From Gemmatimonadota bacterium (GTDB taxonomy: Bacteria > Gemmatimonadota > Gemmatimonadetes > Longimicrobiales > Gaopeijiaceae): 64,000 nt of DNA. The notes under the pieces were generated by a model. That model did no database searches. It was not told the origin of the DNA and saw only the letters and a list, made by a program, of their open reading frames with translations. The position numbers and the translations under genes were made by a program. Positions 1 through 64,000 of this stretch are shown in pieces. The DNA lies in contig JBDHHQ010000053.1 of NCBI GenBank assembly GCA_039589315.1, positions 1-64,000 on the forward strand. Reading direction: 5' to 3'. The stretch's first letter is position 1, and each line of letters starts with the position of its first letter.

Positions 1-295
1 CGCGTATCGCCGTGAATCGTCAGCTCCCGGGGCTGACGATCGGCCATCGGGGGCGGGCGACGCTCGCCTGTCGTCTGCCCGGAGGCTGGGGTCGTGGAGT
101 GCAGGATCATGGCTGCCAGGGTGAAGGCCGTTGCGCGAGACGGCATGGGGGTTCCGGTGGGGTACTGCCGCAGGCTCTTTCGGGGGGATGGGGAAGAATG
201 ACCGGGAGAGTGGAGGCCGGCAAGGCGGTCGACGCAACGCGTCGGCGCCCTCGTTCGTCGAGAGCGACACGCCGTGACCCAGCACGGAAGCCCGG

Positions 296-2254
296 GTGTT
301 GGCCGACAGGCGGTTCTTGATCCCGCCCGCCCTGGGACCGCATCTTCGTAGCGTCGTCTCTTCCCGCCTCCACCAAGGACCGGCACTGACGTTCGAGCAG
401 CTCATCCGCGAGGTCCATCGGCGAAGCCTGTGGCAGGTGCTCGGCATCTACCTGGTCGGTTGCTGGGTGGTGTTCGAGGTCGTGCAGACTGCCACGGAGG
501 GGCTCGGTCTCCCCGAGTGGTTCCCCGCGTTCGCCGCCCTGCTGCTTCTCATCGGCCTGCCCGTCGTCTTGGCGACCGCCTTCGTTCAGGAGGGCGTGGG
601 TCCAGGGCCCGACGCACCAGCCGGCGGTTCCGCTCCAGACACCAGGACGCCGGCACCCACGTCGGGCGCGGAGAGCGTCTTCACGTGGCGCAACGCGACA
701 ATGGGTGGGGTCGCGGCCCTGGCCCTCGGGACCGTCGTCGGCTTGGCGGCCGGGTTCTACGGCGGGCGCTCGGTGTCTGCACCTGGCGCGGCCAACGTAA
801 CGGATGCGTCGACATCCACGTCAGCGAGCGCCTCGACAGCAGATCCGACGTACGTAGACCCGGCGGAGGACCCTCGCCCCGCCATCGCCGTGCTCCCCTT
901 CGCCGACATGAGTCCCGAGGGTGATCAGAAGTACTTCAGCGACGGCATCTCCGAAGAGATCCTGACCGTGCTTTCGAAGATCCGCGACCTTCGCGTCGCC
1001 GCCCGGTCCTCGGCCTTCGCCTACGGAGGCCGAGATCTGGATCTACGCCAGGTCGGGGAGGAGCTGGGCGTGCCGTATCTGCTGGGCGGCAGCGTGCGAA
1101 AGGACGGCGATCAGATCCGTGTCAGCGCCGAGCTCGTGAACGTCGCGGACGGCTTCCGCATGTGGACGGAGACCTACGACCGCAAGCTCGAGGGCATCTT
1201 CGCCATCCAGTCCGAGATCGCCGAATCCATTGCCGAGTCGCTCCGTGTGCCGCTGGGGCTCAGCAGCGGTGCGCTCGTATCGGCCACCGCGGACATGGAC
1301 GCTCACGATCTGTACTTGAGCGGGAGGGCAGCGTTGCGCCGGCGGGGACCGGGGGTCGCCGAGGCGGTAGGCCTGTTCGAGGCCGCCGTTGCCAGGGATT
1401 CGATGTGGGCGCCGGCCTGGGCCGGACTGGCCGAGTCACGAGCGATTCATCCTCTGTACACGGGGCTCGGGCGCGAGTCGACGGACTCCGCATTCTGGGC
1501 GCAGAACCTGGCGGCCGGAGTGGTTGCGGCCCGCCGTGCCCTCGAGTTGGATCCCCGTAACGCGTCGGCCCACATCGCCCTGGGTTCGATCCACCGGGAT
1601 CGATGGGAGTGGGAAGCAAGCGAGCGGGAGCTTCTGCTGGCTCTCGAGCTCGACCCGGACAACGAGGAGGCCCATATCCAGTATGGTGAGCTGCTCTGGG
1701 GCATGGGCCGGCTCGACGAATCCCTGCGTGAGACGGGGCGGGCGCTGGCCCTCGACCGGACGCCGCTGACCCTGGACGTTCATGGGTTCGTGATGTTCAT
1801 GAACGGCCGGACCGAGGAGGCCGAGGCGCTCCTGGAAGAGGGGATCGCCATCGACACGGCCGGCGACATGCACTTCCTCCGTACCGTGCTGGCCAACCTG
1901 ATGTTGTTCGACGGCCGGTATCAGGAGGCACTGGATCGGTTCGCCTTCTACTTGCCCGACACGACGGCCTTCCGCCTGCACGGACTGGCGCTCGAGACGG
2001 GAGATCCGTCGGTGCTCGCCGTCGAGGGCTACCCCCGGGGACTGGCCCAGACGTGGGCAGTGCTGGGGCAGGACGACCGTGCCCTGGACATCCTCGAGGC
2101 CATGGTCTTCGCGCTCCCGTTCCGCGTGCAATACGACATCTGGGACCCGGCTTTCGCGTCGCTCTGGGACTCCCCACGGTTCCGGGAGGTGATCCTGCCG
2201 CGGGTAGGGCTGGAGGGAGTCGTGCCGAGCTTTGCCGCGCCACCGGACCCCTGA
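296..2254 (+). CDS. Membrane-anchored TolB-like/TPR protein
   Basis: N-terminal TM module (EVHRRSLWQVLGIYL..LGLPEW), S/T-rich linker, AIAVLPFADMSPEGDQKYFSDGISEEIL TolB-like domain, then TPRs. The true start may be nearer 386. Confidence 0.8.
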   Translation: MLADRRFLIPPALGPHLRSVVSSRLHQGPALTFEQLIREVHRRSLWQVLGIYLVGCWVVFEVVQTATEGLGLPEWFPAFAALLLLIGLPVVLATAFVQEGVGPGPDAPAGGSAPDTRTPAPTSGAESVFTWRNATMGGVAALALGTVVGLAAGFYGGRSVSAPGAANVTDASTSTSASASTADPTYVDPAEDPRPAIAVLPFADMSPEGDQKYFSDGISEEILTVLSKIRDLRVAARSSAFAYGGRDLDLRQVGEELGVPYLLGGSVRKDGDQIRVSAELVNVADGFRMWTETYDRKLEGIFAIQSEIAESIAESLRVPLGLSSGALVSATADMDAHDLYLSGRAALRRRGPGVAEAVGLFEAAVARDSMWAPAWAGLAESRAIHPLYTGLGRESTDSAFWAQNLAAGVVAARRALELDPRNASAHIALGSIHRDRWEWEASERELLLALELDPDNEEAHIQYGELLWGMGRLDESLRETGRALALDRTPLTLDVHGFVMFMNGRTEEAEALLEEGIAIDTAGDMHFLRTVLANLMLFDGRYQEALDRFAFYLPDTTAFRLHGLALETGDPSVLAVEGYPRGLAQTWAVLGQDDRALDILEAMVFALPFRVQYDIWDPAFASLWDSPRFREVILPRVGLEGVVPSFAAPPDP

Positions 2255-2629
2255 TCGGCCATCGGTCTCGGATTGAGCGACTGCACGGCCGCTGAAGGGC
2301 TGCGGGTTTTTCTTCGACGAACAAACCTCGAGGCTCTCAAGCGCGGAGCGCCGGATCCGTGGCGTGGGCGGCGCGCCTGTCGGTCCTCGCTGCGCTCCTG
2401 ACGTTCATCACCGCTCACACCCCCCCGAGGTCCGTGTCGGCCCCCTGTGACCAGCTAAGCACACCGGTTGTCTATCCTCCTGAGCGTGCCGATGACCTGG
2501 TCAGGCAGCTAGCACTCGCAAACTCAGGAGCCCCAGATGCAGTTGGGCCATCCTTCCGTGGATCGTTCGCCACCCCGCCGGAAATCTCAAGTGCGAGCCA
2601 GTCCTTCGCCACTCACCCGAAAGCCTCAG

Positions 2630-3223
2630 ATGCGTGCCAGTCGCTGGCTTCTCACCCTCGGCCTCGTGGCCCTCGTCGGCCTCACGACGGGCTGCGCCAC
2701 GCTTCAGCAGTTCGCGGCACTCCAGGACGTCGCCTTCAGCCTCGACGGTGTCTCCAACGTGCGACTGGCCGGCATCGACCTCGACCGAGTCCGGTCGTAC
2801 GAAGACCTCGGGCTCCAGGACGCGGGACGGTTGGCGTTGGCGATCTCGCAGAAGGACTTCCCCCTGGATCTGACGCTGCATGTGGGAGCCGAGAATCCCC
2901 AGGACAACGACACGGACGCGCGCCTCACGCGCATGGACTGGACCCTGCTCCTCGAGAGCCGGGAGACGCTGAGCGGCATCCTGGAGGACGAGGTTCTGCT
3001 CCGTCCCGGGCAGCCGGAGGACATCCCCGTCGTCGTCGGCCTCAACCTCCTCGACTTCTTCGAGGGCTCGGCCCAGGACCTGTTCGAGCTGGGGCTCGCC
3101 CTGGCCGGTCAGGGCGGTGCGGCCAAGGAGGTGGCGCTCCGGTTCTCCCCAACCATCCACACGCCGCTGGGCCCCATGACGTATCCCCAGCCCATCACGA
3201 TTCGGAGGACCGTGGGAGGGTAG
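2630..3223 (+). CDS. LEA type 2 / WHy-like lipoprotein
   Basis: ATG at 2630 gives a signal peptide ending LTTGC (lipobox); beta-rich body with HVGAENP..ARLTRMDWTLLL. Confidence 0.7.
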   Translation: MRASRWLLTLGLVALVGLTTGCATLQQFAALQDVAFSLDGVSNVRLAGIDLDRVRSYEDLGLQDAGRLALAISQKDFPLDLTLHVGAENPQDNDTDARLTRMDWTLLLESRETLSGILEDEVLLRPGQPEDIPVVVGLNLLDFFEGSAQDLFELGLALAGQGGAAKEVALRFSPTIHTPLGPMTYPQPITIRRTVGG

Positions 3224-3487
3224 GCCAGCGCCGGGATTGGACTGAACCTGGACGCGAGCCGACGTAGAGGGTCCCACGCCGGCGGTCACATGTCCGCTCC
3301 CTCGCCCCCCCTTGCGCAACTCCCGGCGGCAATCTCTCGTCTAACCTCTCGTAGGCATGATGTGCGTGGCGTGGCATCGCCGGCGCATGTCCTCGACGCC
3401 CGGCCCGTAACCCGCCGCGCCGCACGACGACTCGTCGCAAAACGACCGCGCGTGGATCCGCCGTCCTCGCGCCTTCCGGAGGCATGA

Positions 3488-6009
3488 ATGGCCAGCCTGA
3501 GGCTCGCGCTGCGCACCATCACCCGCACCCCCTTCCTACCATCACCCGCACCCCCTTCCTCACCGCCGTCGCCGCGCTTTCGCTTGCCCTCGGGATCGGC
3601 GCGAACACGGCCATCTTCTCGCTGTTCGACCAGATGCTGCTTCGGTCGCTGCCGGTGCAGGAGCCCGATCAGCTGGTGAACCTCGGGGCCCCGGGACCCA
3701 AGCACGGCTCCCAGTCGTGCAATCAGGCAGGGGACTGCGACGCCACCTTCAGCTATCCCATGTTCCGCGACCTCGAGCAGGCCGAAACCGGCTTCAGCGG
3801 CGTCGCGGCCCATCGCCTGTTCGGCGCCAACCTGGCGAAGGACGGAGAGACCTTGAGCGGCGAGGGGATGCTCGTTTCCGGATCCTACTTCCCGGTTCTC
3901 GGCCTCCAACCGGCTCTGGGGCGCCTCCTGGGACCCGACGACGACCGGGCCATCGGCGAGCATTTCGTGACGGTGCTCAGTCACGGATACTGGGAGGACC
4001 GACTCGGCTCCGACCCCGGCGTGCTGAACGCCACCCTCATCATCAACGGGCACCCCATGACCGTCGTAGGCGTGGCGCCCCGAGGATTCGAGGGCACCAC
4101 GTTGGGTGGCGATCCCGACGTCTTCGTACCGATCAGCATGCGAGGCCTCATGTCCCCGGGCTTCGATCATTTCGAGAATCGCCGTAGCTACTGGGCATAC
4201 CTCTTCGCCCGACTTGAGTCGGGGGTCTCCATCGAGCAGGCCGCGCTCGAGATCAACACGCTCTACAGCGGCATCCTGAACGAGGTCGAAGCAGCACTCC
4301 AGGGGGGCATGAGCGACGCCACGATGGAGCGCTTCCTCGCCAAGGAGATCACGCTGGAGCCGGGCTTCCGCGGTCAGAGCTCGATGCACGAAGAGGTGCG
4401 CACGCCTCTGATCCTCTTGCTGTCGATCACGGCCTTCGTATTGCTGATCGCCTGCGCCAACGTCGCCAACCTCCTGCTGGCCCGGGGCGCCAGGCGGGGC
4501 TCGGAGATGGCGATCCGCGGATCCCTGGGCGCCAGCCGCGTCCAACTGCTCCGGCAACTCCTCACCGAGTCGCTGCTCCTGGCGATACTGGGCGGTGTGG
4601 CGAGCCTGTTCGTGGCCAAGGCCACGTTACAGCTCATCGGGTCGATCCTGCCTCCCGAAGCTGCGGCCAGGATCGCCCTCGAGCTCCGACCGAGCGTGTT
4701 GTTGTTCACCGCAGGGCTGGCCGTGGGCACGGGCGTCCTGTTCGGCCTGTTTCCGGCGCTCCACAGCACGCGTCAGGATCTCGTCACCATGCTCAAGGCC
4801 AGCGCCGGTCAGCCGGCCGGCGCGCGCTCGGCGGCCCGCTTCCGCTCCGTTCTGGTCACGGCGCAGATCGCCCTGTCCATGGCGCTGCTGGTGGCGGCCG
4901 GCCTGTTCATCAAGAGCCTGGTCAACGTGAGCCGGGTGGACCTGGGCCTGGAGACCGACAACGTGATCACGTTCGGTATCTCGCCAGAGCTCAACGGCTA
5001 CGAGCCGGAGAGCTCGCTGGCGCTCTTCGAGCGGCTCGAGGATGAGCTCGCGGCGATTCCCGGCGTGACCGGCGCGACCGCGGGCATGGTCCCGATCATT
5101 GCCGGCAGCAGTTGGGGGAACAGCGTCGAGGTCGAGGGCTGGGAGTCGGGACCCGACATCGACTCGGGCTCGCGCTACAACGAGATCGGCCCCGCATACT
5201 TCAGCACCCTGGGGATCCCGCTGATGTCCGGGCGCGAGTTCACCCGGGCCGACGCGGCCGACGCGCCGAAGGTGGCCATCGTGAACGAGGCGTTCACCCG
5301 CAAATTCAACCTGGACGGCCCGGACGCGGTGGGTAAGCTGATGGCGCACAGCGGCGACGACGAGCTCGACGTCCAGATCGTGGGCGTGGTCCAGGACGCC
5401 AAGTACAGCGAGGTCAAGCAGACCGTGCCGCCCATCTTCTTCCTCCCGTACCGACAGGACGAGGGGCTGGGCATCATCAACTTCTACGTGCGCACGGCGC
5501 TGGAGCCGGAAACGGTGCTCCGGGCCATCCCCCCTGTGGTCAAAGAGCTGGATCCCAACCTGCCGGTGGAGGACCTCAAGACGCTGAGCCAGCAGGTGCG
5601 GGAGAACGTCGTCCTCGACCGGATGATCAGCACCCTGGCCGCTGCGTTCGCGGTACTGGCGACGCTGCTTGCCGGCGTGGGCCTGTACGGCGTGCTGGCC
5701 TACACCGTGGCTCAGCGGACCCGGGAGATCGGCCTGCGCATGGCCCTCGGTGCCGGCTCCGACAAGGTGCGAGGCATGGTGCTCAGGCAGGTCACCCGCA
5801 TGACGGTCGTGGGCGGCGTGATCGGCATCGTCGCGGCCTTGCTCCTGGGCCGGGGCGCCCAGTCGCTGCTGTACGGGCTGGAGGGGCACGACCCGGTGGT
5901 GGTCGCCGTCGTAGCCGTGCTCCTGGTCGGCGTGGCGTATGGCGCAGGCTACATCCCCGCGCGGCGGGCGTCCAAGGTCGACCCGATGGAGGCGCTCCGC
6001 TACGAGTAG
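3488..6009 (+). pseudogene. Duplicated MacB/FtsX orphan ABC permease (ADOP type), frameshifted near the 5' end by a 23-bp tandem duplication
   Basis: GGAGG-n5-ATG3488 gives MASLRLALRTITRTPFL; the body (LALGIGANTAIFS, LLIACANVANLLLARG, QRTREIGLRMALGA, VDPMEALRYE) continues in another frame. An intact ORF exists only from ATG3484, which has poor SD spacing. May be an assembly artefact. Confidence 0.7.
3515..3560 (+). repeat. Perfect 23-bp tandem duplication ACCATCACCCGCACCCCCTTCCT x2
   Basis: Copies at 3515-3537 and 3538-3560, read directly. Confidence 0.95.
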
Positions 6010-6011
6010 GG

Positions 6012-8717
6012 CTACTCCGCTCTCAGCGACTCGAGGGGATCGGCCGTCGCCGCCCGCCGGGCCGGTGCCCAGCACGCCATCACGGCCACGATCGCCAGCA
6101 GCCCAGCCACGCCCGTGAAGGTGAGCGGGTCTGTCGCAGTGATGCCCCACACCAAGCTCTCCATCAGCTTCGAAACGGCCAGAGCGCCCAGCACCCCCAG
6201 CGCGATCCCGGCCACGGTGAGCTTCAGGCCTTGCCGCAGCACCAGCCCGGCCACGTCGCTCCGCTCGGCCCCCAGCGCGATCCGGATCCCCAGCTCCCGT
6301 CGTCGCTGACCGACCGAGTACAGCATCGAGCTGTAGATGCCGCCGCACGCCAGGAGCAACGCGACGGCGGCGAAGGTCCCCAGGAGGACCGACAGGAATC
6401 GCGGCGCGGCCACCGAGCTGGAGACGAGCTGCCGCATGCTGGTGATGCCGCTCACCGGTTGATCGGGCTGGAGCGCCCACACGGCCTCGCGGAGCGCCGG
6501 AACGAGCGTCCCCAGGTCGGTCTCCGAGCGGACCGCCAGGCTCATCATGTCGAACTCCCCGGCGAAACGCTGGTGCGGTACGTAGACCGCCGACTCCACG
6601 TCCTGGTCCAGGCCCCAGTGGTGTACGCCGTCGACCACGCCCACGACGGTCAGCGTGGTGTTGGCCATCTCCAACTCCCGGCCCACCCCGTTCTCGTCGC
6701 CGAACAGCCTCAGCGACGTTGCCCGGTTGAGAATCGCCACGGACGGATCGGCCACCTGATCCGCCCGGGTGAACTCTCGTCCGAAGGCCACGTCCGCACC
6801 CAGCGTGTGGAAGTAGTCCTGTGTGACGGGATGGACGATGGAGCGGATCTCCTCACCGCCGTCGCCCAGCGGCGTCACGGTGGTGCGCCAGCAGCAACGT
6901 CCCCGCCCCGACATCTCGAATGGTAGCGTGGCGCCCGCCGCCACGGACCGCACACCTGGAAGTCCCGCGACCCGCTCCATCAGGTCCTGGGTGAAGCGAA
7001 CCCGCTCCTCCTCTTCGTAGGTCGGACCGAGGTTCAGCTTCATGGTCACCAGCTGCTGGGTGCGGAAGCCCGGATCCACCTGGAGGCGCTCGGTGAGGCT
7101 GCGGAAGAGCAGGCCGGCCCCTACCAGCAGCACCAGGGCCAGAGCCATCTCGGACACGACCAGCAGGCTCCGGAGCCGCCGGCCCTTCCGGCTCGCCGTG
7201 ACCGATGCCGCACCGTCCTTGAGGGCGTCGCTCGCATCCTTCCTCGTGGCCTGAAGCGCCGGCAGAATGCCGAAGAGCACGCCCGTCGCCACGGAGGCCA
7301 GCACGGCGAACCCCAGCACGCGGGGATCCACCGACAGCTCCTGGAGGCGAGGGATCCCACCGGGATCGAAGTGGGAGAAGGCGCGGACGCCGGCAAAGGC
7401 CAGCAGAATGCCCGCCAGTCCGCCGCCCAATGCCAGGGCCACGCTTTCGGTGAGCAGCTGACCCACGATCCGGCGTCGGCTCGCCCCCAGCGCGCCCCGC
7501 ACCGCGAGCTCGCGGGCCCGGGCCATGCCACGGGCGAGCATCAGGTTGGCCACGTTGGCGCACGCGATGAGGAGCATCAGGCCCACCGCGCCCATGAGCA
7601 TCAGCAGCGTCGAGCTCACCTGTCGTACCGACGCCTCATGCAGCGGAATCAGGGGGAAGCCCTCGAACTCGCCGTTCCGGTCCAGATAGCTGTCCGGAGA
7701 CGCCGCCACGGCCTGGTCGAGAATCGCGTCCAGCTCGGCTTGCGCGGCGGGGACGGTGGTGCCAGCGGAAAGCCTCGCGACGGCGTTGAGCACGTGCCAT
7801 CCGCGGCTCTGATAGTCGGGATCAGCCAGGTCCAACGGAAGCCACAGGTCGACGGCTCCGCCCCGGTGCAGCAGCTCCGCCGGACGAAAGTCGGGAGAGA
7901 CCACGCCGGCCACCACCATGGGCTGGCCGTTGACGGTGACGCGCCGACCGATGATCGACGCATCGCTCCCCCACTTCCGGGTCCAGAGGCCGTGGCTCAG
8001 GACCACGACGGCCGCGTCGCCCACGTGGTCGTCTCGCAGGAAGAGCCGGCCCAGCTGAGGTCGCACTCCCAGGACCTGGAAGAAGTCGCGGGTCACCTGG
8101 CCGCCCCACAGCTTCTCGGGCTGGCCGTCCCCCGTGACGGACACCTCTTCGTTCCAGACGCCGCCCATGACCTCGAAGCCGGACATCCCTTCCTCCCACT
8201 CCCTGAAGTCGAGGTAGGAGTGGCTTCCGTTGTCGACGTAGACGAGACGCTCCGCCTCCGGATACGGCAGACTCCGGAGCAACACGGTGTCCACGACCGA
8301 GAAGATGGTGGTCGTGGCGCCGATGCCGATGGCCAGGATGGCCACTGCCGTGAGCGTGAAGCCGGGTCGGCGTCGAAATGCCCGCAGTGCATGCCGCAGG
8401 TCCTGGATCACCCCTCCCATCACGTCTCCTCCTCTCCGTCTCCGCCGGGGTCCCCGCGAGACGGCTCCTTGCCTCGCGGCGTCCTGCCGATCAGGCCACC
8501 GGAGCCCATCGATGCGCTCGTCCACGGCGCACACCAACAACCGGCCCACCGACCGTAGCCAGACCCTCAGCGCGGCCGCCTGTCCTCCCTCGTCTCGTGC
8601 TCTCGAGTAGAGGTCCCGGAAGAGCTCGCTCGCGTCGGTGCCATAGGCGTCACGGAAGTCCCGAGGCAGGAGGCGCAACAGCGCACCATAGATGCGCTCG
8701 GCGAGGGAGGGCCTCAT
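6012..8717 (-). CDS. Duplicated MacB/FtsX orphan ABC permease (ADOP type) with N-terminal extension
   Basis: LAIGIGATTTIFSVV, LLIACANVANLMLARG, QRRRELGIRIALGA, ADPLESLRAE; overlaps the padR stop (ATGA). Confidence 0.9.
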   Translation of the reverse strand: MRPSLAERIYGALLRLLPRDFRDAYGTDASELFRDLYSRARDEGGQAAALRVWLRSVGRLLVCAVDERIDGLRWPDRQDAARQGAVSRGPRRRRRGGDVMGGVIQDLRHALRAFRRRPGFTLTAVAILAIGIGATTTIFSVVDTVLLRSLPYPEAERLVYVDNGSHSYLDFREWEEGMSGFEVMGGVWNEEVSVTGDGQPEKLWGGQVTRDFFQVLGVRPQLGRLFLRDDHVGDAAVVVLSHGLWTRKWGSDASIIGRRVTVNGQPMVVAGVVSPDFRPAELLHRGGAVDLWLPLDLADPDYQSRGWHVLNAVARLSAGTTVPAAQAELDAILDQAVAASPDSYLDRNGEFEGFPLIPLHEASVRQVSSTLLMLMGAVGLMLLIACANVANLMLARGMARARELAVRGALGASRRRIVGQLLTESVALALGGGLAGILLAFAGVRAFSHFDPGGIPRLQELSVDPRVLGFAVLASVATGVLFGILPALQATRKDASDALKDGAASVTASRKGRRLRSLLVVSEMALALVLLVGAGLLFRSLTERLQVDPGFRTQQLVTMKLNLGPTYEEEERVRFTQDLMERVAGLPGVRSVAAGATLPFEMSGRGRCCWRTTVTPLGDGGEEIRSIVHPVTQDYFHTLGADVAFGREFTRADQVADPSVAILNRATSLRLFGDENGVGRELEMANTTLTVVGVVDGVHHWGLDQDVESAVYVPHQRFAGEFDMMSLAVRSETDLGTLVPALREAVWALQPDQPVSGITSMRQLVSSSVAAPRFLSVLLGTFAAVALLLACGGIYSSMLYSVGQRRRELGIRIALGAERSDVAGLVLRQGLKLTVAGIALGVLGALAVSKLMESLVWGITATDPLTFTGVAGLLAIVAVMACWAPARRAATADPLESLRAE

Positions 8718-9067
8718 GCCGACGTCCGCGCCTCTGGAATCAAGCCGCTCGCCCGGGCCGCATCTGCCAGAGACGCCAGCCGGGCCGCTTCGAGCGCCAC
8801 AACCTGCCGTCCGAATTGGGTGATGGCGTAATAGCGGCGCCGCTCGGACGTGCCCTCGACGGGGCGACGCTCGGCTTCCCCGACCAGGCCGTCCCGGCTG
8901 AGCCGCTTGATCGAGCGGTAGAGGTTGGCGGGATCCAGCTGTACCTGTCCTCCACTCTCCCTCTCCACCTCCTTCACGATCCCGTAGCCGTGCCGCTCAC
9001 CGGCCTCGAGCACGAAGAGAATCAGGTAGTCCCTTGGATTCAGCGGAATCAGGTCGTGGGGTTCCAT
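8714..9067 (-). CDS. PadR-family transcriptional regulator
   Basis: ILFVLEAGERHGYGIVKEVE..LDPANLYRSIKRL..RRRYYAIT winged-helix signature. Confidence 0.92.
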   Translation of the reverse strand: MEPHDLIPLNPRDYLILFVLEAGERHGYGIVKEVERESGGQVQLDPANLYRSIKRLSRDGLVGEAERRPVEGTSERRRYYAITQFGRQVVALEAARLASLADAARASGLIPEARTSA

Positions 9068-9201
9068 GGGCGGCTTCGGTCGGTTCGGGTCGGTCGGGCT
9101 CGTGTCGTCGAGGCGACACCAAGGCAGCCGAGGCGACGAGGCGGCGCCTGGTCTGGCTCTGCTGCGTTGGGCGCGGTCTCACTGCCGGTCAACGCCCATC
9201 C

Positions 9202-9230
9202 ATTATATATGTCGTTTGACCTATAGTCAA
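9202..9230 (-). promoter_or_regulatory. Sigma70-type promoter of padR-permease with an imperfect palindrome in the spacer
   Basis: Minus strand TTGACT-N17-TATAAT; the spacer region holds TATATGTCG-TT-TGACCTATA (7/9 inverted match). Confidence 0.75.
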
Positions 9231-9276
9231 TCGACCATTATTGGCGATAGGATACAACGTGGCGGGAAAGGGTTGC

Positions 9277-9843
9277 TCAGGCCGCCCGCGCCTCCACCAC
9301 GTCGACCTCGACGAAAACCTCGACCGCCCGACCCATGTGGAGCCCCCACTGGCTGCTCAGGGCCTTCTCGAGGCCCGGCAGCCCGGTCAGCTCCAGGCGC
9401 GTGGCGGCGGCCAACCGTACCCGGCACGTGCCATCCGCGTCCACGCCCCGGCCGCTCTCCACCATGGCGAGCTCCACGGGTCGGACGACCCCGCCGATGG
9501 CCATGTCGCCCAGGATCCGGAAGTGCTCGTCCTCGGTGCGCTCGACCAGGTGGCTCCTGAATCCGAGGACGGGCAGCGCAGTCATGTTCTCAGGCGTGGC
9601 GTCGGCGGCTTCGTTGTCGATGGCCAGCTCCGCCTCTACGTCCACGGTGCTGCCCAGCAGATCGTGCGCATCCACGTCGATGGTCCCCTGCACAGCCGTG
9701 ATCCTCCCCGACACCGGCGGCTCGAGTCGGTGGCTGGCGGAGAAGGAGACGCGGGACCAGCGCGTGTCGACCACCCAGGTTACGGGCGAATCCATGCCGG
9801 ACGGACCCTTCGGCTCATCAGCCCGGTCGAACGGGGCGATCAT
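9277..9843 (-). CDS. YceI-like (lipid/polyisoprenoid-binding) protein, divergent
   Basis: WVVDTRWSRVSFSASH..VSGRI..GFRS..GDMAIGGVVRPVEL..VEVFVEVD pattern. Confidence 0.7.
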   Translation of the reverse strand: MIAPFDRADEPKGPSGMDSPVTWVVDTRWSRVSFSASHRLEPPVSGRITAVQGTIDVDAHDLLGSTVDVEAELAIDNEAADATPENMTALPVLGFRSHLVERTEDEHFRILGDMAIGGVVRPVELAMVESGRGVDADGTCRVRLAAATRLELTGLPGLEKALSSQWGLHMGRAVEVFVEVDVVEARAA

Positions 9844-9988
9844 CGGATCCAGTTCCTCTCTGCTTTGGGAAGGTGCGTTTGGGACCGCACCCGTAGCGCT
9901 GCAGTGGCCAGCAACCGCGCCGCGGGAGTCGGTGCTGTGGCCTCATGGCCGACTCCGACCTGTCCGGCGCTGGACGTCGTGTGGCCGG

Positions 9989-10564
9989 TCATTCCCCTTC
10001 CGGATACAGGATCCGGTACAGCCACGCCCGGGCCTTGATCCAGTCTCGGCGGACCGTGCGCTCGGAGATCTCCAGGACCTCGGCCACTTCTTCTTCCGTC
10101 AGCCCCCCGAAGTAGCGGAGCTCGACGACTTGCCGCTGGCGCTCCTCCAGCTGGTCCATGGCCTGGTCGAGGGCCAGGAGCGCCTCGGGCTCGAGATCCA
10201 CGGTGAACGCCTTGCCGCCCAGGGTGGTTCTGGACCATCCCCCGCCCCGCTTCTCGGCCTTCACGCGCCGTGCGTGATCCACGAGCACCTGGCGCATGGC
10301 CCGAGCGGCGATCCCGAGGAAGTGGGCCCGGTCCTGGGACGCGAGGCCCGCTGGCCCGGCGAGCTTCATGTACGCCTCGTGTACCAGCGCCGTGGCGTCC
10401 AGCGTGTGGTCCTGCCGCTCTCGGCGTAGTTGGCCCCGCGCGATCTGCTTGAGATCGGAATAGACCAGAGCTACCAGGCGGTCCACAGCCAGGCGATCGC
10501 CGCCCCGCGCCTGATGAAGGAGCTGTGTCACCTCTCCCGCGCCCGTCTCCCCACCCGTGGTCAT
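9989..10564 (-). CDS. ECF sigma factor (VTQLL..ATALVHEAY type)
   Basis: EVTQLLHQARGGD, HTLDATALVHEAYMKL, VVELRYFGGLT, SERTVRRDWIKARAWL; start inferred at ATG 10564. Confidence 0.9.
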   Translation of the reverse strand: MTTGGETGAGEVTQLLHQARGGDRLAVDRLVALVYSDLKQIARGQLRRERQDHTLDATALVHEAYMKLAGPAGLASQDRAHFLGIAARAMRQVLVDHARRVKAEKRGGGWSRTTLGGKAFTVDLEPEALLALDQAMDQLEERQRQVVELRYFGGLTEEEVAEVLEISERTVRRDWIKARAWLYRILYPEGE

Positions 10565-10726
10565 GTCGTCGTAGCCTCCTGTTCCCTGCCCGTTCGTGAT
10601 GTCCGCCTCCAGTTTGTCCGACCGCGGGCGAGGGAGCAAGCGAATTGACGTTCAACGGGGGTGTCCGGTCGTCCGGCTCCTTCCCGCACTACCCAATTGA
10701 GCACTCTCACCGAGGCAAGCGAGAAA

Positions 10727-12190
10727 ATGAGAGACACACCATCACCCAAAGCGCGCCGTACCCTGGCCGCCATCATGTTCGCGGACATGGTGGGATACTC
10801 GGCACTGATGGCGGGCGACGAAGCTCGGGCCTACGAGGCGCGCGTCCGGTATCGCCGGGCGTTGGCCACGGCCACGGATCGTCACGGGGGTGAGGTAGTC
10901 CAGCACTATGGTGACGGCTCGCTCACGCTGTTCTCCAGCGCGGTCGAGGCTGCACGGGCCGGCGTGTTCCTGCAGCGCATGCTCCGGGTCGGTGATCCGG
11001 TGCCCGTCCGTATCGGGCTGCACCTGGCCGACGTCGTGCGCGACGAGGATGGAGTCTACGGATCCGGCGTAAACGTCGCCGCCCGCATCGAGTCTCTGGC
11101 AGCTGCCGGCTCGGTGGTGATCTCCGACCGGGTCGCTCGCGAGCTCTCCAACCAATCGGGGATCGACACCATCGCCCTGGGCACCGTGCAACTGAAGAAC
11201 ATCAAGGAGCCCATGGACGTCTACGCGCTGGACGACCCGGAGCTGGTGATCCCCGGGATGGGCGAGCTCACGATCCGCGCACAGCGGGCCGCGCAGGTCG
11301 ACAAGATGACGGTCACGGCCGGCAAGTGGATCTCCAGGCCCTCCTCCACCGCGGCACCCAAGACCGAGCCCACCGTCCAGGGACCCTTGGCCGGACTCCT
11401 CTACGAGCTGCACCGGCGGCGCGTCTTCCGGGTGATGGTGGGCTACCTGGTCGCGGTCATGGGCACGCTGACCGGTCTGGAGCACGTGGGACCGTCGCTG
11501 GGCCTGCCCGGCTGGGCGATCCGGGCTGCCGTCGCGGCGGCGCTGCTGGGACTGCCGGTCACGGTGGTGCTGGCGTGGGTGTACGACCTGACGCCAAGCG
11601 GCATCCTGCGAACCGGCCGTACACACCGCGACATTGGCCGCTTGGGGCTGGTAGCCTCCGGCGTCCTGCTGGTCGCGTCCGGCGTCCTGGCGGCTGCGGT
11701 GTCGAACGGCGACGTGACCTCGATGGCGGAGTCGGCACGCTTCCCGGCGGCCGCAGCGTCGAGTGACGCCCTGGCCGTGCTGCCGCTGTCGGCCATAGAC
11801 GATGACGACGACGGGTTCGCCGAGGCTCTGCACGAGAGCCTGGTGACCCGACTGGGTCGGGTGCCCGGTCTGCCGGTCCTGTCCCACGCTTCCGTGGAGT
11901 CTTACGACACCGCCTCGGCGGGCACGGATGGCGTGCGGCGACTGGGCGCCTCCCTGGCCCTGGAAGGCTGTGTCCAGCGGGCCGGCGGCAAGGTCCGCGT
12001 GCTGGTTCGCCTGGTCGACACCGAGCAGGACCGGCAGCTGTGGTCGGCCCAGTTCGACCGCGACTACTCCGAGGACGTGGCCCTGGAGCTGGAGAGCGAC
12101 ATCGCCGACGCCGTGGCCCAAGAGCTGGAGGAGCTGCTCTCGCCGCGGGCGTCGTCCCCGGTGCAGGCAGCCGCCCGGGTCGGAGCCTGA
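10727..12190 (+). CDS. Class III nucleotidyl cyclase with TM module and C-terminal TolB-like domain
   Basis: IMFADMVGYS, YGDG, RIGLH, VNVAARIE; then TM helices and LAVLPL..QLWSAQFDR. Confidence 0.88.
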   Translation: MRDTPSPKARRTLAAIMFADMVGYSALMAGDEARAYEARVRYRRALATATDRHGGEVVQHYGDGSLTLFSSAVEAARAGVFLQRMLRVGDPVPVRIGLHLADVVRDEDGVYGSGVNVAARIESLAAAGSVVISDRVARELSNQSGIDTIALGTVQLKNIKEPMDVYALDDPELVIPGMGELTIRAQRAAQVDKMTVTAGKWISRPSSTAAPKTEPTVQGPLAGLLYELHRRRVFRVMVGYLVAVMGTLTGLEHVGPSLGLPGWAIRAAVAAALLGLPVTVVLAWVYDLTPSGILRTGRTHRDIGRLGLVASGVLLVASGVLAAAVSNGDVTSMAESARFPAAAASSDALAVLPLSAIDDDDDGFAEALHESLVTRLGRVPGLPVLSHASVESYDTASAGTDGVRRLGASLALEGCVQRAGGKVRVLVRLVDTEQDRQLWSAQFDRDYSEDVALELESDIADAVAQELEELLSPRASSPVQAAARVGA

Positions 12191-12432
12191 GCCGATCACG
12201 GGACTGCCTCCTCGTCCTGCCTCACCCCGACTCCCCATCCCGAGGAGTCCAGCGAGCTTCCGCTGATCCTCGACCTCGGAGGACCCGCTCGACTCTCGAC
12301 CGATCGCGTGACCCCAAGGGCCCCCGCCCTTCGCGCCGGTAGCGTCCACCTCGCTCGCACCCGATGTTGTCTCCCCCATCTCGGCGGGGCCACCTGACGC
12401 CCGGTCGGACTTCACGGAACGGGAGAGAATCG

Positions 12433-12909
12433 ATGCGACGGATTCACCTCTGCGCCGGAGCCGTGCTGGCTCTGACCGTCCTGCCGGCGTCACCGCTGCG
12501 GGGTCAGTCCGCTGAGGACGAAGTCGTGCAGGTCGTCCAGGACCTGTTCGACGCCATGCGCGCTCGCGATCGGACCGCGCTGGAGGCGGTGTTCACGGAC
12601 GGGGCCCGGCTCTCGCGGGGAGTTACCGGCGCCGACGGCACGTTCGCCGTGCGCGACACGCCCATGGACCAGTTCATCGACGGCATCGTGTCCGCCGAGA
12701 CCGAGGCGCTGCTCGACGAGCGCATCTACAACCCAGAGGTGCGCATCGACGGCAACCTCGCGACGGTGTGGGTCGAGTACGACTTCTACCTGGGCGAGGA
12801 GTTCAGCCACTGCGGTGTGGACGCCTTCCAGCTCGCCCATGACGGCACCGCATGGAGGATCTTCCAGATCGCCGACACCCGGCAGCGGGAAGGGTGTCCG
12901 AGCCGGTGA
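12433..12909 (+). CDS. Secreted NTF2/SnoaL-like protein
   Basis: Signal peptide; LFDAMRARD..DERIYNPEVRIDGNLATVWVEYDFY..SHCGVDAFQL..WRI. Confidence 0.8.
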   Translation: MRRIHLCAGAVLALTVLPASPLRGQSAEDEVVQVVQDLFDAMRARDRTALEAVFTDGARLSRGVTGADGTFAVRDTPMDQFIDGIVSAETEALLDERIYNPEVRIDGNLATVWVEYDFYLGEEFSHCGVDAFQLAHDGTAWRIFQIADTRQREGCPSR

Positions 12910-13679
12910 GGGCCGGGCGTTGGGCCGGGCGCAGTGGTCCGTCGAGGCTGGCGGCGGTCGCCACCCTGGTGCTGGTGTCGAGCCTGGTGGCCTGCGGCTC
13001 CGAGTCGGGCCCAGACCTCGAGCGGCTCCGGAACCCGGCCGACTCGGCGTTCCAGGCTCAGGCACCGGACGACTTCCGGGTGCGCTTCGAGACCTCCCGC
13101 GGAGACTTCGTGATGGAGGTCCGGCGGGAGTGGGCTCCGAACGGCGCCGACCGCGTCCACAATCTGGTCCGAGCCGGCTACTACGACGAGGTCCGCTTCT
13201 TCCGCGTCGTGGAGGGATTCATGGCCCAGTTCGGCATCAACGGCGACCCCCAGACCGCCGTCGCGTGGGCGCAGCAGTCCATTCCCGACGATCCCCGGGT
13301 CCTGAGCAACACCCGGGGGACGGTCGCCTTCGGCATGCGGGGGCCGGGCACCCGCACCACGCAGCTCTTCATCAACTTCGTGGACAACTCGGCCCTCGAC
13401 GAACAGGGCTTCTCGCCGGTCGGCCAGATCGTCGAAGGCATGGACGTGGTCGACCAGATCTACGCCGGCTACGGCGAGATGGCGCCTCGCGGTGGGGGGC
13501 CCGCGCCCCAGTTCATCCCGGTGGCTGACGGCGGAACTGACGGCGGGTGGGGCGTTGGAGCTGGAATGGTAGGCGCCGGAGGCGCGCCCGTCGCCCTAGA
13601 ACAGATTCCCCTGAACGGGCCCGTGGGGGCCAGAAGCCGATCCGCGAGAGGGGCGTCTCTCGTCCGACCGACCCGTTGA
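12906..13679 (+). CDS. Cyclophilin-type peptidyl-prolyl isomerase, lipoprotein (C-terminus atypical)
   Basis: LVAC lipobox; FETSRGDF, WAPNGADR, FFRVVEGFMAQFGI, RTTQLFIN, GMDVVDQIY. GTG start overlapping the upstream stop is inferred. Confidence 0.82.
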   Translation: MRAGRWAGRSGPSRLAAVATLVLVSSLVACGSESGPDLERLRNPADSAFQAQAPDDFRVRFETSRGDFVMEVRREWAPNGADRVHNLVRAGYYDEVRFFRVVEGFMAQFGINGDPQTAVAWAQQSIPDDPRVLSNTRGTVAFGMRGPGTRTTQLFINFVDNSALDEQGFSPVGQIVEGMDVVDQIYAGYGEMAPRGGGPAPQFIPVADGGTDGGWGVGAGMVGAGGAPVALEQIPLNGPVGARSRSARGASLVRPTR

Positions 13680-14732
13680 TCGGGTCCGGCCGTTCCATCT
13701 TCGCAGACCCGGAATCACGACGTCCACATTCATGGTCTCGGGAGCGATCCGCCGAAGATACTCGGCCGTGAGGACCTGCCGAGCTACCGGCCCCGGCGGC
13801 CCGTCAGCCTCCAGGCGCAACACGGCGTCCGGCGGAACGGCGGCCACGGTGGCTCGCACCTCCCGCTCCAGCGCCTCCGCCGGGAGCGCCTGCACGCGGA
13901 GAGGACGGATCTCCATGGGCCGGGCTTCGAGGTCCTGAAAGGCCCACTGGGTCACCGATCCGCCGGCCGGGCATGGTGTCAACTCCATTGTCATGAAGCC
14001 CTTGGGCTCGTCCCGCTCGGCGAAAGCGGTCCGCTCCACGGAGCCCGGGTAGAACACGGGCGCCCGGCACGGACGCCCACGAAGGTCGGCATCCAGCACC
14101 TGAGAGCGGTGTATGTGCCCGGCCAGCACAGCAGCGAATCCGACAGGCACGTCGGCCAGCCTCACCACGTCGTGGCCTCGTCGGAACGTGAAGTTCGAGG
14201 GTCCTACCGTGGCGCCCTCGAAGGCCTGGTGCGCGACCAGTAGCCGAAGCCCGGCGTCCCCGGCCCTCCAACCCGTTCGGTCGAGCGCGTCCGGGAATCG
14301 CGTCCGGGCGTCGCGGCGGATGCAGGGAATCCCCGAAACCGCCACGGCAGCGCCGGCCACGGTCAGCCTCACCGTCCCGGACTCCTTGAACACGTGCACG
14401 CCCGGGTGATGGGCCAGCCAGTCGAACGGAATGCGGGACCGCTCGTGGTTTCCGGGCACCAGGAACACCGGGATGCCCGCGTCGGCTACCTCCTTGAGGG
14501 GCTCGAACGCCTGGTGGACGAGGCTGGCAGGCACATTTGGCTTGTGGAACACGTCGCCGCCGTGGACGACCAGATCGACGTGCTCGTCTATGGCGGTTCG
14601 CAGCGCTCGCCTGTAGTTGGCCAGGAAGTCGTGTCCCCGTCGCCGGCGCCGGACCTTTGGGCGCATGGGGTGGTCGAAGCCCAGGTGGGAGTCGGCGAGA
14701 AGGAGGACACGGATGGGGCGGGGATCGGCCAT
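13596..14732 (-). CDS. SbcD/Mre11-like metallophosphoesterase
   Basis: ADSHLG, GGDVFH, PGNHE, AHQ, AGHIH, YPGSVERTAFAE..KG motifs. Confidence 0.85.
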   Translation of the reverse strand: MADPRPIRVLLLADSHLGFDHPMRPKVRRRRRGHDFLANYRRALRTAIDEHVDLVVHGGDVFHKPNVPASLVHQAFEPLKEVADAGIPVFLVPGNHERSRIPFDWLAHHPGVHVFKESGTVRLTVAGAAVAVSGIPCIRRDARTRFPDALDRTGWRAGDAGLRLLVAHQAFEGATVGPSNFTFRRGHDVVRLADVPVGFAAVLAGHIHRSQVLDADLRGRPCRAPVFYPGSVERTAFAERDEPKGFMTMELTPCPAGGSVTQWAFQDLEARPMEIRPLRVQALPAEALEREVRATVAAVPPDAVLRLEADGPPGPVARQVLTAEYLRRIAPETMNVDVVIPGLRRWNGRTRSTGRSDERRPSRGSASGPHGPVQGNLF

Positions 14733-14801
14733 GAACTCGCGATCGAGAGCTCCGAGGCGGCGGTTGGAGAGAAGAACCCGAATATATGCCGAAACCACCC
14801 G

Positions 14802-15815
14802 CTACGAAAGAGCGACCGAATCCCCCACCTCGACCGGGAGCGGGATCTCGATCGACGAGCCGCCACCCGCTTGGAAAGGAATGAAGTACACGTCCAACTG
14901 GAAGCAACGCTCCCCCGCCATCCTCCGGAACTTGTGTACCGTCGGGGCGAACCAGGATTGGCTCTCCTCGCCTTTGAGCACGTGCCAGCAGACGTGCGGT
15001 GACTTGCCGACGATGGCCCGCGCGACCTGATCCAATAGCCCGTCGACCCAGGGCCCCGCTTCATGCGTGGCGTCTCTTTGCCACGTCGAGATCACCTGTT
15101 TCAGCGGCGTCCCCTCCCTGATGTCGGGCATTCCGAAGTGGCCGGCCGACTCCTGGTCACACGACTGTACCTCGGCCCTCGACAGGACCAACTCCCTGGC
15201 CCGCTGAAGGTCGGCCGTCCGAAGGACCTCTTCGACCTCGATCGGCAACCGCAGAGTGAGCTGCGAGAATGTTACTGATTCGTCAGTGGGCCCGAGGCCG
15301 AGAGACGCCAGAGTCTTCTGCAGCTCGTCGAAGAACTCTTCAGCGATCTCGTCGATCTCCTCAGAGTCCTCGTTCCACTGGGTCAGCGGGCGAGCTTGCC
15401 TGGGAAAGAACGTCGCATCGGTGAAGAACGTAGTGACGAAGCGGTGAACGTCGGTCCTCTTGCGAAGATCTACCCGGATCTCGTCTTCGAAGGGGTCGGG
15501 TACGTCGTCTGTACACTGAAAGACGAGGATCTCCGTGTCCCGGGTCTCCGGATCCAACGCCACACCGCACTCCCACATACAGAATGACCAATCCCTTTGA
15601 TCGGTCGTGTATAGGAGAATGAGCACCTCGGACCGGAACAGCTTGTCGAGCAGCTCGTCGTCCAACACCCGTCCGATCCTCAACCCCGCCCCGAACTCCG
15701 AGGACTGAAACACCTCGACCTGCCCGAGAGTCCGTTCCTCGATGAAGCTGCGGACCACGTCCGCCAACTTCTGGTCTTGATGTTTATGGCTCAGGAAGAC
15801 CATGGGCCTTGGCAT
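14802..15815 (-). CDS. TIR-domain protein with uncharacterised C-terminal domain
   Basis: VFLSHKHQD..FQSS..LILLYT..WSFCMWECG (Glu at the TIR catalytic position); SD GGAGG-n8-ATG. Confidence 0.8.
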   Translation of the reverse strand: MPRPMVFLSHKHQDQKLADVVRSFIEERTLGQVEVFQSSEFGAGLRIGRVLDDELLDKLFRSEVLILLYTTDQRDWSFCMWECGVALDPETRDTEILVFQCTDDVPDPFEDEIRVDLRKRTDVHRFVTTFFTDATFFPRQARPLTQWNEDSEEIDEIAEEFFDELQKTLASLGLGPTDESVTFSQLTLRLPIEVEEVLRTADLQRARELVLSRAEVQSCDQESAGHFGMPDIREGTPLKQVISTWQRDATHEAGPWVDGLLDQVARAIVGKSPHVCWHVLKGEESQSWFAPTVHKFRRMAGERCFQLDVYFIPFQAGGGSSIEIPLPVEVGDSVALS

Positions 15816-15871
15816 GACTCTATCCTCCGCGTGACTATGACACGCTCAATGCGTCACGTTGGTCTCTTCGT

Positions 15872-18526
15872 CTATGATCTGAATCCTCGCCGCCATTGCC
15901 TGGCGTCTCCGAACATGTGCTCGAGAGGAGCTTCACTCTCCGCGAGAAACAACAACGAGTCTCCGACCTTGATCTCGTATTCAAGGTCTTTGGGAGGGCT
16001 CGTGAGGTAGACGTCCCGGGCCTCTTCTCCGTTGCCCGTGTGACTGACGCCGTGCGAGGTCACGAATCCCGGCGCGCCGTTTCGGTGAATCGAGACCAAC
16101 AGCACTCCGAAATCTCTTCCGAGCAAGAGGGCCTTGTCGAACGTCTTACCTTCAAACTGCTCTTTCTCGTTTCCACTGACGGGCACCTCGATCAGCTCGC
16201 TGCCGCGCTCGACCGTGAAGACCTCCTCCATGAAGTGGCTGAGGCCGGGGTTGAGCACGCTGTGAGCCAGCAGTTGCTGGTCGAACTCCTGACCGCAGAC
16301 GATCTGATTCACGTGGATCGCCTCGAAGATCCCCCGATTCTCAGGATTGGTCAGCTCGACGACTGTGTGGAGCCGCGTATTCCGCTGCTTGCGCTCACAC
16401 TGCCGGTGTGCCTCCTTCTCCACCACCGAAGTGATGAAGAGCGTCTTGGCGTCCCGATCCTCTCGGTTGACGTTCTCGTCTGCCAATACCACAACCACAT
16501 CGGCACGGTCGAGCCGTGCATCCGACAGGTGAGCCAGCTTGCTCGGCGAACCGTCAACCACCAGGGTCGTCGCCAGCTCTTCGTCTTTGAGCGGCTCGCC
16601 CCCGAAGGGAGCCACCACCACGACGTTTCGACGGCGGCCCTGGAGCTGGCCACTCGAGAGTGAACGCACCAGCCCAGGCCCTCGTTTGTTCCAACCGCAG
16701 ATGATGACGTGGCCGTCCAGGTCACCCGAGGCGTCGTGAAGCTCCATTTTGAGACTCCTTGCGAATCGATCCGAAGCAATGACACCGAGGCCAAATACCA
16801 CTCCGGTTATGCCCAGAAGCCCGATCAGCGCGCTCGAGACCTTACCCCTCACGGACAGGGGGAATCTCTGGTCGTCGAACCCGCTGGCTGCGAAGACGAT
16901 CATCCAGATCAAGTTCTCACCGAACGTCAGGTTCACGAACTCGCTGTTCTCGCCCCGCTCGCGCGCATAGTCGATCTCGGCCATTTGCACGAACACGGAC
17001 CCGAAGAACAGGAGTACGATCACGAATACGGGGATCAATAGCTTGCGGTATCGCCCCGTGACGCCGTCTGGTCCTACCAGCGCCCCCACCCTTTTCGGGG
17101 ACAAGCGAAGCAGCGCACGGCGCGCCCTCTTCGAGAAGCCCAGAACCATGAACACGATCCCCAGGAAGGTGACGAGGACGACGCCCATCTTGAGGCGCCA
17201 ATACTCATACGTGAATGCGCAGGCCTTGCCGGCGTCGTCGCAGTACGTTTGGGCGGCTGCAGGATGAATCGGGATCGCGATACCGTCCGTGAGACCCGTG
17301 GTGCCAAGACTCGGCTGCCCGGGCAACGAGATTTCGTCAAGGTGATGAAGGAGTGCCTCCGTGACGCGATCGACCATCTTCGAAGAGAATAGGTCGGCCC
17401 GTGCCAGGAGGAGCGCTCGAATGCTGACGGTGGCGACGGAGGTCGAGTCATCGTCGTGTGTATGTTCGCCCTCGGATACGACGGCGCCCTCCGCGGCTGC
17501 AGACTCCTGGTGAAGCGCCTCCAGGATTTGCGCCAAGACCCTGCGGTCGCGCGCTTCGGGGGAGTCCGGCAGTGGCCTGTTGTCGACGTAGTAGGGGCGT
17601 TCCTCCGGGTCGACCAGGTGCTGGAGAAGCCCCTCTTCTAGAGAGACGTAATTGGCCTTGGCCTCCTCGACCATCTGGTCGACGGAGTCGGTCCTCATGG
17701 TCGTCAGGAAGACGAGGTCTGTAGTCGCCTCACCATCGTCACGGCCGCGGTCGGGATGGAGAAGGCGTGCCTCTGCCCGCGGGCCGATCCCTTCGTGGAG
17801 TTGGAGCGTGGGCACGCTGTCGAGCTCCGCGTGCGTTATCAGCTCCTCCAAGACGATCGTTGCGTTTGCCCGGGTACCGCTTCCCTCGGGTCCGATAGCG
17901 ACCCTCAGCGGCTCCTTGTCGGTCAGCATGGTCTTGAGCTCATGCGTGGTTCGCAGATGGAGCGACTCCCGCGCGATCAGAAGGACTTCCTCGTAATGGA
18001 GGCCCATCACGGCCCGGAGCCTGTCACCCCGTAGATTGAACAGGCGGTGAAACCACGTTTCGGCTTTACGCGCATCGAATGCGACATCGGATTGGGCGAT
18101 GGCAAGATCGGCCTCACCATCCGCCAATGCGCGCGCGTTTTCCCACGATCCGCTACTCGTCCGCAGTAAGACGGTGTAGGGCGTCTCGTCCTGGATGACC
18201 TTGGCGATGCGGCAACCGATCTTGTGGTAGTTACCCCCCGACGAACCGGTCCAGAGGATCAGCACTTTCGAGTTATCTGTCTCAGCGGACCGCTGAGGTA
18301 CCGGCCGGCATTGCGGACTGGTGGTGAATTCCGCGTAGGCATAGAACTCGCCCGCAGTTGAATCGCTGAACTGCAGCTTGGGGTTGGATCTCACGGCGAG
18401 GAAGACCATGACGAGGGCGAACGCCACCCCAGCCAGGCTCCAGATCTGAGCGCGAGAGGGGCGATACCGCTCCAGGAGGCGATGGTGCTTCTCGGGAAGC
18501 CGAGCGGGATACATGGGAGACCTCAC
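15872..18526 (-). CDS. TAXI solute-binding domain - 2TM ion channel - RCK (TrkA-N/C) fusion
   Basis: TAXI motifs TGSSGGNY, SSGSWEN, LAIAQSD, AIGPEGSGT, PIHPAA; pore LTFGENLIWMIVFAASGFDD..P.S.RGK; RCK GHVIICGWN, DGSPS, ADVVVVLAD, NPG, IKVGDSLLFL. Start may be ATG 18514. Confidence 0.82.
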   Translation of the reverse strand: MRSPMYPARLPEKHHRLLERYRPSRAQIWSLAGVAFALVMVFLAVRSNPKLQFSDSTAGEFYAYAEFTTSPQCRPVPQRSAETDNSKVLILWTGSSGGNYHKIGCRIAKVIQDETPYTVLLRTSSGSWENARALADGEADLAIAQSDVAFDARKAETWFHRLFNLRGDRLRAVMGLHYEEVLLIARESLHLRTTHELKTMLTDKEPLRVAIGPEGSGTRANATIVLEELITHAELDSVPTLQLHEGIGPRAEARLLHPDRGRDDGEATTDLVFLTTMRTDSVDQMVEEAKANYVSLEEGLLQHLVDPEERPYYVDNRPLPDSPEARDRRVLAQILEALHQESAAAEGAVVSEGEHTHDDDSTSVATVSIRALLLARADLFSSKMVDRVTEALLHHLDEISLPGQPSLGTTGLTDGIAIPIHPAAAQTYCDDAGKACAFTYEYWRLKMGVVLVTFLGIVFMVLGFSKRARRALLRLSPKRVGALVGPDGVTGRYRKLLIPVFVIVLLFFGSVFVQMAEIDYARERGENSEFVNLTFGENLIWMIVFAASGFDDQRFPLSVRGKVSSALIGLLGITGVVFGLGVIASDRFARSLKMELHDASGDLDGHVIICGWNKRGPGLVRSLSSGQLQGRRRNVVVVAPFGGEPLKDEELATTLVVDGSPSKLAHLSDARLDRADVVVVLADENVNREDRDAKTLFITSVVEKEAHRQCERKQRNTRLHTVVELTNPENRGIFEAIHVNQIVCGQEFDQQLLAHSVLNPGLSHFMEEVFTVERGSELIEVPVSGNEKEQFEGKTFDKALLLGRDFGVLLVSIHRNGAPGFVTSHGVSHTGNGEEARDVYLTSPPKDLEYEIKVGDSLLFLAESEAPLEHMFGDARQWRRGFRS
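16745..16760 (-). promoter_or_regulatory. Internal ribosome-binding site and in-frame ATG at the start of the RCK domain
   Basis: AAGGAG-tctcaaa-ATG on the minus strand; Met594 of the ORF-track protein. Confidence 0.55.
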
Positions 18527-18967
18527 AGAGGGCCTGGTGTGGGACTCGACACCGGCGGCAATGCAGACTTATTGGATGCGGTCGCCTAGGAACCGCTTCG
18601 AAGACGAGGAGCTAGCGCGGGCGCTCCGGACTTGGTTGGCTCTGATGCACACCCGAGGATCGGGCTGGTCGCGTTGGGGCGGGGGGGCGGCCCTGTTTCG
18701 CGACTCTCGGTCGTTCACGATAGTTGACACGAACCACTGTGGTATGCAAGGAAAACCTCACTAGCGCCGAATCGCGGAGTCACCGATCGAGGACTTGAAG
18801 GGCCGCTTCGATGCGGGGCGACTCGGAACGAGCGAACGTTGTGGCGGCGCAGTGAACCAACCCCGGGGCACATGACCTTCGCGGAAGCGATTCTCTTGTT
18901 CCTATCCCGGTCCCCACGAAGATTGCAGGGTCGCTGCCCAGCCCCCGGTCAGCCAACCCCGCCTCCC

Positions 18968-20143
18968 ATGAGCAACGGACAGGACCGCGCCCTCGAACGA
19001 CTCTCCGCGGCATTCGCGGAACGACGCCTGACCCTCTACCTGGGCGCCGGCGTCTCCGTGGGGAACGGGCTCCCGACGTGGGAGCGGCTAGTCCTGGCCA
19101 TGTACTTCTCGGTCATGAGTCAGCAGCGTTTGGGGTCCTGGCGCCCGTTCGCCAACTACCTCTACGCCATCGCCGAGTGGCAGCTGGGTCAGACCAGCGA
19201 GCCGCTGGAGATTACCGCGCGCAAGCTCCGTAATCTCTACGGGTCCGATGGGGACGGGCGAAACGACCGAGAGGCGTTCCTCCGGGACCTCTGGGAGACC
19301 CTGTGGGCCGGATTCGTCGACGTAGAGGGCCGCCCCTCGGACGAGGTGCATCCCCAGGCCATTCGTGAAGGCAACCCGACGCTCGACGCCGTGGCCAGAC
19401 TCATCGAGGCCGGATCAGCCAGCAGGGGTGTACGGGGTGTCATCACGTACAACTACGACAACCTGGTGGAGCTCGTCCTGGAGGGGGTGCGCCATCAGTC
19501 CATCTACCAGGTCGGTCCGCTGGAGGACGACGCCTTCCCCATCGCCCACGTCCACGGCTTCGTTCCCCTGAGCGGCGAGGGCTCGCTGCCGGACGACATC
19601 GTCTTCACCGAGGACCAATACCACATGGCCGCCCGGGACCCCTATTCGTGGGCCAACCTGGTCCAGATCCAGGCCATGTCGAGCACGGTGGGGCTGATGG
19701 TGGGCCTGTCGCTGTCGGATCGAAACATCCGGCGGCTGCTCGACGCCATCGCCCAGGCCCCCCTGGACTCGGAGAGCTTCATCCTGCTACAGCGTCCCCC
19801 GCGAGATCCGCCGGAACTGGAGGAGCTCTCCGGCATTCATGAGAAGGCCGTCGCCTACCTGGACCGATTCCGTCGCAGCGGCATCAAGGGGGGTGACGAA
19901 GATCGCATCGAGACCACAGGGACACACGTCGGCGTGAAGTCCGCCCAGCCCACCCCCATGTCCAGCTCGGGCGTGAAGGGGCCCATGTACGCGATGCAGA
20001 TCGCGGGGATCCTGGAAGAGATCCGGAAGGTGGACGAGGATCAGCAGACCAAGGTCCTGGGCCAGTTGGGCGTGCACCCCATCTGGTACGACAGCCACGA
20101 CGAGATCCCCGAGATCCTGAGCCGGATCCCCGGCGGGAGTTGA
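18968..20143 (+). CDS. SIR2-like (SIR2_2) domain protein
   Basis: YLGAGVS..GLPTW, ITYNYDNLVE, HVHG, IVFTEDQY, LMVGLSLSDRNIRRLL; start inferred at ATG 18968. Confidence 0.85.
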   Translation: MSNGQDRALERLSAAFAERRLTLYLGAGVSVGNGLPTWERLVLAMYFSVMSQQRLGSWRPFANYLYAIAEWQLGQTSEPLEITARKLRNLYGSDGDGRNDREAFLRDLWETLWAGFVDVEGRPSDEVHPQAIREGNPTLDAVARLIEAGSASRGVRGVITYNYDNLVELVLEGVRHQSIYQVGPLEDDAFPIAHVHGFVPLSGEGSLPDDIVFTEDQYHMAARDPYSWANLVQIQAMSSTVGLMVGLSLSDRNIRRLLDAIAQAPLDSESFILLQRPPRDPPELEELSGIHEKAVAYLDRFRRSGIKGGDEDRIETTGTHVGVKSAQPTPMSSSGVKGPMYAMQIAGILEEIRKVDEDQQTKVLGQLGVHPIWYDSHDEIPEILSRIPGGS

Positions 20144-20241
20144 GCGAGAGAGACGCCCGGCAGGCGGCGCCCCATGGGCTCCATCCCCTCGCGGTCGCTG
20201 CCCGATTGGCTCCAGCCCTCGTCGTAGCCACCTCTGGGCAA

Positions 20242-20823
20242 TCAGTCCTCGGCACGCTCCGGTAGCCGGCCCTCGATCCGGTGGATCGCGTCGCGGATCT
20301 CCGTGAGGAGCTCGACCTCGTCACTCGGCCCGACCGCGGGCAGGGCGGCCGGCGGGGCCTCACCTCCCGCCAGAGCCGCCACCACCTTATCGCGCTGATT
20401 CAGCACCGCTTCGCGGAACGCCTCGGTGTCCACGACTCCGATGAGCTTGATCAGCGCACCCTGCGACGACTGCCCCGCCGTCTCCACCGACAGGGCCCGT
20501 AGATCGTAGTGACGCATGACCGGGCCGTGCACGAGACCGACGTCCGTGATCTTGTCCAGCGGAACTGTCTTCTCGACTCGGACGAACATGCCCTTCGAGA
20601 CCTCGAGGGTGCCCGTCGTCAGCACGCAACGCATGTGCTTCAGGTAGCGGTCCGTCAGGGCGTATCCAAACAGGAACCAGAACGGCAACAGCGGGATGCC
20701 CACGACGGTCGCGAGCAGGATGAGCGCTCCGCTCAGGAGCCAATAGGTGCGGACTCGGGGGTTGAACTCCGCTTCCCAGAGGATGGTCTTGTCACGAGGG
20801 CCCGCCGTCTCTTCGCCTGTCAC
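20242..20823 (-). CDS. Bacterial PH-domain membrane protein
   Basis: N-terminal TM pair, then KGMFVRVEKTVPLDKITDV..GPVMR..SVETAG; GTG start inferred. Confidence 0.8.
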   Translation of the reverse strand: MTGEETAGPRDKTILWEAEFNPRVRTYWLLSGALILLATVVGIPLLPFWFLFGYALTDRYLKHMRCVLTTGTLEVSKGMFVRVEKTVPLDKITDVGLVHGPVMRHYDLRALSVETAGQSSQGALIKLIGVVDTEAFREAVLNQRDKVVAALAGGEAPPAALPAVGPSDEVELLTEIRDAIHRIEGRLPERAED

Positions 20824-21102
20824 CGGATCGCCTGCCTTTCGCCGTTGATTGGGGCGGCGAATGTAGGGGCGAACCCCGCTGACCCCGCAACTCCGTACCC
20901 GCCTACCCGCTCGCTCCCTTGACCGAACGCCCGGCGTCTGGTTCAGCAGTCGACCGAGGATCAGTGCGTCGCGGCGAAGCATGGACCGTCTCGCGGTCTG
21001 AGGTCAGGTGCCCGTATCCTGCGAGACAGCGGCGCGGCCGGAACCGATAGGACCCGGGGTCTGGCGGCGCAGTCGTTCCCCGAGAACCGCAACGAGGGCA
21101 CG

Positions 21103-22125
21103 ATGTCCCGAAGGCGTGACCCCGACTGGCGCGACGCCGAGGCCGGCCAGCTGGTCGTGAGGCACCTGTCCCGCCTCGACCCGTCGGGGACCGCGTTGGT
21201 GATGGAGGATGGGCGGGACGAGGTGGCGAACGGGCTGGCCGCGCGGGGCCTCACCGTGGAACGCTGGTGGCGCCGGTGCCTGGGTGGATGCGCCGCCTCT
21301 GCGTGGCCAACGGCCGGCCCGTTCGATCTGACAGCGCTCCGCCTGCCCAAGGCCAAGGACGAGCTGGAGATGGCGGTCCACGCGGCAGCAGCCGGCCTCG
21401 AGGCCGGTGGCACCCTGCTCGTCTACGGCGCCAAGGACGAAGGCATCAAGTCCGCGGGCCGCCGCATCGAGCCCCTGTTCGGAGCGGTACGGACCCTGGC
21501 CACGGGGGGGCACTGCCGGGTGTTGACCGCGACACGCCCCTCTGAAACGCCCGGGCTCCGAGGACGCCTGGACGAGTGGCGTGTCGAGGTCGCCCTGGAC
21601 CTCGTCGAGCTATCGGGATCATGGGTCAGCTACCCGGGCGTCTTCGCCCACGGCCGGCTGGACGCCGGCACGCGGATGCTGCTGGGTGCCATGCCTCCTC
21701 TCGCTCCCGGCGCTCGGGTATTGGACTTCGGCTGTGGGTCGGGTATCCTCGGGGCCGTATTGGCGGCTCGCACCTCCGACGCCCGGGTGGACTTCCTGGA
21801 CGTAGACGCGGTGGCGCTGGCTGCCGTGGCGGAAAACGTGCCGGGGGCCCGAACCGTCCTGGCTGACGGCATCGCCGACGTGAGCAACGAGGCCTACGAC
21901 GCCATCATCAGCAACCCTCCCTACCATGAGGGCAAGGCCGAGACCACCCGGACGGTGGAGGCGTTCGTGGCCGATGCGCCCCGTGTCTTGGCGCCGGGAG
22001 GCCGGCTCGTTCTGGTCGTCCAACGGCGGCTCACGTTGGAGGCGGCGTTGCGGGCGACCTTCCGGACCGTGCGCATCCTGGACGAGGACGCCCTCTACCG
22101 GATCTGGGAAGGCGTGAAGGGCTGA
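21103..22125 (+). CDS. rsmC: RsmC-like class I SAM methyltransferase (16S m2G1207 family)
   Basis: LRLPKAKDE, PGVFAHGRLDAGTRMLL, LDFGCGSG, IISNPPYH. Confidence 0.75.
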   Translation: MSRRRDPDWRDAEAGQLVVRHLSRLDPSGTALVMEDGRDEVANGLAARGLTVERWWRRCLGGCAASAWPTAGPFDLTALRLPKAKDELEMAVHAAAAGLEAGGTLLVYGAKDEGIKSAGRRIEPLFGAVRTLATGGHCRVLTATRPSETPGLRGRLDEWRVEVALDLVELSGSWVSYPGVFAHGRLDAGTRMLLGAMPPLAPGARVLDFGCGSGILGAVLAARTSDARVDFLDVDAVALAAVAENVPGARTVLADGIADVSNEAYDAIISNPPYHEGKAETTRTVEAFVADAPRVLAPGGRLVLVVQRRLTLEAALRATFRTVRILDEDALYRIWEGVKG

Positions 22126-22257
22126 CCGCCGCGGGCATGGCGTCGGATTCTTGCGTCACGCCTCGACTCGGTGGGAAGTTGGCCGAAGGCCGAAGAGACG
22201 ATCGCGACCGGGCAGGAACGGGGAAGCACACGCGACAAGCCAGGAGCTCGACCCACC

Positions 22258-23448
22258 ATGCACCGACGCACCTTCCTGCAACTGTTCGCCGGAGCCAGCG
22301 TGACGGCGCTGCCGGGCTTCCGGCTTCGGGCCCAAGCGCCTCGCAAGGTCGTGGTGATCGGCAGCGGCATCATCGGCGCGTCCATCGCCTACCACCTGGC
22401 ACGCCGGGGTGCCGAGGTCACGGTGTGCGAGAAGGAAGGCCCGGCGGCGGGAGCCACGTCCAAGTCGTTCGCCTGGATCAACGCCTCGGCCGGTAAGCAG
22501 CCGTACCACTACCACCGGCTCAACCACCTGAGCGCCCTCGCCTACAAGCACCTGGAGCCGGAAGTGGGTGGCTCGTTCCGGGTCAAGTGGGGCGGCAGCG
22601 TCCAGTGGGCTAGCGAGCCGGAGGCCGCCCGTGAGCTCCGCCGCGACGTGGCCGCGCAGCAGACCCGGGGCTACCCGACCCGGCTGATCGATGAGGAGGC
22701 CTTCCGTGCCCTCGAGCCCAACGTCTACCCCTACGGGCCGGTGCTCGCGGCCGCCTACTCCCGAGAGGAGGGCAGCATCGATCCGTCTGCAGTCACCCTC
22801 GGCCTGGTGGAGGCCGGCCGGCGCGAGGGCGTTCGGTTCGAGTACCCGTGTGAGGTCACCGGCCTCGGGCTCCGTTGGGGACGCCTGGAGCGCGTGGAGA
22901 CGACCATGGGAGATCTGGAGGCCGACGCCATCGTGATCGCCGCGGGTGTCGAAACCCCGACGCTGGCCGCGATGGCGGGACTCCGAGTGCCGCTGCGCGA
23001 TTCGCCCGGGCTGCTGGCGCACAGCGCCAAGGCCCCTGACCTGCTCGGGCGGGTGGTGCTCGCTCCCTCCGGCGCGATGAAGCAGAAGCTGGACGGTGGC
23101 CTGGTCCTGTCAGGTGGGTTCAGCGGCGTCGCCGTGCCCCAGGACCCGGAGCCCGTGGCGCAGGAGATCCTGGCACAAGCCCAACTCCTGATCCCCGAGG
23201 CCGAGGGCATCGAGCTCGAGCGATCCACGATCGGGTATCGTCCGCTTCCGGCCGATGGTCATCCGGTCATCGGCTTTGCCGAGGGAGCCCCGGACGTCTA
23301 CCTGGCCGTGATGCACAGCGGCGTCACGCTGTCGCCCCTGGTGGGCCGACTGGCGGCCAGCGAGATCCTGGACGACGTGAGGGTGGAGATGCTGGAGCCG
23401 TACCGGGTGGAGCGGTTCGAGGACGGGGGCGGGGCAGCCTCCGACTAG
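22258..23448 (+). CDS. Tat-exported FAD-dependent oxidoreductase (DAO/glycine oxidase family)
   Basis: MHRRTFLQ Tat signal; VIGSGIIG; ATSKSFAWIN; GYRPLPADG; HSGVTL. Confidence 0.88.
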   Translation: MHRRTFLQLFAGASVTALPGFRLRAQAPRKVVVIGSGIIGASIAYHLARRGAEVTVCEKEGPAAGATSKSFAWINASAGKQPYHYHRLNHLSALAYKHLEPEVGGSFRVKWGGSVQWASEPEAARELRRDVAAQQTRGYPTRLIDEEAFRALEPNVYPYGPVLAAAYSREEGSIDPSAVTLGLVEAGRREGVRFEYPCEVTGLGLRWGRLERVETTMGDLEADAIVIAAGVETPTLAAMAGLRVPLRDSPGLLAHSAKAPDLLGRVVLAPSGAMKQKLDGGLVLSGGFSGVAVPQDPEPVAQEILAQAQLLIPEAEGIELERSTIGYRPLPADGHPVIGFAEGAPDVYLAVMHSGVTLSPLVGRLAASEILDDVRVEMLEPYRVERFEDGGGAASD

Positions 23449-23574
23449 AGCCCGGCGGAGCTGACTGCAGCCTTTCCCGAGTGCGGGTCGCAGCGCCGCG
23501 GCCAGGCACCCCCCCCTGCCTACAACCCGCCTCCTGCGCGCCCGGTGCTCGGACGGTGAAGGGCGGCCCTTCAA

Positions 23575-25125
23575 TCAGAAGACAGCCGGCCGGCCCGAGG
23601 TCCGATCGATGAAACCCGTCAGCGTGTCGCGCCAGATGGGCAGCGACGGCTCGTGCACGTACATCATATGGCCGGCCTCGAAGTCGGCCCGCTGGATGTT
23701 GTCGCGCAGCTCGGGGGGCAACCCCAACTGATCCATCGTCCAGACGGCCGCGAAGTATGGCGTCGCAAGGTCGTAGATCCCGTTGACCAAGAGCACTTCG
23801 AGCTTCGGGTTCCGCTTGATGGCGTTGGCCAGATCCGTTCCCACGTACGTGATCCCCGACTGCCCGAAGCCTAGCTGGCCGTGCTCCCAGTTCCACGGGC
23901 GGACGTCGCCGCTGGGGGTGTACTCCCGCTCGCCATCATAGCCGAGCTCGTCCCTGAGATAGCTGTTGATGGCCGCCGTGTACGCGGCGCTGATGGCCGA
24001 CGACTGAGGATCCTGGAAGGGCCTCTGGCTCAACGGATCACCCGTGTAGCCGGTGAAGCGGGCATCGAGTCGGCCCACCACCTGTCCCTCGTCCCGGAGC
24101 AGCTCCTGCTCGAACTCGGGTGCGGTCACCCGGAGGTTGGCCCGGTCGAGGAAGTCACGGCTGAGTCCCGTGTAGGCCACGAGCTGATCCAGGACCCGGT
24201 TCCTCTCTTCCGCACCCAGCTCCGATCCCTTGAGCAGGGCCGACGCGTAGTCGCCCAGGGCGAACGCCTCGACCTCCTTCATGAACGCGTTCAGATCCGT
24301 CCCCGGATCCGGAATCGCCTCCAGATAGCGCGCCGTCACGGCATACGAGGGCAGATTGACGATGTAGGGGATGTCGTTCCCCGCCGGAAACATGAGCGTG
24401 CTCAGGTCCAGGACGGCGGATACCAGCACGATGCCGTTCAGATCGATGCTCGCCTGCTGCAGGGTGCCGGCCAGGACTGCGGAGCGAAGAGTCCCGTAGC
24501 TCTCGCCCAGCAGGTACTTGGGCGAGTTCCAGCGGTTGTGCTCGCTGAGGAACCGGCGGATGAACTGGGTGATGGAGGCCGCGTCCTCGTCCACGCCCCA
24601 GAAGACGGTCCCCTCCGTCTCACCCAGCGGCCGGCTGAACCCGGTACCGATGGGATCGATCATGACGATGTCGGCGCGGTCCAGCAGCGTGTACGGATTG
24701 CTCTCGAGGGCGTACGGTGCCGGCCCGGCGTTGTCGAGCCCGGGAGTCCTCACGCGTCGTGGGCCCATGACACCCATGTGGAGCCACAGGGACGCGGATC
24801 CGGGTCCTCCGTTGAACGAGAAGATGATGGGACGGCGGCTCGCGTCGTCGACGTCGGTCCGCATGTAGGATGTGTAGAAGAGCTCGCCTGTGGGGTTCTC
24901 CTCGTCGTCCCTCAGGATGATGCTGCCTACGGTCGCGTCGTAGGGGATCGTCGCACCGTCCACGACCACGTCCCCCCCGCTCGCCCAGTGAGACGGTTCG
25001 GGTTCGTCTCCATTCTCCTGCCCCACGACACCGGCAGGCACGAGCGTGGCGAGCGCGAATGGCGCCAAAACGGTCAACGCGACACGCGCGAAGTCGCCGT
25101 GGCCGTGAGGGATGCGCTTCCTCAT
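23575..25125 (-). CDS. Serine carboxypeptidase (S10)
   Basis: FNGGPGSAS, IDPIGTGFS, GESYG, YDLATP, AGHMMY; signal peptide. Confidence 0.92.
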   Translation of the reverse strand: MRKRIPHGHGDFARVALTVLAPFALATLVPAGVVGQENGDEPEPSHWASGGDVVVDGATIPYDATVGSIILRDDEENPTGELFYTSYMRTDVDDASRRPIIFSFNGGPGSASLWLHMGVMGPRRVRTPGLDNAGPAPYALESNPYTLLDRADIVMIDPIGTGFSRPLGETEGTVFWGVDEDAASITQFIRRFLSEHNRWNSPKYLLGESYGTLRSAVLAGTLQQASIDLNGIVLVSAVLDLSTLMFPAGNDIPYIVNLPSYAVTARYLEAIPDPGTDLNAFMKEVEAFALGDYASALLKGSELGAEERNRVLDQLVAYTGLSRDFLDRANLRVTAPEFEQELLRDEGQVVGRLDARFTGYTGDPLSQRPFQDPQSSAISAAYTAAINSYLRDELGYDGEREYTPSGDVRPWNWEHGQLGFGQSGITYVGTDLANAIKRNPKLEVLLVNGIYDLATPYFAAVWTMDQLGLPPELRDNIQRADFEAGHMMYVHEPSLPIWRDTLTGFIDRTSGRPAVF

Positions 25126-25299
25126 GAGTCCTCCTATCGATGACCCGGGCCTGGAGACGGCCTCGTGAGCGAGCGGGGCGTCAAGTTGGATGTTGTGGGC
25201 TCGGCGGGCAATCGGCGCGAGCGTCAGGCCGACGCGGAGGCCGTCGAGGGCCCGGTCGACCGAAGTCCAGGAGACTCCCGCGAACGGTGCGTTACGACC

Positions 25300-25653
25300 T
25301 CAGAGGACTCGCTTCGCGAGGAAGACGAGCAGACCTAGCACGGCCAGACCGAACACGACCCATACGAGAGAGACGTCCGTGACCCCCAGGTCGCCGCCGC
25401 TGCTCCTCAGGAAGAAGATGCCGCCGAGCACCGCCATGACACCCAGCCCCAGGGCCAGGGTCAGGCCTTGGGCCTGGACGCCCACGCCCTTGGCCCGCCC
25501 CACTGCCATGCGCGTGGCCTCTCGGATCTCACCTCCGGTGACCGTAGGGTGCTGCTCCTCATAGTCCCGGATCACCGCCAGGAGGCGATCGGCGAGCTCT
25601 CGCGTCCGTGGGGAGGGCGGACGGGAGCTCGTCCCGATGGGTACGAACGACAC
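25300..25653 (-). CDS. Small membrane protein of unknown function
   Basis: SD AAGGAGG before GTG; soluble N-terminal part and two C-terminal TM helices. Confidence 0.65.
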   Translation of the reverse strand: MSFVPIGTSSRPPSPRTRELADRLLAVIRDYEEQHPTVTGGEIREATRMAVGRAKGVGVQAQGLTLALGLGVMAVLGGIFFLRSSGGDLGVTDVSLVWVVFGLAVLGLLVFLAKRVL

Positions 25654-25779
25654 GAGACCCTCCTTGTTCGTGAAGTGCCAGAGGTACCTGGACGTCCACG
25701 GGTCCGTATACCCGAAGATACGCGACCGGCGGCGTGCGTGTTCACTCGACGCGCGCCGGGCTGATCGGCTTCGCTGGCT

Positions 25780-26793
25780 TTACGGCTCGGGCTCGGGCTC
25801 GGCCGTGCGGACCGCGGGGGGCCGCGGGAACCGGAAGCCGCCGTAGACGGCGTGATGGTCCGACAGGTCCTGGTCGCCCTGCCGAACGAACCGCACCTCG
25901 TTCACGCTCCAGACGGGACGCAGATGGGCCCGTGAATAGAGGATATAGTCGACGTGCTTCCGGGCCGGCGCGTCGAGCATGGAGTTGCTGGCAGCGTCCC
26001 AGGTGGAGAGCTCGTCCGGGCCGCGGACGAGGGGAGGGTGCGTCGCGTCCAGGATCTCCATCATCCGCGTGTACTCGGCGCTCTGGTCGTCCGTGAGAAG
26101 GTCGACGTTCACGTCCCCTCCGATCACCACCGGCTCGTCGGGGGGGATGCGCTGATCCGCCACGAATGCCTGGACGATCTGGAGCTGGCGCTCCCGGACA
26201 GCGGCATGGGACCGATCGGCCTGGGCATGCAGGCCGAACAGGTGGTAGCGGCGCCCGGCCTTGTGGATGCGCGCGTAGACCACACCCTTCTGCGCCAGGC
26301 AGTCCGTCCCAGCGCATGCGTCCCCGAAGAGCCGCTGGTCCTCGTGCCCGATGGGCCAGCGGCTCAGGATCACGACGCCGCCGTCCTGGCGGATGAGGCC
26401 GTCCCGGCCCAGAACCCGGGTTCGGTGCGGGTAGCGGTCGGCCAGCTCGGCTACGAGTCGCTCCCGGTGCCGGTCGCTGAACGCCTCCTGGAGGACGATG
26501 GCGTCATAGCCGTCCAGCTGGTCGTCCAGGAGGGCCACACGCTCGTCGTGGGCGTCCCGGAACACGAACAGGGGCGCCCGCATGAAGACGTTGTACGTGA
26601 GGAGGTGGAAGGCGTCGGGGTCGTCGTCGATCCACTCCCCGACCTGTCCCGCCACGGGCCGGGCGAGGAGCGCACACCCGGCGACGAGGGCGCCCCCGGC
26701 GACCAGCCCCGACCAGACGAGGCGCATCCTGGCCGCACCGGCCGAAGATCGCCGCCCGCCGGCGTGTTTGGCTCGTGCTTGCGCGATCGTCAT
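25780..26793 (-). CDS. Secreted sphingomyelinase C-like EEP phosphodiesterase
   Basis: LTYNV, LQEAF, DGGVVILSRWPI, LAQKG, GGDVN, DYI, LSDHHAV; SD GGAGG before ATG 26793. Confidence 0.85.
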   Translation of the reverse strand: MTIAQARAKHAGGRRSSAGAARMRLVWSGLVAGGALVAGCALLARPVAGQVGEWIDDDPDAFHLLTYNVFMRAPLFVFRDAHDERVALLDDQLDGYDAIVLQEAFSDRHRERLVAELADRYPHRTRVLGRDGLIRQDGGVVILSRWPIGHEDQRLFGDACAGTDCLAQKGVVYARIHKAGRRYHLFGLHAQADRSHAAVRERQLQIVQAFVADQRIPPDEPVVIGGDVNVDLLTDDQSAEYTRMMEILDATHPPLVRGPDELSTWDAASNSMLDAPARKHVDYILYSRAHLRPVWSVNEVRFVRQGDQDLSDHHAVYGGFRFPRPPAVRTAEPEPEP

Positions 26794-26824
26794 CTGACCT
26801 CCGGGGCCCGACCGTTCACGTCCA

Positions 26825-28327
26825 TCAACCCACCTGCGCTGGAGCCCCGTCGCGGGTGCGGGGCTCGTCCCGCCCTCCCGCCACGCGCTTGATCCCGAGA
26901 CCTGTCCGGCCATACGCAGCCGCCCAGAACAGCGAAAAGAAGGAGCCCGTGTAGCAGAAGGTCGCCCAGGGCAGGTACTCCAGCGTGGGCACTCCGAGTG
27001 TCGTCGCCATGAAGAGGCCCGTCACGGTCCACGGCATGAGGGGCTCGACGATGGTAACCGAATCCTCCAGGGAGCGGGACAGGTTCACGGGCGCCAGGTC
27101 CCGCTCGTCGTACGCCTTCTGGAACAGCCCGCCGATGATGAGGGCGGTAACACCGGCGTGGCTGGTCAGCGAGATCATGACGGCTCCGGCGGCCATGGTG
27201 GTGGCAATGAGCCCGCCCACCGAGCGCACCGCAGCCAGCATGGAGGACAGCAGGGCATCCAGGGCGCCGGACACGTCCATGGCCCCCGCCAGGAGGAATG
27301 CCGCGATGATGACCAGCAACGTGTCCACCATGGAGTAGAGCCCACCCCGTTGCAACAGCTCCCTGAACGTGTCGCTGAACGCACCGACGTCGAGGCCCAG
27401 GGTGGTGACCATGTCCATCTGGAAGCCACTCACGGCGGCGCCCAGCGCGTCGATCAGCCCGAACCCCTGCACCAGAACACCCACCACCAGGGCCAGGGCC
27501 GAAGAGGCGGCGATGGTGAGGACGGCCGGGTACTTCCGCACGATGCCCGCCACGACCACCAGGGGTGGCAAGAGCGCCCACGGGCTCAGCCGGTAAACGG
27601 TATCGATCTCGCCCAGGAGGCGGGTGGCGCTGTCGGGCATGGTGGCGCCTGCCGGGGCCAGGCTGCCCCCCGCCACGGTGTAGACTACCAGCGCCAACGC
27701 GAACGAGGGGACCGCCGTCCAGGTCATGTGGCGGATGTGGGCGTAGAGGTCGGCTCCGGCCGCCAGCGCGCTGATGTTCGTGGTGTCCGACAGGGGCGAC
27801 ATCTTGTCGCCGAAGTAGGCGCCGGACACCACGGCCCCCGCGGTGGCAGCCACGGACGCATCCACCGCGATGGCGGTCCCTACCAAGGCGACGCCGATCG
27901 TCCCGGCGGATCCCCACGACGTCCCGGTGGCCAGCGACATGACGGCCGTCACCAGAAAGGCGGTGAGCACCAGGTAGCGAGGGCTCACCAGCTCGATGCC
28001 GTAGTAGATCAGTACGGGTATCGTGCCGCTGAGCACCCACGTGCCGATGAGCATGCCGATGGCCAGCAGGATCAGGATCATGGGCAAGACGGCGGCGATC
28101 TTCTTGGCGGTGGACGCCTCGATGTCGTGCCAGGTGCCCCCCATGCGCACGGCCACCGCCCCGGCCACCGTGGCGGCAACCAGCATGGTCACGACCAAGA
28201 GGTCGATCCCTACTCCCAGGACGGTGCTGCCCAGGAGGAAGACCACCCCCATCACGACCAGGGGGAGGGCCGCCACAGGTAGGGAGACCCGTCCGGTGGG
28301 TGGTCCGGCTCCCGGGGGCGGACTCAC
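26825..28327 (-). CDS. nhaC: NhaC-family transporter (Na+/H+ antiporter or amino-acid transporter)
   Basis: GTWVLSGTIP, GTSWGSAGTIG, SGAYFGDKMSPLSDTTN, NLSRSLED..PW; GTG start overlaps the upstream stop. Confidence 0.88.
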   Translation of the reverse strand: MSPPPGAGPPTGRVSLPVAALPLVVMGVVFLLGSTVLGVGIDLLVVTMLVAATVAGAVAVRMGGTWHDIEASTAKKIAAVLPMILILLAIGMLIGTWVLSGTIPVLIYYGIELVSPRYLVLTAFLVTAVMSLATGTSWGSAGTIGVALVGTAIAVDASVAATAGAVVSGAYFGDKMSPLSDTTNISALAAGADLYAHIRHMTWTAVPSFALALVVYTVAGGSLAPAGATMPDSATRLLGEIDTVYRLSPWALLPPLVVVAGIVRKYPAVLTIAASSALALVVGVLVQGFGLIDALGAAVSGFQMDMVTTLGLDVGAFSDTFRELLQRGGLYSMVDTLLVIIAAFLLAGAMDVSGALDALLSSMLAAVRSVGGLIATTMAAGAVMISLTSHAGVTALIIGGLFQKAYDERDLAPVNLSRSLEDSVTIVEPLMPWTVTGLFMATTLGVPTLEYLPWATFCYTGSFFSLFWAAAYGRTGLGIKRVAGGRDEPRTRDGAPAQVG

Positions 28328-29508
28328 AGGACCGCCAAGGCCTGATCCAGGTCGGCCGTCAGTAGGTCGACGCTCTCCAACCCCACCGACAGGCGTACCA
28401 GTCCGGTGGGCATACGTTGGGATTCCACGTAGTCGAGGTCGACTCCGCGGTTGGGTGTGACCACCAGGCTCTCGACCCCGCCCCAGCTCACCCCGACGCG
28501 GAAGCGCTCCAGCGCGTTCACGAACCGCGTGACCCGGTCGAAGCTGTCCGTGTCGAGCTCGAACGACATGAGGCTGGAGAATCCAGTCAGACAGGCCTGC
28601 GCATAGGGTTCGGAGGCCGGGTTCAGAGCCGGGTGATGGACGCGCCGGACTCCCCGGTGCGCCTGGAGGTGCCGGGCCACGGCCAGCCCGTCGGTGTGGT
28701 GCTGGCGCATGCGGACGGGGAGCGTGCGCAGGCCGCGGTTCAGAAGCCAAGCGCCGAACGGTGACAGCTGTGCGCCCAGAAGGAGCACGCTGTCGTAATA
28801 GATCCGCTCCATCAGCTCCCGGCTGGTCACCAGGACGCCCGCCACCAGGTCGCTGTGCCCTCCCAGGTACTTGCTGGCCGAATGGACGACCACGTCCACG
28901 CCCATGCTGATCGGTTTCTGGAACAGCGGTGTGGCCCAACTGTTGTCCATGACCGTGTGGATGCCGCGGTCCCGGGCCATCGCCACGAGTCCCGCCGCAT
29001 CCAGCATGCGGAACTGCATGGTGCCGGGGCTCTCGAACCAGATGATCCGGGTCTGGGGCGTGAGCGCCTCTTCGATGGCACGAAGGTCCAGGTCCAGGAC
29101 GATGTCGTGTGTCACGCCGAAGCGTTCCAGCCGATCCGCGAGCTGCAGTGTCGGGCCGTACACGTTGTTCACGTACAGGACGTGGTCCCCGGCCTCGAGC
29201 AGCCCCAAGAGCACGGCGCTCACCGCCCCCATGCCCGACGCGAAGCACCGGCAGGCCTCGCCACGCTCGAGGGTCGCCAGCTTCCGCTCCACCGCCTCCC
29301 GGGTCGGATTCTGGGCCCGGCTGTAGACGTGGTGGGTGTGCTCGGCGCCGAGACTCTCGATCAGGTGGTCAAGGCTCTCATGGGCGAAGAGCGATGTCTG
29401 GACGATGGGCGGTGAGAGGGCTCCGCCCTGACCGGGCAGGTCCTCTTCATGGCCGAGGCAGACGAGCTCGTCCTTGGGGTCGATGGAGGCGAATTCCAGG
29501 TCGGTCAC
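28324..29508 (-). CDS. PLP-dependent Cys/Met metabolism enzyme (cystathionine beta/gamma-lyase family)
   Basis: PPIVQTS, YSR.QNPT, FASGMGA, ESP, DNSWATP, HSASKYLGGHSD, VSWGGVESL, RLSVGLE. Confidence 0.92.
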   Translation of the reverse strand: MTDLEFASIDPKDELVCLGHEEDLPGQGGALSPPIVQTSLFAHESLDHLIESLGAEHTHHVYSRAQNPTREAVERKLATLERGEACRCFASGMGAVSAVLLGLLEAGDHVLYVNNVYGPTLQLADRLERFGVTHDIVLDLDLRAIEEALTPQTRIIWFESPGTMQFRMLDAAGLVAMARDRGIHTVMDNSWATPLFQKPISMGVDVVVHSASKYLGGHSDLVAGVLVTSRELMERIYYDSVLLLGAQLSPFGAWLLNRGLRTLPVRMRQHHTDGLAVARHLQAHRGVRRVHHPALNPASEPYAQACLTGFSSLMSFELDTDSFDRVTRFVNALERFRVGVSWGGVESLVVTPNRGVDLDYVESQRMPTGLVRLSVGLESVDLLTADLDQALAVL

Positions 29509-29691
29509 GGCGCGAATCTAGGGGGACGACGGACCGGAAGGCGAGACAGGGAGCGCGCCGGCCTGGTTTGTGAGGCGCTCAACGCAGGGCACGGCATCGT
29601 CCGGGCTGCCCATGCCTGGTGCGCCCCGCCCCCCACCGCCCCTCCGCGAGACACCCGGACCCCGTTTCTCAGGCGGGGGTTCTACGACGCC

Positions 29692-31245
29692 ATGAGCATC
29701 GAACGCTACCGGGGCATCATCCCCGATTGGGACCGGTTCGTCGAGACCGTCCAGCGGCCGGAGCCGGTGACGCTCCGGGTCCGCCTGAGCCGTATCGGGA
29801 CCGACGAGCTCGCGGCCCGGCTGGAGGCACGAGGATTCCGGACCGAGCCTGTCCACGGTCTGCCCAAGCTCCTGCGGGTCGTGGACGGCCCGCGCCCGGT
29901 CGCTCACACCCTGGAGCACTGGCAGGGGCTCTTCTACCTGCAGCAGACGGTCACCAGCCTGGCGGCCCCCGTGCTGGGGACGTCGCCTCGGGACCGGGTC
30001 CTGGACATGTGCGCATCCCCGGGCGGAAAGACCACCCACCTGGCCGAGCTCATGCAGGAACGGGGCTGCCTCGTGGCCGCCGACGTCAGCGAGGGTCGCT
30101 TGAAGGGGATGATGGGCAACCTCACGCGTTTGCTCATTCCAAACGTCGTGACGGTCGTGAGCGACGGCCGCCAGTTTCCCGGGGGCGCTCTGTTCGACCG
30201 CATCCTGGTGGACGCCCCCTGCTCGGCCGAGGGCAACCTGCGGAAGAAGGGCGGCCGGTTCCGCCCCCAACGGGCCTCGTTCCTCCGGCACGTAACCCGC
30301 CTGCAGGAAGGCCTCCTTCGCCGGGCGATCGAGCTGCTGCGACCCGGCGGATCCGTTCTGTACGCGACGTGCACCTTCTCGCCCGACGAGAACGAAGCGG
30401 TAGTGAGCCGGGTCCTGGCCGACACACCCGTGCGCATGGTCCCCATCGAGCTACCGGTCCCGTCCGCTCCTGGCCTCGCCGCTTTCGAGGACCAGCGCTT
30501 CGACCCGAGCCTGGTCCTGGCGCACCGTCTGTACCCCCATCACCTGGATTCGGGGGGCCTGTTCATGGCGCTGCTGGAGAAGGACGGCGAGACCGTTGAA
30601 GGCTCACGGCCGCAAACAAGCGCTGGATTCACTCCGGCGCCGGTGGGTGAGACCGAGCCGCCCCCGCATCCCGAGGCTGGCGCGGAAGATCTCTCACACC
30701 CCGCGTGGTGCCCCGTCCCCCTCACCTTTCCCGGTGCGTCCGTCTCCAACGCCGAGGCCCTCGCCTGGGTCCAGGACGGCCTCGGTCGGCTGACCGAGGA
30801 GTTCGGCGTGGCGCCGGGGGCGACCGAGGGGCTGCGCTGGATGGTCCGGGGCGACAGCGCCTGGATGCACACCATGGACGCGTGGCCCGTGGAGGCATGG
30901 GAGCCCGGCGAATGGCGCATCTCGTCGGTGGGGCTCCGGGGCTTGAGCCCCGATGCCCGCAGACGACTCCGCCCCACCAACTACCTGCTGCGTCTACTGG
31001 GCGATGGGGTCACCCACCGTTGCATTCCCCTCGATCGGGGCACCGCGCAGCGGGTGCTGAAGCGGGACCCTGTCCTGAGTCCCCTGGACGCGCCGGGGTA
31101 CGCCACCCTCACGCTGGAAGGCCAGGTGATCGGGCGAGCCTCGGTGGGTCAGGCCGGCATCCGGCACGAGATCCCGAAGGCCCGGGCGCAGCGGCTGCTC
31201 GAGATCCTCCAGCGCGAGGAAGCCCCCACCCCTGAGGCCGAGTAG
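29692..31245 (+). CDS. RsmB/RsmF/NOP2-family RNA m5C methyltransferase
   Basis: LDMCASPGGKT, DAPCS, YATCT..ENE, GLFMALL; C-terminal PUA-like region. Confidence 0.9.
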   Translation: MSIERYRGIIPDWDRFVETVQRPEPVTLRVRLSRIGTDELAARLEARGFRTEPVHGLPKLLRVVDGPRPVAHTLEHWQGLFYLQQTVTSLAAPVLGTSPRDRVLDMCASPGGKTTHLAELMQERGCLVAADVSEGRLKGMMGNLTRLLIPNVVTVVSDGRQFPGGALFDRILVDAPCSAEGNLRKKGGRFRPQRASFLRHVTRLQEGLLRRAIELLRPGGSVLYATCTFSPDENEAVVSRVLADTPVRMVPIELPVPSAPGLAAFEDQRFDPSLVLAHRLYPHHLDSGGLFMALLEKDGETVEGSRPQTSAGFTPAPVGETEPPPHPEAGAEDLSHPAWCPVPLTFPGASVSNAEALAWVQDGLGRLTEEFGVAPGATEGLRWMVRGDSAWMHTMDAWPVEAWEPGEWRISSVGLRGLSPDARRRLRPTNYLLRLLGDGVTHRCIPLDRGTAQRVLKRDPVLSPLDAPGYATLTLEGQVIGRASVGQAGIRHEIPKARAQRLLEILQREEAPTPEAE

Positions 31246-31363
31246 CCCGCACCTTGGCGCGCGCCCGTCAGGGACGCCAGAGTGGGTGGTCAGGATGGTG
31301 GCTCGGCAGGGCACCGGATTGCCGAAGCGCGTCGTATCCCTGAGCCCGCGACCGCTTGGCCAG

Positions 31364-33637
31364 CTAGAACTGGAAGAGCTTGGTGACCTTGAGCGTGATC
31401 GTGCGGTCGACGAGCTCGTCCGTCTGCAGATTGCGGCGCTCGCTGAACACCAGGAAGAGGTCGCTCAACGGAGCGTGCAGCAGGTTCAGCCGCAGGTTGG
31501 TGATGAGCTCCTCGGTCTGTGCCACGTACTGGACGAACGCCGACGTGAAGAGCTTGGTGCTGTGGGCGTACTTGACCCGGCCGCCGTACACGTCGGCGTC
31601 GAAGGACTCGCCGGTGAGGGTGATGGCGTTGCGCTCGCCGAAGACCTCGAACGACCAGTGGGGATTAGGCCGGAGGAGAGCCGTCAGGTTCACCGAGGTG
31701 CGGTCGCCGTCGTAGAAGCCGCCTCGGCCGAAGCCGATCACCCCCGAGATCTTGCGGGCACCGCTCGTCGTGTACCGGACCGTGGCGTCGGTGAAATCGT
31801 AGTCGCCGGCCGGAACCTCCTTATCGAGGATCAACGTGGGGGTCAACAGCCGCTCGAATTGATCGTTCACCTCGAGGGTCAGGTTGCCCCCGTCCAGGAA
31901 CTGGGTGGCGATACCTCCTTTGACCCATTGGCTCTCCAGGACCCCCTCGAGGTTCTCGATGAACGAGACGTCGACGTACGGGTTGAGCTCCTGGATCCCT
32001 GGCAGATCAGGCTGGGGATGGGCGCCGAACGTCGCGAAGGCCTGGTTGATGTTCCGTCGACGGATGAAGCCAACGTCCGGATTGAAGGACTCGCCCACGT
32101 GCTTCACGAACGCCGACGTGTCCCAGATCCGGTCCCGGTACGCCGCCTGAAACCATAGCGACGTCCTGTCTCCCTGGACTTCGGGCTCGTCGGTGGCGGC
32201 CACGTAGCCGTTGAGGATCAGGTACTTGAAGAGGCGGGCGTTGGCGTCGAAGCCGAAGCTCCGGTTGTACTGGCCACCGCCGCCCGACGTCGCCTGGCGG
32301 TTGACGAACATGAGCCCCACCTCGGCGTCGCCCGCGGCGAAGGGCTGACGGACCCGACCAACCGTGAAGTTCTCGGCCTGGAAGTCGTCGTATGCGAGGG
32401 TCTGCATGTTCAGGAACCCGACGTCGGTCTCGCCCATCTTCCCCGACATGCGGACGCCGCCCAGCATGGGGATCACCCGACGGTCGGGAGAGAGGCCGAT
32501 GTTCCTGGAGTAGAACAGCTTGAAGTCTCGGGGCGAGGATCCGGTCCGGTAGTTCCGCTCGCTCACGTCACCCAGCGTGAAGATGCCGTCGTTCTCCAAG
32601 AAGAGGTCGCGCTTCTCCGGGAAGAAGATGGAGAAGCGGGTCAGGTTCACCTGTTCCTGGTCCACCTCCACCTGTGAGAAGTCGGTGAAGAGCGACGCGT
32701 CCAGCGTGAGGCGGGGCGTGATGCCGTACTTCAGGTCGAAGCCCGCCGCGAAGTTGCCGCCCGTGTCGTCCAGCGCTTCCCGGGCCGTTCCCTGGAGCGT
32801 CTCTCCCAACGCGTATGGCTTGATCGTCAGGTTCCGGCCCTGCTCGAGCCCCTGGAAGCCATGGACCGTGCCGGCCCGCGACACCTTGTGGATCCGGAAC
32901 TGGGTGGCCAGAGGCGCCCAATAGGAGTCCTCGTTGATGCGGCGGATCCGCCGGCCGAAGTTCATGCCCCAGGACTGCTCGCCCTCGGCCTCCTTGAAGC
33001 GGAACGTGGTCAGGGGGATCGCCATCTCCACGACCCAGCGATCCTCGTAGATCCCCACCTCGTGGTAGACGACGCCCTCCCACTCACGGCTGATATACCG
33101 GCTGTCGTTGAACATCTGGGCGTCGAAGAGTGCTCCCGCCGGGCTCACCCCCCACATGAACGCGGACTGGCGGTCGAGGAAGGTGTCGAACGCCACCATG
33201 AAGATGTCGGCGTCGTGGGTGGAGAAGTCCTGCTCGAGCCCGGGGGACGTGAGCTTCTCCGGCTCCGCGTCCCACATCACCGCCCCGAGGTAGACGAAGT
33301 TGTCGTCATAGAGGACCCGGACCTCGGTACGTTCCGTGGCCGGGTAGCCGGCCCGGGGCAGCGCGGTGATGAAGTCGGTAGCGGGCTGGGCCGCGGCCCA
33401 CGCCTCCTCGTCCAGCACCGCGTCGATCTTCATGCCGCTGCTTACGGGAACCGTGGCGAGGTGAAGCGCCCGGAGCTCCGGCCGGGGCACGGCCTCGGGG
33501 TCGATGGCTGCAGGCATGGGGCGGTCGTCCGGGCCGCCGGCCTGAGCCGACAGCACTGCGGGCAGGGAGAGGGGAAGCATCACGAGGAATGCTCGAACCG
33601 CCACCCGAGACCTTATGCGCTGCACGCGAAGCTTCAT
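31364..33637 (-). CDS. CBM9-like + DUF5916-type outer-membrane protein
   Basis: IDAVLDE..W, TEVRVLYD, WVVEMAIP, DFSQVEVD..VNLTRFSIFFPEKRD.FLE; C-terminal Phe. Confidence 0.82.
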   Translation of the reverse strand: MKLRVQRIRSRVAVRAFLVMLPLSLPAVLSAQAGGPDDRPMPAAIDPEAVPRPELRALHLATVPVSSGMKIDAVLDEEAWAAAQPATDFITALPRAGYPATERTEVRVLYDDNFVYLGAVMWDAEPEKLTSPGLEQDFSTHDADIFMVAFDTFLDRQSAFMWGVSPAGALFDAQMFNDSRYISREWEGVVYHEVGIYEDRWVVEMAIPLTTFRFKEAEGEQSWGMNFGRRIRRINEDSYWAPLATQFRIHKVSRAGTVHGFQGLEQGRNLTIKPYALGETLQGTAREALDDTGGNFAAGFDLKYGITPRLTLDASLFTDFSQVEVDQEQVNLTRFSIFFPEKRDLFLENDGIFTLGDVSERNYRTGSSPRDFKLFYSRNIGLSPDRRVIPMLGGVRMSGKMGETDVGFLNMQTLAYDDFQAENFTVGRVRQPFAAGDAEVGLMFVNRQATSGGGGQYNRSFGFDANARLFKYLILNGYVAATDEPEVQGDRTSLWFQAAYRDRIWDTSAFVKHVGESFNPDVGFIRRRNINQAFATFGAHPQPDLPGIQELNPYVDVSFIENLEGVLESQWVKGGIATQFLDGGNLTLEVNDQFERLLTPTLILDKEVPAGDYDFTDATVRYTTSGARKISGVIGFGRGGFYDGDRTSVNLTALLRPNPHWSFEVFGERNAITLTGESFDADVYGGRVKYAHSTKLFTSAFVQYVAQTEELITNLRLNLLHAPLSDLFLVFSERRNLQTDELVDRTITLKVTKLFQF

Positions 33638-33793
33638 GCGTTGAATGTACCCAGGATCTCACCGCGATTACACGGGCGTCATCCTAGAAAGACACCGGCA
33701 GCACCTGGGCTGTTGAGCGGTGACGGACTCACGGTGAGTGCCTTGCCGACGCGGGACGTGTGGCACGGGCCCCGAATCGCTAGCTTCGTCGCC

Positions 33794-36166
33794 ATGGACG
33801 CCGCCGAACCGCCCATCGCCCCTCCGGACGCCACCTTCGCCAACGGCCCTCCGGAGACGCTGGCTCCCATTGGCGGGCCCACCCGGCGACGGCCCATGCC
33901 GGCACCCGTACAGGTGCTGCTCGCCGGCGTCCTGATCCCGCTGTTGGTGTCCCTGATCATCCTCTGGATCCTGCAGCCGTCCCTGCTGCTGCTGCCCACC
34001 ACCCCCACGGGCTTCGATCTGGGCGGCCACGTCTACCCGTTGGCAGAAGCCGTAGAAGCGCTTCCCGACGGCATCCCGGCGTGGAGCGACGGGTGGTTCG
34101 GTGGATTCCCGCTCTACCACTTCTACTTCCCCCTCCCGGCAGTGCTGGTGTGGCTCCTTGGGTTCGTGGCGCCTTTCGAAGTGGCGGTGAAGCTCGTGTC
34201 TGTGTTGGGCATCCTGGGCCTCCCCTTCGCCACCTACGTCCTGGCACGTGGAGTCGGCTTCAGCCGTTGGGTGTCCGGTGCGTGCGTGTTGGGCGCAGGC
34301 GCCTTCGCGTTCATGCAGAGCTACTGGTACCTGGGCGGCAACCTGTCGTCGACGCTGGCGGGAGAGTTCTCCTACGGGCTCTCGTTCACGCTTTCCCTGA
34401 TCTACCTGGGCCTCGTGGCCCGCACGGCCCGAGGGGGGCCCCGGCTGGGCGTCATCGCGTCGCTCGTACTGGCGCTCACGGCGCTATCCCACCTGCTCAC
34501 GACCGCGGTCGTCGTGGTCGCGAGCCTGCCGCTGCTGACCATCCGCCGCTCGCAGCGCGCGGTGTTCGTCTCGTGGGTCGTGGGATTCCTGCTGGCCGGC
34601 TTCTGGACGGTGCCGTTCCTGCTCCGGGCGGGGCTCCTGCCGGACATCGTGTGGGACGAGTCGCTGACGCTGGCCGAGCTGTTCCCTCGCGAGATCTGGC
34701 TGCTGCTGCCATTGGCCCTGGCCGGGGGGATCCTGACGCTCGGCAAGCGCTCGGCCTCCGTCCCGCTCCTGGTCCCGCCCTTGCTGGGACTGGCGTTCTT
34801 CTTCGCGGGGTCGAGCGCTATCCACCCGGGTCGACTCCTGCCGTACTGGTTCTTCGCCATCCATGTGCTGGCGGCAGTGTTCACGGGTGGCGCCGTACGC
34901 AGGTATCTCCGGGACCGCTCCCCCGTGGCCTTCGCCGGGGGCCTCCTGGGCCTGGTGGCGTTCGCCGTGGTCGTGGGTGTGCGCGAATACCGGGACCTGC
35001 GCACGTGGGCCACCTGGAACTACTCCGGCTACGAGACCAAACCGGGCTGGCCCGTCTACGAGGCCCTGATCGAGACGTTCCGCCAACTCCCACCCGGCCG
35101 GGTCCACTGGGAGGACGCCGAGATCGTGGCCTCCTTCGGGAGCCTGAACGCGCTATCGCTGCTCCCGTACTGGTCGCCGGAACATCCTGCCGTAGGTGGT
35201 CTGTGGCTCGAGTCGTCCCTCACCGCACCCACGTTCCTTCTGGCCAAGCGAGAGATGAGCCGGGACGAGGCAGGCCGGAGCGACCCGCGGCTCGGTCCGG
35301 AGCGGGCGTTGGACTTCGAGCGCGGCGTGGCCCACATGCGGCTGCTGGGGGCGAGGTACTACGTGGCGTTCACGCCGGAGGCCGTCGCGTTGGCCCAGGA
35401 GACCGTGGGGCTGACCACGGTCGCGGCGTCAGAGGCCTTCTCCATCTTCGAGGTATCCGACGTGTACCCCGTGGAGGTACTCGGCACACTGCCGGTGGTG
35501 GCCGATGGTGGCGATTTCCAGGACGCCGTGGCGGCTTGGTTGGACGACCCGGACGGGTTCGGCCGGCTGCTCGTTGCCGACGGACCGAGCGGGTGGCCTC
35601 GCATCGGGGATCCGGTCCTCGGGCCACCCACGTCCCGGGGGTACGGCCACGTGGGAGATCCGGAGCCGGTGTCCGAGGTCACGATGGGCGCTCGGGAGAT
35701 CACGTTTACGACTCTCACCGTTGGCGTGCCCCACTTCGTGAGGGCCGCGTACTTCCCCAACTGGCGGGCCGAGGGTGCCCTGGGACCGTACCTGGCGGCC
35801 CCGTCCTTCATGGTGGTCGTGCCCAACCGGGAGTCGGTGCGCCTCAGCTACCGGCGAACGTGGGTGGAGTGGTTGGGCATCCTGCTCTCCCTCCTGGGCG
35901 CCGCCGCCTTCCTGTCGGGCATGCTCCACCACGGGCTCACCTGGGCATTCCTGACCCGCAATCGCGGACCGCCCCACGCCACCGACCATCTCGACGAGGT
36001 CGGTCCCGAGGCGGTGGGCGCCGGGCCCGCGGCGGTCGAGTCCAACGAGGCCAGTGACAGGCCGGTGGCGGCCAAGTCCGGGGAGGTCAGCGACGACACG
36101 GCGGACTCCGAGTCCGAGGGTGGGACCGAAGACGCCGGACCAGAGGCGGATTCGTCGTCCAACTAG
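33794..36166 (+). CDS. GT-C-like multi-TM protein (PTPS-related membrane domain family)
   Basis: TPTGFDLGGH, W.DGWFGGFPLYHFYFPLP, GGNLSSTLAGEFSY, WATWNYSGYE, YFPNWRA.GA.GPY..APSFMVVVP; start uncertain (33794 or 33896). Confidence 0.72.
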   Translation: MDAAEPPIAPPDATFANGPPETLAPIGGPTRRRPMPAPVQVLLAGVLIPLLVSLIILWILQPSLLLLPTTPTGFDLGGHVYPLAEAVEALPDGIPAWSDGWFGGFPLYHFYFPLPAVLVWLLGFVAPFEVAVKLVSVLGILGLPFATYVLARGVGFSRWVSGACVLGAGAFAFMQSYWYLGGNLSSTLAGEFSYGLSFTLSLIYLGLVARTARGGPRLGVIASLVLALTALSHLLTTAVVVVASLPLLTIRRSQRAVFVSWVVGFLLAGFWTVPFLLRAGLLPDIVWDESLTLAELFPREIWLLLPLALAGGILTLGKRSASVPLLVPPLLGLAFFFAGSSAIHPGRLLPYWFFAIHVLAAVFTGGAVRRYLRDRSPVAFAGGLLGLVAFAVVVGVREYRDLRTWATWNYSGYETKPGWPVYEALIETFRQLPPGRVHWEDAEIVASFGSLNALSLLPYWSPEHPAVGGLWLESSLTAPTFLLAKREMSRDEAGRSDPRLGPERALDFERGVAHMRLLGARYYVAFTPEAVALAQETVGLTTVAASEAFSIFEVSDVYPVEVLGTLPVVADGGDFQDAVAAWLDDPDGFGRLLVADGPSGWPRIGDPVLGPPTSRGYGHVGDPEPVSEVTMGAREITFTTLTVGVPHFVRAAYFPNWRAEGALGPYLAAPSFMVVVPNRESVRLSYRRTWVEWLGILLSLLGAAAFLSGMLHHGLTWAFLTRNRGPPHATDHLDEVGPEAVGAGPAAVESNEASDRPVAAKSGEVSDDTADSESEGGTEDAGPEADSSSN

Positions 36167-36223
36167 GGCACCGGGGGGTGGCGCCGCCGGCTCCAGGCTA
36201 GCGACCGAATGGCGAACGCGCCC

Positions 36224-36841
36224 TCACGACCCGACCAGATCGGTCAACGGGTTCAGGGTCGGGATGGTCCGCCACGGCTCGGGTGAGCCGTCGGGCAGGT
36301 CGAGACCCAGCCGGTTGTGCCAGACCACCGCCATCCCCGCAGCCGAGGCCCCGCCGATGTCCCCCGGGGAGCCGGCCACGAAGAGCGTGCGGTCCGCCGA
36401 GGCGCCCAACGCGTCGAGAGTCCGCTCGTACGGGGGGGCCAGCGGCTTGTAGGCGCCGGCCTCCTCTGCGGTCATGACCGCGTCGAAGGGGATGCCCAAC
36501 GACCGGGCGGCGGCACGGCCCAACTTCACGGAGCAGTTGGTCACCACACCCAGGAGGTGCGAGTCGCGGAGTCGGCTCAACACCGAGGCGGCCTCGGGCC
36601 AAGGCTCCAGCTCCGCCCAGCGGTCGACGAGGCGGGCCGCGGCGTTGGGCGCCAGCCCCTCGTCGGCAGCCGACTCTGCCACCAGGTCCTCGTAGGGCCG
36701 ATACGCCCCGGTGGCGTAGGTGATCTCCAGGTAGCGCAGGCGCCAGCGCCGACCAGGCCTCGCCCCACCGGCCACGTCGTCCCACAACGACCAGGAGTCG
36801 ATGAGCGCGCTCAGCAGGTCGAAGATGACGGCGTCGAACAT
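36224..36841 (-). CDS. HAD-superfamily hydrolase (haloacid dehalogenase-like)
   Basis: AVIFDLLSALIDS, VVTNCS, YKP, FVAGSPGD, WHNR. Confidence 0.85.
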   Translation of the reverse strand: MFDAVIFDLLSALIDSWSLWDDVAGGARPGRRWRLRYLEITYATGAYRPYEDLVAESAADEGLAPNAAARLVDRWAELEPWPEAASVLSRLRDSHLLGVVTNCSVKLGRAAARSLGIPFDAVMTAEEAGAYKPLAPPYERTLDALGASADRTLFVAGSPGDIGGASAAGMAVVWHNRLGLDLPDGSPEPWRTIPTLNPLTDLVGS

Positions 36842-37099
36842 TCTGGCCAGGCTCCTCACAGCTCGCGTCTTCTCGGGGGGAGGGCAAGACTTACCCGGAC
36901 CCCCCAGGAATGACAAGCCGCCCGCGTGGGGCCCCGAAGCCCGGACACGAAGGCCCGCCACCTGAGGCGACCGGGGCTGGCGCGAGTCCCGGCTGGAGGT
37001 TCTTCTGTCACTCCGTACCGCGAGCGACGCAACTTTCCGAGGCGAACGCCGTCCTCCGTGGGTCTTGTTCCCGGGTGGACAGAGACGAAAGCGCCGACC

Positions 37100-38011
37100 A
37101 TGAACGTTCCTGACGCCGCCCATCGTCACTTGCAGCTTCCCATTGCCCTGACCGTGGCCCTCGCTGCCTTGGCCTGTGGCGGCACCGAGGACGCTGACGA
37201 CGAGGCGGCCGCTCGGGCCGGGGCGATCCAGACCGCCCAGACGTCCGAACCCCGGATCCCTCTGTCGCCCACTGCCGAAGGGCAGCTCCCGGCCGCCGTC
37301 GTGGGCGAAGCCTCCCCGCCCATGGGTCAGGCCGTCCACTACGTGAGCGGCGACCAGGCCACCACCGGGTACCTGGCGGTCCCCGAGGGTGAAGGCCCCT
37401 TCCCGTCTGCGATCCTCATCCACGAGTGGAACGGCCTGGTGGACCGGATCCGGCAGACGGCGGACGCGCTGGCCGCCGAGGGCTACGTGGCGCTGGCGGC
37501 GGATCTCTACCAGGGCCGGACCGGGACGGACCCCGAGGAGAACATGGCGCTGGTGCGGGAGACCCAGGCGAACCCCGACGCCGTCATCGCCAACCTCGAC
37601 GCCGCGGCCGCCTTTCTGCGTGCCCGGCCAGACGTCACGGGCAAGGTCGCGACCATGGGATGGTGTTTCGGCGGAGGCGTCGCCCTCAGCTACGCCATCG
37701 GGGGAGAGAGCCACGATGGCACGGCAGTCTTCTACGGACGTCTGGTGACGGACCCCGCGGTCCTCGCGTCGGTCAACCACGAGATCTACGGGACCTTCGC
37801 CGCCCTGGATCAGGGGCCGCCGCCCGAGCAGGTCAACGAGTTCGTCGAGGCCCTGCGGGCGGCCGGCATCCCGAACGACGTCCACATCTACGACGACGTG
37901 AACCACGGCTTCTGGCTGCACGTGGACGGGAGCCCCGAGAACCGGACGGAACCGGCACGGGACGCGTGGGAGCGGTTGAAGTCCTATTTGGGACGGGTAC
38001 TGTCGGACTGA
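37100..38011 (+). CDS. Dienelactone hydrolase-family lipoprotein
   Basis: LACG lipobox; IHEWNGL, GWCFGG, FYG, NHGF. Confidence 0.9.
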   Translation: MNVPDAAHRHLQLPIALTVALAALACGGTEDADDEAAARAGAIQTAQTSEPRIPLSPTAEGQLPAAVVGEASPPMGQAVHYVSGDQATTGYLAVPEGEGPFPSAILIHEWNGLVDRIRQTADALAAEGYVALAADLYQGRTGTDPEENMALVRETQANPDAVIANLDAAAAFLRARPDVTGKVATMGWCFGGGVALSYAIGGESHDGTAVFYGRLVTDPAVLASVNHEIYGTFAALDQGPPPEQVNEFVEALRAAGIPNDVHIYDDVNHGFWLHVDGSPENRTEPARDAWERLKSYLGRVLSD

Positions 38012-38156
38012 GCCGCATGACCCGGTCTGCCCGAGGCGACTGCACACGCCCGTCCGACCCGGACACGACCTCCGAAGCCGTCCACGCGTCGCCCATGGAT
38101 CGGACATTCCCGCACTGAATGGGGGCGGGCACCACTGGCCGAGGAGGCTCGCTGAT

Positions 38157-38657
38157 ATGGTCACGGGAATCCAGGACCTCTACGAGTACAACCGCTGGGC
38201 CAACCGCCGCCTTCTCGCCGTAACCGCACGCCTGACGCCGGCCCAGCTCGGCCGGGACCTCGGCAGCAGCTTCCCCAGCGTCCACGACACGCTGGTCCAC
38301 ATGCTCTACGCCGAGTGGATCTGGCTGTCGCGGTGGGAAGGGACCTCGCGGACGGGGATCCCCGTCGATTGGGACCTGTCGACCCACGAAGCCATCCTGG
38401 GCGCCTGGGGCGTCGTGGAGTCGGAGCTGGCGGCGTTCGTGTCCGACCTCACCGACGAGCGTTTGCAGGCCCCGCTCCGGTACACGAACACGCAGGGGAC
38501 GCCCTTCTCGACTCCGCTGGTGCATCTCATGCGCCACGTGGTGAATCACGCCAGCTATCACCGGGGGCAGATCGTGAGCATGCTCCGGCAGTTGGGAGTG
38601 GAGCCGGTGGCGACCGACATGGTTCTGTTCTACCTGGAGCGGGGTGGGCAGGTCTGA
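38157..38657 (+). CDS. DinB-family protein
   Basis: YNRWANRR, SVHDTLVH, HVVNHASYHRGQ; SD GGAGG. Confidence 0.92.
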   Translation: MVTGIQDLYEYNRWANRRLLAVTARLTPAQLGRDLGSSFPSVHDTLVHMLYAEWIWLSRWEGTSRTGIPVDWDLSTHEAILGAWGVVESELAAFVSDLTDERLQAPLRYTNTQGTPFSTPLVHLMRHVVNHASYHRGQIVSMLRQLGVEPVATDMVLFYLERGGQV

Positions 38658-38968
38658 GGTTCGCAGTCCGCCCACTGGAAGATCTTGCGATCCCTCAGGT
38701 TGCGGCCCAGGGGCTCAACGCCTCGACCCTCTCCTCCGGAAGTCATTCCACGGGTACGGGCGACGACTGTCCCGAGACGCACTCCCAGCGAACGTCACCC
38801 AGACGATGGACACCCAGGTAGACGCAGCGCCGATCCACCGCCACTCCGTCCTCGACGCTTCGCCTCGACGAGCTCAAAACTGCGACGAACCAGACAACTC
38901 CTCGCATCGACACGTCCTTGCTCTGTGGATTCCGAGCTCGGCCTTCAGGACCCCGTCCCGGTCACCGA

Positions 38969-40804
38969 TCACGGAAGCCCGAGCTGCCTCCTCACCTCTG
39001 CAGCCTGAGCTTCGTAACGACTGTCAGTCGTGCGCAAGAACTGCTCGAAGGCAGAGCGAGCCCGCACGGAGTCTCCGACTGATCGATACGTGAGGCCGAG
39101 GTTGTACCAGGCTGACGCCATCCCGGAGTCGGCATCGACCGCTCGTTCCAGGTATCGGACCGCGCCCCCCGGATCACCCTGCATGAGCGCGAGCGCCCCG
39201 AGGTCCGAGAGGGCACCGGCGTGAGCGGGGTCCACCTCTATGGTTCTGAGCCAGTAGTCGGTGGCCTCCGCCACGCGTCCCTGGTCTCTGAGCACACGCG
39301 CCTTGCCGTAGAGCACTTCTGCGTCTTTCGAGGTTACGACGAGCGCGCTGTCCGCGTACGCGTGAGCCCGGGCGAACTCTTCTCGCTCGCGATAGATGTC
39401 GGCCAGCCGCACGAGTGCCAGGTAGTAACGCGGGTAGATCTCGACCGCAGTCCGCAGGTACGGAATAGCCTCCTCGGATCTCCCGTCGACGAAGAGCACG
39501 TTACCGAGCGCGTACTGGGCCTTGGCGGAGGTGGGAACGCTCCGGACAGCGTGCTGGAACAAGGCCGTGTCGTCCGACCAGTGCGTGAGGTAGCTGCTCG
39601 CTCGGAAGCCAAGCGCAGCCATGAGCAGGACCGCCGCTGCTGTGACGGTTCGGGAACGGGTCCGAGCGCGCACCGCCGCCAGTCCGGCTCCAAACGCGAG
39701 CGCGAAGGCGACGCTCGGCAGATACAGCAGGCGCTCACCGAAGATGGTTCCCGTGGGAACCAAGACGTTCGACGCCGGGAAGAGCGATAGTCCATACCAC
39801 GACGCCGCCAAGATCCAAAGGGGTCGTTGTGTCCGGAAGCGATATAGCAGCGCGCCGGTGAATCCGAACACGACCACGGTGATCACGAACCACCCCGCGA
39901 AGACCGTGTCAGCCACCGGAATCACGTCGTAGGAGTAGTCCGGGGAGACAGTGACGGGCGCGACGAGCAGCGCCAATCCGCGTCCGACCACGCCGATCGC
40001 GGTCACGACCCGGGCCGTCGTCGGAGCGTGCGCGGCCGGATTGTCGATGAACGGCACCTCGGCAAGGCCCAGTCCGCCCACGACGGCAGTCCGGGCGACC
40101 AGATAGGCGGACAGCAATCCCGCGTAGGCGGCGTACATTGCCATCCGCCGCTTCGTGACGTCGGTCGCGCCGCGATCCTGGCCAAGAAACAAGTCTTGGG
40201 CGACGACCAAGCCCAGGCCGACGACGCCGACTTCTTTGGAGAGCATCGCCGCCCCGTAGGCCGCCGCCGGGACGAGCGCGGCTGGCCAACGACGCCGCGT
40301 CGCCCAAGGGTGGCTCAAGACCATCGCCAACGTGAACAACGCGGCCAACAGCTCCTTGCGACCTGCGACGGCCGCCACGGCCTCCACGTGGACCGGGTGC
40401 AGGGCAAAGAACAGCGCTCCCATCCCCGCGGCGAAACTGGAGAGCCTCCATTGACGCCCAAGCACGAACACGAGCGCGGCTATCATTCCGTGCAACAAGA
40501 CATTGACGAGGTGGAAGCTCCACGGCTCCAGCCCCGCGAGGGCATAGTTGACGGCGTACGACGTGATAGCGAGCGGCCGGTAGAGGTACGTCTCCCGACC
40601 CCCTCCGGTCCAAACGGTCGTAGAGAAGATCTCAGGGAGGTTTTCGAGGGATCGGATGTGTTCGTTCCGGACGATCTCGATGTCGTCGTCGAAGACGAAC
40701 TCGTGCGTCAAAGACGGCGTAAAGAGGCCGGCCGCAACCACGAAGACGACGATCGTCCAGAGCGTCTGAGGAGATATCCGAGCCGCCGACCGTGGCACGC
40801 TCAC
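38969..40804 (-). CDS. TMTC-like (DUF1736/GT-C + TPR) putative protein O-glycosyltransferase
   Basis: FVFDD, YRPL, FHLVNVLLH, FALHPVHVEAV..VAGRKELL, LSKE, DYS, GERLLYLPS, then TPRs. Confidence 0.85.
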   Translation of the reverse strand: MSVPRSAARISPQTLWTIVVFVVAAGLFTPSLTHEFVFDDDIEIVRNEHIRSLENLPEIFSTTVWTGGGRETYLYRPLAITSYAVNYALAGLEPWSFHLVNVLLHGMIAALVFVLGRQWRLSSFAAGMGALFFALHPVHVEAVAAVAGRKELLAALFTLAMVLSHPWATRRRWPAALVPAAAYGAAMLSKEVGVVGLGLVVAQDLFLGQDRGATDVTKRRMAMYAAYAGLLSAYLVARTAVVGGLGLAEVPFIDNPAAHAPTTARVVTAIGVVGRGLALLVAPVTVSPDYSYDVIPVADTVFAGWFVITVVVFGFTGALLYRFRTQRPLWILAASWYGLSLFPASNVLVPTGTIFGERLLYLPSVAFALAFGAGLAAVRARTRSRTVTAAAVLLMAALGFRASSYLTHWSDDTALFQHAVRSVPTSAKAQYALGNVLFVDGRSEEAIPYLRTAVEIYPRYYLALVRLADIYREREEFARAHAYADSALVVTSKDAEVLYGKARVLRDQGRVAEATDYWLRTIEVDPAHAGALSDLGALALMQGDPGGAVRYLERAVDADSGMASAWYNLGLTYRSVGDSVRARSAFEQFLRTTDSRYEAQAAEVRRQLGLP

Positions 40805-40986
40805 TACCCCCGACCGTCGAGTTCTGGACCGTTTGGAGGACGCGGCGGGTCCGCCGACGCTCCGTGAGGCCCACCCGCGGCGCAGTCGATCACGCTTACG
40901 GAAGCGACAAAGCCCGCGATTCGATGCATCGACACAGGTCTTCGGGGAATCCCTCGATGCCCTCGGATGTCTTCCCCCCGCCCATC

Positions 40987-43356
40987 CTACCCGCCCAACC
41001 GCTCTACTGCCTCTCGCGCCAGCCTCAGCAGCTCGAGGTCCGGGTCCGCCTTCTCCCAGCGGAGAAGGAAAGTCCGATAGGCATCCAGGGCCTTGTCCGT
41101 CTCCCCGGTCGCCTCGTAGGCCACGCCCAGACGGTACTTGGCCAGCGTTCGGTCTCCGTCACTCCTCGACAGCCCCTCGTAGATGCGGATGGCATCGGGC
41201 CAGAGCCCGGTCCCGAAGGCCAGATCCCCCAGGTCTCCTGTGAAGAATGCGCGATAGAACGTCTCCCGCGGCAGGACGTCGAGAGTCTCGCGAAGGCGTC
41301 GGTACCCCTCTTCCAAGCGACCCTCGCTTGCAAGAAGCCGGGCATCCTCCACGGCTGCGATGACAACCCGGATGCCGGTGGTGTCCCACTGGACGCCCTC
41401 CAGATTCTGCTCCAGGTACGTTCGAGACCGCTCCAGGTGGCGTCGGGCCGCCGCCGTCTCTCCCAGCAGCGTCGCCAACCGGAACCGGTTGCCGTGAAGC
41501 TGGCTGACCCAGGGCCCGGACTCGTCGATCTCCAGGAGCGATTCGTAGGTCGAGCGAACGAGGTCGACGCCGTCCTGGCCCAATCCCGACGCGTCCTCGA
41601 TCCAGCCTGCGTGCCGGACCTTCGACTGTGGTGAGTCGTCTTCCGAAAAGAGCCGACGCAGCGCCTCGAACTGGCCCGTCCCGATGTAAAGGCGAGGGTA
41701 CCAGGCTCGCGCACCGTCAGGGTCGACTCGGGCCAACGCCTCCAGGTGAGGCTCGGCGGTCGCGAGCCCGTCGTCGAGACGGCCGTACATGCCGTTGTGG
41801 AGTAGGCCCAACTCCTGCTGCGCCATCGTGGCCAACGTCTCGATGGCCGCGGCTCGCTGCTCCTCGTCGCCCCTGAGGAATTCCCACTTGAGTCGCATGC
41901 GGTCCTGGCGAACCGGGTCTCCACCATGCTCCTCGAAGGCAGCCATCAGCTCGTGGTAGCGGTCGGGCTGGTTCTTCTCGATGGCCCACTCCGTGGCGTG
42001 GGAGTAGTAGGGTCCGAACGTGGGATCGAGCTCGACCGTCCTCTCGAGCGCCTCCTCGAGCTGGGCGTCCGTGATCCCGGTCTCGTCCCACTCGTGAAGC
42101 GCCATCTCCCCCAGGAGATACCACCCGTCCGGATCGTCAGGGTAGCGGCGGATGAAGTCGCGCAGGTTGCCCAGCTCCTTCACGCCGTAGTTGTTCGCGA
42201 TGGCCGAGCCAACCTGCAGAAGCGTGGCCTCGCGGGGCGGGAGGCGGTCGCCGTGATCCGCTGCGCGGCGCTTGTACTCGCGACCCTCCATGGCGCCGAT
42301 TCCCTCGATCCAACCCCACGTCTCGCCGAGGCGCCAGAGCGCCAGAGCGAACGTCGAGTCCTTTTGGACGGCCCGTTCCAGGTGTTCCCGGGCCGTGTTG
42401 AAGTCGCCCCGGCGGAAGGCGGCGTCGCCCTCCAGGTAGTCCCGGAGCGCCGGAACCGACTCGGTCAGGAGCGAGGCCAGGCGGAAGGTCTGGGCCGTGG
42501 AGCCCTGTCCCGTCACGTCGAGCAGCGAACGCATGACGTCGACGGTCAGGGCGTCGACCAGGCTCAGCACCTCGTCGGGGCTCCCCTCGACCTGCCCCGC
42601 CCCCACCTCCTCGCCCGTGTCAAGATCGTAGATGTCGGCGGTGAAGCGGATCCGGCTTCCAAGCTCCACCCCGCTACCGACGACCGCGTACCGGGCACCG
42701 GTCCCCGCGGCCACGCGAAGGGCCTCGTCCAGCTCGGCGTCGGCCGTCTCCCCGATCTCCCTGTTCCATCGGGCCAGCACGGTCCGAGCGTCCACGGCCC
42801 GGTAGCCCGATAGCCCGTCCAGGTTGGCCGAGACCAGGTCGACCATGCCTTCGCGGTACACCTCGAGGTCCGGGCCCGTGACGTGGAACGGCAGCACCGC
42901 GATGCCGCTGGCAACGTCGTCGGCGCCTGCCTCCTGAGGCCCGATGAGCGAGGTCGGCCCCCGGACAAGGACGTAGACACCGGCAGCGCCGAACAAGAGG
43001 GACAGCGCCACCACGCCACCCAGAATCGCCCGGCCCCAGGTGAGGTGGGGGAGCCGGCCCGACCTGAGGCTGCTCACGACGTCGCCCGGCGCTACCTGCC
43101 AGTCGGTGGGGACCTCGCCGGCTTGCTCCCGGGCCGTGGTCTGGGGCAGGGACTGGACCCAGGCGGTCGCCAGCACCACGAACATGCCGACGGCCAGGAG
43201 GATCAAGGCGACCGGGCCCACCCACTCGGGTAGCTCCAGGAGCCCCATGAGCGTCTCGATGATCTGGAGCACGATCCACGACACGCCGAGGTAGACGAGG
43301 AGGATCTGGACCAGGCGGGCGCGACGAAGGCGGTCCCAGAAGGAGGGCTGGCTCAT
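40987..43356 (-). CDS. Membrane-anchored TolB-like/TPR protein
   Basis: N-terminal TM module (RLRRARLVQILLVYL..LELPEW), IAVLPF, TESVPALRDYLEG, DSTFALA, TPRs ending WEKADP. Confidence 0.8.
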   Translation of the reverse strand: MSQPSFWDRLRRARLVQILLVYLGVSWIVLQIIETLMGLLELPEWVGPVALILLAVGMFVVLATAWVQSLPQTTAREQAGEVPTDWQVAPGDVVSSLRSGRLPHLTWGRAILGGVVALSLLFGAAGVYVLVRGPTSLIGPQEAGADDVASGIAVLPFHVTGPDLEVYREGMVDLVSANLDGLSGYRAVDARTVLARWNREIGETADAELDEALRVAAGTGARYAVVGSGVELGSRIRFTADIYDLDTGEEVGAGQVEGSPDEVLSLVDALTVDVMRSLLDVTGQGSTAQTFRLASLLTESVPALRDYLEGDAAFRRGDFNTAREHLERAVQKDSTFALALWRLGETWGWIEGIGAMEGREYKRRAADHGDRLPPREATLLQVGSAIANNYGVKELGNLRDFIRRYPDDPDGWYLLGEMALHEWDETGITDAQLEEALERTVELDPTFGPYYSHATEWAIEKNQPDRYHELMAAFEEHGGDPVRQDRMRLKWEFLRGDEEQRAAAIETLATMAQQELGLLHNGMYGRLDDGLATAEPHLEALARVDPDGARAWYPRLYIGTGQFEALRRLFSEDDSPQSKVRHAGWIEDASGLGQDGVDLVRSTYESLLEIDESGPWVSQLHGNRFRLATLLGETAAARRHLERSRTYLEQNLEGVQWDTTGIRVVIAAVEDARLLASEGRLEEGYRRLRETLDVLPRETFYRAFFTGDLGDLAFGTGLWPDAIRIYEGLSRSDGDRTLAKYRLGVAYEATGETDKALDAYRTFLLRWEKADPDLELLRLAREAVERLGG

Positions 43357-44470
43357 GGGCTCCCCCAGACGTCCCGGAAGTACCGCTCCCAGTTCCCTCC
43401 GATGACCTTCTCCACAACGGTTGCGGAGTGCGCTCGGGCCAGCATCGCATCCGCGATCTGCTCCATACGCCTGGGCGTGTTCAGCTCCGGCACGAACAGG
43501 AGCTCGTATTCCCGCGGGGCGCCGATCCCGAGGCGCTGACGCTCTGCCGCGAACGCCTCCAGGCCCGCCCGGTACTCGGCCGTCGCCTCGGTCGGCGTGA
43601 TGGAGTTGTCACTGCCGATGCCCACGTGGTCCTCGCCACACACGTTCACGGCGTGCTCGATATGCTGAATCAGGTGCTCGGCCCATCGGCCATGGCCCGA
43701 AGCTCCTCGTCCCGCTTGCTCCGAGGGTGCTCGTACACCGCCTGGCACGCGCTGTGGGTAATGGCCACCGGCTGGGTGGACGTCTCGATGGCCTCGGCCG
43801 TGGTGCGTTGGCCGCAGTGCGACGTGTCCACGGCGATGCCGAGCTCGTTCATGCGGGCGACGACATCGCGGCCGAACTTGCTCAGGCCGCCGTTACCGGT
43901 CTCCAGGCACCCGTCACCCACCTCGTTCCGGAGGTTGTACGTGAGCTGGATGACCTTGACGCCGAAGTCGTGGAACAGGTCCAGGCGGCTCACGTCACCC
44001 TCCAGCATCGCCGTGTCCTGGAAGCTGTAGATCAAACCCAACCGGCCGGTCTCCTTGGCCCGGTGCAGGTCGGCCACCGTCCGCACCTGCATGAACACCT
44101 CCGGATGCCTGGCCACCTCGCGCTGGAAGTAGCCGATCCCGGCGACGGTGGCGTCGAACGCCGAATGGCCCGCACCCCCCTGGTTGAGTGTCACGCTCAC
44201 CGCAGTGATCCCCGAGCCGCGAGCGTTCTCCACCATCTCGGCGGTGAGCGGCTGACCCATGCGATCCATGACGTTGAACGGGCCCGGGCTGGCCAGGCAA
44301 TCGATGACCATGGCCTCGGCGTAGCCGTCCCAGGCGGCCCTGGCAACCACGGCGGTCAGCCCGTGCGCGTGTGGACCCTCAACCAGCGCATCGAGATCAG
44401 CCATCAACGGGACGGCCGCCATTGCCGAAGCACGGCGGGTGAACTCGCGGCGGCTCAGGCGCTCGGACAT
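43353..44470 (-). pseudogene. Tat-exported membrane dipeptidase (M19), frameshifted by an apparent deletion near 43680
   Basis: SRREF Tat signal, IQLTYN, GGLSKFG, DTSH, ITHS, RSKRDEEL in one frame; HIEHAVNVCGEDHVGIGSD..EKVIGGNW in another; the intervening GGVVG-type strand is missing. Confidence 0.8.
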
Positions 44471-44934
44471 GGTCGGTGCTCCTCCACTTCGACGTGCAGG
44501 CGAGTCGGACCCATGGCGTGATCTTCGAGTCGGCTGATCGGGTCCGCTTTCAGGTGGTCTCCGGGTCTCAGCGTCTGCAGACAGGGAGGATTCAGTATGG
44601 CCTCGCCAGCGCTCGCGCGCGAGGTGGTGGGCAGCCAGTCCGGGGCGACGGGGGTTCTGTTCCAACGCTCACGCTCCCCGCACTATCCGTATGCGGCGAC
44701 ATCGGGCCGACCAGTCCCGTCGAAGCGCCGGACGCTCCGGTCGCGTGGATGCCGAGGCCGGAGGCGCCGCATCGCTGACCCGCGATGATCGCCGTCACCC
44801 TCGACCGCGACCGACCCTACCCGCTTGGCTCTTCCTCGACATCGGAAACGTGACCGGTTGAAACGGGAGCTTACGCATGCATATTGGACACCCTCGCACT
44901 CGCGTCCCTGCCCACACCCCCGAAGGAGCGTTTG

Positions 44935-46350
44935 ATGACCGCACTGAAAGTGATGGAAGGACAGTACCTCGAGCTCGACGACGACGCCGTGGCCGGCTTC
45001 ACCGCCAGCCTGAGAGGCGACCTCGTCACGCCCGAGTCCGATGACTACGACGAAGTACGCGCGATCTGGAACGCGATGATCGACCGCCGTCCAGGTGCCA
45101 TCGTCCGTTGTGCGGGACCGAGCGATGTCATCGCCGCCGTACGCTTCGCACGACAGCACGACCTGCTCGTTTCGATCCGCGGTGCCGGCCACAACATCGC
45201 CGGCAACTCCGTTGCCGATGGCGCGTTGATGATCGACCTGTCGGGCATGACGTCGGTTCACGTGGACCCGGGCCGGGGCATCGTGCGAGCCGAGCCCGGC
45301 TGCACGTTGGGCGATCTCGACCACGAGACCCAGGTCCACGGCTTGGTCGTGCCCACCGGGATCAACTCCACCACCGGGATCGCGGGTCTGACCCTGGGCG
45401 GCGGCTTCGGGTGGCTCAGCCGAAAGCACGGCATGACCATCGACAACCTGATTTCCGCCGACGTCGTCACCGCCGAAGGCGAGCTGGTCCGGGCAAGCGC
45501 CAGCGAGAACGCGGACCTCTTCTGGGGCATCCGCGGCGGCGGCGGCAACTTCGGCATCGTTACGTCCTTCGAGTTCCAGGCTCATCCCGTGGGGCCGGAA
45601 ATCCTGTCGGGATTGGTCGTGCATCCCTTCGCGGACGCGATGGACGTCATGAAGCAAGTGTATGCCCTGACGGACGAGGCGCCCGACGAGCTGACCGTCT
45701 GGGTGGTCCTGCGCAAAGCGCCCCCTCTTCCCTTCCTTCCGGACGAGGTGCATGGCACCGCGGTCCTGGTCCTGGCCGCCATGTACGCCGGCGACATGGC
45801 CGACGGTGAGGCCGCGCTCGCGCCGTTCCGGGCCATCGGCAACCCCATCGCAGACGTGATCAGCCCACACCCCTTCACGGGATGGCAGGCCGCCTTCGAT
45901 CCGCTGCTCACGCCCGGCGTCCGGAACTATTGGAAGTCCCACAACTTCGAGGCGATGACCGACGATATCCTCCAGATCGTGGTCGATTTCACGGGCAAGC
46001 TGCCCACCCCCCACTGCGAGATCTTCCTCGCTCAGTTGGGTGGAGCCACGCGGCGTGTCGCCCACGATGCCACGGCCTACCCTGCCCGGGACGCGGCCTA
46101 TCTGATGAACGTTCACGGCCGCTGGGAAGACCCTGCGGACGACGCGGCCGTGGTCGGGTGGTCCAGGGAGCTCTTCGACAGCCTCACCCCCCATGCCACG
46201 GGCAACGTGTACGTCAACTTCATGCCCGATGACGAAGCGGACCGCATCAGGGGCGCGTACGGGAGCAACTACGACCGCCTGGTGGAGCTCAAGAGGAAGT
46301 GGGACCCGGCCAACATGTTCCGGCTCAACCAGAACATCCGGCCCGACTGA
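44935..46350 (+). CDS. FAD-linked oxidoreductase (BBE/6-HDNO-like, covalent FAD His)
   Basis: RGAGHN, TGIAGLTLGGG.G, DLFWGIRGGGGNFGIVT, YVNF, KRKWDP.NMF..NQNI. Confidence 0.92.
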   Translation: MTALKVMEGQYLELDDDAVAGFTASLRGDLVTPESDDYDEVRAIWNAMIDRRPGAIVRCAGPSDVIAAVRFARQHDLLVSIRGAGHNIAGNSVADGALMIDLSGMTSVHVDPGRGIVRAEPGCTLGDLDHETQVHGLVVPTGINSTTGIAGLTLGGGFGWLSRKHGMTIDNLISADVVTAEGELVRASASENADLFWGIRGGGGNFGIVTSFEFQAHPVGPEILSGLVVHPFADAMDVMKQVYALTDEAPDELTVWVVLRKAPPLPFLPDEVHGTAVLVLAAMYAGDMADGEAALAPFRAIGNPIADVISPHPFTGWQAAFDPLLTPGVRNYWKSHNFEAMTDDILQIVVDFTGKLPTPHCEIFLAQLGGATRRVAHDATAYPARDAAYLMNVHGRWEDPADDAAVVGWSRELFDSLTPHATGNVYVNFMPDDEADRIRGAYGSNYDRLVELKRKWDPANMFRLNQNIRPD

Positions 46351-46359
46351 GGTACCCGG

Positions 46360-46389
46360 AGGGGGGGTGGGCTTATCGCCACCCCCCCT
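46360..46389. terminator. GC-rich hairpin after the oxidoreductase (terminator-like or processing site)
   Basis: AGGGGGGGTGG pairs with CCACCCCCCCT (11 bp, 8-nt loop); no clear U-tract. Confidence 0.45.
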
Positions 46390-46464
46390 TGGTCCCACTA
46401 TGTTCGTTCGCGCGTCCGTCCCTCACCCGTCATCCGACTCCATTCACGGTTCGAAGGCACACCC

Positions 46465-47262
46465 ATGGATCCCACGGTCACGCACGTCGCGGACACCCAG
46501 GAGCCCCTGGAGTCCGTCATCAAGGGCGAGGTCCTGCGCATGTACCAGGAGGTCGCCGACAACCCCGAGAACGAATTCCACTTCTTCCACGGCCGCGAAG
46601 CCGCCGAGATGTTCGGGTACCGCACGGAGTGGCTGGAGCGGGCCCCGGAAGGTGCCGTGGCTTCGTTCGCGGGCGTGGGGAACCCCCACGAGCGCTCGAA
46701 TCTCCAACCGGGGGAGACCGTCCTGGACCTGGGGAGCGGCGCGGGCCTCGACGGGATCATCGCCAGTTGGCAGGTGGGTCCCACCGGTCAGGTCATCGGC
46801 GTCGACCTGAATCCGTCCATGTGCCTCAAGGCCCAGGCCCACGCCGAGGCTACGGGCACCAACATCCAGTGTCACGAAGGCCGCATGGAGGACATTCCCC
46901 TCCCGGACGAGAGCGTGGACGTGGTGCTCTCCAACGGCGTGATCAACCTCTCTTTCCGAAAGAGGCGGGTGATCCGTGAGCTCTTCCGGGTGCTCCGCGC
47001 CGGGGGGCGCATCTCCATCACCGACATCGTCAGCGCCAAACAGCTTTCCCAGTCCATCGTCAACGACCCGCTGCTCTGGGCTTCCTGAATCGGAGGCGCT
47101 CTCCCGGAGGGAGAGATGTTCGAGCTCCTCGAGGATGCGGGGTTCAAGAGGGTCAAGTCGGCCGTGGTGCCCGGCTTCCGCTTCCGCCAGGACTCGACCC
47201 GCAACGCGGCCGAGGCGTACGGCGTCAAGGCGGTCATGATGACGGCGCAGAAGCCGGGGTGA
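46465..47262 (+). CDS. ArsM-like SAM methyltransferase, predicted selenoprotein (UGA 47086-47088 = Sec208)
   Basis: SFAGVGNP, VLDLGSGAGLD, SNGVINL; LWAS-TGA-IGGAL matches ArsM LWxGCIxGAL; the frame continues 57 codons (LEDAGF..AQKPG) to TGA 47260-47262. Confidence 0.85.
47099..47115 (+). promoter_or_regulatory. Bacterial SECIS-like stem-loop
   Basis: CTCTCCC-GGA-GGGAGAG, 7-bp perfect stem starting 11 nt after the UGA; loop begins with G. Confidence 0.7.
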
Positions 47263-47459
47263 TGCCTCCGTCCTGAGGGGCTCACGCGGGAGCCGGTCGT
47301 CGGACGACGTTGCAGGGTCGGGCGGGCACGCCGCACCTTGGTGCCGACCCTTCACGGATCGGCCGCCCGGCGCTCACCCATGAGACCACCAGCCTGGAGG
47401 CCGGCCCCGCGCCTGGAGTCTCGTATGCAAGGCGGTTCGCTGGCGGCCCCGAGGACCCC

Positions 47460-49934
47460 ATGCCGGCCCTGAAGACCCGGTCCGGGCACCCTGCCGCCGG
47501 GGCGCTCGCCCTGGGTCTTCTCCTGCTCGCCAGCTCACTGGCGGGACAGGATTCGGCGACCGCGGCCGGCGACACGGCTCGAGTCGGGGCCTCCGACGGC
47601 ACCGCCCGGATCCTCCCCCCGCCGGAGCGGAACGGCCCACTCCCCACCATCGGACCGCCGCAGGATTCGACCGCGCTCATGGCGCCCACCGAGGAGCCCT
47701 CTCCCGCACAGGCGTCCCGGTTCCAGGGAGTCGGGGCAGACTGGACTGGGCGAATCGATGCCCATCGTGCCGGCATCGACGACGGCTCCGTGAGCTCCAC
47801 GGTGGGAGGACCCCTTCTCGACTCGCTCGCCGCCGTCATCGACGCGGTCGAGACCGGGCTCGCTACGGCGCTCAGGGCGCGCGACGCCAACGTCTCGGGA
47901 CCGGTGGACAGCGAGCTCCTTACGCTCCACCGGGCGAGGGAGTCGCTTCTGGTGGTGCTGGACGACACTACGCGGGCCCGGCTGTTCGCATTCGGAGCGG
48001 ATGGGGCCCGGGCCGTGGGACAGGAGCTCAGGTTCTTTTGGCTTCACAGCCGCCACGAAACCGTCGCCATGGGGTCAACGACTCGGGGCGTCGTCGCCCA
48101 GTTCCTGGCCGCGCCTCTCGGTTGGATCCCGGAGTTCCTCAAGATCGCGCTGGCGCTCCTGCTCTTCCTGTGGTGGCGAGGGACGGGGGCAGAGGCCCTG
48201 GTGCGGTGGCGAAGACGGCTGTTGGAGATCCGGCCGATCCGCCGCCAGAACCTCCGCCTCGCCAAGAGCCTCTGGTACTTCGACCGGATCCGGGTCCCGC
48301 TTGAATGGCTGGTGCTGCTCACGGCCATCGTCACGGTCACGCCGGCACGAGACTTCGGCCCCGCCCTGTTCGTGTGGGCCGTCGCCAAGTGGATCCTCAT
48401 CGGTTGGACCGCCGTCCTGCTGGTCGATGCCATGGCGGCGAGGAGCGCGGCCGGCCGTCGCGGAGAGAGCGGCCTGCGTCGCCGATCCCTATGGATCCTC
48501 TGCTGGTGGATCGTGGCGTACGGGCTCGGCCGGCAGCTGGTGCACGACTTCTTCGGCCCGGGCGCTCTGTTCCATTGGGTAACGGCCATCCTTCTGGTGC
48601 TGCTGGGCCTGGTCGTGATTGTCCTGGTGTCGTGGTGGCGGGAGGAGGTGCCCGAGCGCCTGGACACGCTGGCCCAACGGCCTCGATTCCTCGACGCGCT
48701 TCTGACCCATCGGAGCGGTCTGCGAAGTTACCTGACGAGCTTCCTGGGCGGATGCTACCTGCTCTTCGACGGAACCCGCGGAACGATCGTGCGCGTGCTC
48801 GCCCGGTCCGACCTGGGCCGCCGCACGCTTGCCCACCTCACACGGTCCGAGCTGGCCAAGCAGGCGCTCAAGGAGGAGGGAGCCATCGAAGGAGAGGCCC
48901 TCCCCGACCCGGTCCGGCAGGCCCTGCTGGACGGCGACCGGGCCACGCTGATCGACAAGGCCACGCGGAAGACGGTCGCGGAGCTGGTGCGCCTCCTGGA
49001 GTCCGGTGCCGGGACGACCGCCGCCCTGGTGGGAGAGCGGGGCTCGGGTAAGAGCTCCACGGTGCGCCGCGTGATGGAGAAGCTCGACCGGAAGGCGATG
49101 CTCGTGCAGTGTCCCTTCGGGAGCTACGACGAGCTTGCCAGGATCATCGCGGACAGGCTCCAGGTGCCCTGGGACTCGGAGACGGGGCGCCTGGCCGAGG
49201 CCCTGCGCTCCTCGGACACGGATATGGTGATCGTGGATGACGTGCATCGGCTCGCCCGTCCGGTCATCGGAGGAGTGGTCGAGATCGATCGTCTGCGGAG
49301 CCTGATCCGCGACACGGGCGACGACGTCTCCTGGATGCTCACGTTGGACTCGGCCGCCTGGGAATACGTGCGCCGCTTCAGGGAGACGGAGCCGGTACAC
49401 AATCACGTCCTCAAGCTCGAGGAGTGGGGCGAGGAAGAGATCGGCCGGCTGGTGGAAGCGCGCACCAAGGCCGCAGGGGTCGAGCCGGACTTCGAGAAGC
49501 TCGTCCTGCCACGCCAGCTCGACGACAGCTCCTACGACAGCCTGGCCAGCCGCAACAAGGCTGGCTTCTACCGGATCCTCTGGGACGACTCGGGAGGCAA
49601 TCCCGAAGCTGCCCTCCGGATCTGGGCAGATTCCTTGCTGGTCGATTCGTCTGGAGCCGAGGTCGTGCGCTTGGCGCACCCACCCAAAGCCGCCGACCTG
49701 GAGGGCCAGTCGTCGACCGCCTTTTTCGTGCTGCGGACGCTGCTCCGACTGGAGACCGCGACCGCGGAGGACGTGGTGGCGTGCCTCCCCATCTCGTTCG
49801 AGGAGATCGAGGACACGCTCCTGTTCCTTCGGACAAAGGGCATCGTGGAGGAGTACGACGGGCGTCTCTCGGTCGGTTGGACGTGGGACCGGGCCGTGCG
49901 GCGGGCCCTGTCCCGCCGAAACATGACCGCCTGA
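47460..49934 (+). CDS. Multi-TM membrane protein with C-terminal P-loop (AAA/STAND-like) ATPase
   Basis: Signal peptide, several TM helices, GERGSGKS, MVIVDD, SGGNP, winged-helix-like tail. Confidence 0.8.
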   Translation: MPALKTRSGHPAAGALALGLLLLASSLAGQDSATAAGDTARVGASDGTARILPPPERNGPLPTIGPPQDSTALMAPTEEPSPAQASRFQGVGADWTGRIDAHRAGIDDGSVSSTVGGPLLDSLAAVIDAVETGLATALRARDANVSGPVDSELLTLHRARESLLVVLDDTTRARLFAFGADGARAVGQELRFFWLHSRHETVAMGSTTRGVVAQFLAAPLGWIPEFLKIALALLLFLWWRGTGAEALVRWRRRLLEIRPIRRQNLRLAKSLWYFDRIRVPLEWLVLLTAIVTVTPARDFGPALFVWAVAKWILIGWTAVLLVDAMAARSAAGRRGESGLRRRSLWILCWWIVAYGLGRQLVHDFFGPGALFHWVTAILLVLLGLVVIVLVSWWREEVPERLDTLAQRPRFLDALLTHRSGLRSYLTSFLGGCYLLFDGTRGTIVRVLARSDLGRRTLAHLTRSELAKQALKEEGAIEGEALPDPVRQALLDGDRATLIDKATRKTVAELVRLLESGAGTTAALVGERGSGKSSTVRRVMEKLDRKAMLVQCPFGSYDELARIIADRLQVPWDSETGRLAEALRSSDTDMVIVDDVHRLARPVIGGVVEIDRLRSLIRDTGDDVSWMLTLDSAAWEYVRRFRETEPVHNHVLKLEEWGEEEIGRLVEARTKAAGVEPDFEKLVLPRQLDDSSYDSLASRNKAGFYRILWDDSGGNPEAALRIWADSLLVDSSGAEVVRLAHPPKAADLEGQSSTAFFVLRTLLRLETATAEDVVACLPISFEEIEDTLLFLRTKGIVEEYDGRLSVGWTWDRAVRRALSRRNMTA

Positions 49935-50056
49935 GCGACACACGAGGAAGCGATCCGACTCTGCCAGACCGATTGAAACGACCGCCCTCCCCTCTCGTCG
50001 CGTGGCGAGCGGCGATGGAGCGACGACGGATCCTTGGACCCCAGCTGGAGATCACC

Positions 50057-51034
50057 ATGAGCACATCGACCCCGAGGCGCTCTCGCAGTGACCCCTTCGC
50101 GCTCCTTCCGGTGCTGCATGGCACGCTGGCGGCTGCCTTCGCCGTCCTCGCGTGGAGCCACCCAGCCTCGGCTCAGACGGAAGCGTCGGAATCCGTCGAC
50201 GAGCCCATCCTCCAACTCGCCCGGCTGGTCCGCTGGGGCGGCGTCGCGACCTCGGTCGTCGTGATCGCGGTGGTGTACTTCGGCTTGGGCTTCATCGACC
50301 GCATCGTGAACGGTCTGGGGGAAACGTTCACGGACAAGCGGCTGACACTCCAGAAGAGCGCCACGTTCTTCCGGTTCGGCACCTACATCGCCACGTTCCT
50401 CGTGGTCTTCTTCCTCAGCTTCGAGGTCGACCAGCGGCTCCTGACCCTCATGGGCGGCACGGCGGCCGTGGCTCTCGGCTTCGCCCTGAAAGACCTGGTC
50501 GCATCGGTGGTGGCCGGGGTGATGATCATGATCGACCGCCCCTTCCAGGTGGGCGACCGTGTCCGGTTCGGCGGGGAGTACGGTGACATCACGAGCATCG
50601 GGCTCCGGTCCGTGCGTCTCCAGACGCTGGACGACAACACTGTGACCATCCCCAACAACAAGTTCCTGAGCGACCTCACGTCGTCGGGGAACTTCGGGGC
50701 ATTGGATATGATGATCACCATGGACTTCCACGTCGGGATCGAGGAAGACGTCGCCCTGGCCAAGGAGCTCGTCCGCCAGGCGGCCGCGACGAGTCGGTAC
50801 GTGTACCTGCCGAAGCCCGTCGCGATCACCGTGAAGCAGTTGATCGTCGAAAGCTACGTAGCGGTCCGGCTCAGGCTCAGGGCCTATGTACTGGATACCC
50901 AATACGAGAAGGCCTTCGAGACCGACGTTCACCTGAGGATTCTGAAGACCTTCAGGGAGCACGGCATTCGGCCCCCGGCCGTGCTCCACCGCGACCTGGC
51001 CACTGCCGCGCCGCAGATCCGGGCCGCGTCCTGA
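50057..51034 (+). CDS. Small-conductance mechanosensitive channel (MscS family)
   Basis: VALGFALKD, DRPFQVGDRV, GDITSIGLRSVRLQTLDDNTVTIPN. Confidence 0.92.
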   Translation: MSTSTPRRSRSDPFALLPVLHGTLAAAFAVLAWSHPASAQTEASESVDEPILQLARLVRWGGVATSVVVIAVVYFGLGFIDRIVNGLGETFTDKRLTLQKSATFFRFGTYIATFLVVFFLSFEVDQRLLTLMGGTAAVALGFALKDLVASVVAGVMIMIDRPFQVGDRVRFGGEYGDITSIGLRSVRLQTLDDNTVTIPNNKFLSDLTSSGNFGALDMMITMDFHVGIEEDVALAKELVRQAAATSRYVYLPKPVAITVKQLIVESYVAVRLRLRAYVLDTQYEKAFETDVHLRILKTFREHGIRPPAVLHRDLATAAPQIRAAS

Positions 51035-51069
51035 GGCGAACGTCCGATACGCTGACCCACCAAGAGCCG

Positions 51070-51984
51070 ATGAGCGCGCGTCGCCCCAACTTCTTGACGG
51101 GAAACCCCCTGGACCGGAGGGACGATCTCCGGCAGGACGAGGACGCCTTCGATCGGGTCCTCGCCGAGGCCTCCCACCGGATCGTGCCGGTGCGCCACGC
51201 CGAAAACCTGGTCCAGGGCGAGGACCCGGTGCACGCCACATTCGTGGGCGGCGAGCGCGCCCGGGAGCTTCTGACCGACGTGCCGACCGTGGCACTCCTG
51301 GGCGAGGCCGACGAGAGCCTCTACTGGCTGGCCGATGTGGACGAGGACACAGGTGCCCGGTTGGAGCTGGATCACGGCGCCCGCTTCGCGAGTCTCCGGT
51401 CCGTCAGCGCGCTGCTGGCCCCCGGCGCGGGGGCCATCCTGGTTCAGGCACGGGCGCTCTCCCACTTCCACCGGACCCACCGCTACTGCGGCCGCTGCGG
51501 CAACGCCCTGGTGTCCCGGGGACTCGGGAGCTGGCGCCGTTGCCCAGAGAACGCTTGCCGCCACATGGCGTTCCCGCGCACCGATCCTGCCATCATCGTG
51601 CGGCTGGCCCACGACGTCCGGTGCCTTCTGGTCAGGCAGCCCGGCTGGCGGCCCCGGCAGTTCGCCACGGTGGCCGGTTTCGTGGAGCCCGGGGAGTCGC
51701 TGGAGGAGGCGGTGACGCGGGAGATCAAGGAGGAGGTCGGCCTCGACACCGTGCGCGTGCACTACCATTCGTCCCAGCCGTGGCCCTTCCCGAGCTCCAT
51801 CATGATCGGATTCGACGCCGAGGTGCAGGGAGAGTTGGACCTCCGCTCGCACGAGATCGAGGAAGCCCGCTGGTTCACGCGCGCCGAGATGCGGGCCGCC
51901 GAGGCAACCGGCGAGATCCGCCTGCCATCGCCGTTTTCCATCTCCCGGCGCCTGATCGAGGATTGGCTGGAGGGGCACGGTTGA
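51070..51984 (+). CDS. nudC: NAD(H) diphosphatase NudC
   Basis: YCGRCG, FPRTDPAII, Nudix box AGFVEPGESLEEAVTREIKEEVG, SQPWPFPSS. Confidence 0.93.
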   Translation: MSARRPNFLTGNPLDRRDDLRQDEDAFDRVLAEASHRIVPVRHAENLVQGEDPVHATFVGGERARELLTDVPTVALLGEADESLYWLADVDEDTGARLELDHGARFASLRSVSALLAPGAGAILVQARALSHFHRTHRYCGRCGNALVSRGLGSWRRCPENACRHMAFPRTDPAIIVRLAHDVRCLLVRQPGWRPRQFATVAGFVEPGESLEEAVTREIKEEVGLDTVRVHYHSSQPWPFPSSIMIGFDAEVQGELDLRSHEIEEARWFTRAEMRAAEATGEIRLPSPFSISRRLIEDWLEGHG

Positions 51985-52051
51985 CACCTCGACCCAGCAG
52001 GAGCGCCGCGCCGGACGCCTCGGTGCCGCTCGGCTCGAAGAGACCCACGTC

Positions 52052-53602
52052 ATGACAGGCGAAGACGCGGCCGCCTTCGAAGCGGTGGTCGTGGGAGGAG
52101 GGCCCGCCGGCGCCGCGGCGTCGCGCCTTCTCTCGCTGTGGGGCCACCGGGTGCTGGTCCTGACTCGACGACCTCCCCAGGACCGACCCCTCCCCGTGTC
52201 GATCCCCCCGAGCAGCCGGAAGCTCCTCGACGTCCTGGGCGTGACTGAAGCCGTGGAGGACGCCGGCTTCCAGCGGAGCCGTGGCAATACCGTCTGGTGG
52301 GGAGAAGCCCCGACCCGGTGCGTGGACTTCCCCGACGGCAGCTCCGGTTTCCAGGTGCTGCTCGCGGAGCTGGAGGGGCTATTGCTGGAGGGATCGGCGG
52401 AGGCCGGGGCGGAGGTGCGCAGGGATGCGACGGTCCGCTCCGTGGACACCGGGTCCGGTCCCGCGCGGGTCACGTTCGAGTCACCCGACGGGTCGCCGGG
52501 CACGGCCGAGGCCACGCTCGTCCTGGATTGCTCCGGGCGGGCCGGAGTCGTGGCGGCCGGCTTCCGGATACATGACCACGCCAACGCCACGGTGGCGCTG
52601 TGCGGCCTCTGGCGCAGGCCCGGCGGATGGGGGCTGACCGACGAGACCCACACGCTGGTGGAGAGCTACCGGGACGGATGGGCCTGGTCCATCCCCACCG
52701 CCCCCGGCGTGCGTTTCGTGACGGTCATGGTGGATCCGCGCAGGACCGCTCTCTCCCGCGGTCAGGAGCGTGACCGCACCTACCTGGCCGAGCTGGACAA
52801 GACGGTGCGGATGCGGGACCTCGTGCAGGCAGCGCGGTTCGATGGCGACACCTGGGGGCACACGGCGTCCCAATACTGCGCGGAGCGGTACCAGGGCAAA
52901 TCCCACTTGCTCGTGGGCGACGCGGCTTCGTTCATCGACCCGCTGTCGTCGTTCGGGGTCAAGAAGGCCCTGGCGTCGGCGTGGCTGGCGGCCGTGGTGG
53001 CGAACACGGCCGCCCGGACCCCCTCGATGGCCGAGGCGGCGCGCGAGCTCTTCGACCGCCGTGAGCGGTACGTCTGGGACGCCTACCGGTCCCTGGCGGC
53101 GCGCTTCTACCGAGACGCCGCAAGGGCCCACGGTACTCCGTTCTGGTCGGCCCGGGCGGAGGCGCTACCTGCCTCCGCGGATGCTGCAACACCGCCGTCG
53201 GACGTCCCCTCCTTGGACGCCCCGGACCCCCTGGACGCCGGAGGAGAGCCGGACGTGGACGTCCTCCGCCAGGACCCGGCCGTACTCGCAGCCTTCGACG
53301 TGCTCCGGCGGACTCCCGAGATTCGGTTGCGGCTCGGTCGAGGCGTGCGCCGCGTCACCGGCGCCGCGGTACGGGGCCGCCTGGTCGTGCCCGAAGACCG
53401 GCTCGCCACGGACACGTTGCCCGGAGGCCTCCGGTACCTGCGCGGCGTCGACCTCCTGCAGGTCGTCGAGCAGGCGCCCGCTCATCATCAGGTACCCGAC
53501 CTCTGGGAAGCCTACTGCCGGTCGGCAGGACCGGTGATCCTGCCGGACTTTCTCGGGGTCCTGTCCGTGCTCCTGGCCCGGGGCATCCTGGTGAACGGCT
53601 GA
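52052..53602 (+). CDS. qhpG: FAD-dependent monooxygenase for CTQ biogenesis
   Basis: VVGGGPAG, DCSGR, GWAW, GDAASFIDPLSSFGV, small C-terminal helical domain; located at the head of the qhp cluster. Confidence 0.78.
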   Translation: MTGEDAAAFEAVVVGGGPAGAAASRLLSLWGHRVLVLTRRPPQDRPLPVSIPPSSRKLLDVLGVTEAVEDAGFQRSRGNTVWWGEAPTRCVDFPDGSSGFQVLLAELEGLLLEGSAEAGAEVRRDATVRSVDTGSGPARVTFESPDGSPGTAEATLVLDCSGRAGVVAAGFRIHDHANATVALCGLWRRPGGWGLTDETHTLVESYRDGWAWSIPTAPGVRFVTVMVDPRRTALSRGQERDRTYLAELDKTVRMRDLVQAARFDGDTWGHTASQYCAERYQGKSHLLVGDAASFIDPLSSFGVKKALASAWLAAVVANTAARTPSMAEAARELFDRRERYVWDAYRSLAARFYRDAARAHGTPFWSARAEALPASADAATPPSDVPSLDAPDPLDAGGEPDVDVLRQDPAVLAAFDVLRRTPEIRLRLGRGVRRVTGAAVRGRLVVPEDRLATDTLPGGLRYLRGVDLLQVVEQAPAHHQVPDLWEAYCRSAGPVILPDFLGVLSVLLARGILVNG

Positions 53603-53758
53603 CTCGGACCGGTTCCTGATGACCGGGTGGGAGGCGGACCGGTCCCGCAGACCTCGCCTCGCCCGCCCGAAGCTCTTTGTCTCGGCGCCGGCCCGATGCT
53701 ATTTGTAGGCTCGGCTTTTCGTGCGACCCCCGATGAACGAGGTGACGAGGACCCGCCC

Positions 53759-55498
53759 ATGAAACGAGGATCGCTCTGCTCCCTCCGCTCGATCCCGGCC
53801 CTGGCGCCGGCACTCCTCCTCGTCACCCTCCCCAACCCCGTCCGCGCTCAGGCTATCGAGACCCACCCCGCAGGCGGATACGCCATCGAGAACGAGACCC
53901 TGGTCGACCGCTGCTCCCGATGCCACAAGCAGGACGACGAGGGGCGCATGAGCCGGATCTCGTACCTGCGCAAGACGCCCGAGGGCTGGCAGACGTCGAT
54001 CCGTCGCATGGTCACGCTCAACGAGATTCGGCTCGGCCCGGACGAAGCGCGAGAGATCGTGAAGTACCTATCGGACCGGCAGGGACTCGCGCCGGAGGAG
54101 CTCCGCCCCGCCGTGTTCGAGGTGGAGCGCCGGCTGGTGGACTACAGCTACGAAGCCGATGCCGACGTGGAGCACACCTGCATCTCCTGCCATTCCATTG
54201 GCCGAGTCATGACCCAGCGGCGGACTGCCGAGGAGTGGGACCTGCTCATGGCCACTCACCGGGGCTACTACCCGCTGGTGGACTTCCAGGCCTTCCGCCG
54301 TCTCGGTCCCGCGCCGACGGAGCCCGGGCCCGACGGATCGCCGCCCGACACGCGCCACCCCATGGAGAAGGCGGTGGACCACTTCTCCCGGGTGTACCCG
54401 CTGGAGACGCCGGAATGGTCGGCGTGGGCGGCGACCATGCGCCCGCCCCGGCTCGAAGGAACGTGGACCGTGGCCGGACACCAGGCGGGTGTGGGGCCCG
54501 TGTTCGGCACCATGGAGGTGACGCGATCGGACGCGGGCCCCGACCGTTTCGCCACCCGCACCACCCTCCACTTCGCCGCCCAGGACCGCACGGCGGAGCG
54601 CTCGGGCGAAGCCACGGTCTACACTGGCCACCAGTGGCGCGGGCGCTCGTCGGTGGGAGGCGATGCCCAGCCGCTCCGGGAAGTCATGATGGTGGAGCGG
54701 GATTGGCAGGAGATGACGGGGCGGTGGTTCACGGGCGCCTATGACGAGATCGGCATCGACGTCACGCTCCGTCGGGCGGATGGCCCGGTGCTGGCGGGCG
54801 TCGAGCCCCGTGCCGTCCGCTCGGGGGCCCCGGGACAGTCCGTCACCGTCTACGGGGCCGGCTTCGCGGGGGACGTGGACGCGGCCGACTTCGACTTCGG
54901 GCCCGGGGTCGAGGTGACGCGGGTGGCCCGGGCGGCCCCCGACCGCATGACCCTCGAGTTGAGCGTCTCCGCCGAGGCTGCGGCCGGCCAGCGGGACCTG
55001 TTCGTCGGTACCGCGAGCCTAGGCGGCGCCCTGGCCGTGTACGACAGGGTCGACCGCATCGCAGTGGCACCGGCATGGGGGATGGCCCGGGTGGGCGGTG
55101 CCAACTTCCCCAGACAATACCAGCAGTTCGAGGCTGTGGCCTTCCACGACGGGCCGGACGGCGAGCCCGAGACGGACGACGACCTGGAGCTGGGCGTCGT
55201 GGAGGCCGAGTGGCACCTTGAGGAGTACGCCGCCACCTTCGGCGACGACGACGTCGATTTCGTGGGCGCCATCGATGACGCGGGCCTCTTCACGCCCGCC
55301 CTGGACGGCCCCAACCCCGACCGAGCCGGACGGCGCAACAACGTGGGCGACGCCTGGGCGGTGGCCACCTTCCGAAGCCACGACGGCCGTGACCTCGGCG
55401 CCCGAGCCCATCTGCTGGTGACAGTGCCCCTGTACGTCCGCTTCGACCCCTCCGACATGACCGGCGAGATGATCCGGCCCGGAGCCATGACCCGATGA
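53759..55498 (+). CDS. qhpA: Quinohemoprotein amine dehydrogenase alpha subunit (di-heme)
   Basis: Signal peptide, CSRCH and CISCH, RKTPEGW, YLSDRQGLAP, QRRT.EEW, ARVGG, GPNP.R...NNVG, LLVTV. Confidence 0.93.
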   Translation: MKRGSLCSLRSIPALAPALLLVTLPNPVRAQAIETHPAGGYAIENETLVDRCSRCHKQDDEGRMSRISYLRKTPEGWQTSIRRMVTLNEIRLGPDEAREIVKYLSDRQGLAPEELRPAVFEVERRLVDYSYEADADVEHTCISCHSIGRVMTQRRTAEEWDLLMATHRGYYPLVDFQAFRRLGPAPTEPGPDGSPPDTRHPMEKAVDHFSRVYPLETPEWSAWAATMRPPRLEGTWTVAGHQAGVGPVFGTMEVTRSDAGPDRFATRTTLHFAAQDRTAERSGEATVYTGHQWRGRSSVGGDAQPLREVMMVERDWQEMTGRWFTGAYDEIGIDVTLRRADGPVLAGVEPRAVRSGAPGQSVTVYGAGFAGDVDAADFDFGPGVEVTRVARAAPDRMTLELSVSAEAAAGQRDLFVGTASLGGALAVYDRVDRIAVAPAWGMARVGGANFPRQYQQFEAVAFHDGPDGEPETDDDLELGVVEAEWHLEEYAATFGDDDVDFVGAIDDAGLFTPALDGPNPDRAGRRNNVGDAWAVATFRSHDGRDLGARAHLLVTVPLYVRFDPSDMTGEMIRPGAMTR

Positions 55499-56946
55499 GC
55501 CAGATGACGCTCTCGCGCACGCATGCAGCCCCCCTGACCCCGGGCGAGTTCCACCGCTTCGACGCGGCGGGCCAGCCTTTCGTCTACCTCGTGCCCAGCG
55601 CGGGCGTGTTCCGCCTGGACGAGGCGTCGCTGGCGGTGTTGGACGCACTTGCCGAGGCGGACATGACCGCCGAGCAGATCACCGCCGCCCTCCAACCCAG
55701 GTTCGCGCCCGGCGCCGTGATCGACCGCATCGGCGAGCTGGAGGGGATTCGGGCGTTGGGGCCTGCGGGCGAATCGAACGGCCAGGTGCCGGACGTGCTC
55801 CCCCCCAAGGGATTCCCACTGACCACGATGGTCCTGAACGTCACCAGCAAGTGCAACCTGGCGTGTACCTACTGCTACGAATACGGCGAGGACGCCATCG
55901 TCGAGCAGAGCACGAAGCCCCGCTTCATGGACGACGAAACGGCCCGGGAGAGCGTGGACTTCATGTTCGCTCAGGCGGGCTCCAACCGGGTGGTGCACCT
56001 GACGTTCTTCGGCGGCGAGACGCTGCTCAACTTCAAGCTGCTGAAGGGCACGACCGAGTACGCCCGCCGACGGGCGGCCGACTGCGGCAAGCGCGTCGAG
56101 TTCAGCCTCACCACCAACGCCACGCTCCTCCGTCCAGAGATCATCGACTGGATCGTCGAGAACGAGGTGGGCGTGACGATCTCCATGGACGGGCCTCGGG
56201 AGGTCCAGGACGGACTTCGGGTGTTCCGGAACGGCATGGGCAGCTACGACGTGATCCTCCCCCGGATCCAGGAGCTGCAGCGGCGACACGAGAGTCGACC
56301 CATCGGCGCCCGCGTCACGTTGACCAGCCGGAACCTCGACGTGATCACCATCTACCGGCACCTGACCGAGCAGATCGGCTTCTGGGAGGTGGGATTCGCG
56401 CCGGTAACCACGGCCTCGTGCCGGGACTACGCCATCGAGGACGCGGGGTTCGACCGCATGTTGGGCCAGTTCAACGAGCTGGCGTACGAGTTCCTCGAGC
56501 ACGCGGCCACCGACCGGCACCACGGCTTCTCCAACGTGAAGGACACGCTGGAGGAGATCCACAAGGGCGTGAGCAAGGCGTACCCGTGCGGCGCCGGCCT
56601 GGGCCTCATGGGTGTGGCCACCGACGGCGACGTCGCCCTCTGCCACCGCTTCGCCGGCTCCGACGAGCACAAGATCGGCTCCGTGTCCGCCGGGATCGAC
56701 GTGGAGCGGCAGTACGAGTTCCTCGAGAAGCACCACATCAACGAGAAGACGGACTGCAGCAAGTGCTGGGCGCGCCCCCTGTGTGCCGGGGGCTGTTATC
56801 ACGAGGCCCACACTCGGTACGGTGACACCGCTGCCGCCAATCTCCACTACTGCGAGTGGATCCGGAGCTGGACCCACACGTGCCTGGAGATCTACGGCGA
56901 GCTGGCGGAGCGAAACCCCGACTTCCTCGCCCACTTCGATGCCTAG
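55495..56946 (+). CDS. qhpD: Radical SAM/SPASM QHNDH maturase (Cys-to-Asp/Glu thioethers)
   Basis: N-terminal RRE-like region, CNLACTYC, FFGGE, PCGAG, LCHRF, CSKCWARPLCAGGCYHE, HYC. Confidence 0.95.
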   Translation: MSQMTLSRTHAAPLTPGEFHRFDAAGQPFVYLVPSAGVFRLDEASLAVLDALAEADMTAEQITAALQPRFAPGAVIDRIGELEGIRALGPAGESNGQVPDVLPPKGFPLTTMVLNVTSKCNLACTYCYEYGEDAIVEQSTKPRFMDDETARESVDFMFAQAGSNRVVHLTFFGGETLLNFKLLKGTTEYARRRAADCGKRVEFSLTTNATLLRPEIIDWIVENEVGVTISMDGPREVQDGLRVFRNGMGSYDVILPRIQELQRRHESRPIGARVTLTSRNLDVITIYRHLTEQIGFWEVGFAPVTTASCRDYAIEDAGFDRMLGQFNELAYEFLEHAATDRHHGFSNVKDTLEEIHKGVSKAYPCGAGLGLMGVATDGDVALCHRFAGSDEHKIGSVSAGIDVERQYEFLEKHHINEKTDCSKCWARPLCAGGCYHEAHTRYGDTAAANLHYCEWIRSWTHTCLEIYGELAERNPDFLAHFDA

Positions 56947-57027
56947 GGGCCCGGGGTCGGTACGCTCCACCCGCCGACGTGACAGCACCGGAGAGGACCG
57001 GCGCGTAGCGATACCAAGGAGACCCAC

Positions 57028-57432
57028 GTGAAGCACCTGAAGCCCATCAACCGCAAGGCAAGCCGCATCGAGGCCCACCTGGCCCGGGACGCGTCCGGCG
57101 CCGCCGCGGCCGGCGAGCACCAGCCCGAGCCCCACGGCTCGCCCGGCGAAGAGAAGGACGTCGTTGCGCTGGGGGGCATCCTCCCGGAGGTCCCCGACTT
57201 CCCGCATATCCCCCTGGGGTGCTCGTTGGTGTTCTTCCCCGGTTGGGAGGCAGACGAGACGGGGGGGACCGCCGGGCTCTGCCAGCCGGTGGAGCGGGAT
57301 CTCTTCGACTGCCACCTGGCTTGCTTCTGGCCGGCGCACGTCCCGGATCAGCTCAACAGCAGCCCCGATTGGACGGGCAAGTGCGCGGCCGCCCAGAAGG
57401 ACTGGCGCAAGCTGGACCTGATCTTCCCATGA
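57028..57432 (+). CDS. qhpC: QHNDH gamma subunit precursor (CTQ-bearing)
   Basis: SD AAGGAG before GTG; MKHLKP.N leader; C-x8-E, CQP..RD, C..ACFWPA.VPD, DWRKL. Confidence 0.93.
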   Translation: MKHLKPINRKASRIEAHLARDASGAAAAGEHQPEPHGSPGEEKDVVALGGILPEVPDFPHIPLGCSLVFFPGWEADETGGTAGLCQPVERDLFDCHLACFWPAHVPDQLNSSPDWTGKCAAAQKDWRKLDLIFP

Positions 57433-58607
57433 GCCTGGCGGCGACTCGCATGACGAGGGATGCTCCTGCCGCCTTGACGGCCGGCTCCATGATAACGCCT
57501 CCGCATCGGGGGCGGCCCGAGCCGGTGCGGGCCCTCCTGCCGTTGGTTTGCGTCCTGGCCCTCGGAGCCGCGGCTCCGGCCTTCGGCCAGCAGCCTGGCG
57601 GGGGTGACGGCACGATCTACATGGGCACCTACGCCGAGTCCATCTATGTCATCGACGAGGCGACGCTGGAGGTCACGGGCCAGATCGAGATGGACACGGG
57701 CATCCCCATCGACATCACCCGGTCGGCCGACGGCGAGCGTCTCTACGTGCGCGACGCCACCATGCAGTACGTCGAGGTCGTGGACGTCGCTTCGGGTCGA
57801 GTGGTGGATTCGTTCACGCTGAGTCACCGCAACACCCACTTCCGGTTCCGCGGCATGGCGATCGACCCGCAGGAGCGCTTCGTGGTCCTCAACGGGCGGG
57901 CGTACGCCAAGGAGCTGGATCGCTGGGACGTGGGACCCCACGTCATCCTCAGGGTCGATCTGGACACCCACGAAGTCACGGACACGATTCCGTGGCCCGA
58001 CGGCGAGGAGCGGGAGTTCGTCCGGCTCATCTTCTCGCCTGACGGTGAGCTCCTCTACTTCTTCGCGGACGACATCATCGCTCTGGAGACGGAGGGCTTC
58101 ACCGAGGTCGACCGCTGGGAGCTCTCGCGTCCGCTCGAGTTCGGCATGGGACGCTTTCGCTTCGGGTTCCCCCAGAGCCCCCACGCCGAGGAGGGCGTCT
58201 TCACCGGCTTGTTCCGCACTGACGACCCGGTGCAGGGACGATCGATGATGGGTGTCGCGCGCGTCAGCCTGGCCGAGCGTGACGTGGAATTCTACACGCT
58301 GGGGCCCAGCGAGTCGGTGGAGTTCCAACTCGCCCCTGGCGGCCAGCGGGCGTACGGCCTGCTGGAGGAGATCGGGCGATACGAATTCTGGACGTTCGAC
58401 CTGGAGAACCGGCGGATCGAGAGCCGCGTCCCCTTCCCGGGCCGTCCCCGCATGGCCCTCATGCCCAGCTCCAACGGTGACCTGCTCTATGTGTACGCGG
58501 CCGGCAACACCATCGACGTCTACGACGCCAATGGCCACGAGCTGCTGCGCACCGTGGAATACGACGCGGACATGACGGAGTGGCTGCTGGTGCCCGGCGG
58601 TCCGTAG
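57429..58607 (+). CDS. qhpB: QHNDH beta subunit (beta-propeller)
   Basis: Overlaps the qhpC stop (ATGA); signal-like segment then YVTN-like propeller repeats (SADGERLYV, FSPDGELLY, SSNGDLLYV). Exact start uncertain. Confidence 0.8.
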   Translation: MSLAATRMTRDAPAALTAGSMITPPHRGRPEPVRALLPLVCVLALGAAAPAFGQQPGGGDGTIYMGTYAESIYVIDEATLEVTGQIEMDTGIPIDITRSADGERLYVRDATMQYVEVVDVASGRVVDSFTLSHRNTHFRFRGMAIDPQERFVVLNGRAYAKELDRWDVGPHVILRVDLDTHEVTDTIPWPDGEEREFVRLIFSPDGELLYFFADDIIALETEGFTEVDRWELSRPLEFGMGRFRFGFPQSPHAEEGVFTGLFRTDDPVQGRSMMGVARVSLAERDVEFYTLGPSESVEFQLAPGGQRAYGLLEEIGRYEFWTFDLENRRIESRVPFPGRPRMALMPSSNGDLLYVYAAGNTIDVYDANGHELLRTVEYDADMTEWLLVPGGP

Positions 58608-58612
58608 GGTAG

Positions 58613-60370
58613 GTGCGCACGCCTTCCCGCTCCGGTCTTCTCGGGGACCGCGAGTTTCGTTGGGCCCTGCGGTATGTCCGGCCCTATCTGCCGGCCCTGG
58701 CGCTGGTGCTGGGCCTCAGCTCGCTGGGGACGCTCCTCTCGCTCTACCTGCCCTACCTGTCCAAGGATCTGGTGGACAACGCCCTGCTGGGCGGGAGTCG
58801 CGCGGCTTTGCTCCGGATCGTCGGGCTGTTCGTCGGGCTCACGGTGCTGAGCTATGGGCTGAACGTGATCGGCGGGCTGCGCTACACCCGAGTCTCGGCA
58901 GACATCCTCTTCGACATGCGGCTGGACCTGTACCGGCACCTCCAGCGGCTCTCTCCCAGGTTCTACGCCGAGACGCCCCTGGGCGACATCGTCTCCCGGA
59001 TCAACAACGACATCAGCGAGATCCAACGCATCGCCTCGGAGACGGTACTGGCGTGGATCGGCAACGTACTGTTCCTGGCGGGCACGGTGTTCATGCTCCT
59101 TTGGCTCGATCCCCTGCTCTTCCTGGTCAGCCTCGCGGTGCTGCCCCCGAGCCTCTGGGCCCTGGTGCATTACCGACGGAGGCTGGAAAGCAGCGTCCGG
59201 GTCCTGCGGGAGCGGAGCGCGGACATCGGGACGTTCCTAATCGAAACGCTGCAGGGGATGAAGCTGGTGGTGGCGTCCAACGCCCAGGCCCGTGAGGGCG
59301 ATCGCTTCCGGAGCAAGAACGACGACTTCATCGGCGCCCTCATGTCCATGAGGCTGCTCACGTACCTGTCCGGGGGACTTCCCGGGCTGATCCTGTCCGG
59401 TGGCATCGCGGTGGTGTTCCTGGTGGGCGGACAGCGAGTGATCGGGGGCGCGATCACGATGGGCACGTTCGTGGCGTTCATGGCCTACCAGATGAGGCTC
59501 CTCTCGCCCATCCGGGGAATGATGGGACTGTACGCCAACCTGGCCACCGCCCGAGTGTCCCTGCGGCGGGTCCACGAGGTCCTGGACGCGCCGGTGGAGG
59601 TGACCGATCCGCCGGACCCGGTGACGTTGGACACCGTCCGGGGCGCCATCGACCTGGACGACGTCACGTTCACCTTCGGCCGGGGCGCCCCGGTGTTGGA
59701 CGGGGTCAGCCTCTCGGTGGCACCGGGCCAGGTGGTGGCGATCGTGGGGCCCAGCGGCAGCGGCAAATCCACCATCGTGGACCTGCTGACCCGGCATCTG
59801 GACCCGGACGCCGGGATCGTTCGGTTGGACGGTCATGACCTGCGCGACCTCCGTCTCGCCGACGTAAGGCACCACGTGGCCGCGGTGGAGCACGCTCCCT
59901 TCGTGTTCAATACCACCCTGGCGGAGAACGTCCGCTACGCTCTTCCCGGCGCCGACCCGGCGGCCATCGACGCGGCGGCCCGAGCCGCGGGGCTGGGCGA
60001 CTTCGTAGACGCGCTCCCCGAGCGGCTCGACACACCCGTAGGCGAGCGGGGCCGGGCCCTCTCTGCGGGTCAACGCCAACGCCTCGGCATCGCTCGGGCC
60101 CTGCTACGCGACCCGGCCGTGCTGGTCCTCGACGAAGCTACCGGGGCCCTGGATCCTGCCGCCGAAGATCTGGTGGTGGCGGGGTACGAAGCGGTCATGC
60201 GGGGTAGGACCACGATGCTCATCACCCACCGCATGGAGATGGCCCGGAGGGCGGATCGGGTGGTCGTGCTCCGAGGCGGGCGGATCGTCGAGGACGGTCC
60301 GCCTGCGGAGCTTCTGGCCCGGCAAGGCGCCTTCCATCGGCTGTTCGTGGATGCCGCCACACTGGCCTGA
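58613..60370 (+). CDS. qhpF: ABC exporter (fused TMD-NBD) of the QHNDH cluster
   Basis: GDIVSRINND, GPSGSGKST, LSAGQRQR, VLVLDEAT, ITHR. Confidence 0.88.
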   Translation: MRTPSRSGLLGDREFRWALRYVRPYLPALALVLGLSSLGTLLSLYLPYLSKDLVDNALLGGSRAALLRIVGLFVGLTVLSYGLNVIGGLRYTRVSADILFDMRLDLYRHLQRLSPRFYAETPLGDIVSRINNDISEIQRIASETVLAWIGNVLFLAGTVFMLLWLDPLLFLVSLAVLPPSLWALVHYRRRLESSVRVLRERSADIGTFLIETLQGMKLVVASNAQAREGDRFRSKNDDFIGALMSMRLLTYLSGGLPGLILSGGIAVVFLVGGQRVIGGAITMGTFVAFMAYQMRLLSPIRGMMGLYANLATARVSLRRVHEVLDAPVEVTDPPDPVTLDTVRGAIDLDDVTFTFGRGAPVLDGVSLSVAPGQVVAIVGPSGSGKSTIVDLLTRHLDPDAGIVRLDGHDLRDLRLADVRHHVAAVEHAPFVFNTTLAENVRYALPGADPAAIDAAARAAGLGDFVDALPERLDTPVGERGRALSAGQRQRLGIARALLRDPAVLVLDEATGALDPAAEDLVVAGYEAVMRGRTTMLITHRMEMARRADRVVVLRGGRIVEDGPPAELLARQGAFHRLFVDAATLA

Positions 60371-61115
60371 GGGCGCGCGACTGGGGCTCGACCATCCGGT
60401 CCTGGCCGGGGTGGTCGGGGCCGGTGTTCGGGTCGCGGTCGTCGACAGTGGCGTCCACGGAGACCACCCCCATGTCGGGGGCATCCAGGGCGGGGTCGGC
60501 TTCATGGCAGACGGACGTGTCGTGCCGGATCACGTCGACCAGTTGGGGCACGGGACGGCCGTGGCCGCCGCCGTACGGGAGAAGGCCCCGGCCGTGGAGG
60601 TCTACGCGGTGCGGGTCTTCCACGACGAGCTCTCCACCAGCGCGCGGGCTCTGGTCAAGGCCATCGACTGGGCGACGGAACGGGGGACTCGGCTGATCAA
60701 CCTGAGCCTGGGCACCCCCAACCCCGCCCACGAGGCGGAGCTGGCGGCTGCGGTCGCGCGGGCCGATGCCGCTGGCTCCATCGTGGTCTCGGCCGCGGAG
60801 CAGGACGGCCGCCCCGCCTGGCCCGGCATTCTCGACGATTCGGTCGGGGTACTGCTGGACTGGTCCGTGGACCGGGACGCCCTCCGGCTCACCCGCGACC
60901 ACCGGGGCGGAGCCGCACTGGCAGCGTCCGGATACCCCCGCCCCATCCCCGGCATCCCGCCGAAGAAGAACCTGGCGGGCATCAGCTTCTCGGTCGCGAA
61001 CGTCACGGGTGTGTTGGCGCGCGTCCTCGAGGCGGAGCCCCGAGCCCGGCGGGCGGCTGGCCTGCTGGAGGTCGTGTCCGCCTATGCGTGGCCCGTGTCG
61101 GCCGACGGCCCGTAG
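60351..61115 (+). CDS. qhpE: Short subtilisin-like leader peptidase
   Basis: VAVVDSG, GHGT, INLSLG, GISFS (catalytic Ser); no signal or propeptide. Confidence 0.85.
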   Translation: MPPHWPEGARLGLDHPVLAGVVGAGVRVAVVDSGVHGDHPHVGGIQGGVGFMADGRVVPDHVDQLGHGTAVAAAVREKAPAVEVYAVRVFHDELSTSARALVKAIDWATERGTRLINLSLGTPNPAHEAELAAAVARADAAGSIVVSAAEQDGRPAWPGILDDSVGVLLDWSVDRDALRLTRDHRGGAALAASGYPRPIPGIPPKKNLAGISFSVANVTGVLARVLEAEPRARRAAGLLEVVSAYAWPVSADGP

Positions 61116-61567
61116 ATCCCCGGCACCTTGCCGCCTGCCGGCCGGATGTACGTGCTGAGCTGCCCACGGTGATGGATCTGGTCGAACAGGAAGCCCCACA
61201 TGATCTGGCTGGCCGGGGACTCCAACGCCAGGTGCTCGCCGGCCCACATCTTGGCGGTCGCACCCCACGCCTCGTCGCTCATCCTACCCAGCTTCTCCTC
61301 GAGCTCGGTGTGGGCAGATTCGTACAGCTCCAAAGCCTCGTCCAAGGTGTCGAACTCGACCACGTTGCGATGGTGGATCACACCGTCGTCAATGAGCTCC
61401 ACCAGGTCCTGTTCGTGGCCGATGATGTGGCCGATGAGCTCGCGGGCGGTCCTGGCCTTGGGCTCCGGGCGTTGGTCGAGGCCTGCTGCGGGCATCGCGG
61501 CGATGACCTTCCTGGAAAGGCCGGCTTCGTGGGCGCAACAGCCCATGTAGAACTGTCGGTTGTCCAT
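61082..61567 (-). CDS. DinB-family protein
   Basis: RPEPKARTARELIGH, IHHRGQLSTYIR, VPGIYGPSAD. Confidence 0.88.
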   Translation of the reverse strand: MDNRQFYMGCCAHEAGLSRKVIAAMPAAGLDQRPEPKARTARELIGHIIGHEQDLVELIDDGVIHHRNVVEFDTLDEALELYESAHTELEEKLGRMSDEAWGATAKMWAGEHLALESPASQIMWGFLFDQIHHRGQLSTYIRPAGGKVPGIYGPSADTGHA

Positions 61568-61837
61568 GACTTCTCTCCGAAGCAATCTCATGCGTTGTCG
61601 GATCGAGCTCCCCGTGCGGGAGCTCCGGGGCGCTGAAGTTGTGCTCTGCCCCCGACCGCTGCAAGCACCCTTTACGGGGGCCCCGTATCGTGGATGTGCT
61701 GCCGTGAATCAGGGGACGAGATCACTGTGGGCGGGCGGCAGGGGAGTGCGCGACCGGCCGAGTTCGACCGCCCACGGCGGGTCCGCAGAGCACGTCTCTC
61801 GGCCTGGTGGAACGGCGCTTCCAAGGGGGGCGCCGCC

Positions 61838-62953
61838 CTACCGGACCAGCGGCCGGCCCAGGATCCGCACCCACTCCTCGTAGGCCGGCTTCGGCTGAAG
61901 CGCTTCGTCGAGAATGCCCATGGTGGCGAAGTTGCTCAGGGTGGACTCCCTCTCCGCCGAGAGCCCCCATCCGTCCAACGCCAGGTCGGCAGGAATCAGG
62001 AAGACCCACAGCGCACCGTCCACGCTGTCAAGGAGCTGCTCGAATCGTCGGAAGAACGCGGCCTGTTCGACGGGCGTCCCGCTGCCCCAGGCCGTGGCGC
62101 CGGAGCTCCAGCCGCCCTCCACCAGGATCAGAGGCAGGTCCGTGTGCTGCTGGAAGCGGCTGAAGTAGTCGTCCGGGATGAGCGCGGGCTCCTCGAATAC
62201 GAAGACGGGATACGACGACAAGCCCAGGGCGTCGATGTCGAAGTCGTCAATGAGGGCGAAGTGGTCCGCCCCGTCGGGAATGAGCAGATTCCACGCGTCA
62301 TCGACCTGGAAGGAGACGAAGACCTGGATGCCCGGCTGCAACGCCCGAACCTCCGCCGCCATGTCGTTGATCATGTCCACCAGGGCGACGTAGCGCGTCG
62401 GATCGCCGTGAGCACCCAGCGTGTTGATCTCGGAGGCGAGCCCTAGATACCCAGGCTGGATGCGCCGCACCACGGTCCTCACCCACTCCTCGTGGAGGGC
62501 CCGGATCTCGGGTTCCAGGATGCTACGGCCGGCCTCCACCAGCTCGAGCGGCTCGCGCCTTCGATCGAGACCGTCCAGCGGGTCCACCACGAAGACGATG
62601 TCCTCCGTGCCCAGAGCCCGCATGTAGTCCGCCAGGCCGCCGGGCTCCTCCACGAGCTCGTCCAGGGGGTCGCCGGCCAGGATCCGTGACCAGGGCGGAG
62701 CCGACTGCATGAGGGTCACCTCGCCCAGCTCGACCACGAGCTCGGCTGTGGCCAGAACCGATTCCGTGGTCAGTCGGGGGGGCGTCACGGACCAGCCCAT
62801 GGCGAAGGTACGCGGCTCATCCTGGGGTAGTACCGGGTCCTGGGGATCCGTGGTGCTGGAGCAGGCCCCCACCATGAGCGCGGTCGTGGCCTGCAGGGTG
62901 GCTCTCCTGAGCGTGCACGTCCAAGTTCGAGCACTGAGGACGGGGCTGATCAT
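61838..62953 (-). CDS. Lipoprotein with a putative GH-A-like TIM barrel
   Basis: VGAC lipobox; YLGLASEIN, LGLSSYP, LILVEGGW, MGI..KPAY..W. Start uncertain. Confidence 0.6.
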   Translation of the reverse strand: MISPVLSARTWTCTLRRATLQATTALMVGACSSTTDPQDPVLPQDEPRTFAMGWSVTPPRLTTESVLATAELVVELGEVTLMQSAPPWSRILAGDPLDELVEEPGGLADYMRALGTEDIVFVVDPLDGLDRRREPLELVEAGRSILEPEIRALHEEWVRTVVRRIQPGYLGLASEINTLGAHGDPTRYVALVDMINDMAAEVRALQPGIQVFVSFQVDDAWNLLIPDGADHFALIDDFDIDALGLSSYPVFVFEEPALIPDDYFSRFQQHTDLPLILVEGGWSSGATAWGSGTPVEQAAFFRRFEQLLDSVDGALWVFLIPADLALDGWGLSAERESTLSNFATMGILDEALQPKPAYEEWVRILGRPLVR

Positions 62954-63142
62954 TCGGCGAGGTCTCCGGATCAGTCGATCTTCGTGTCCCCCAAGTCGTC
63001 GACCGGGGAGGCTCGGTCCAGAAGGGTGCCCCTCCGCCGGATCGAAACTCGGCTCCTGCTGCTCTACGAGCTCCCTGTAGTGCTGCCGGTACCTGGCCCG
63101 CACCTCGTCCGAGCGAAGGACGACCGGAGCGCCGAGCGCTCC

Positions 63143-63868
63143 TCAAGCACCGCCTTGCAGATGTAGCTCCGTCGTCCCGGCGCCGATCTCGACCAGTTGC
63201 TCCGACTGCAGCGCCGGATCCACGTTCCACACCCTGAGGCGGTACCGACCCGGCGGTACGCCATCGAACGTGAATGCGCCGTCTGCCGCGGCCACGACCG
63301 CATACGGCTCCGTCACGACGACCAGATGCCCCAACATGCCCGGATGGATGTCACAGGCCACTGCGTACAGCCCGGTCCGGTCGAAGGTGTGCACGTAGGG
63401 ATCGCCGATGACGGGGTTGACGCTGAAGATCATGGAGTCCGTCGCGGTCTCGACGACCCGAACGTTGTGGGAGACCTCTTCGCTGTTCCGAAACTCGACC
63501 AGTTGGCCCCTTCGGGCCACGAGGAGGCGTGGGACGAACGCGATGGCGAACTGGTCCATGACCGCCGGCTCGGTGGGCACCGGGCTCTCGCCAGGCGGCT
63601 CGGGAGCCAGGGTGACCACCGATCGGATGTCGCCCGTCGCGGAGGGCGCAGTGCCGACCACCATCGACGCTTCCGCGCCATCTGCGGGCTGATCGCCTTC
63701 CGGGCCCGCACAGGCAGATGCAGGAAGCAGGGTCAAACAGGCGAAGACGGCGGTCCAGCGCCAGCCACGCCCCCGCGACTCAGACTGGATCGTGATGATC
63801 TCTTCTGTACTTGGCACGAGCACCCCCCGATGACCGGTGGCTGGTGAAGATCTCCCCGCACTGGTCAT
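63143..63868 (-). CDS. Exported cupredoxin + carboxypeptidase-regulatory-like domain protein
   Basis: MDQ..AFVP, FRNSE..SHNV, CDIHPGM type-1 Cu ligands; DGAFTFDGVPPGRYRLRVW. Start uncertain. Confidence 0.78.
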   Translation of the reverse strand: MTSAGRSSPATGHRGVLVPSTEEIITIQSESRGRGWRWTAVFACLTLLPASACAGPEGDQPADGAEASMVVGTAPSATGDIRSVVTLAPEPPGESPVPTEPAVMDQFAIAFVPRLLVARRGQLVEFRNSEEVSHNVRVVETATDSMIFSVNPVIGDPYVHTFDRTGLYAVACDIHPGMLGHLVVVTEPYAVVAAADGAFTFDGVPPGRYRLRVWNVDPALQSEQLVEIGAGTTELHLQGGA

Positions 63869-63886
63869 ATGCGGGTGCGGGCGAGT

Positions 63887-63930
63887 TGACAATCACACCA
63901 CGGAATCCGATACTCTACAGGGGTATAGTA
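63887..63930 (+). promoter_or_regulatory. Sigma70-type promoter with CsoR/RcnR-like operator
   Basis: TTGACA(63887)-N17-GATACT; palindrome TACTCTAC-AGGG-GTATAGTA at 63911-63930. Confidence 0.55.
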
Positions 63931-63960
63931 CTCCGTCATGATACGTCGGGTATGCCGCAC

Positions 63961-64000
63961 ATGAGCACCACAGCGCACGCGCACGCAATGGGGATCGCAG
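63961..64000 (+). CDS. 5' fragment of a gene (MSTTAHAHAMGIA...), possibly a metal-sensing regulator
   Basis: ATG downstream of the promoter/operator and His-containing N-terminus; only 13 codons visible. Confidence 0.3.
   Translation, partial: MSTTAHAHAMGIA

Follow-up and report, generated by a model that had tools for sequence, protein, structure and literature searches.

The locus raises the question of what a solute-binding domain of the TAXI type, an ion-channel pore and an RCK ring would do when joined in a single protein, and whether they are truly so joined. Within the window (the whole stretch of DNA analysed, 64,000 nucleotides), these parts and an additional transmembrane helix, TM0, are encoded by one stop-free open reading frame on the minus strand (15872..18526), which reads 884 aa from a GTG at 18526. 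An alternative ATG at 18514 would give 880 aa and has a GAGGT Shine-Dalgarno-like motif 5 nt upstream. Given that the GTG itself sits within that motif and that the public record of the protein is the 880-aa form, the product from ATG 18514 is the likelier of the two as judged from the sequence; residue numbers here refer to the 884-aa form. A promoter scan of the locus returned no sites, and three terminator-like sites were counted against 2.8 expected. An assembly misjoin between the TAXI and pore parts was ruled out on two grounds: first, the same fusion is found in five more records from the cluster to which the protein belongs (contigs of 89.9, 70.9, 5.8 and 3.7 kb), two of which carry one changed residue and one a 9-residue deletion. 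Second, when 1.84 billion representatives were searched by profile, at least 137 clusters at 50% identity, counted among the best 150, carried TAXI and RCK in one chain. Neither a stop nor a misjoin, which the first-pass annotation had named as refuting the fusion if reads revealed them, was seen in the assembled sequence and these records.

Profile matches and fold models agree with the first-pass annotation that this one frame joins a TAXI domain, an extra transmembrane helix, an M1-pore-M2 unit and RCK. The TAXI domain (residues 86-432; 17231..18271, minus strand as for all features of the protein) scores 95.5 bits with TIGR02122, above the cut-off of 84.35, matches NMT1_3 (E 2e-21) and has both lobes; a helical, acidic insertion of about 40 residues within it (318-362; 17441..17575) is lacking in all seven of the closest homologues. 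Hydropathy gives four helices: an N-terminal one after a basic tail (27-45; 18392..18448), which is a putative signal anchor or signal peptide, TM0 (447-465; 17132..17188), M1 (496-514; 16985..17041), which in the model reaches outward into an acidic turret, and M2, the inner helix (563-585; 16772..16840), also seen in the model. Between TM0 and M1 lies a basic, predicted cytoplasmic linker with short helices (17042..17131; 10 K/R, 1 D/E), and between M1 and M2 the alignment places a pore helix and a non-canonical filter (16871..16915), running from W541 to ASGFDD at 547-552. The RCK N-lobe (604-772; 16211..16717) is of the MthK/Slo/CASTOR type by profile and fold and matches TrkA_N over the Pfam cut-off (E 1.8e-6). 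Of the RCK-N and RCK-C claimed at first, the former thus stands on TrkA_N, while the C-terminal subdomain (773-872; 15911..16210) is recognised by its fold match to MthK and not by Pfam TrkA_C; in the Pfam scan of this protein neither TrkA_C nor Ion_trans_2 matched. The family profile nevertheless aligns with MthK through pore and RCK (E 1e-24).

The orientation of the protein follows from its charges. Across the 145 listed family members the TM0-M1 loop is net positive in 138, and the turret between M1 and pore carries no net positive charge (<=0) in 133. This pattern places the TAXI domain and filter outside and RCK inside, so that the predicted pore is shown, in sequence and model alike, in the normal potassium-channel orientation; the topology first proposed, with TAXI outside and RCK inside, is upheld. 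A pair of cysteines between TAXI and TM0 (C429 and C436), invariant in eight of eight close sequences, fits a predicted extracytoplasmic linker. The N-terminal anchor helix described at first is indeed present as the hydrophobic helix 27-45, but its length is peculiar to this protein and not typical: a hydrophobic stretch begins 119 of the 138 Met-starting members, seven of them lipoprotein-like, and most relatives start with a short signal-peptide-like stretch. A full-length AlphaFold2 monomer model, built on a 53-row alignment, reached pLDDT 81.7 and a pTM of 0.60, and given the latter value the relative placement of its domains is uncertain, and with it any clamshell-pore contact. In Foldseek it matches glutamate-bound TAXI proteins first, followed by MthK and Slo1. 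A separate model of the channel part alone aligns with full-length MthK (Z 18.9, rmsd 9.5, 304 residues), with the KcsA pore (Z 11.3, rmsd 2.5, 101 residues) and with the CASTOR ring (Z 17.5, rmsd 3.0, 230 residues). The monomer pore is hence predicted to fold like that of KcsA and MthK, where a missing pore fold had been named as evidence against a channel.

The search for further proteins of TAXI, channel and RCK architecture, proposed in the first-pass annotation, recovered a family. The fusion is kept at 19-41% identity over the 137 clusters mentioned, and the remaining 13 of the best 150 are fragments or tandem-TAXI proteins; seven full-length homologues are 36-38% identical to the protein described here. 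Removal of eight near-duplicates left the working set of 145 listed sequences, 78 of which are 650-900 aa long, 57 are 900-1150 aa, six are longer and four shorter. Two TAXI domains precede the pore in three members (P0123, P0154 and P0162). Among genomes with a name, two from Gemmatimonadota and one from Rhodothermales carry the fusion, and the further commonest labels of Atlas clusters are Acidobacteriota, Myxococcota and Bacteroidota. With two candidates scored per genome, the full fusion occurs in one of 401 Gemmatimonadota genomes, its own, and its distribution is patchy. None of 56 candidate viral contigs was confirmed to carry it, and a plasmid search gave eight records, all TAXI-only and none covering 80%. 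In a quick tree of pore and RCK, drawn from 61 of 138 eligible fused rows and 62 stand-alone RCK channels, a branch with SH-aLRT 98 separates the fused rows, together with the TAXI-less relative L176, from the 61 other RCK channels. A single origin of the fused channels is possible on this tree.

By profile alignment, residues Y100, S127, Q145, E179 and G217 of the TAXI domain correspond to Y45, S75, Q93, E125 and G156 of VcGluP, the first four of which contact glutamate according to PMC11574862 and PMC12718363. The former source reports that Y45A and Q93A lower glutamate affinity 213- and 990-fold and that Q93 is present in 54% of 59 TAXI proteins. Among the fused listed members Y is kept in 136 of 137, S in 125 of 138, Q in 140 of 141 and E in 138 of 142, and the complete set in 121 of 137. 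Stand-alone TAXI proteins have Q in 7 of 36 and E in 4 of 36, although these controls come mostly from one clade and were chosen with the same profile, so that this comparison is not independent evidence. The best solved-structure matches of the domain are all glutamate-bound (1us4, 8u79, 9ibo and 8s4j), with a Foldseek E of 5e-17 to 1us4 and a TM score on target of 0.81. Taken from its conservation, the pocket is strongly selected for binding an alpha-amino acid, and the best guess for the predicted ligand is glutamate or glutamine. The ligand may nevertheless be another amino acid, since two residues of the VcGluP side-chain pocket are not kept (Y200 is L and D157 is T).

The filter and the ring point to a pore of another kind than that of a potassium channel. 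The filter here is ASGFDD, TVGYG is absent, and the signature T.G[YF]G occurs in none of the 145 listed members, whose filter core is SG in 82 and TG in 34. Potassium selectivity of the predicted pore is unlikely, given that no filter among the 145 is TVGYG. The pore Trp, filter Gly and Pro are kept in 71, 93 and 98% of the family, and an acid follows the Gly by no more than four residues in 125 of the 145, but the residues behind the Gly vary widely, and so much variation, as aligned, would be surprising in a highly selective pore. Against MthK the alignment leaves the filter register uncertain by one position. We infer a cation pore with poor potassium selectivity, which may pass Ca2+ or Na+. 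The ring belongs to the MthK type, with a first strand of HxxxCGW that here continues as GWNKRG. A GxGxxG after this strand marks the nucleotide-binding RCK domains of KtrA, TrkA and KefC, and it is found in none of the 132 readable motifs among the 145 listed members. The first-pass annotation had suggested gating by an external solute and by an internal nucleotide or ion. The external part gains from the near-invariant pocket; the internal nucleotide is unsupported because the RCK lacks GxGxxG, as is gating of the KtrA kind in so far as motifs reveal it. As for an internal ion, the calcium site of MthK, formed by D184, E210 and E212, is recognisable in part: E210 corresponds to the conserved E724, the one clear ligand, E212 to T726, and the register of D184 is ambiguous.

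Taken together, the protein is read, with slightly better than even confidence, as a tetrameric cation channel that would be modulated by an external amino acid and by its RCK ring, wired differently from GluR0. It would be a pore-loop channel of the MthK/Slo/CASTOR superfamily carrying its own external sensor, four subunits of which would make one pore. The clamshell would bind an alpha-amino acid, with glutamate or glutamine the likeliest, and the filter would pass cations with little preference for potassium, possibly Ca2+ or Na+. According to PMC12718363 the two ends of the TAXI domain are in lobe I, and as the clamshell is tethered only through this lobe, its closure could not exert the direct pull on the gate that is seen in GluR0 and must act either through the free lobe or through TM0 and the linker. 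In the first case the free lobe may touch the turret or an adjacent subunit, and in the second the movement may pass along TM0 and the inner linker helix; both routes are the most speculative steps of the proposal. Closure would then bias a gate that is under the control of the RCK ring as well, the ring answering to what is probably a non-nucleotide signal, and the likely output would be a shift in membrane potential or ion content as the outside amino acid changes.

Comparison with known systems clarifies how this architecture is placed. MthK (1lnq, 6oly) and Slo1/BK, the best profile and fold matches of the channel part, share M1-pore-M2 followed by RCK, the HxxxCGW first strand and the normal orientation; the fusion differs from MthK and Kch in lacking TVGYG and in adding an extracellular TAXI domain and TM0. 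TtGluBP (1us4/8u79) and VcGluP (8s4j/9ibo) have in common with the sensor its fold and the Y45/S75/Q93/E125/G156 set, whereas the sensor is joined to a channel, has no DctQM nearby and has lost Y200 and D157. GluR0 and the iGluRs likewise combine a pore-loop channel with a clamshell that binds amino acids, and in iGluRs the pore is inverted. The fusion is unlike them in its whole TAXI domain before TM0, its non-inverted pore and the RCK that follows M2; in iGluRs the binding domain comes in two segments, S1 and S2, that flank the pore (PMC2950845). CASTOR, POLLUX and DMI1 resemble it in a non-TVGYG filter with an S-G core and in the RCK (E 7e-27), and CASTOR, with filter ADS(A)GNHA, is a working Ca2+-selective channel (PMC6697748). 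On the other side, the protein has one RCK, CASTOR lacks a TAXI sensor, and its essential filter Asp, D265, corresponds to A547, in a column that holds A/G/L/F/V in the family. The protein is MthK-like with an added sensor and falls outside both the TRAP and the iGluR families.

No description of a TAXI-pore-RCK architecture was found in the openly available papers searched, and the claim of novelty made at first holds to that extent. One AMPA review makes no mention of RCK. The main texts of PMC11574862, bioRxiv 10.1101/2024.11.27.625746 and PMC12718363 do not use the word channel, and the prokaryotic iGluR survey PMC2950845 does not mention TAXI, RCK or TrkA. The protein probably belongs to a large and apparently unstudied channel family whose members answer to glutamate-like molecules outside the cell. 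Its non-potassium filter, the size of the family with its tandem-RCK and tandem-TAXI forms, and the island with a TIR gene had all gone unremarked in the first-pass annotation. A bolder version of the reading, that these are a separately evolved class of bacterial glutamate-gated channels (TAXI-opened, non-inverted, possibly Ca2+-permeable, coupled unlike iGluRs, RCK-integrated and sometimes wired to TIR), is less probable than not. Pore-loop channels known to be gated by amino acids are built on the GluR0/iGluR plan, and the class, if real, would offer a new gating mechanism, in which a different binding domain is combined with a normally oriented pore, a filter not of the potassium type and an RCK ring. 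It would also give a one-protein link from outside glutamate to bacterial membrane potential, a counterpart in bacteria of CASTOR and other RCK channels without TVGYG, and a direct candidate for the way in which outside glutamate becomes an electrical or calcium signal in bacteria, all this in a family of 137 or more divergent clusters.

TAXI domains act as receptors for transport, and some are known to be fused to transporters other than TRAP (bioRxiv 10.1101/2024.11.27.625746). This raises the possibility of binding-protein-fed uptake, in which TAXI would hand an amino acid to a fused membrane part that moves the solute, as in TAXI-GltS. Those fusions are alike in having recruited TAXI in-chain to a non-TRAP membrane protein, and the degenerate filter and the peptidase genes that flank four loci (L001, L003, L130 and L131) would also suit uptake. 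However, the partner in TAXI-GltS is a Na+/glutamate elevator transporter (the same preprint), whereas here it is a pore-loop channel, a KcsA-like pore module and not an elevator. A coupling domain is absent, and the outer mouth is acidic in the 125 members with an acid after the filter Gly, so that an anionic solute is disfavoured. Uptake is improbable.

An equally improbable reading is that of a transmembrane receptor whose pore is vestigial or does not conduct, and in which the external ligand would rearrange the RCK ring and so signal to partners or fused effectors. The variable filter tails would permit it, as would the long C-terminal tails of 64 of the 145 listed members and a C-terminal TIR domain (E 1e-19) that follows two RCKs in P0079. 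Nevertheless, the filter Gly and the pore Trp and Pro are conserved, and the TIR fusion is unique among the 145. The long-tail sequences form one BLAST-linked group, in which the tail is a second RCK wherever Pfam could detect it, and many of the tandem-RCK members have Castor_Poll_mid matches. Nor is there a conserved partner other than channels. The neighbour scan covered 96 of 101 ORFs around 29 loci, including five broken or cut fusions and L176 and omitting three duplicates and two TAXI fragments, and channels were the only recurrent neighbours. A 6-TM potassium channel with TVGYGD starts <=7 bp downstream in seven of the 29 loci, and an MscS gene lies upstream in five of these seven; six of the seven are 64-86% identical and are for this reason not independent evidence. 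Such surroundings are an ion-homeostasis setting, which favours the main reading as a cation channel.

Ranking just after these two, and likewise doubtful, is an ordinary RCK-gated channel whose TAXI domain is a mere tethered passenger, serving a TRAP transporter in trans. A TAXI-type DctQM on another contig of the genome (C5), where TAXI has no match, and the TAXI-less L176 speak for it. Against it, the fusion lasts over deep divergence, the TAXI and channel trees give similar subclades, tandem-TAXI forms occur, and the 160 loci surveyed (30 with a fused ORF, 29 of them distinct) hold one clearly intact TAXI-less relative against the 29 distinct fusions. For the main reading as a channel, no TRAP partner was found close to the fusion: by tblastn, DctQM matched at none of the fused loci, compared with 24 of 29 stand-alone TAXI loci (L100-L128). 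The first-pass annotation had seen no TRAP membrane subunit in the window, and this extends to the whole contig, the four TIGR02123 matches of the genome lying on C5, C25, C65 and C15.

Immediately downstream of the channel gene, 56 bp away and on the same strand, lies a gene for a 337-aa protein with a TIR_2 domain (14802..15815, minus strand). The two genes form a 4-kb block of approximate limits (14800..18850) with a GC of 0.613, against 0.676 +/- 0.018 in 4-kb windows of the genome, 0.2% of 2906 being as low. In a same-genus genome (G001) the block is absent from the syntenic site between the same flanking genes, so that TIR and channel were gained or lost together; insertion-site repeats at its edges were none above chance. 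The divergent SIR2_2-domain gene beyond it (18839..20143, plus strand) belongs to the flank and stays in G001 without TIR. Thoeris matches of the flanking genes are weak for ThsB (E 2e-4) and partial for ThsA (E 1e-9). A conserved TIR/SIR2 system as a family trait is unsupported, TIR links being rare outside this locus. The TIR family occurs in one of 401 sampled Gemmatimonadota genomes, and the closest homologue loci (L001, L130, L131 and L132) have no TIR neighbour, although blanks from the small TIR profile are weak because it missed a TIR-like gene at L153. That gene lies 43 bp upstream of its channel and matches the Pfam CAP12/Pycsar TIR family below cut-off (E 0.001). Near-full-length PADLOC matches stand <=3 genes from four of 28 fused loci (Avs2 at L137, PDC-S01 at L003, PDC-M09A at L145 and HEC-06 at L140), while around 30 stand-alone RCK channels no comparable defence genes were seen by eye, in 107 ORFs at two genes per side and thus over unmatched spans. 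The weakest reading, a defence or stress module in which a TIR NAD-derived signal would open the channel through RCK, or an abortive-infection effector that would sense amino acids of lysed neighbours, is very unlikely, given that the L153 protein is unrelated to the TIR family of this locus (profile comparison, probability 0.1%), that the channel protein matches no PADLOC model and its RCK has no nucleotide motif, and that mobile genes gather in islands regardless of function. The channel gene is one that moves in variable islands, and a defence role is not thereby established. In the ESM Atlas the C-terminal part of the TIR protein had an uninformative best score of 0.78, and Glu82 of the TIR gene is invariant in ten of ten aligned relatives.

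The fused channels, in which a TAXI domain, a transmembrane helix, a pore and RCK domains share one ORF, occur at several loci (L139, L140, L142, L145, L146, L150 and L151) in a three-channel cluster ordered MscS, TAXI channel, potassium channel, the third gene being a canonical 6-TM TVGYGD potassium channel that nearly touches the TAXI channel; MscS is upstream in 5 of the 7. At L137, an Avs2-type defence gene (9418-13674) lies directly downstream of the fused channel on the same strand. Family member P0079 (1436 aa) extends TAXI, pore and tandem RCK by a helical domain and then a C-terminal TIR domain, and P0085 (1283 aa) has the same arrangement without the TIR. Proteins with 2 to 4 tandem TAXI domains and no pore were also found (P0031, P0086, P0098, P0113, P0129 and P0144), with trypsin-like and DsbA domains in addition in P0098.

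Within the window, a TIR_2 gene (14802-15815, minus strand) encodes a protein with an invariant MWECGVA motif, whose family is present in 1 of the 401 phylum genomes sampled; its relatives (n = 10) include some with CBS or DUF4351 tails. The C-terminal domain of about 200 aa matches no known family. The SIR2_2 gene (18839-20143, plus strand), kept with its flanks in a same-genus genome (G001), encodes a protein weakly similar to ThsA, LmuA and Dsr1, with no clear system.

Elsewhere in the window's genome, a 451-aa TAXI protein (L082; contig C50, 26493-27848, minus strand) with an N-terminal helix and a C-terminal extension adjoins a probable signalling gene, and its locus holds no DctQM, the TRAP membrane part. 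A fused, TAXI-type DctQM (L085) lies at 35612-37624 (plus strand) of contig C5, on which no TAXI binding-protein match was found.

A TAXI-less relative of the fused channels (L176, 6168-8150) has an SGFD filter, a separate RCK gene next after it and an alginate lyase/heparinase gene upstream. Many stand-alone 2-TM RCK channels (L004-L080 and L160-L208) have other non-potassium filters (FAGEP, GQGEF, GQGDS and FENS types) and form several separate, unstudied clades.
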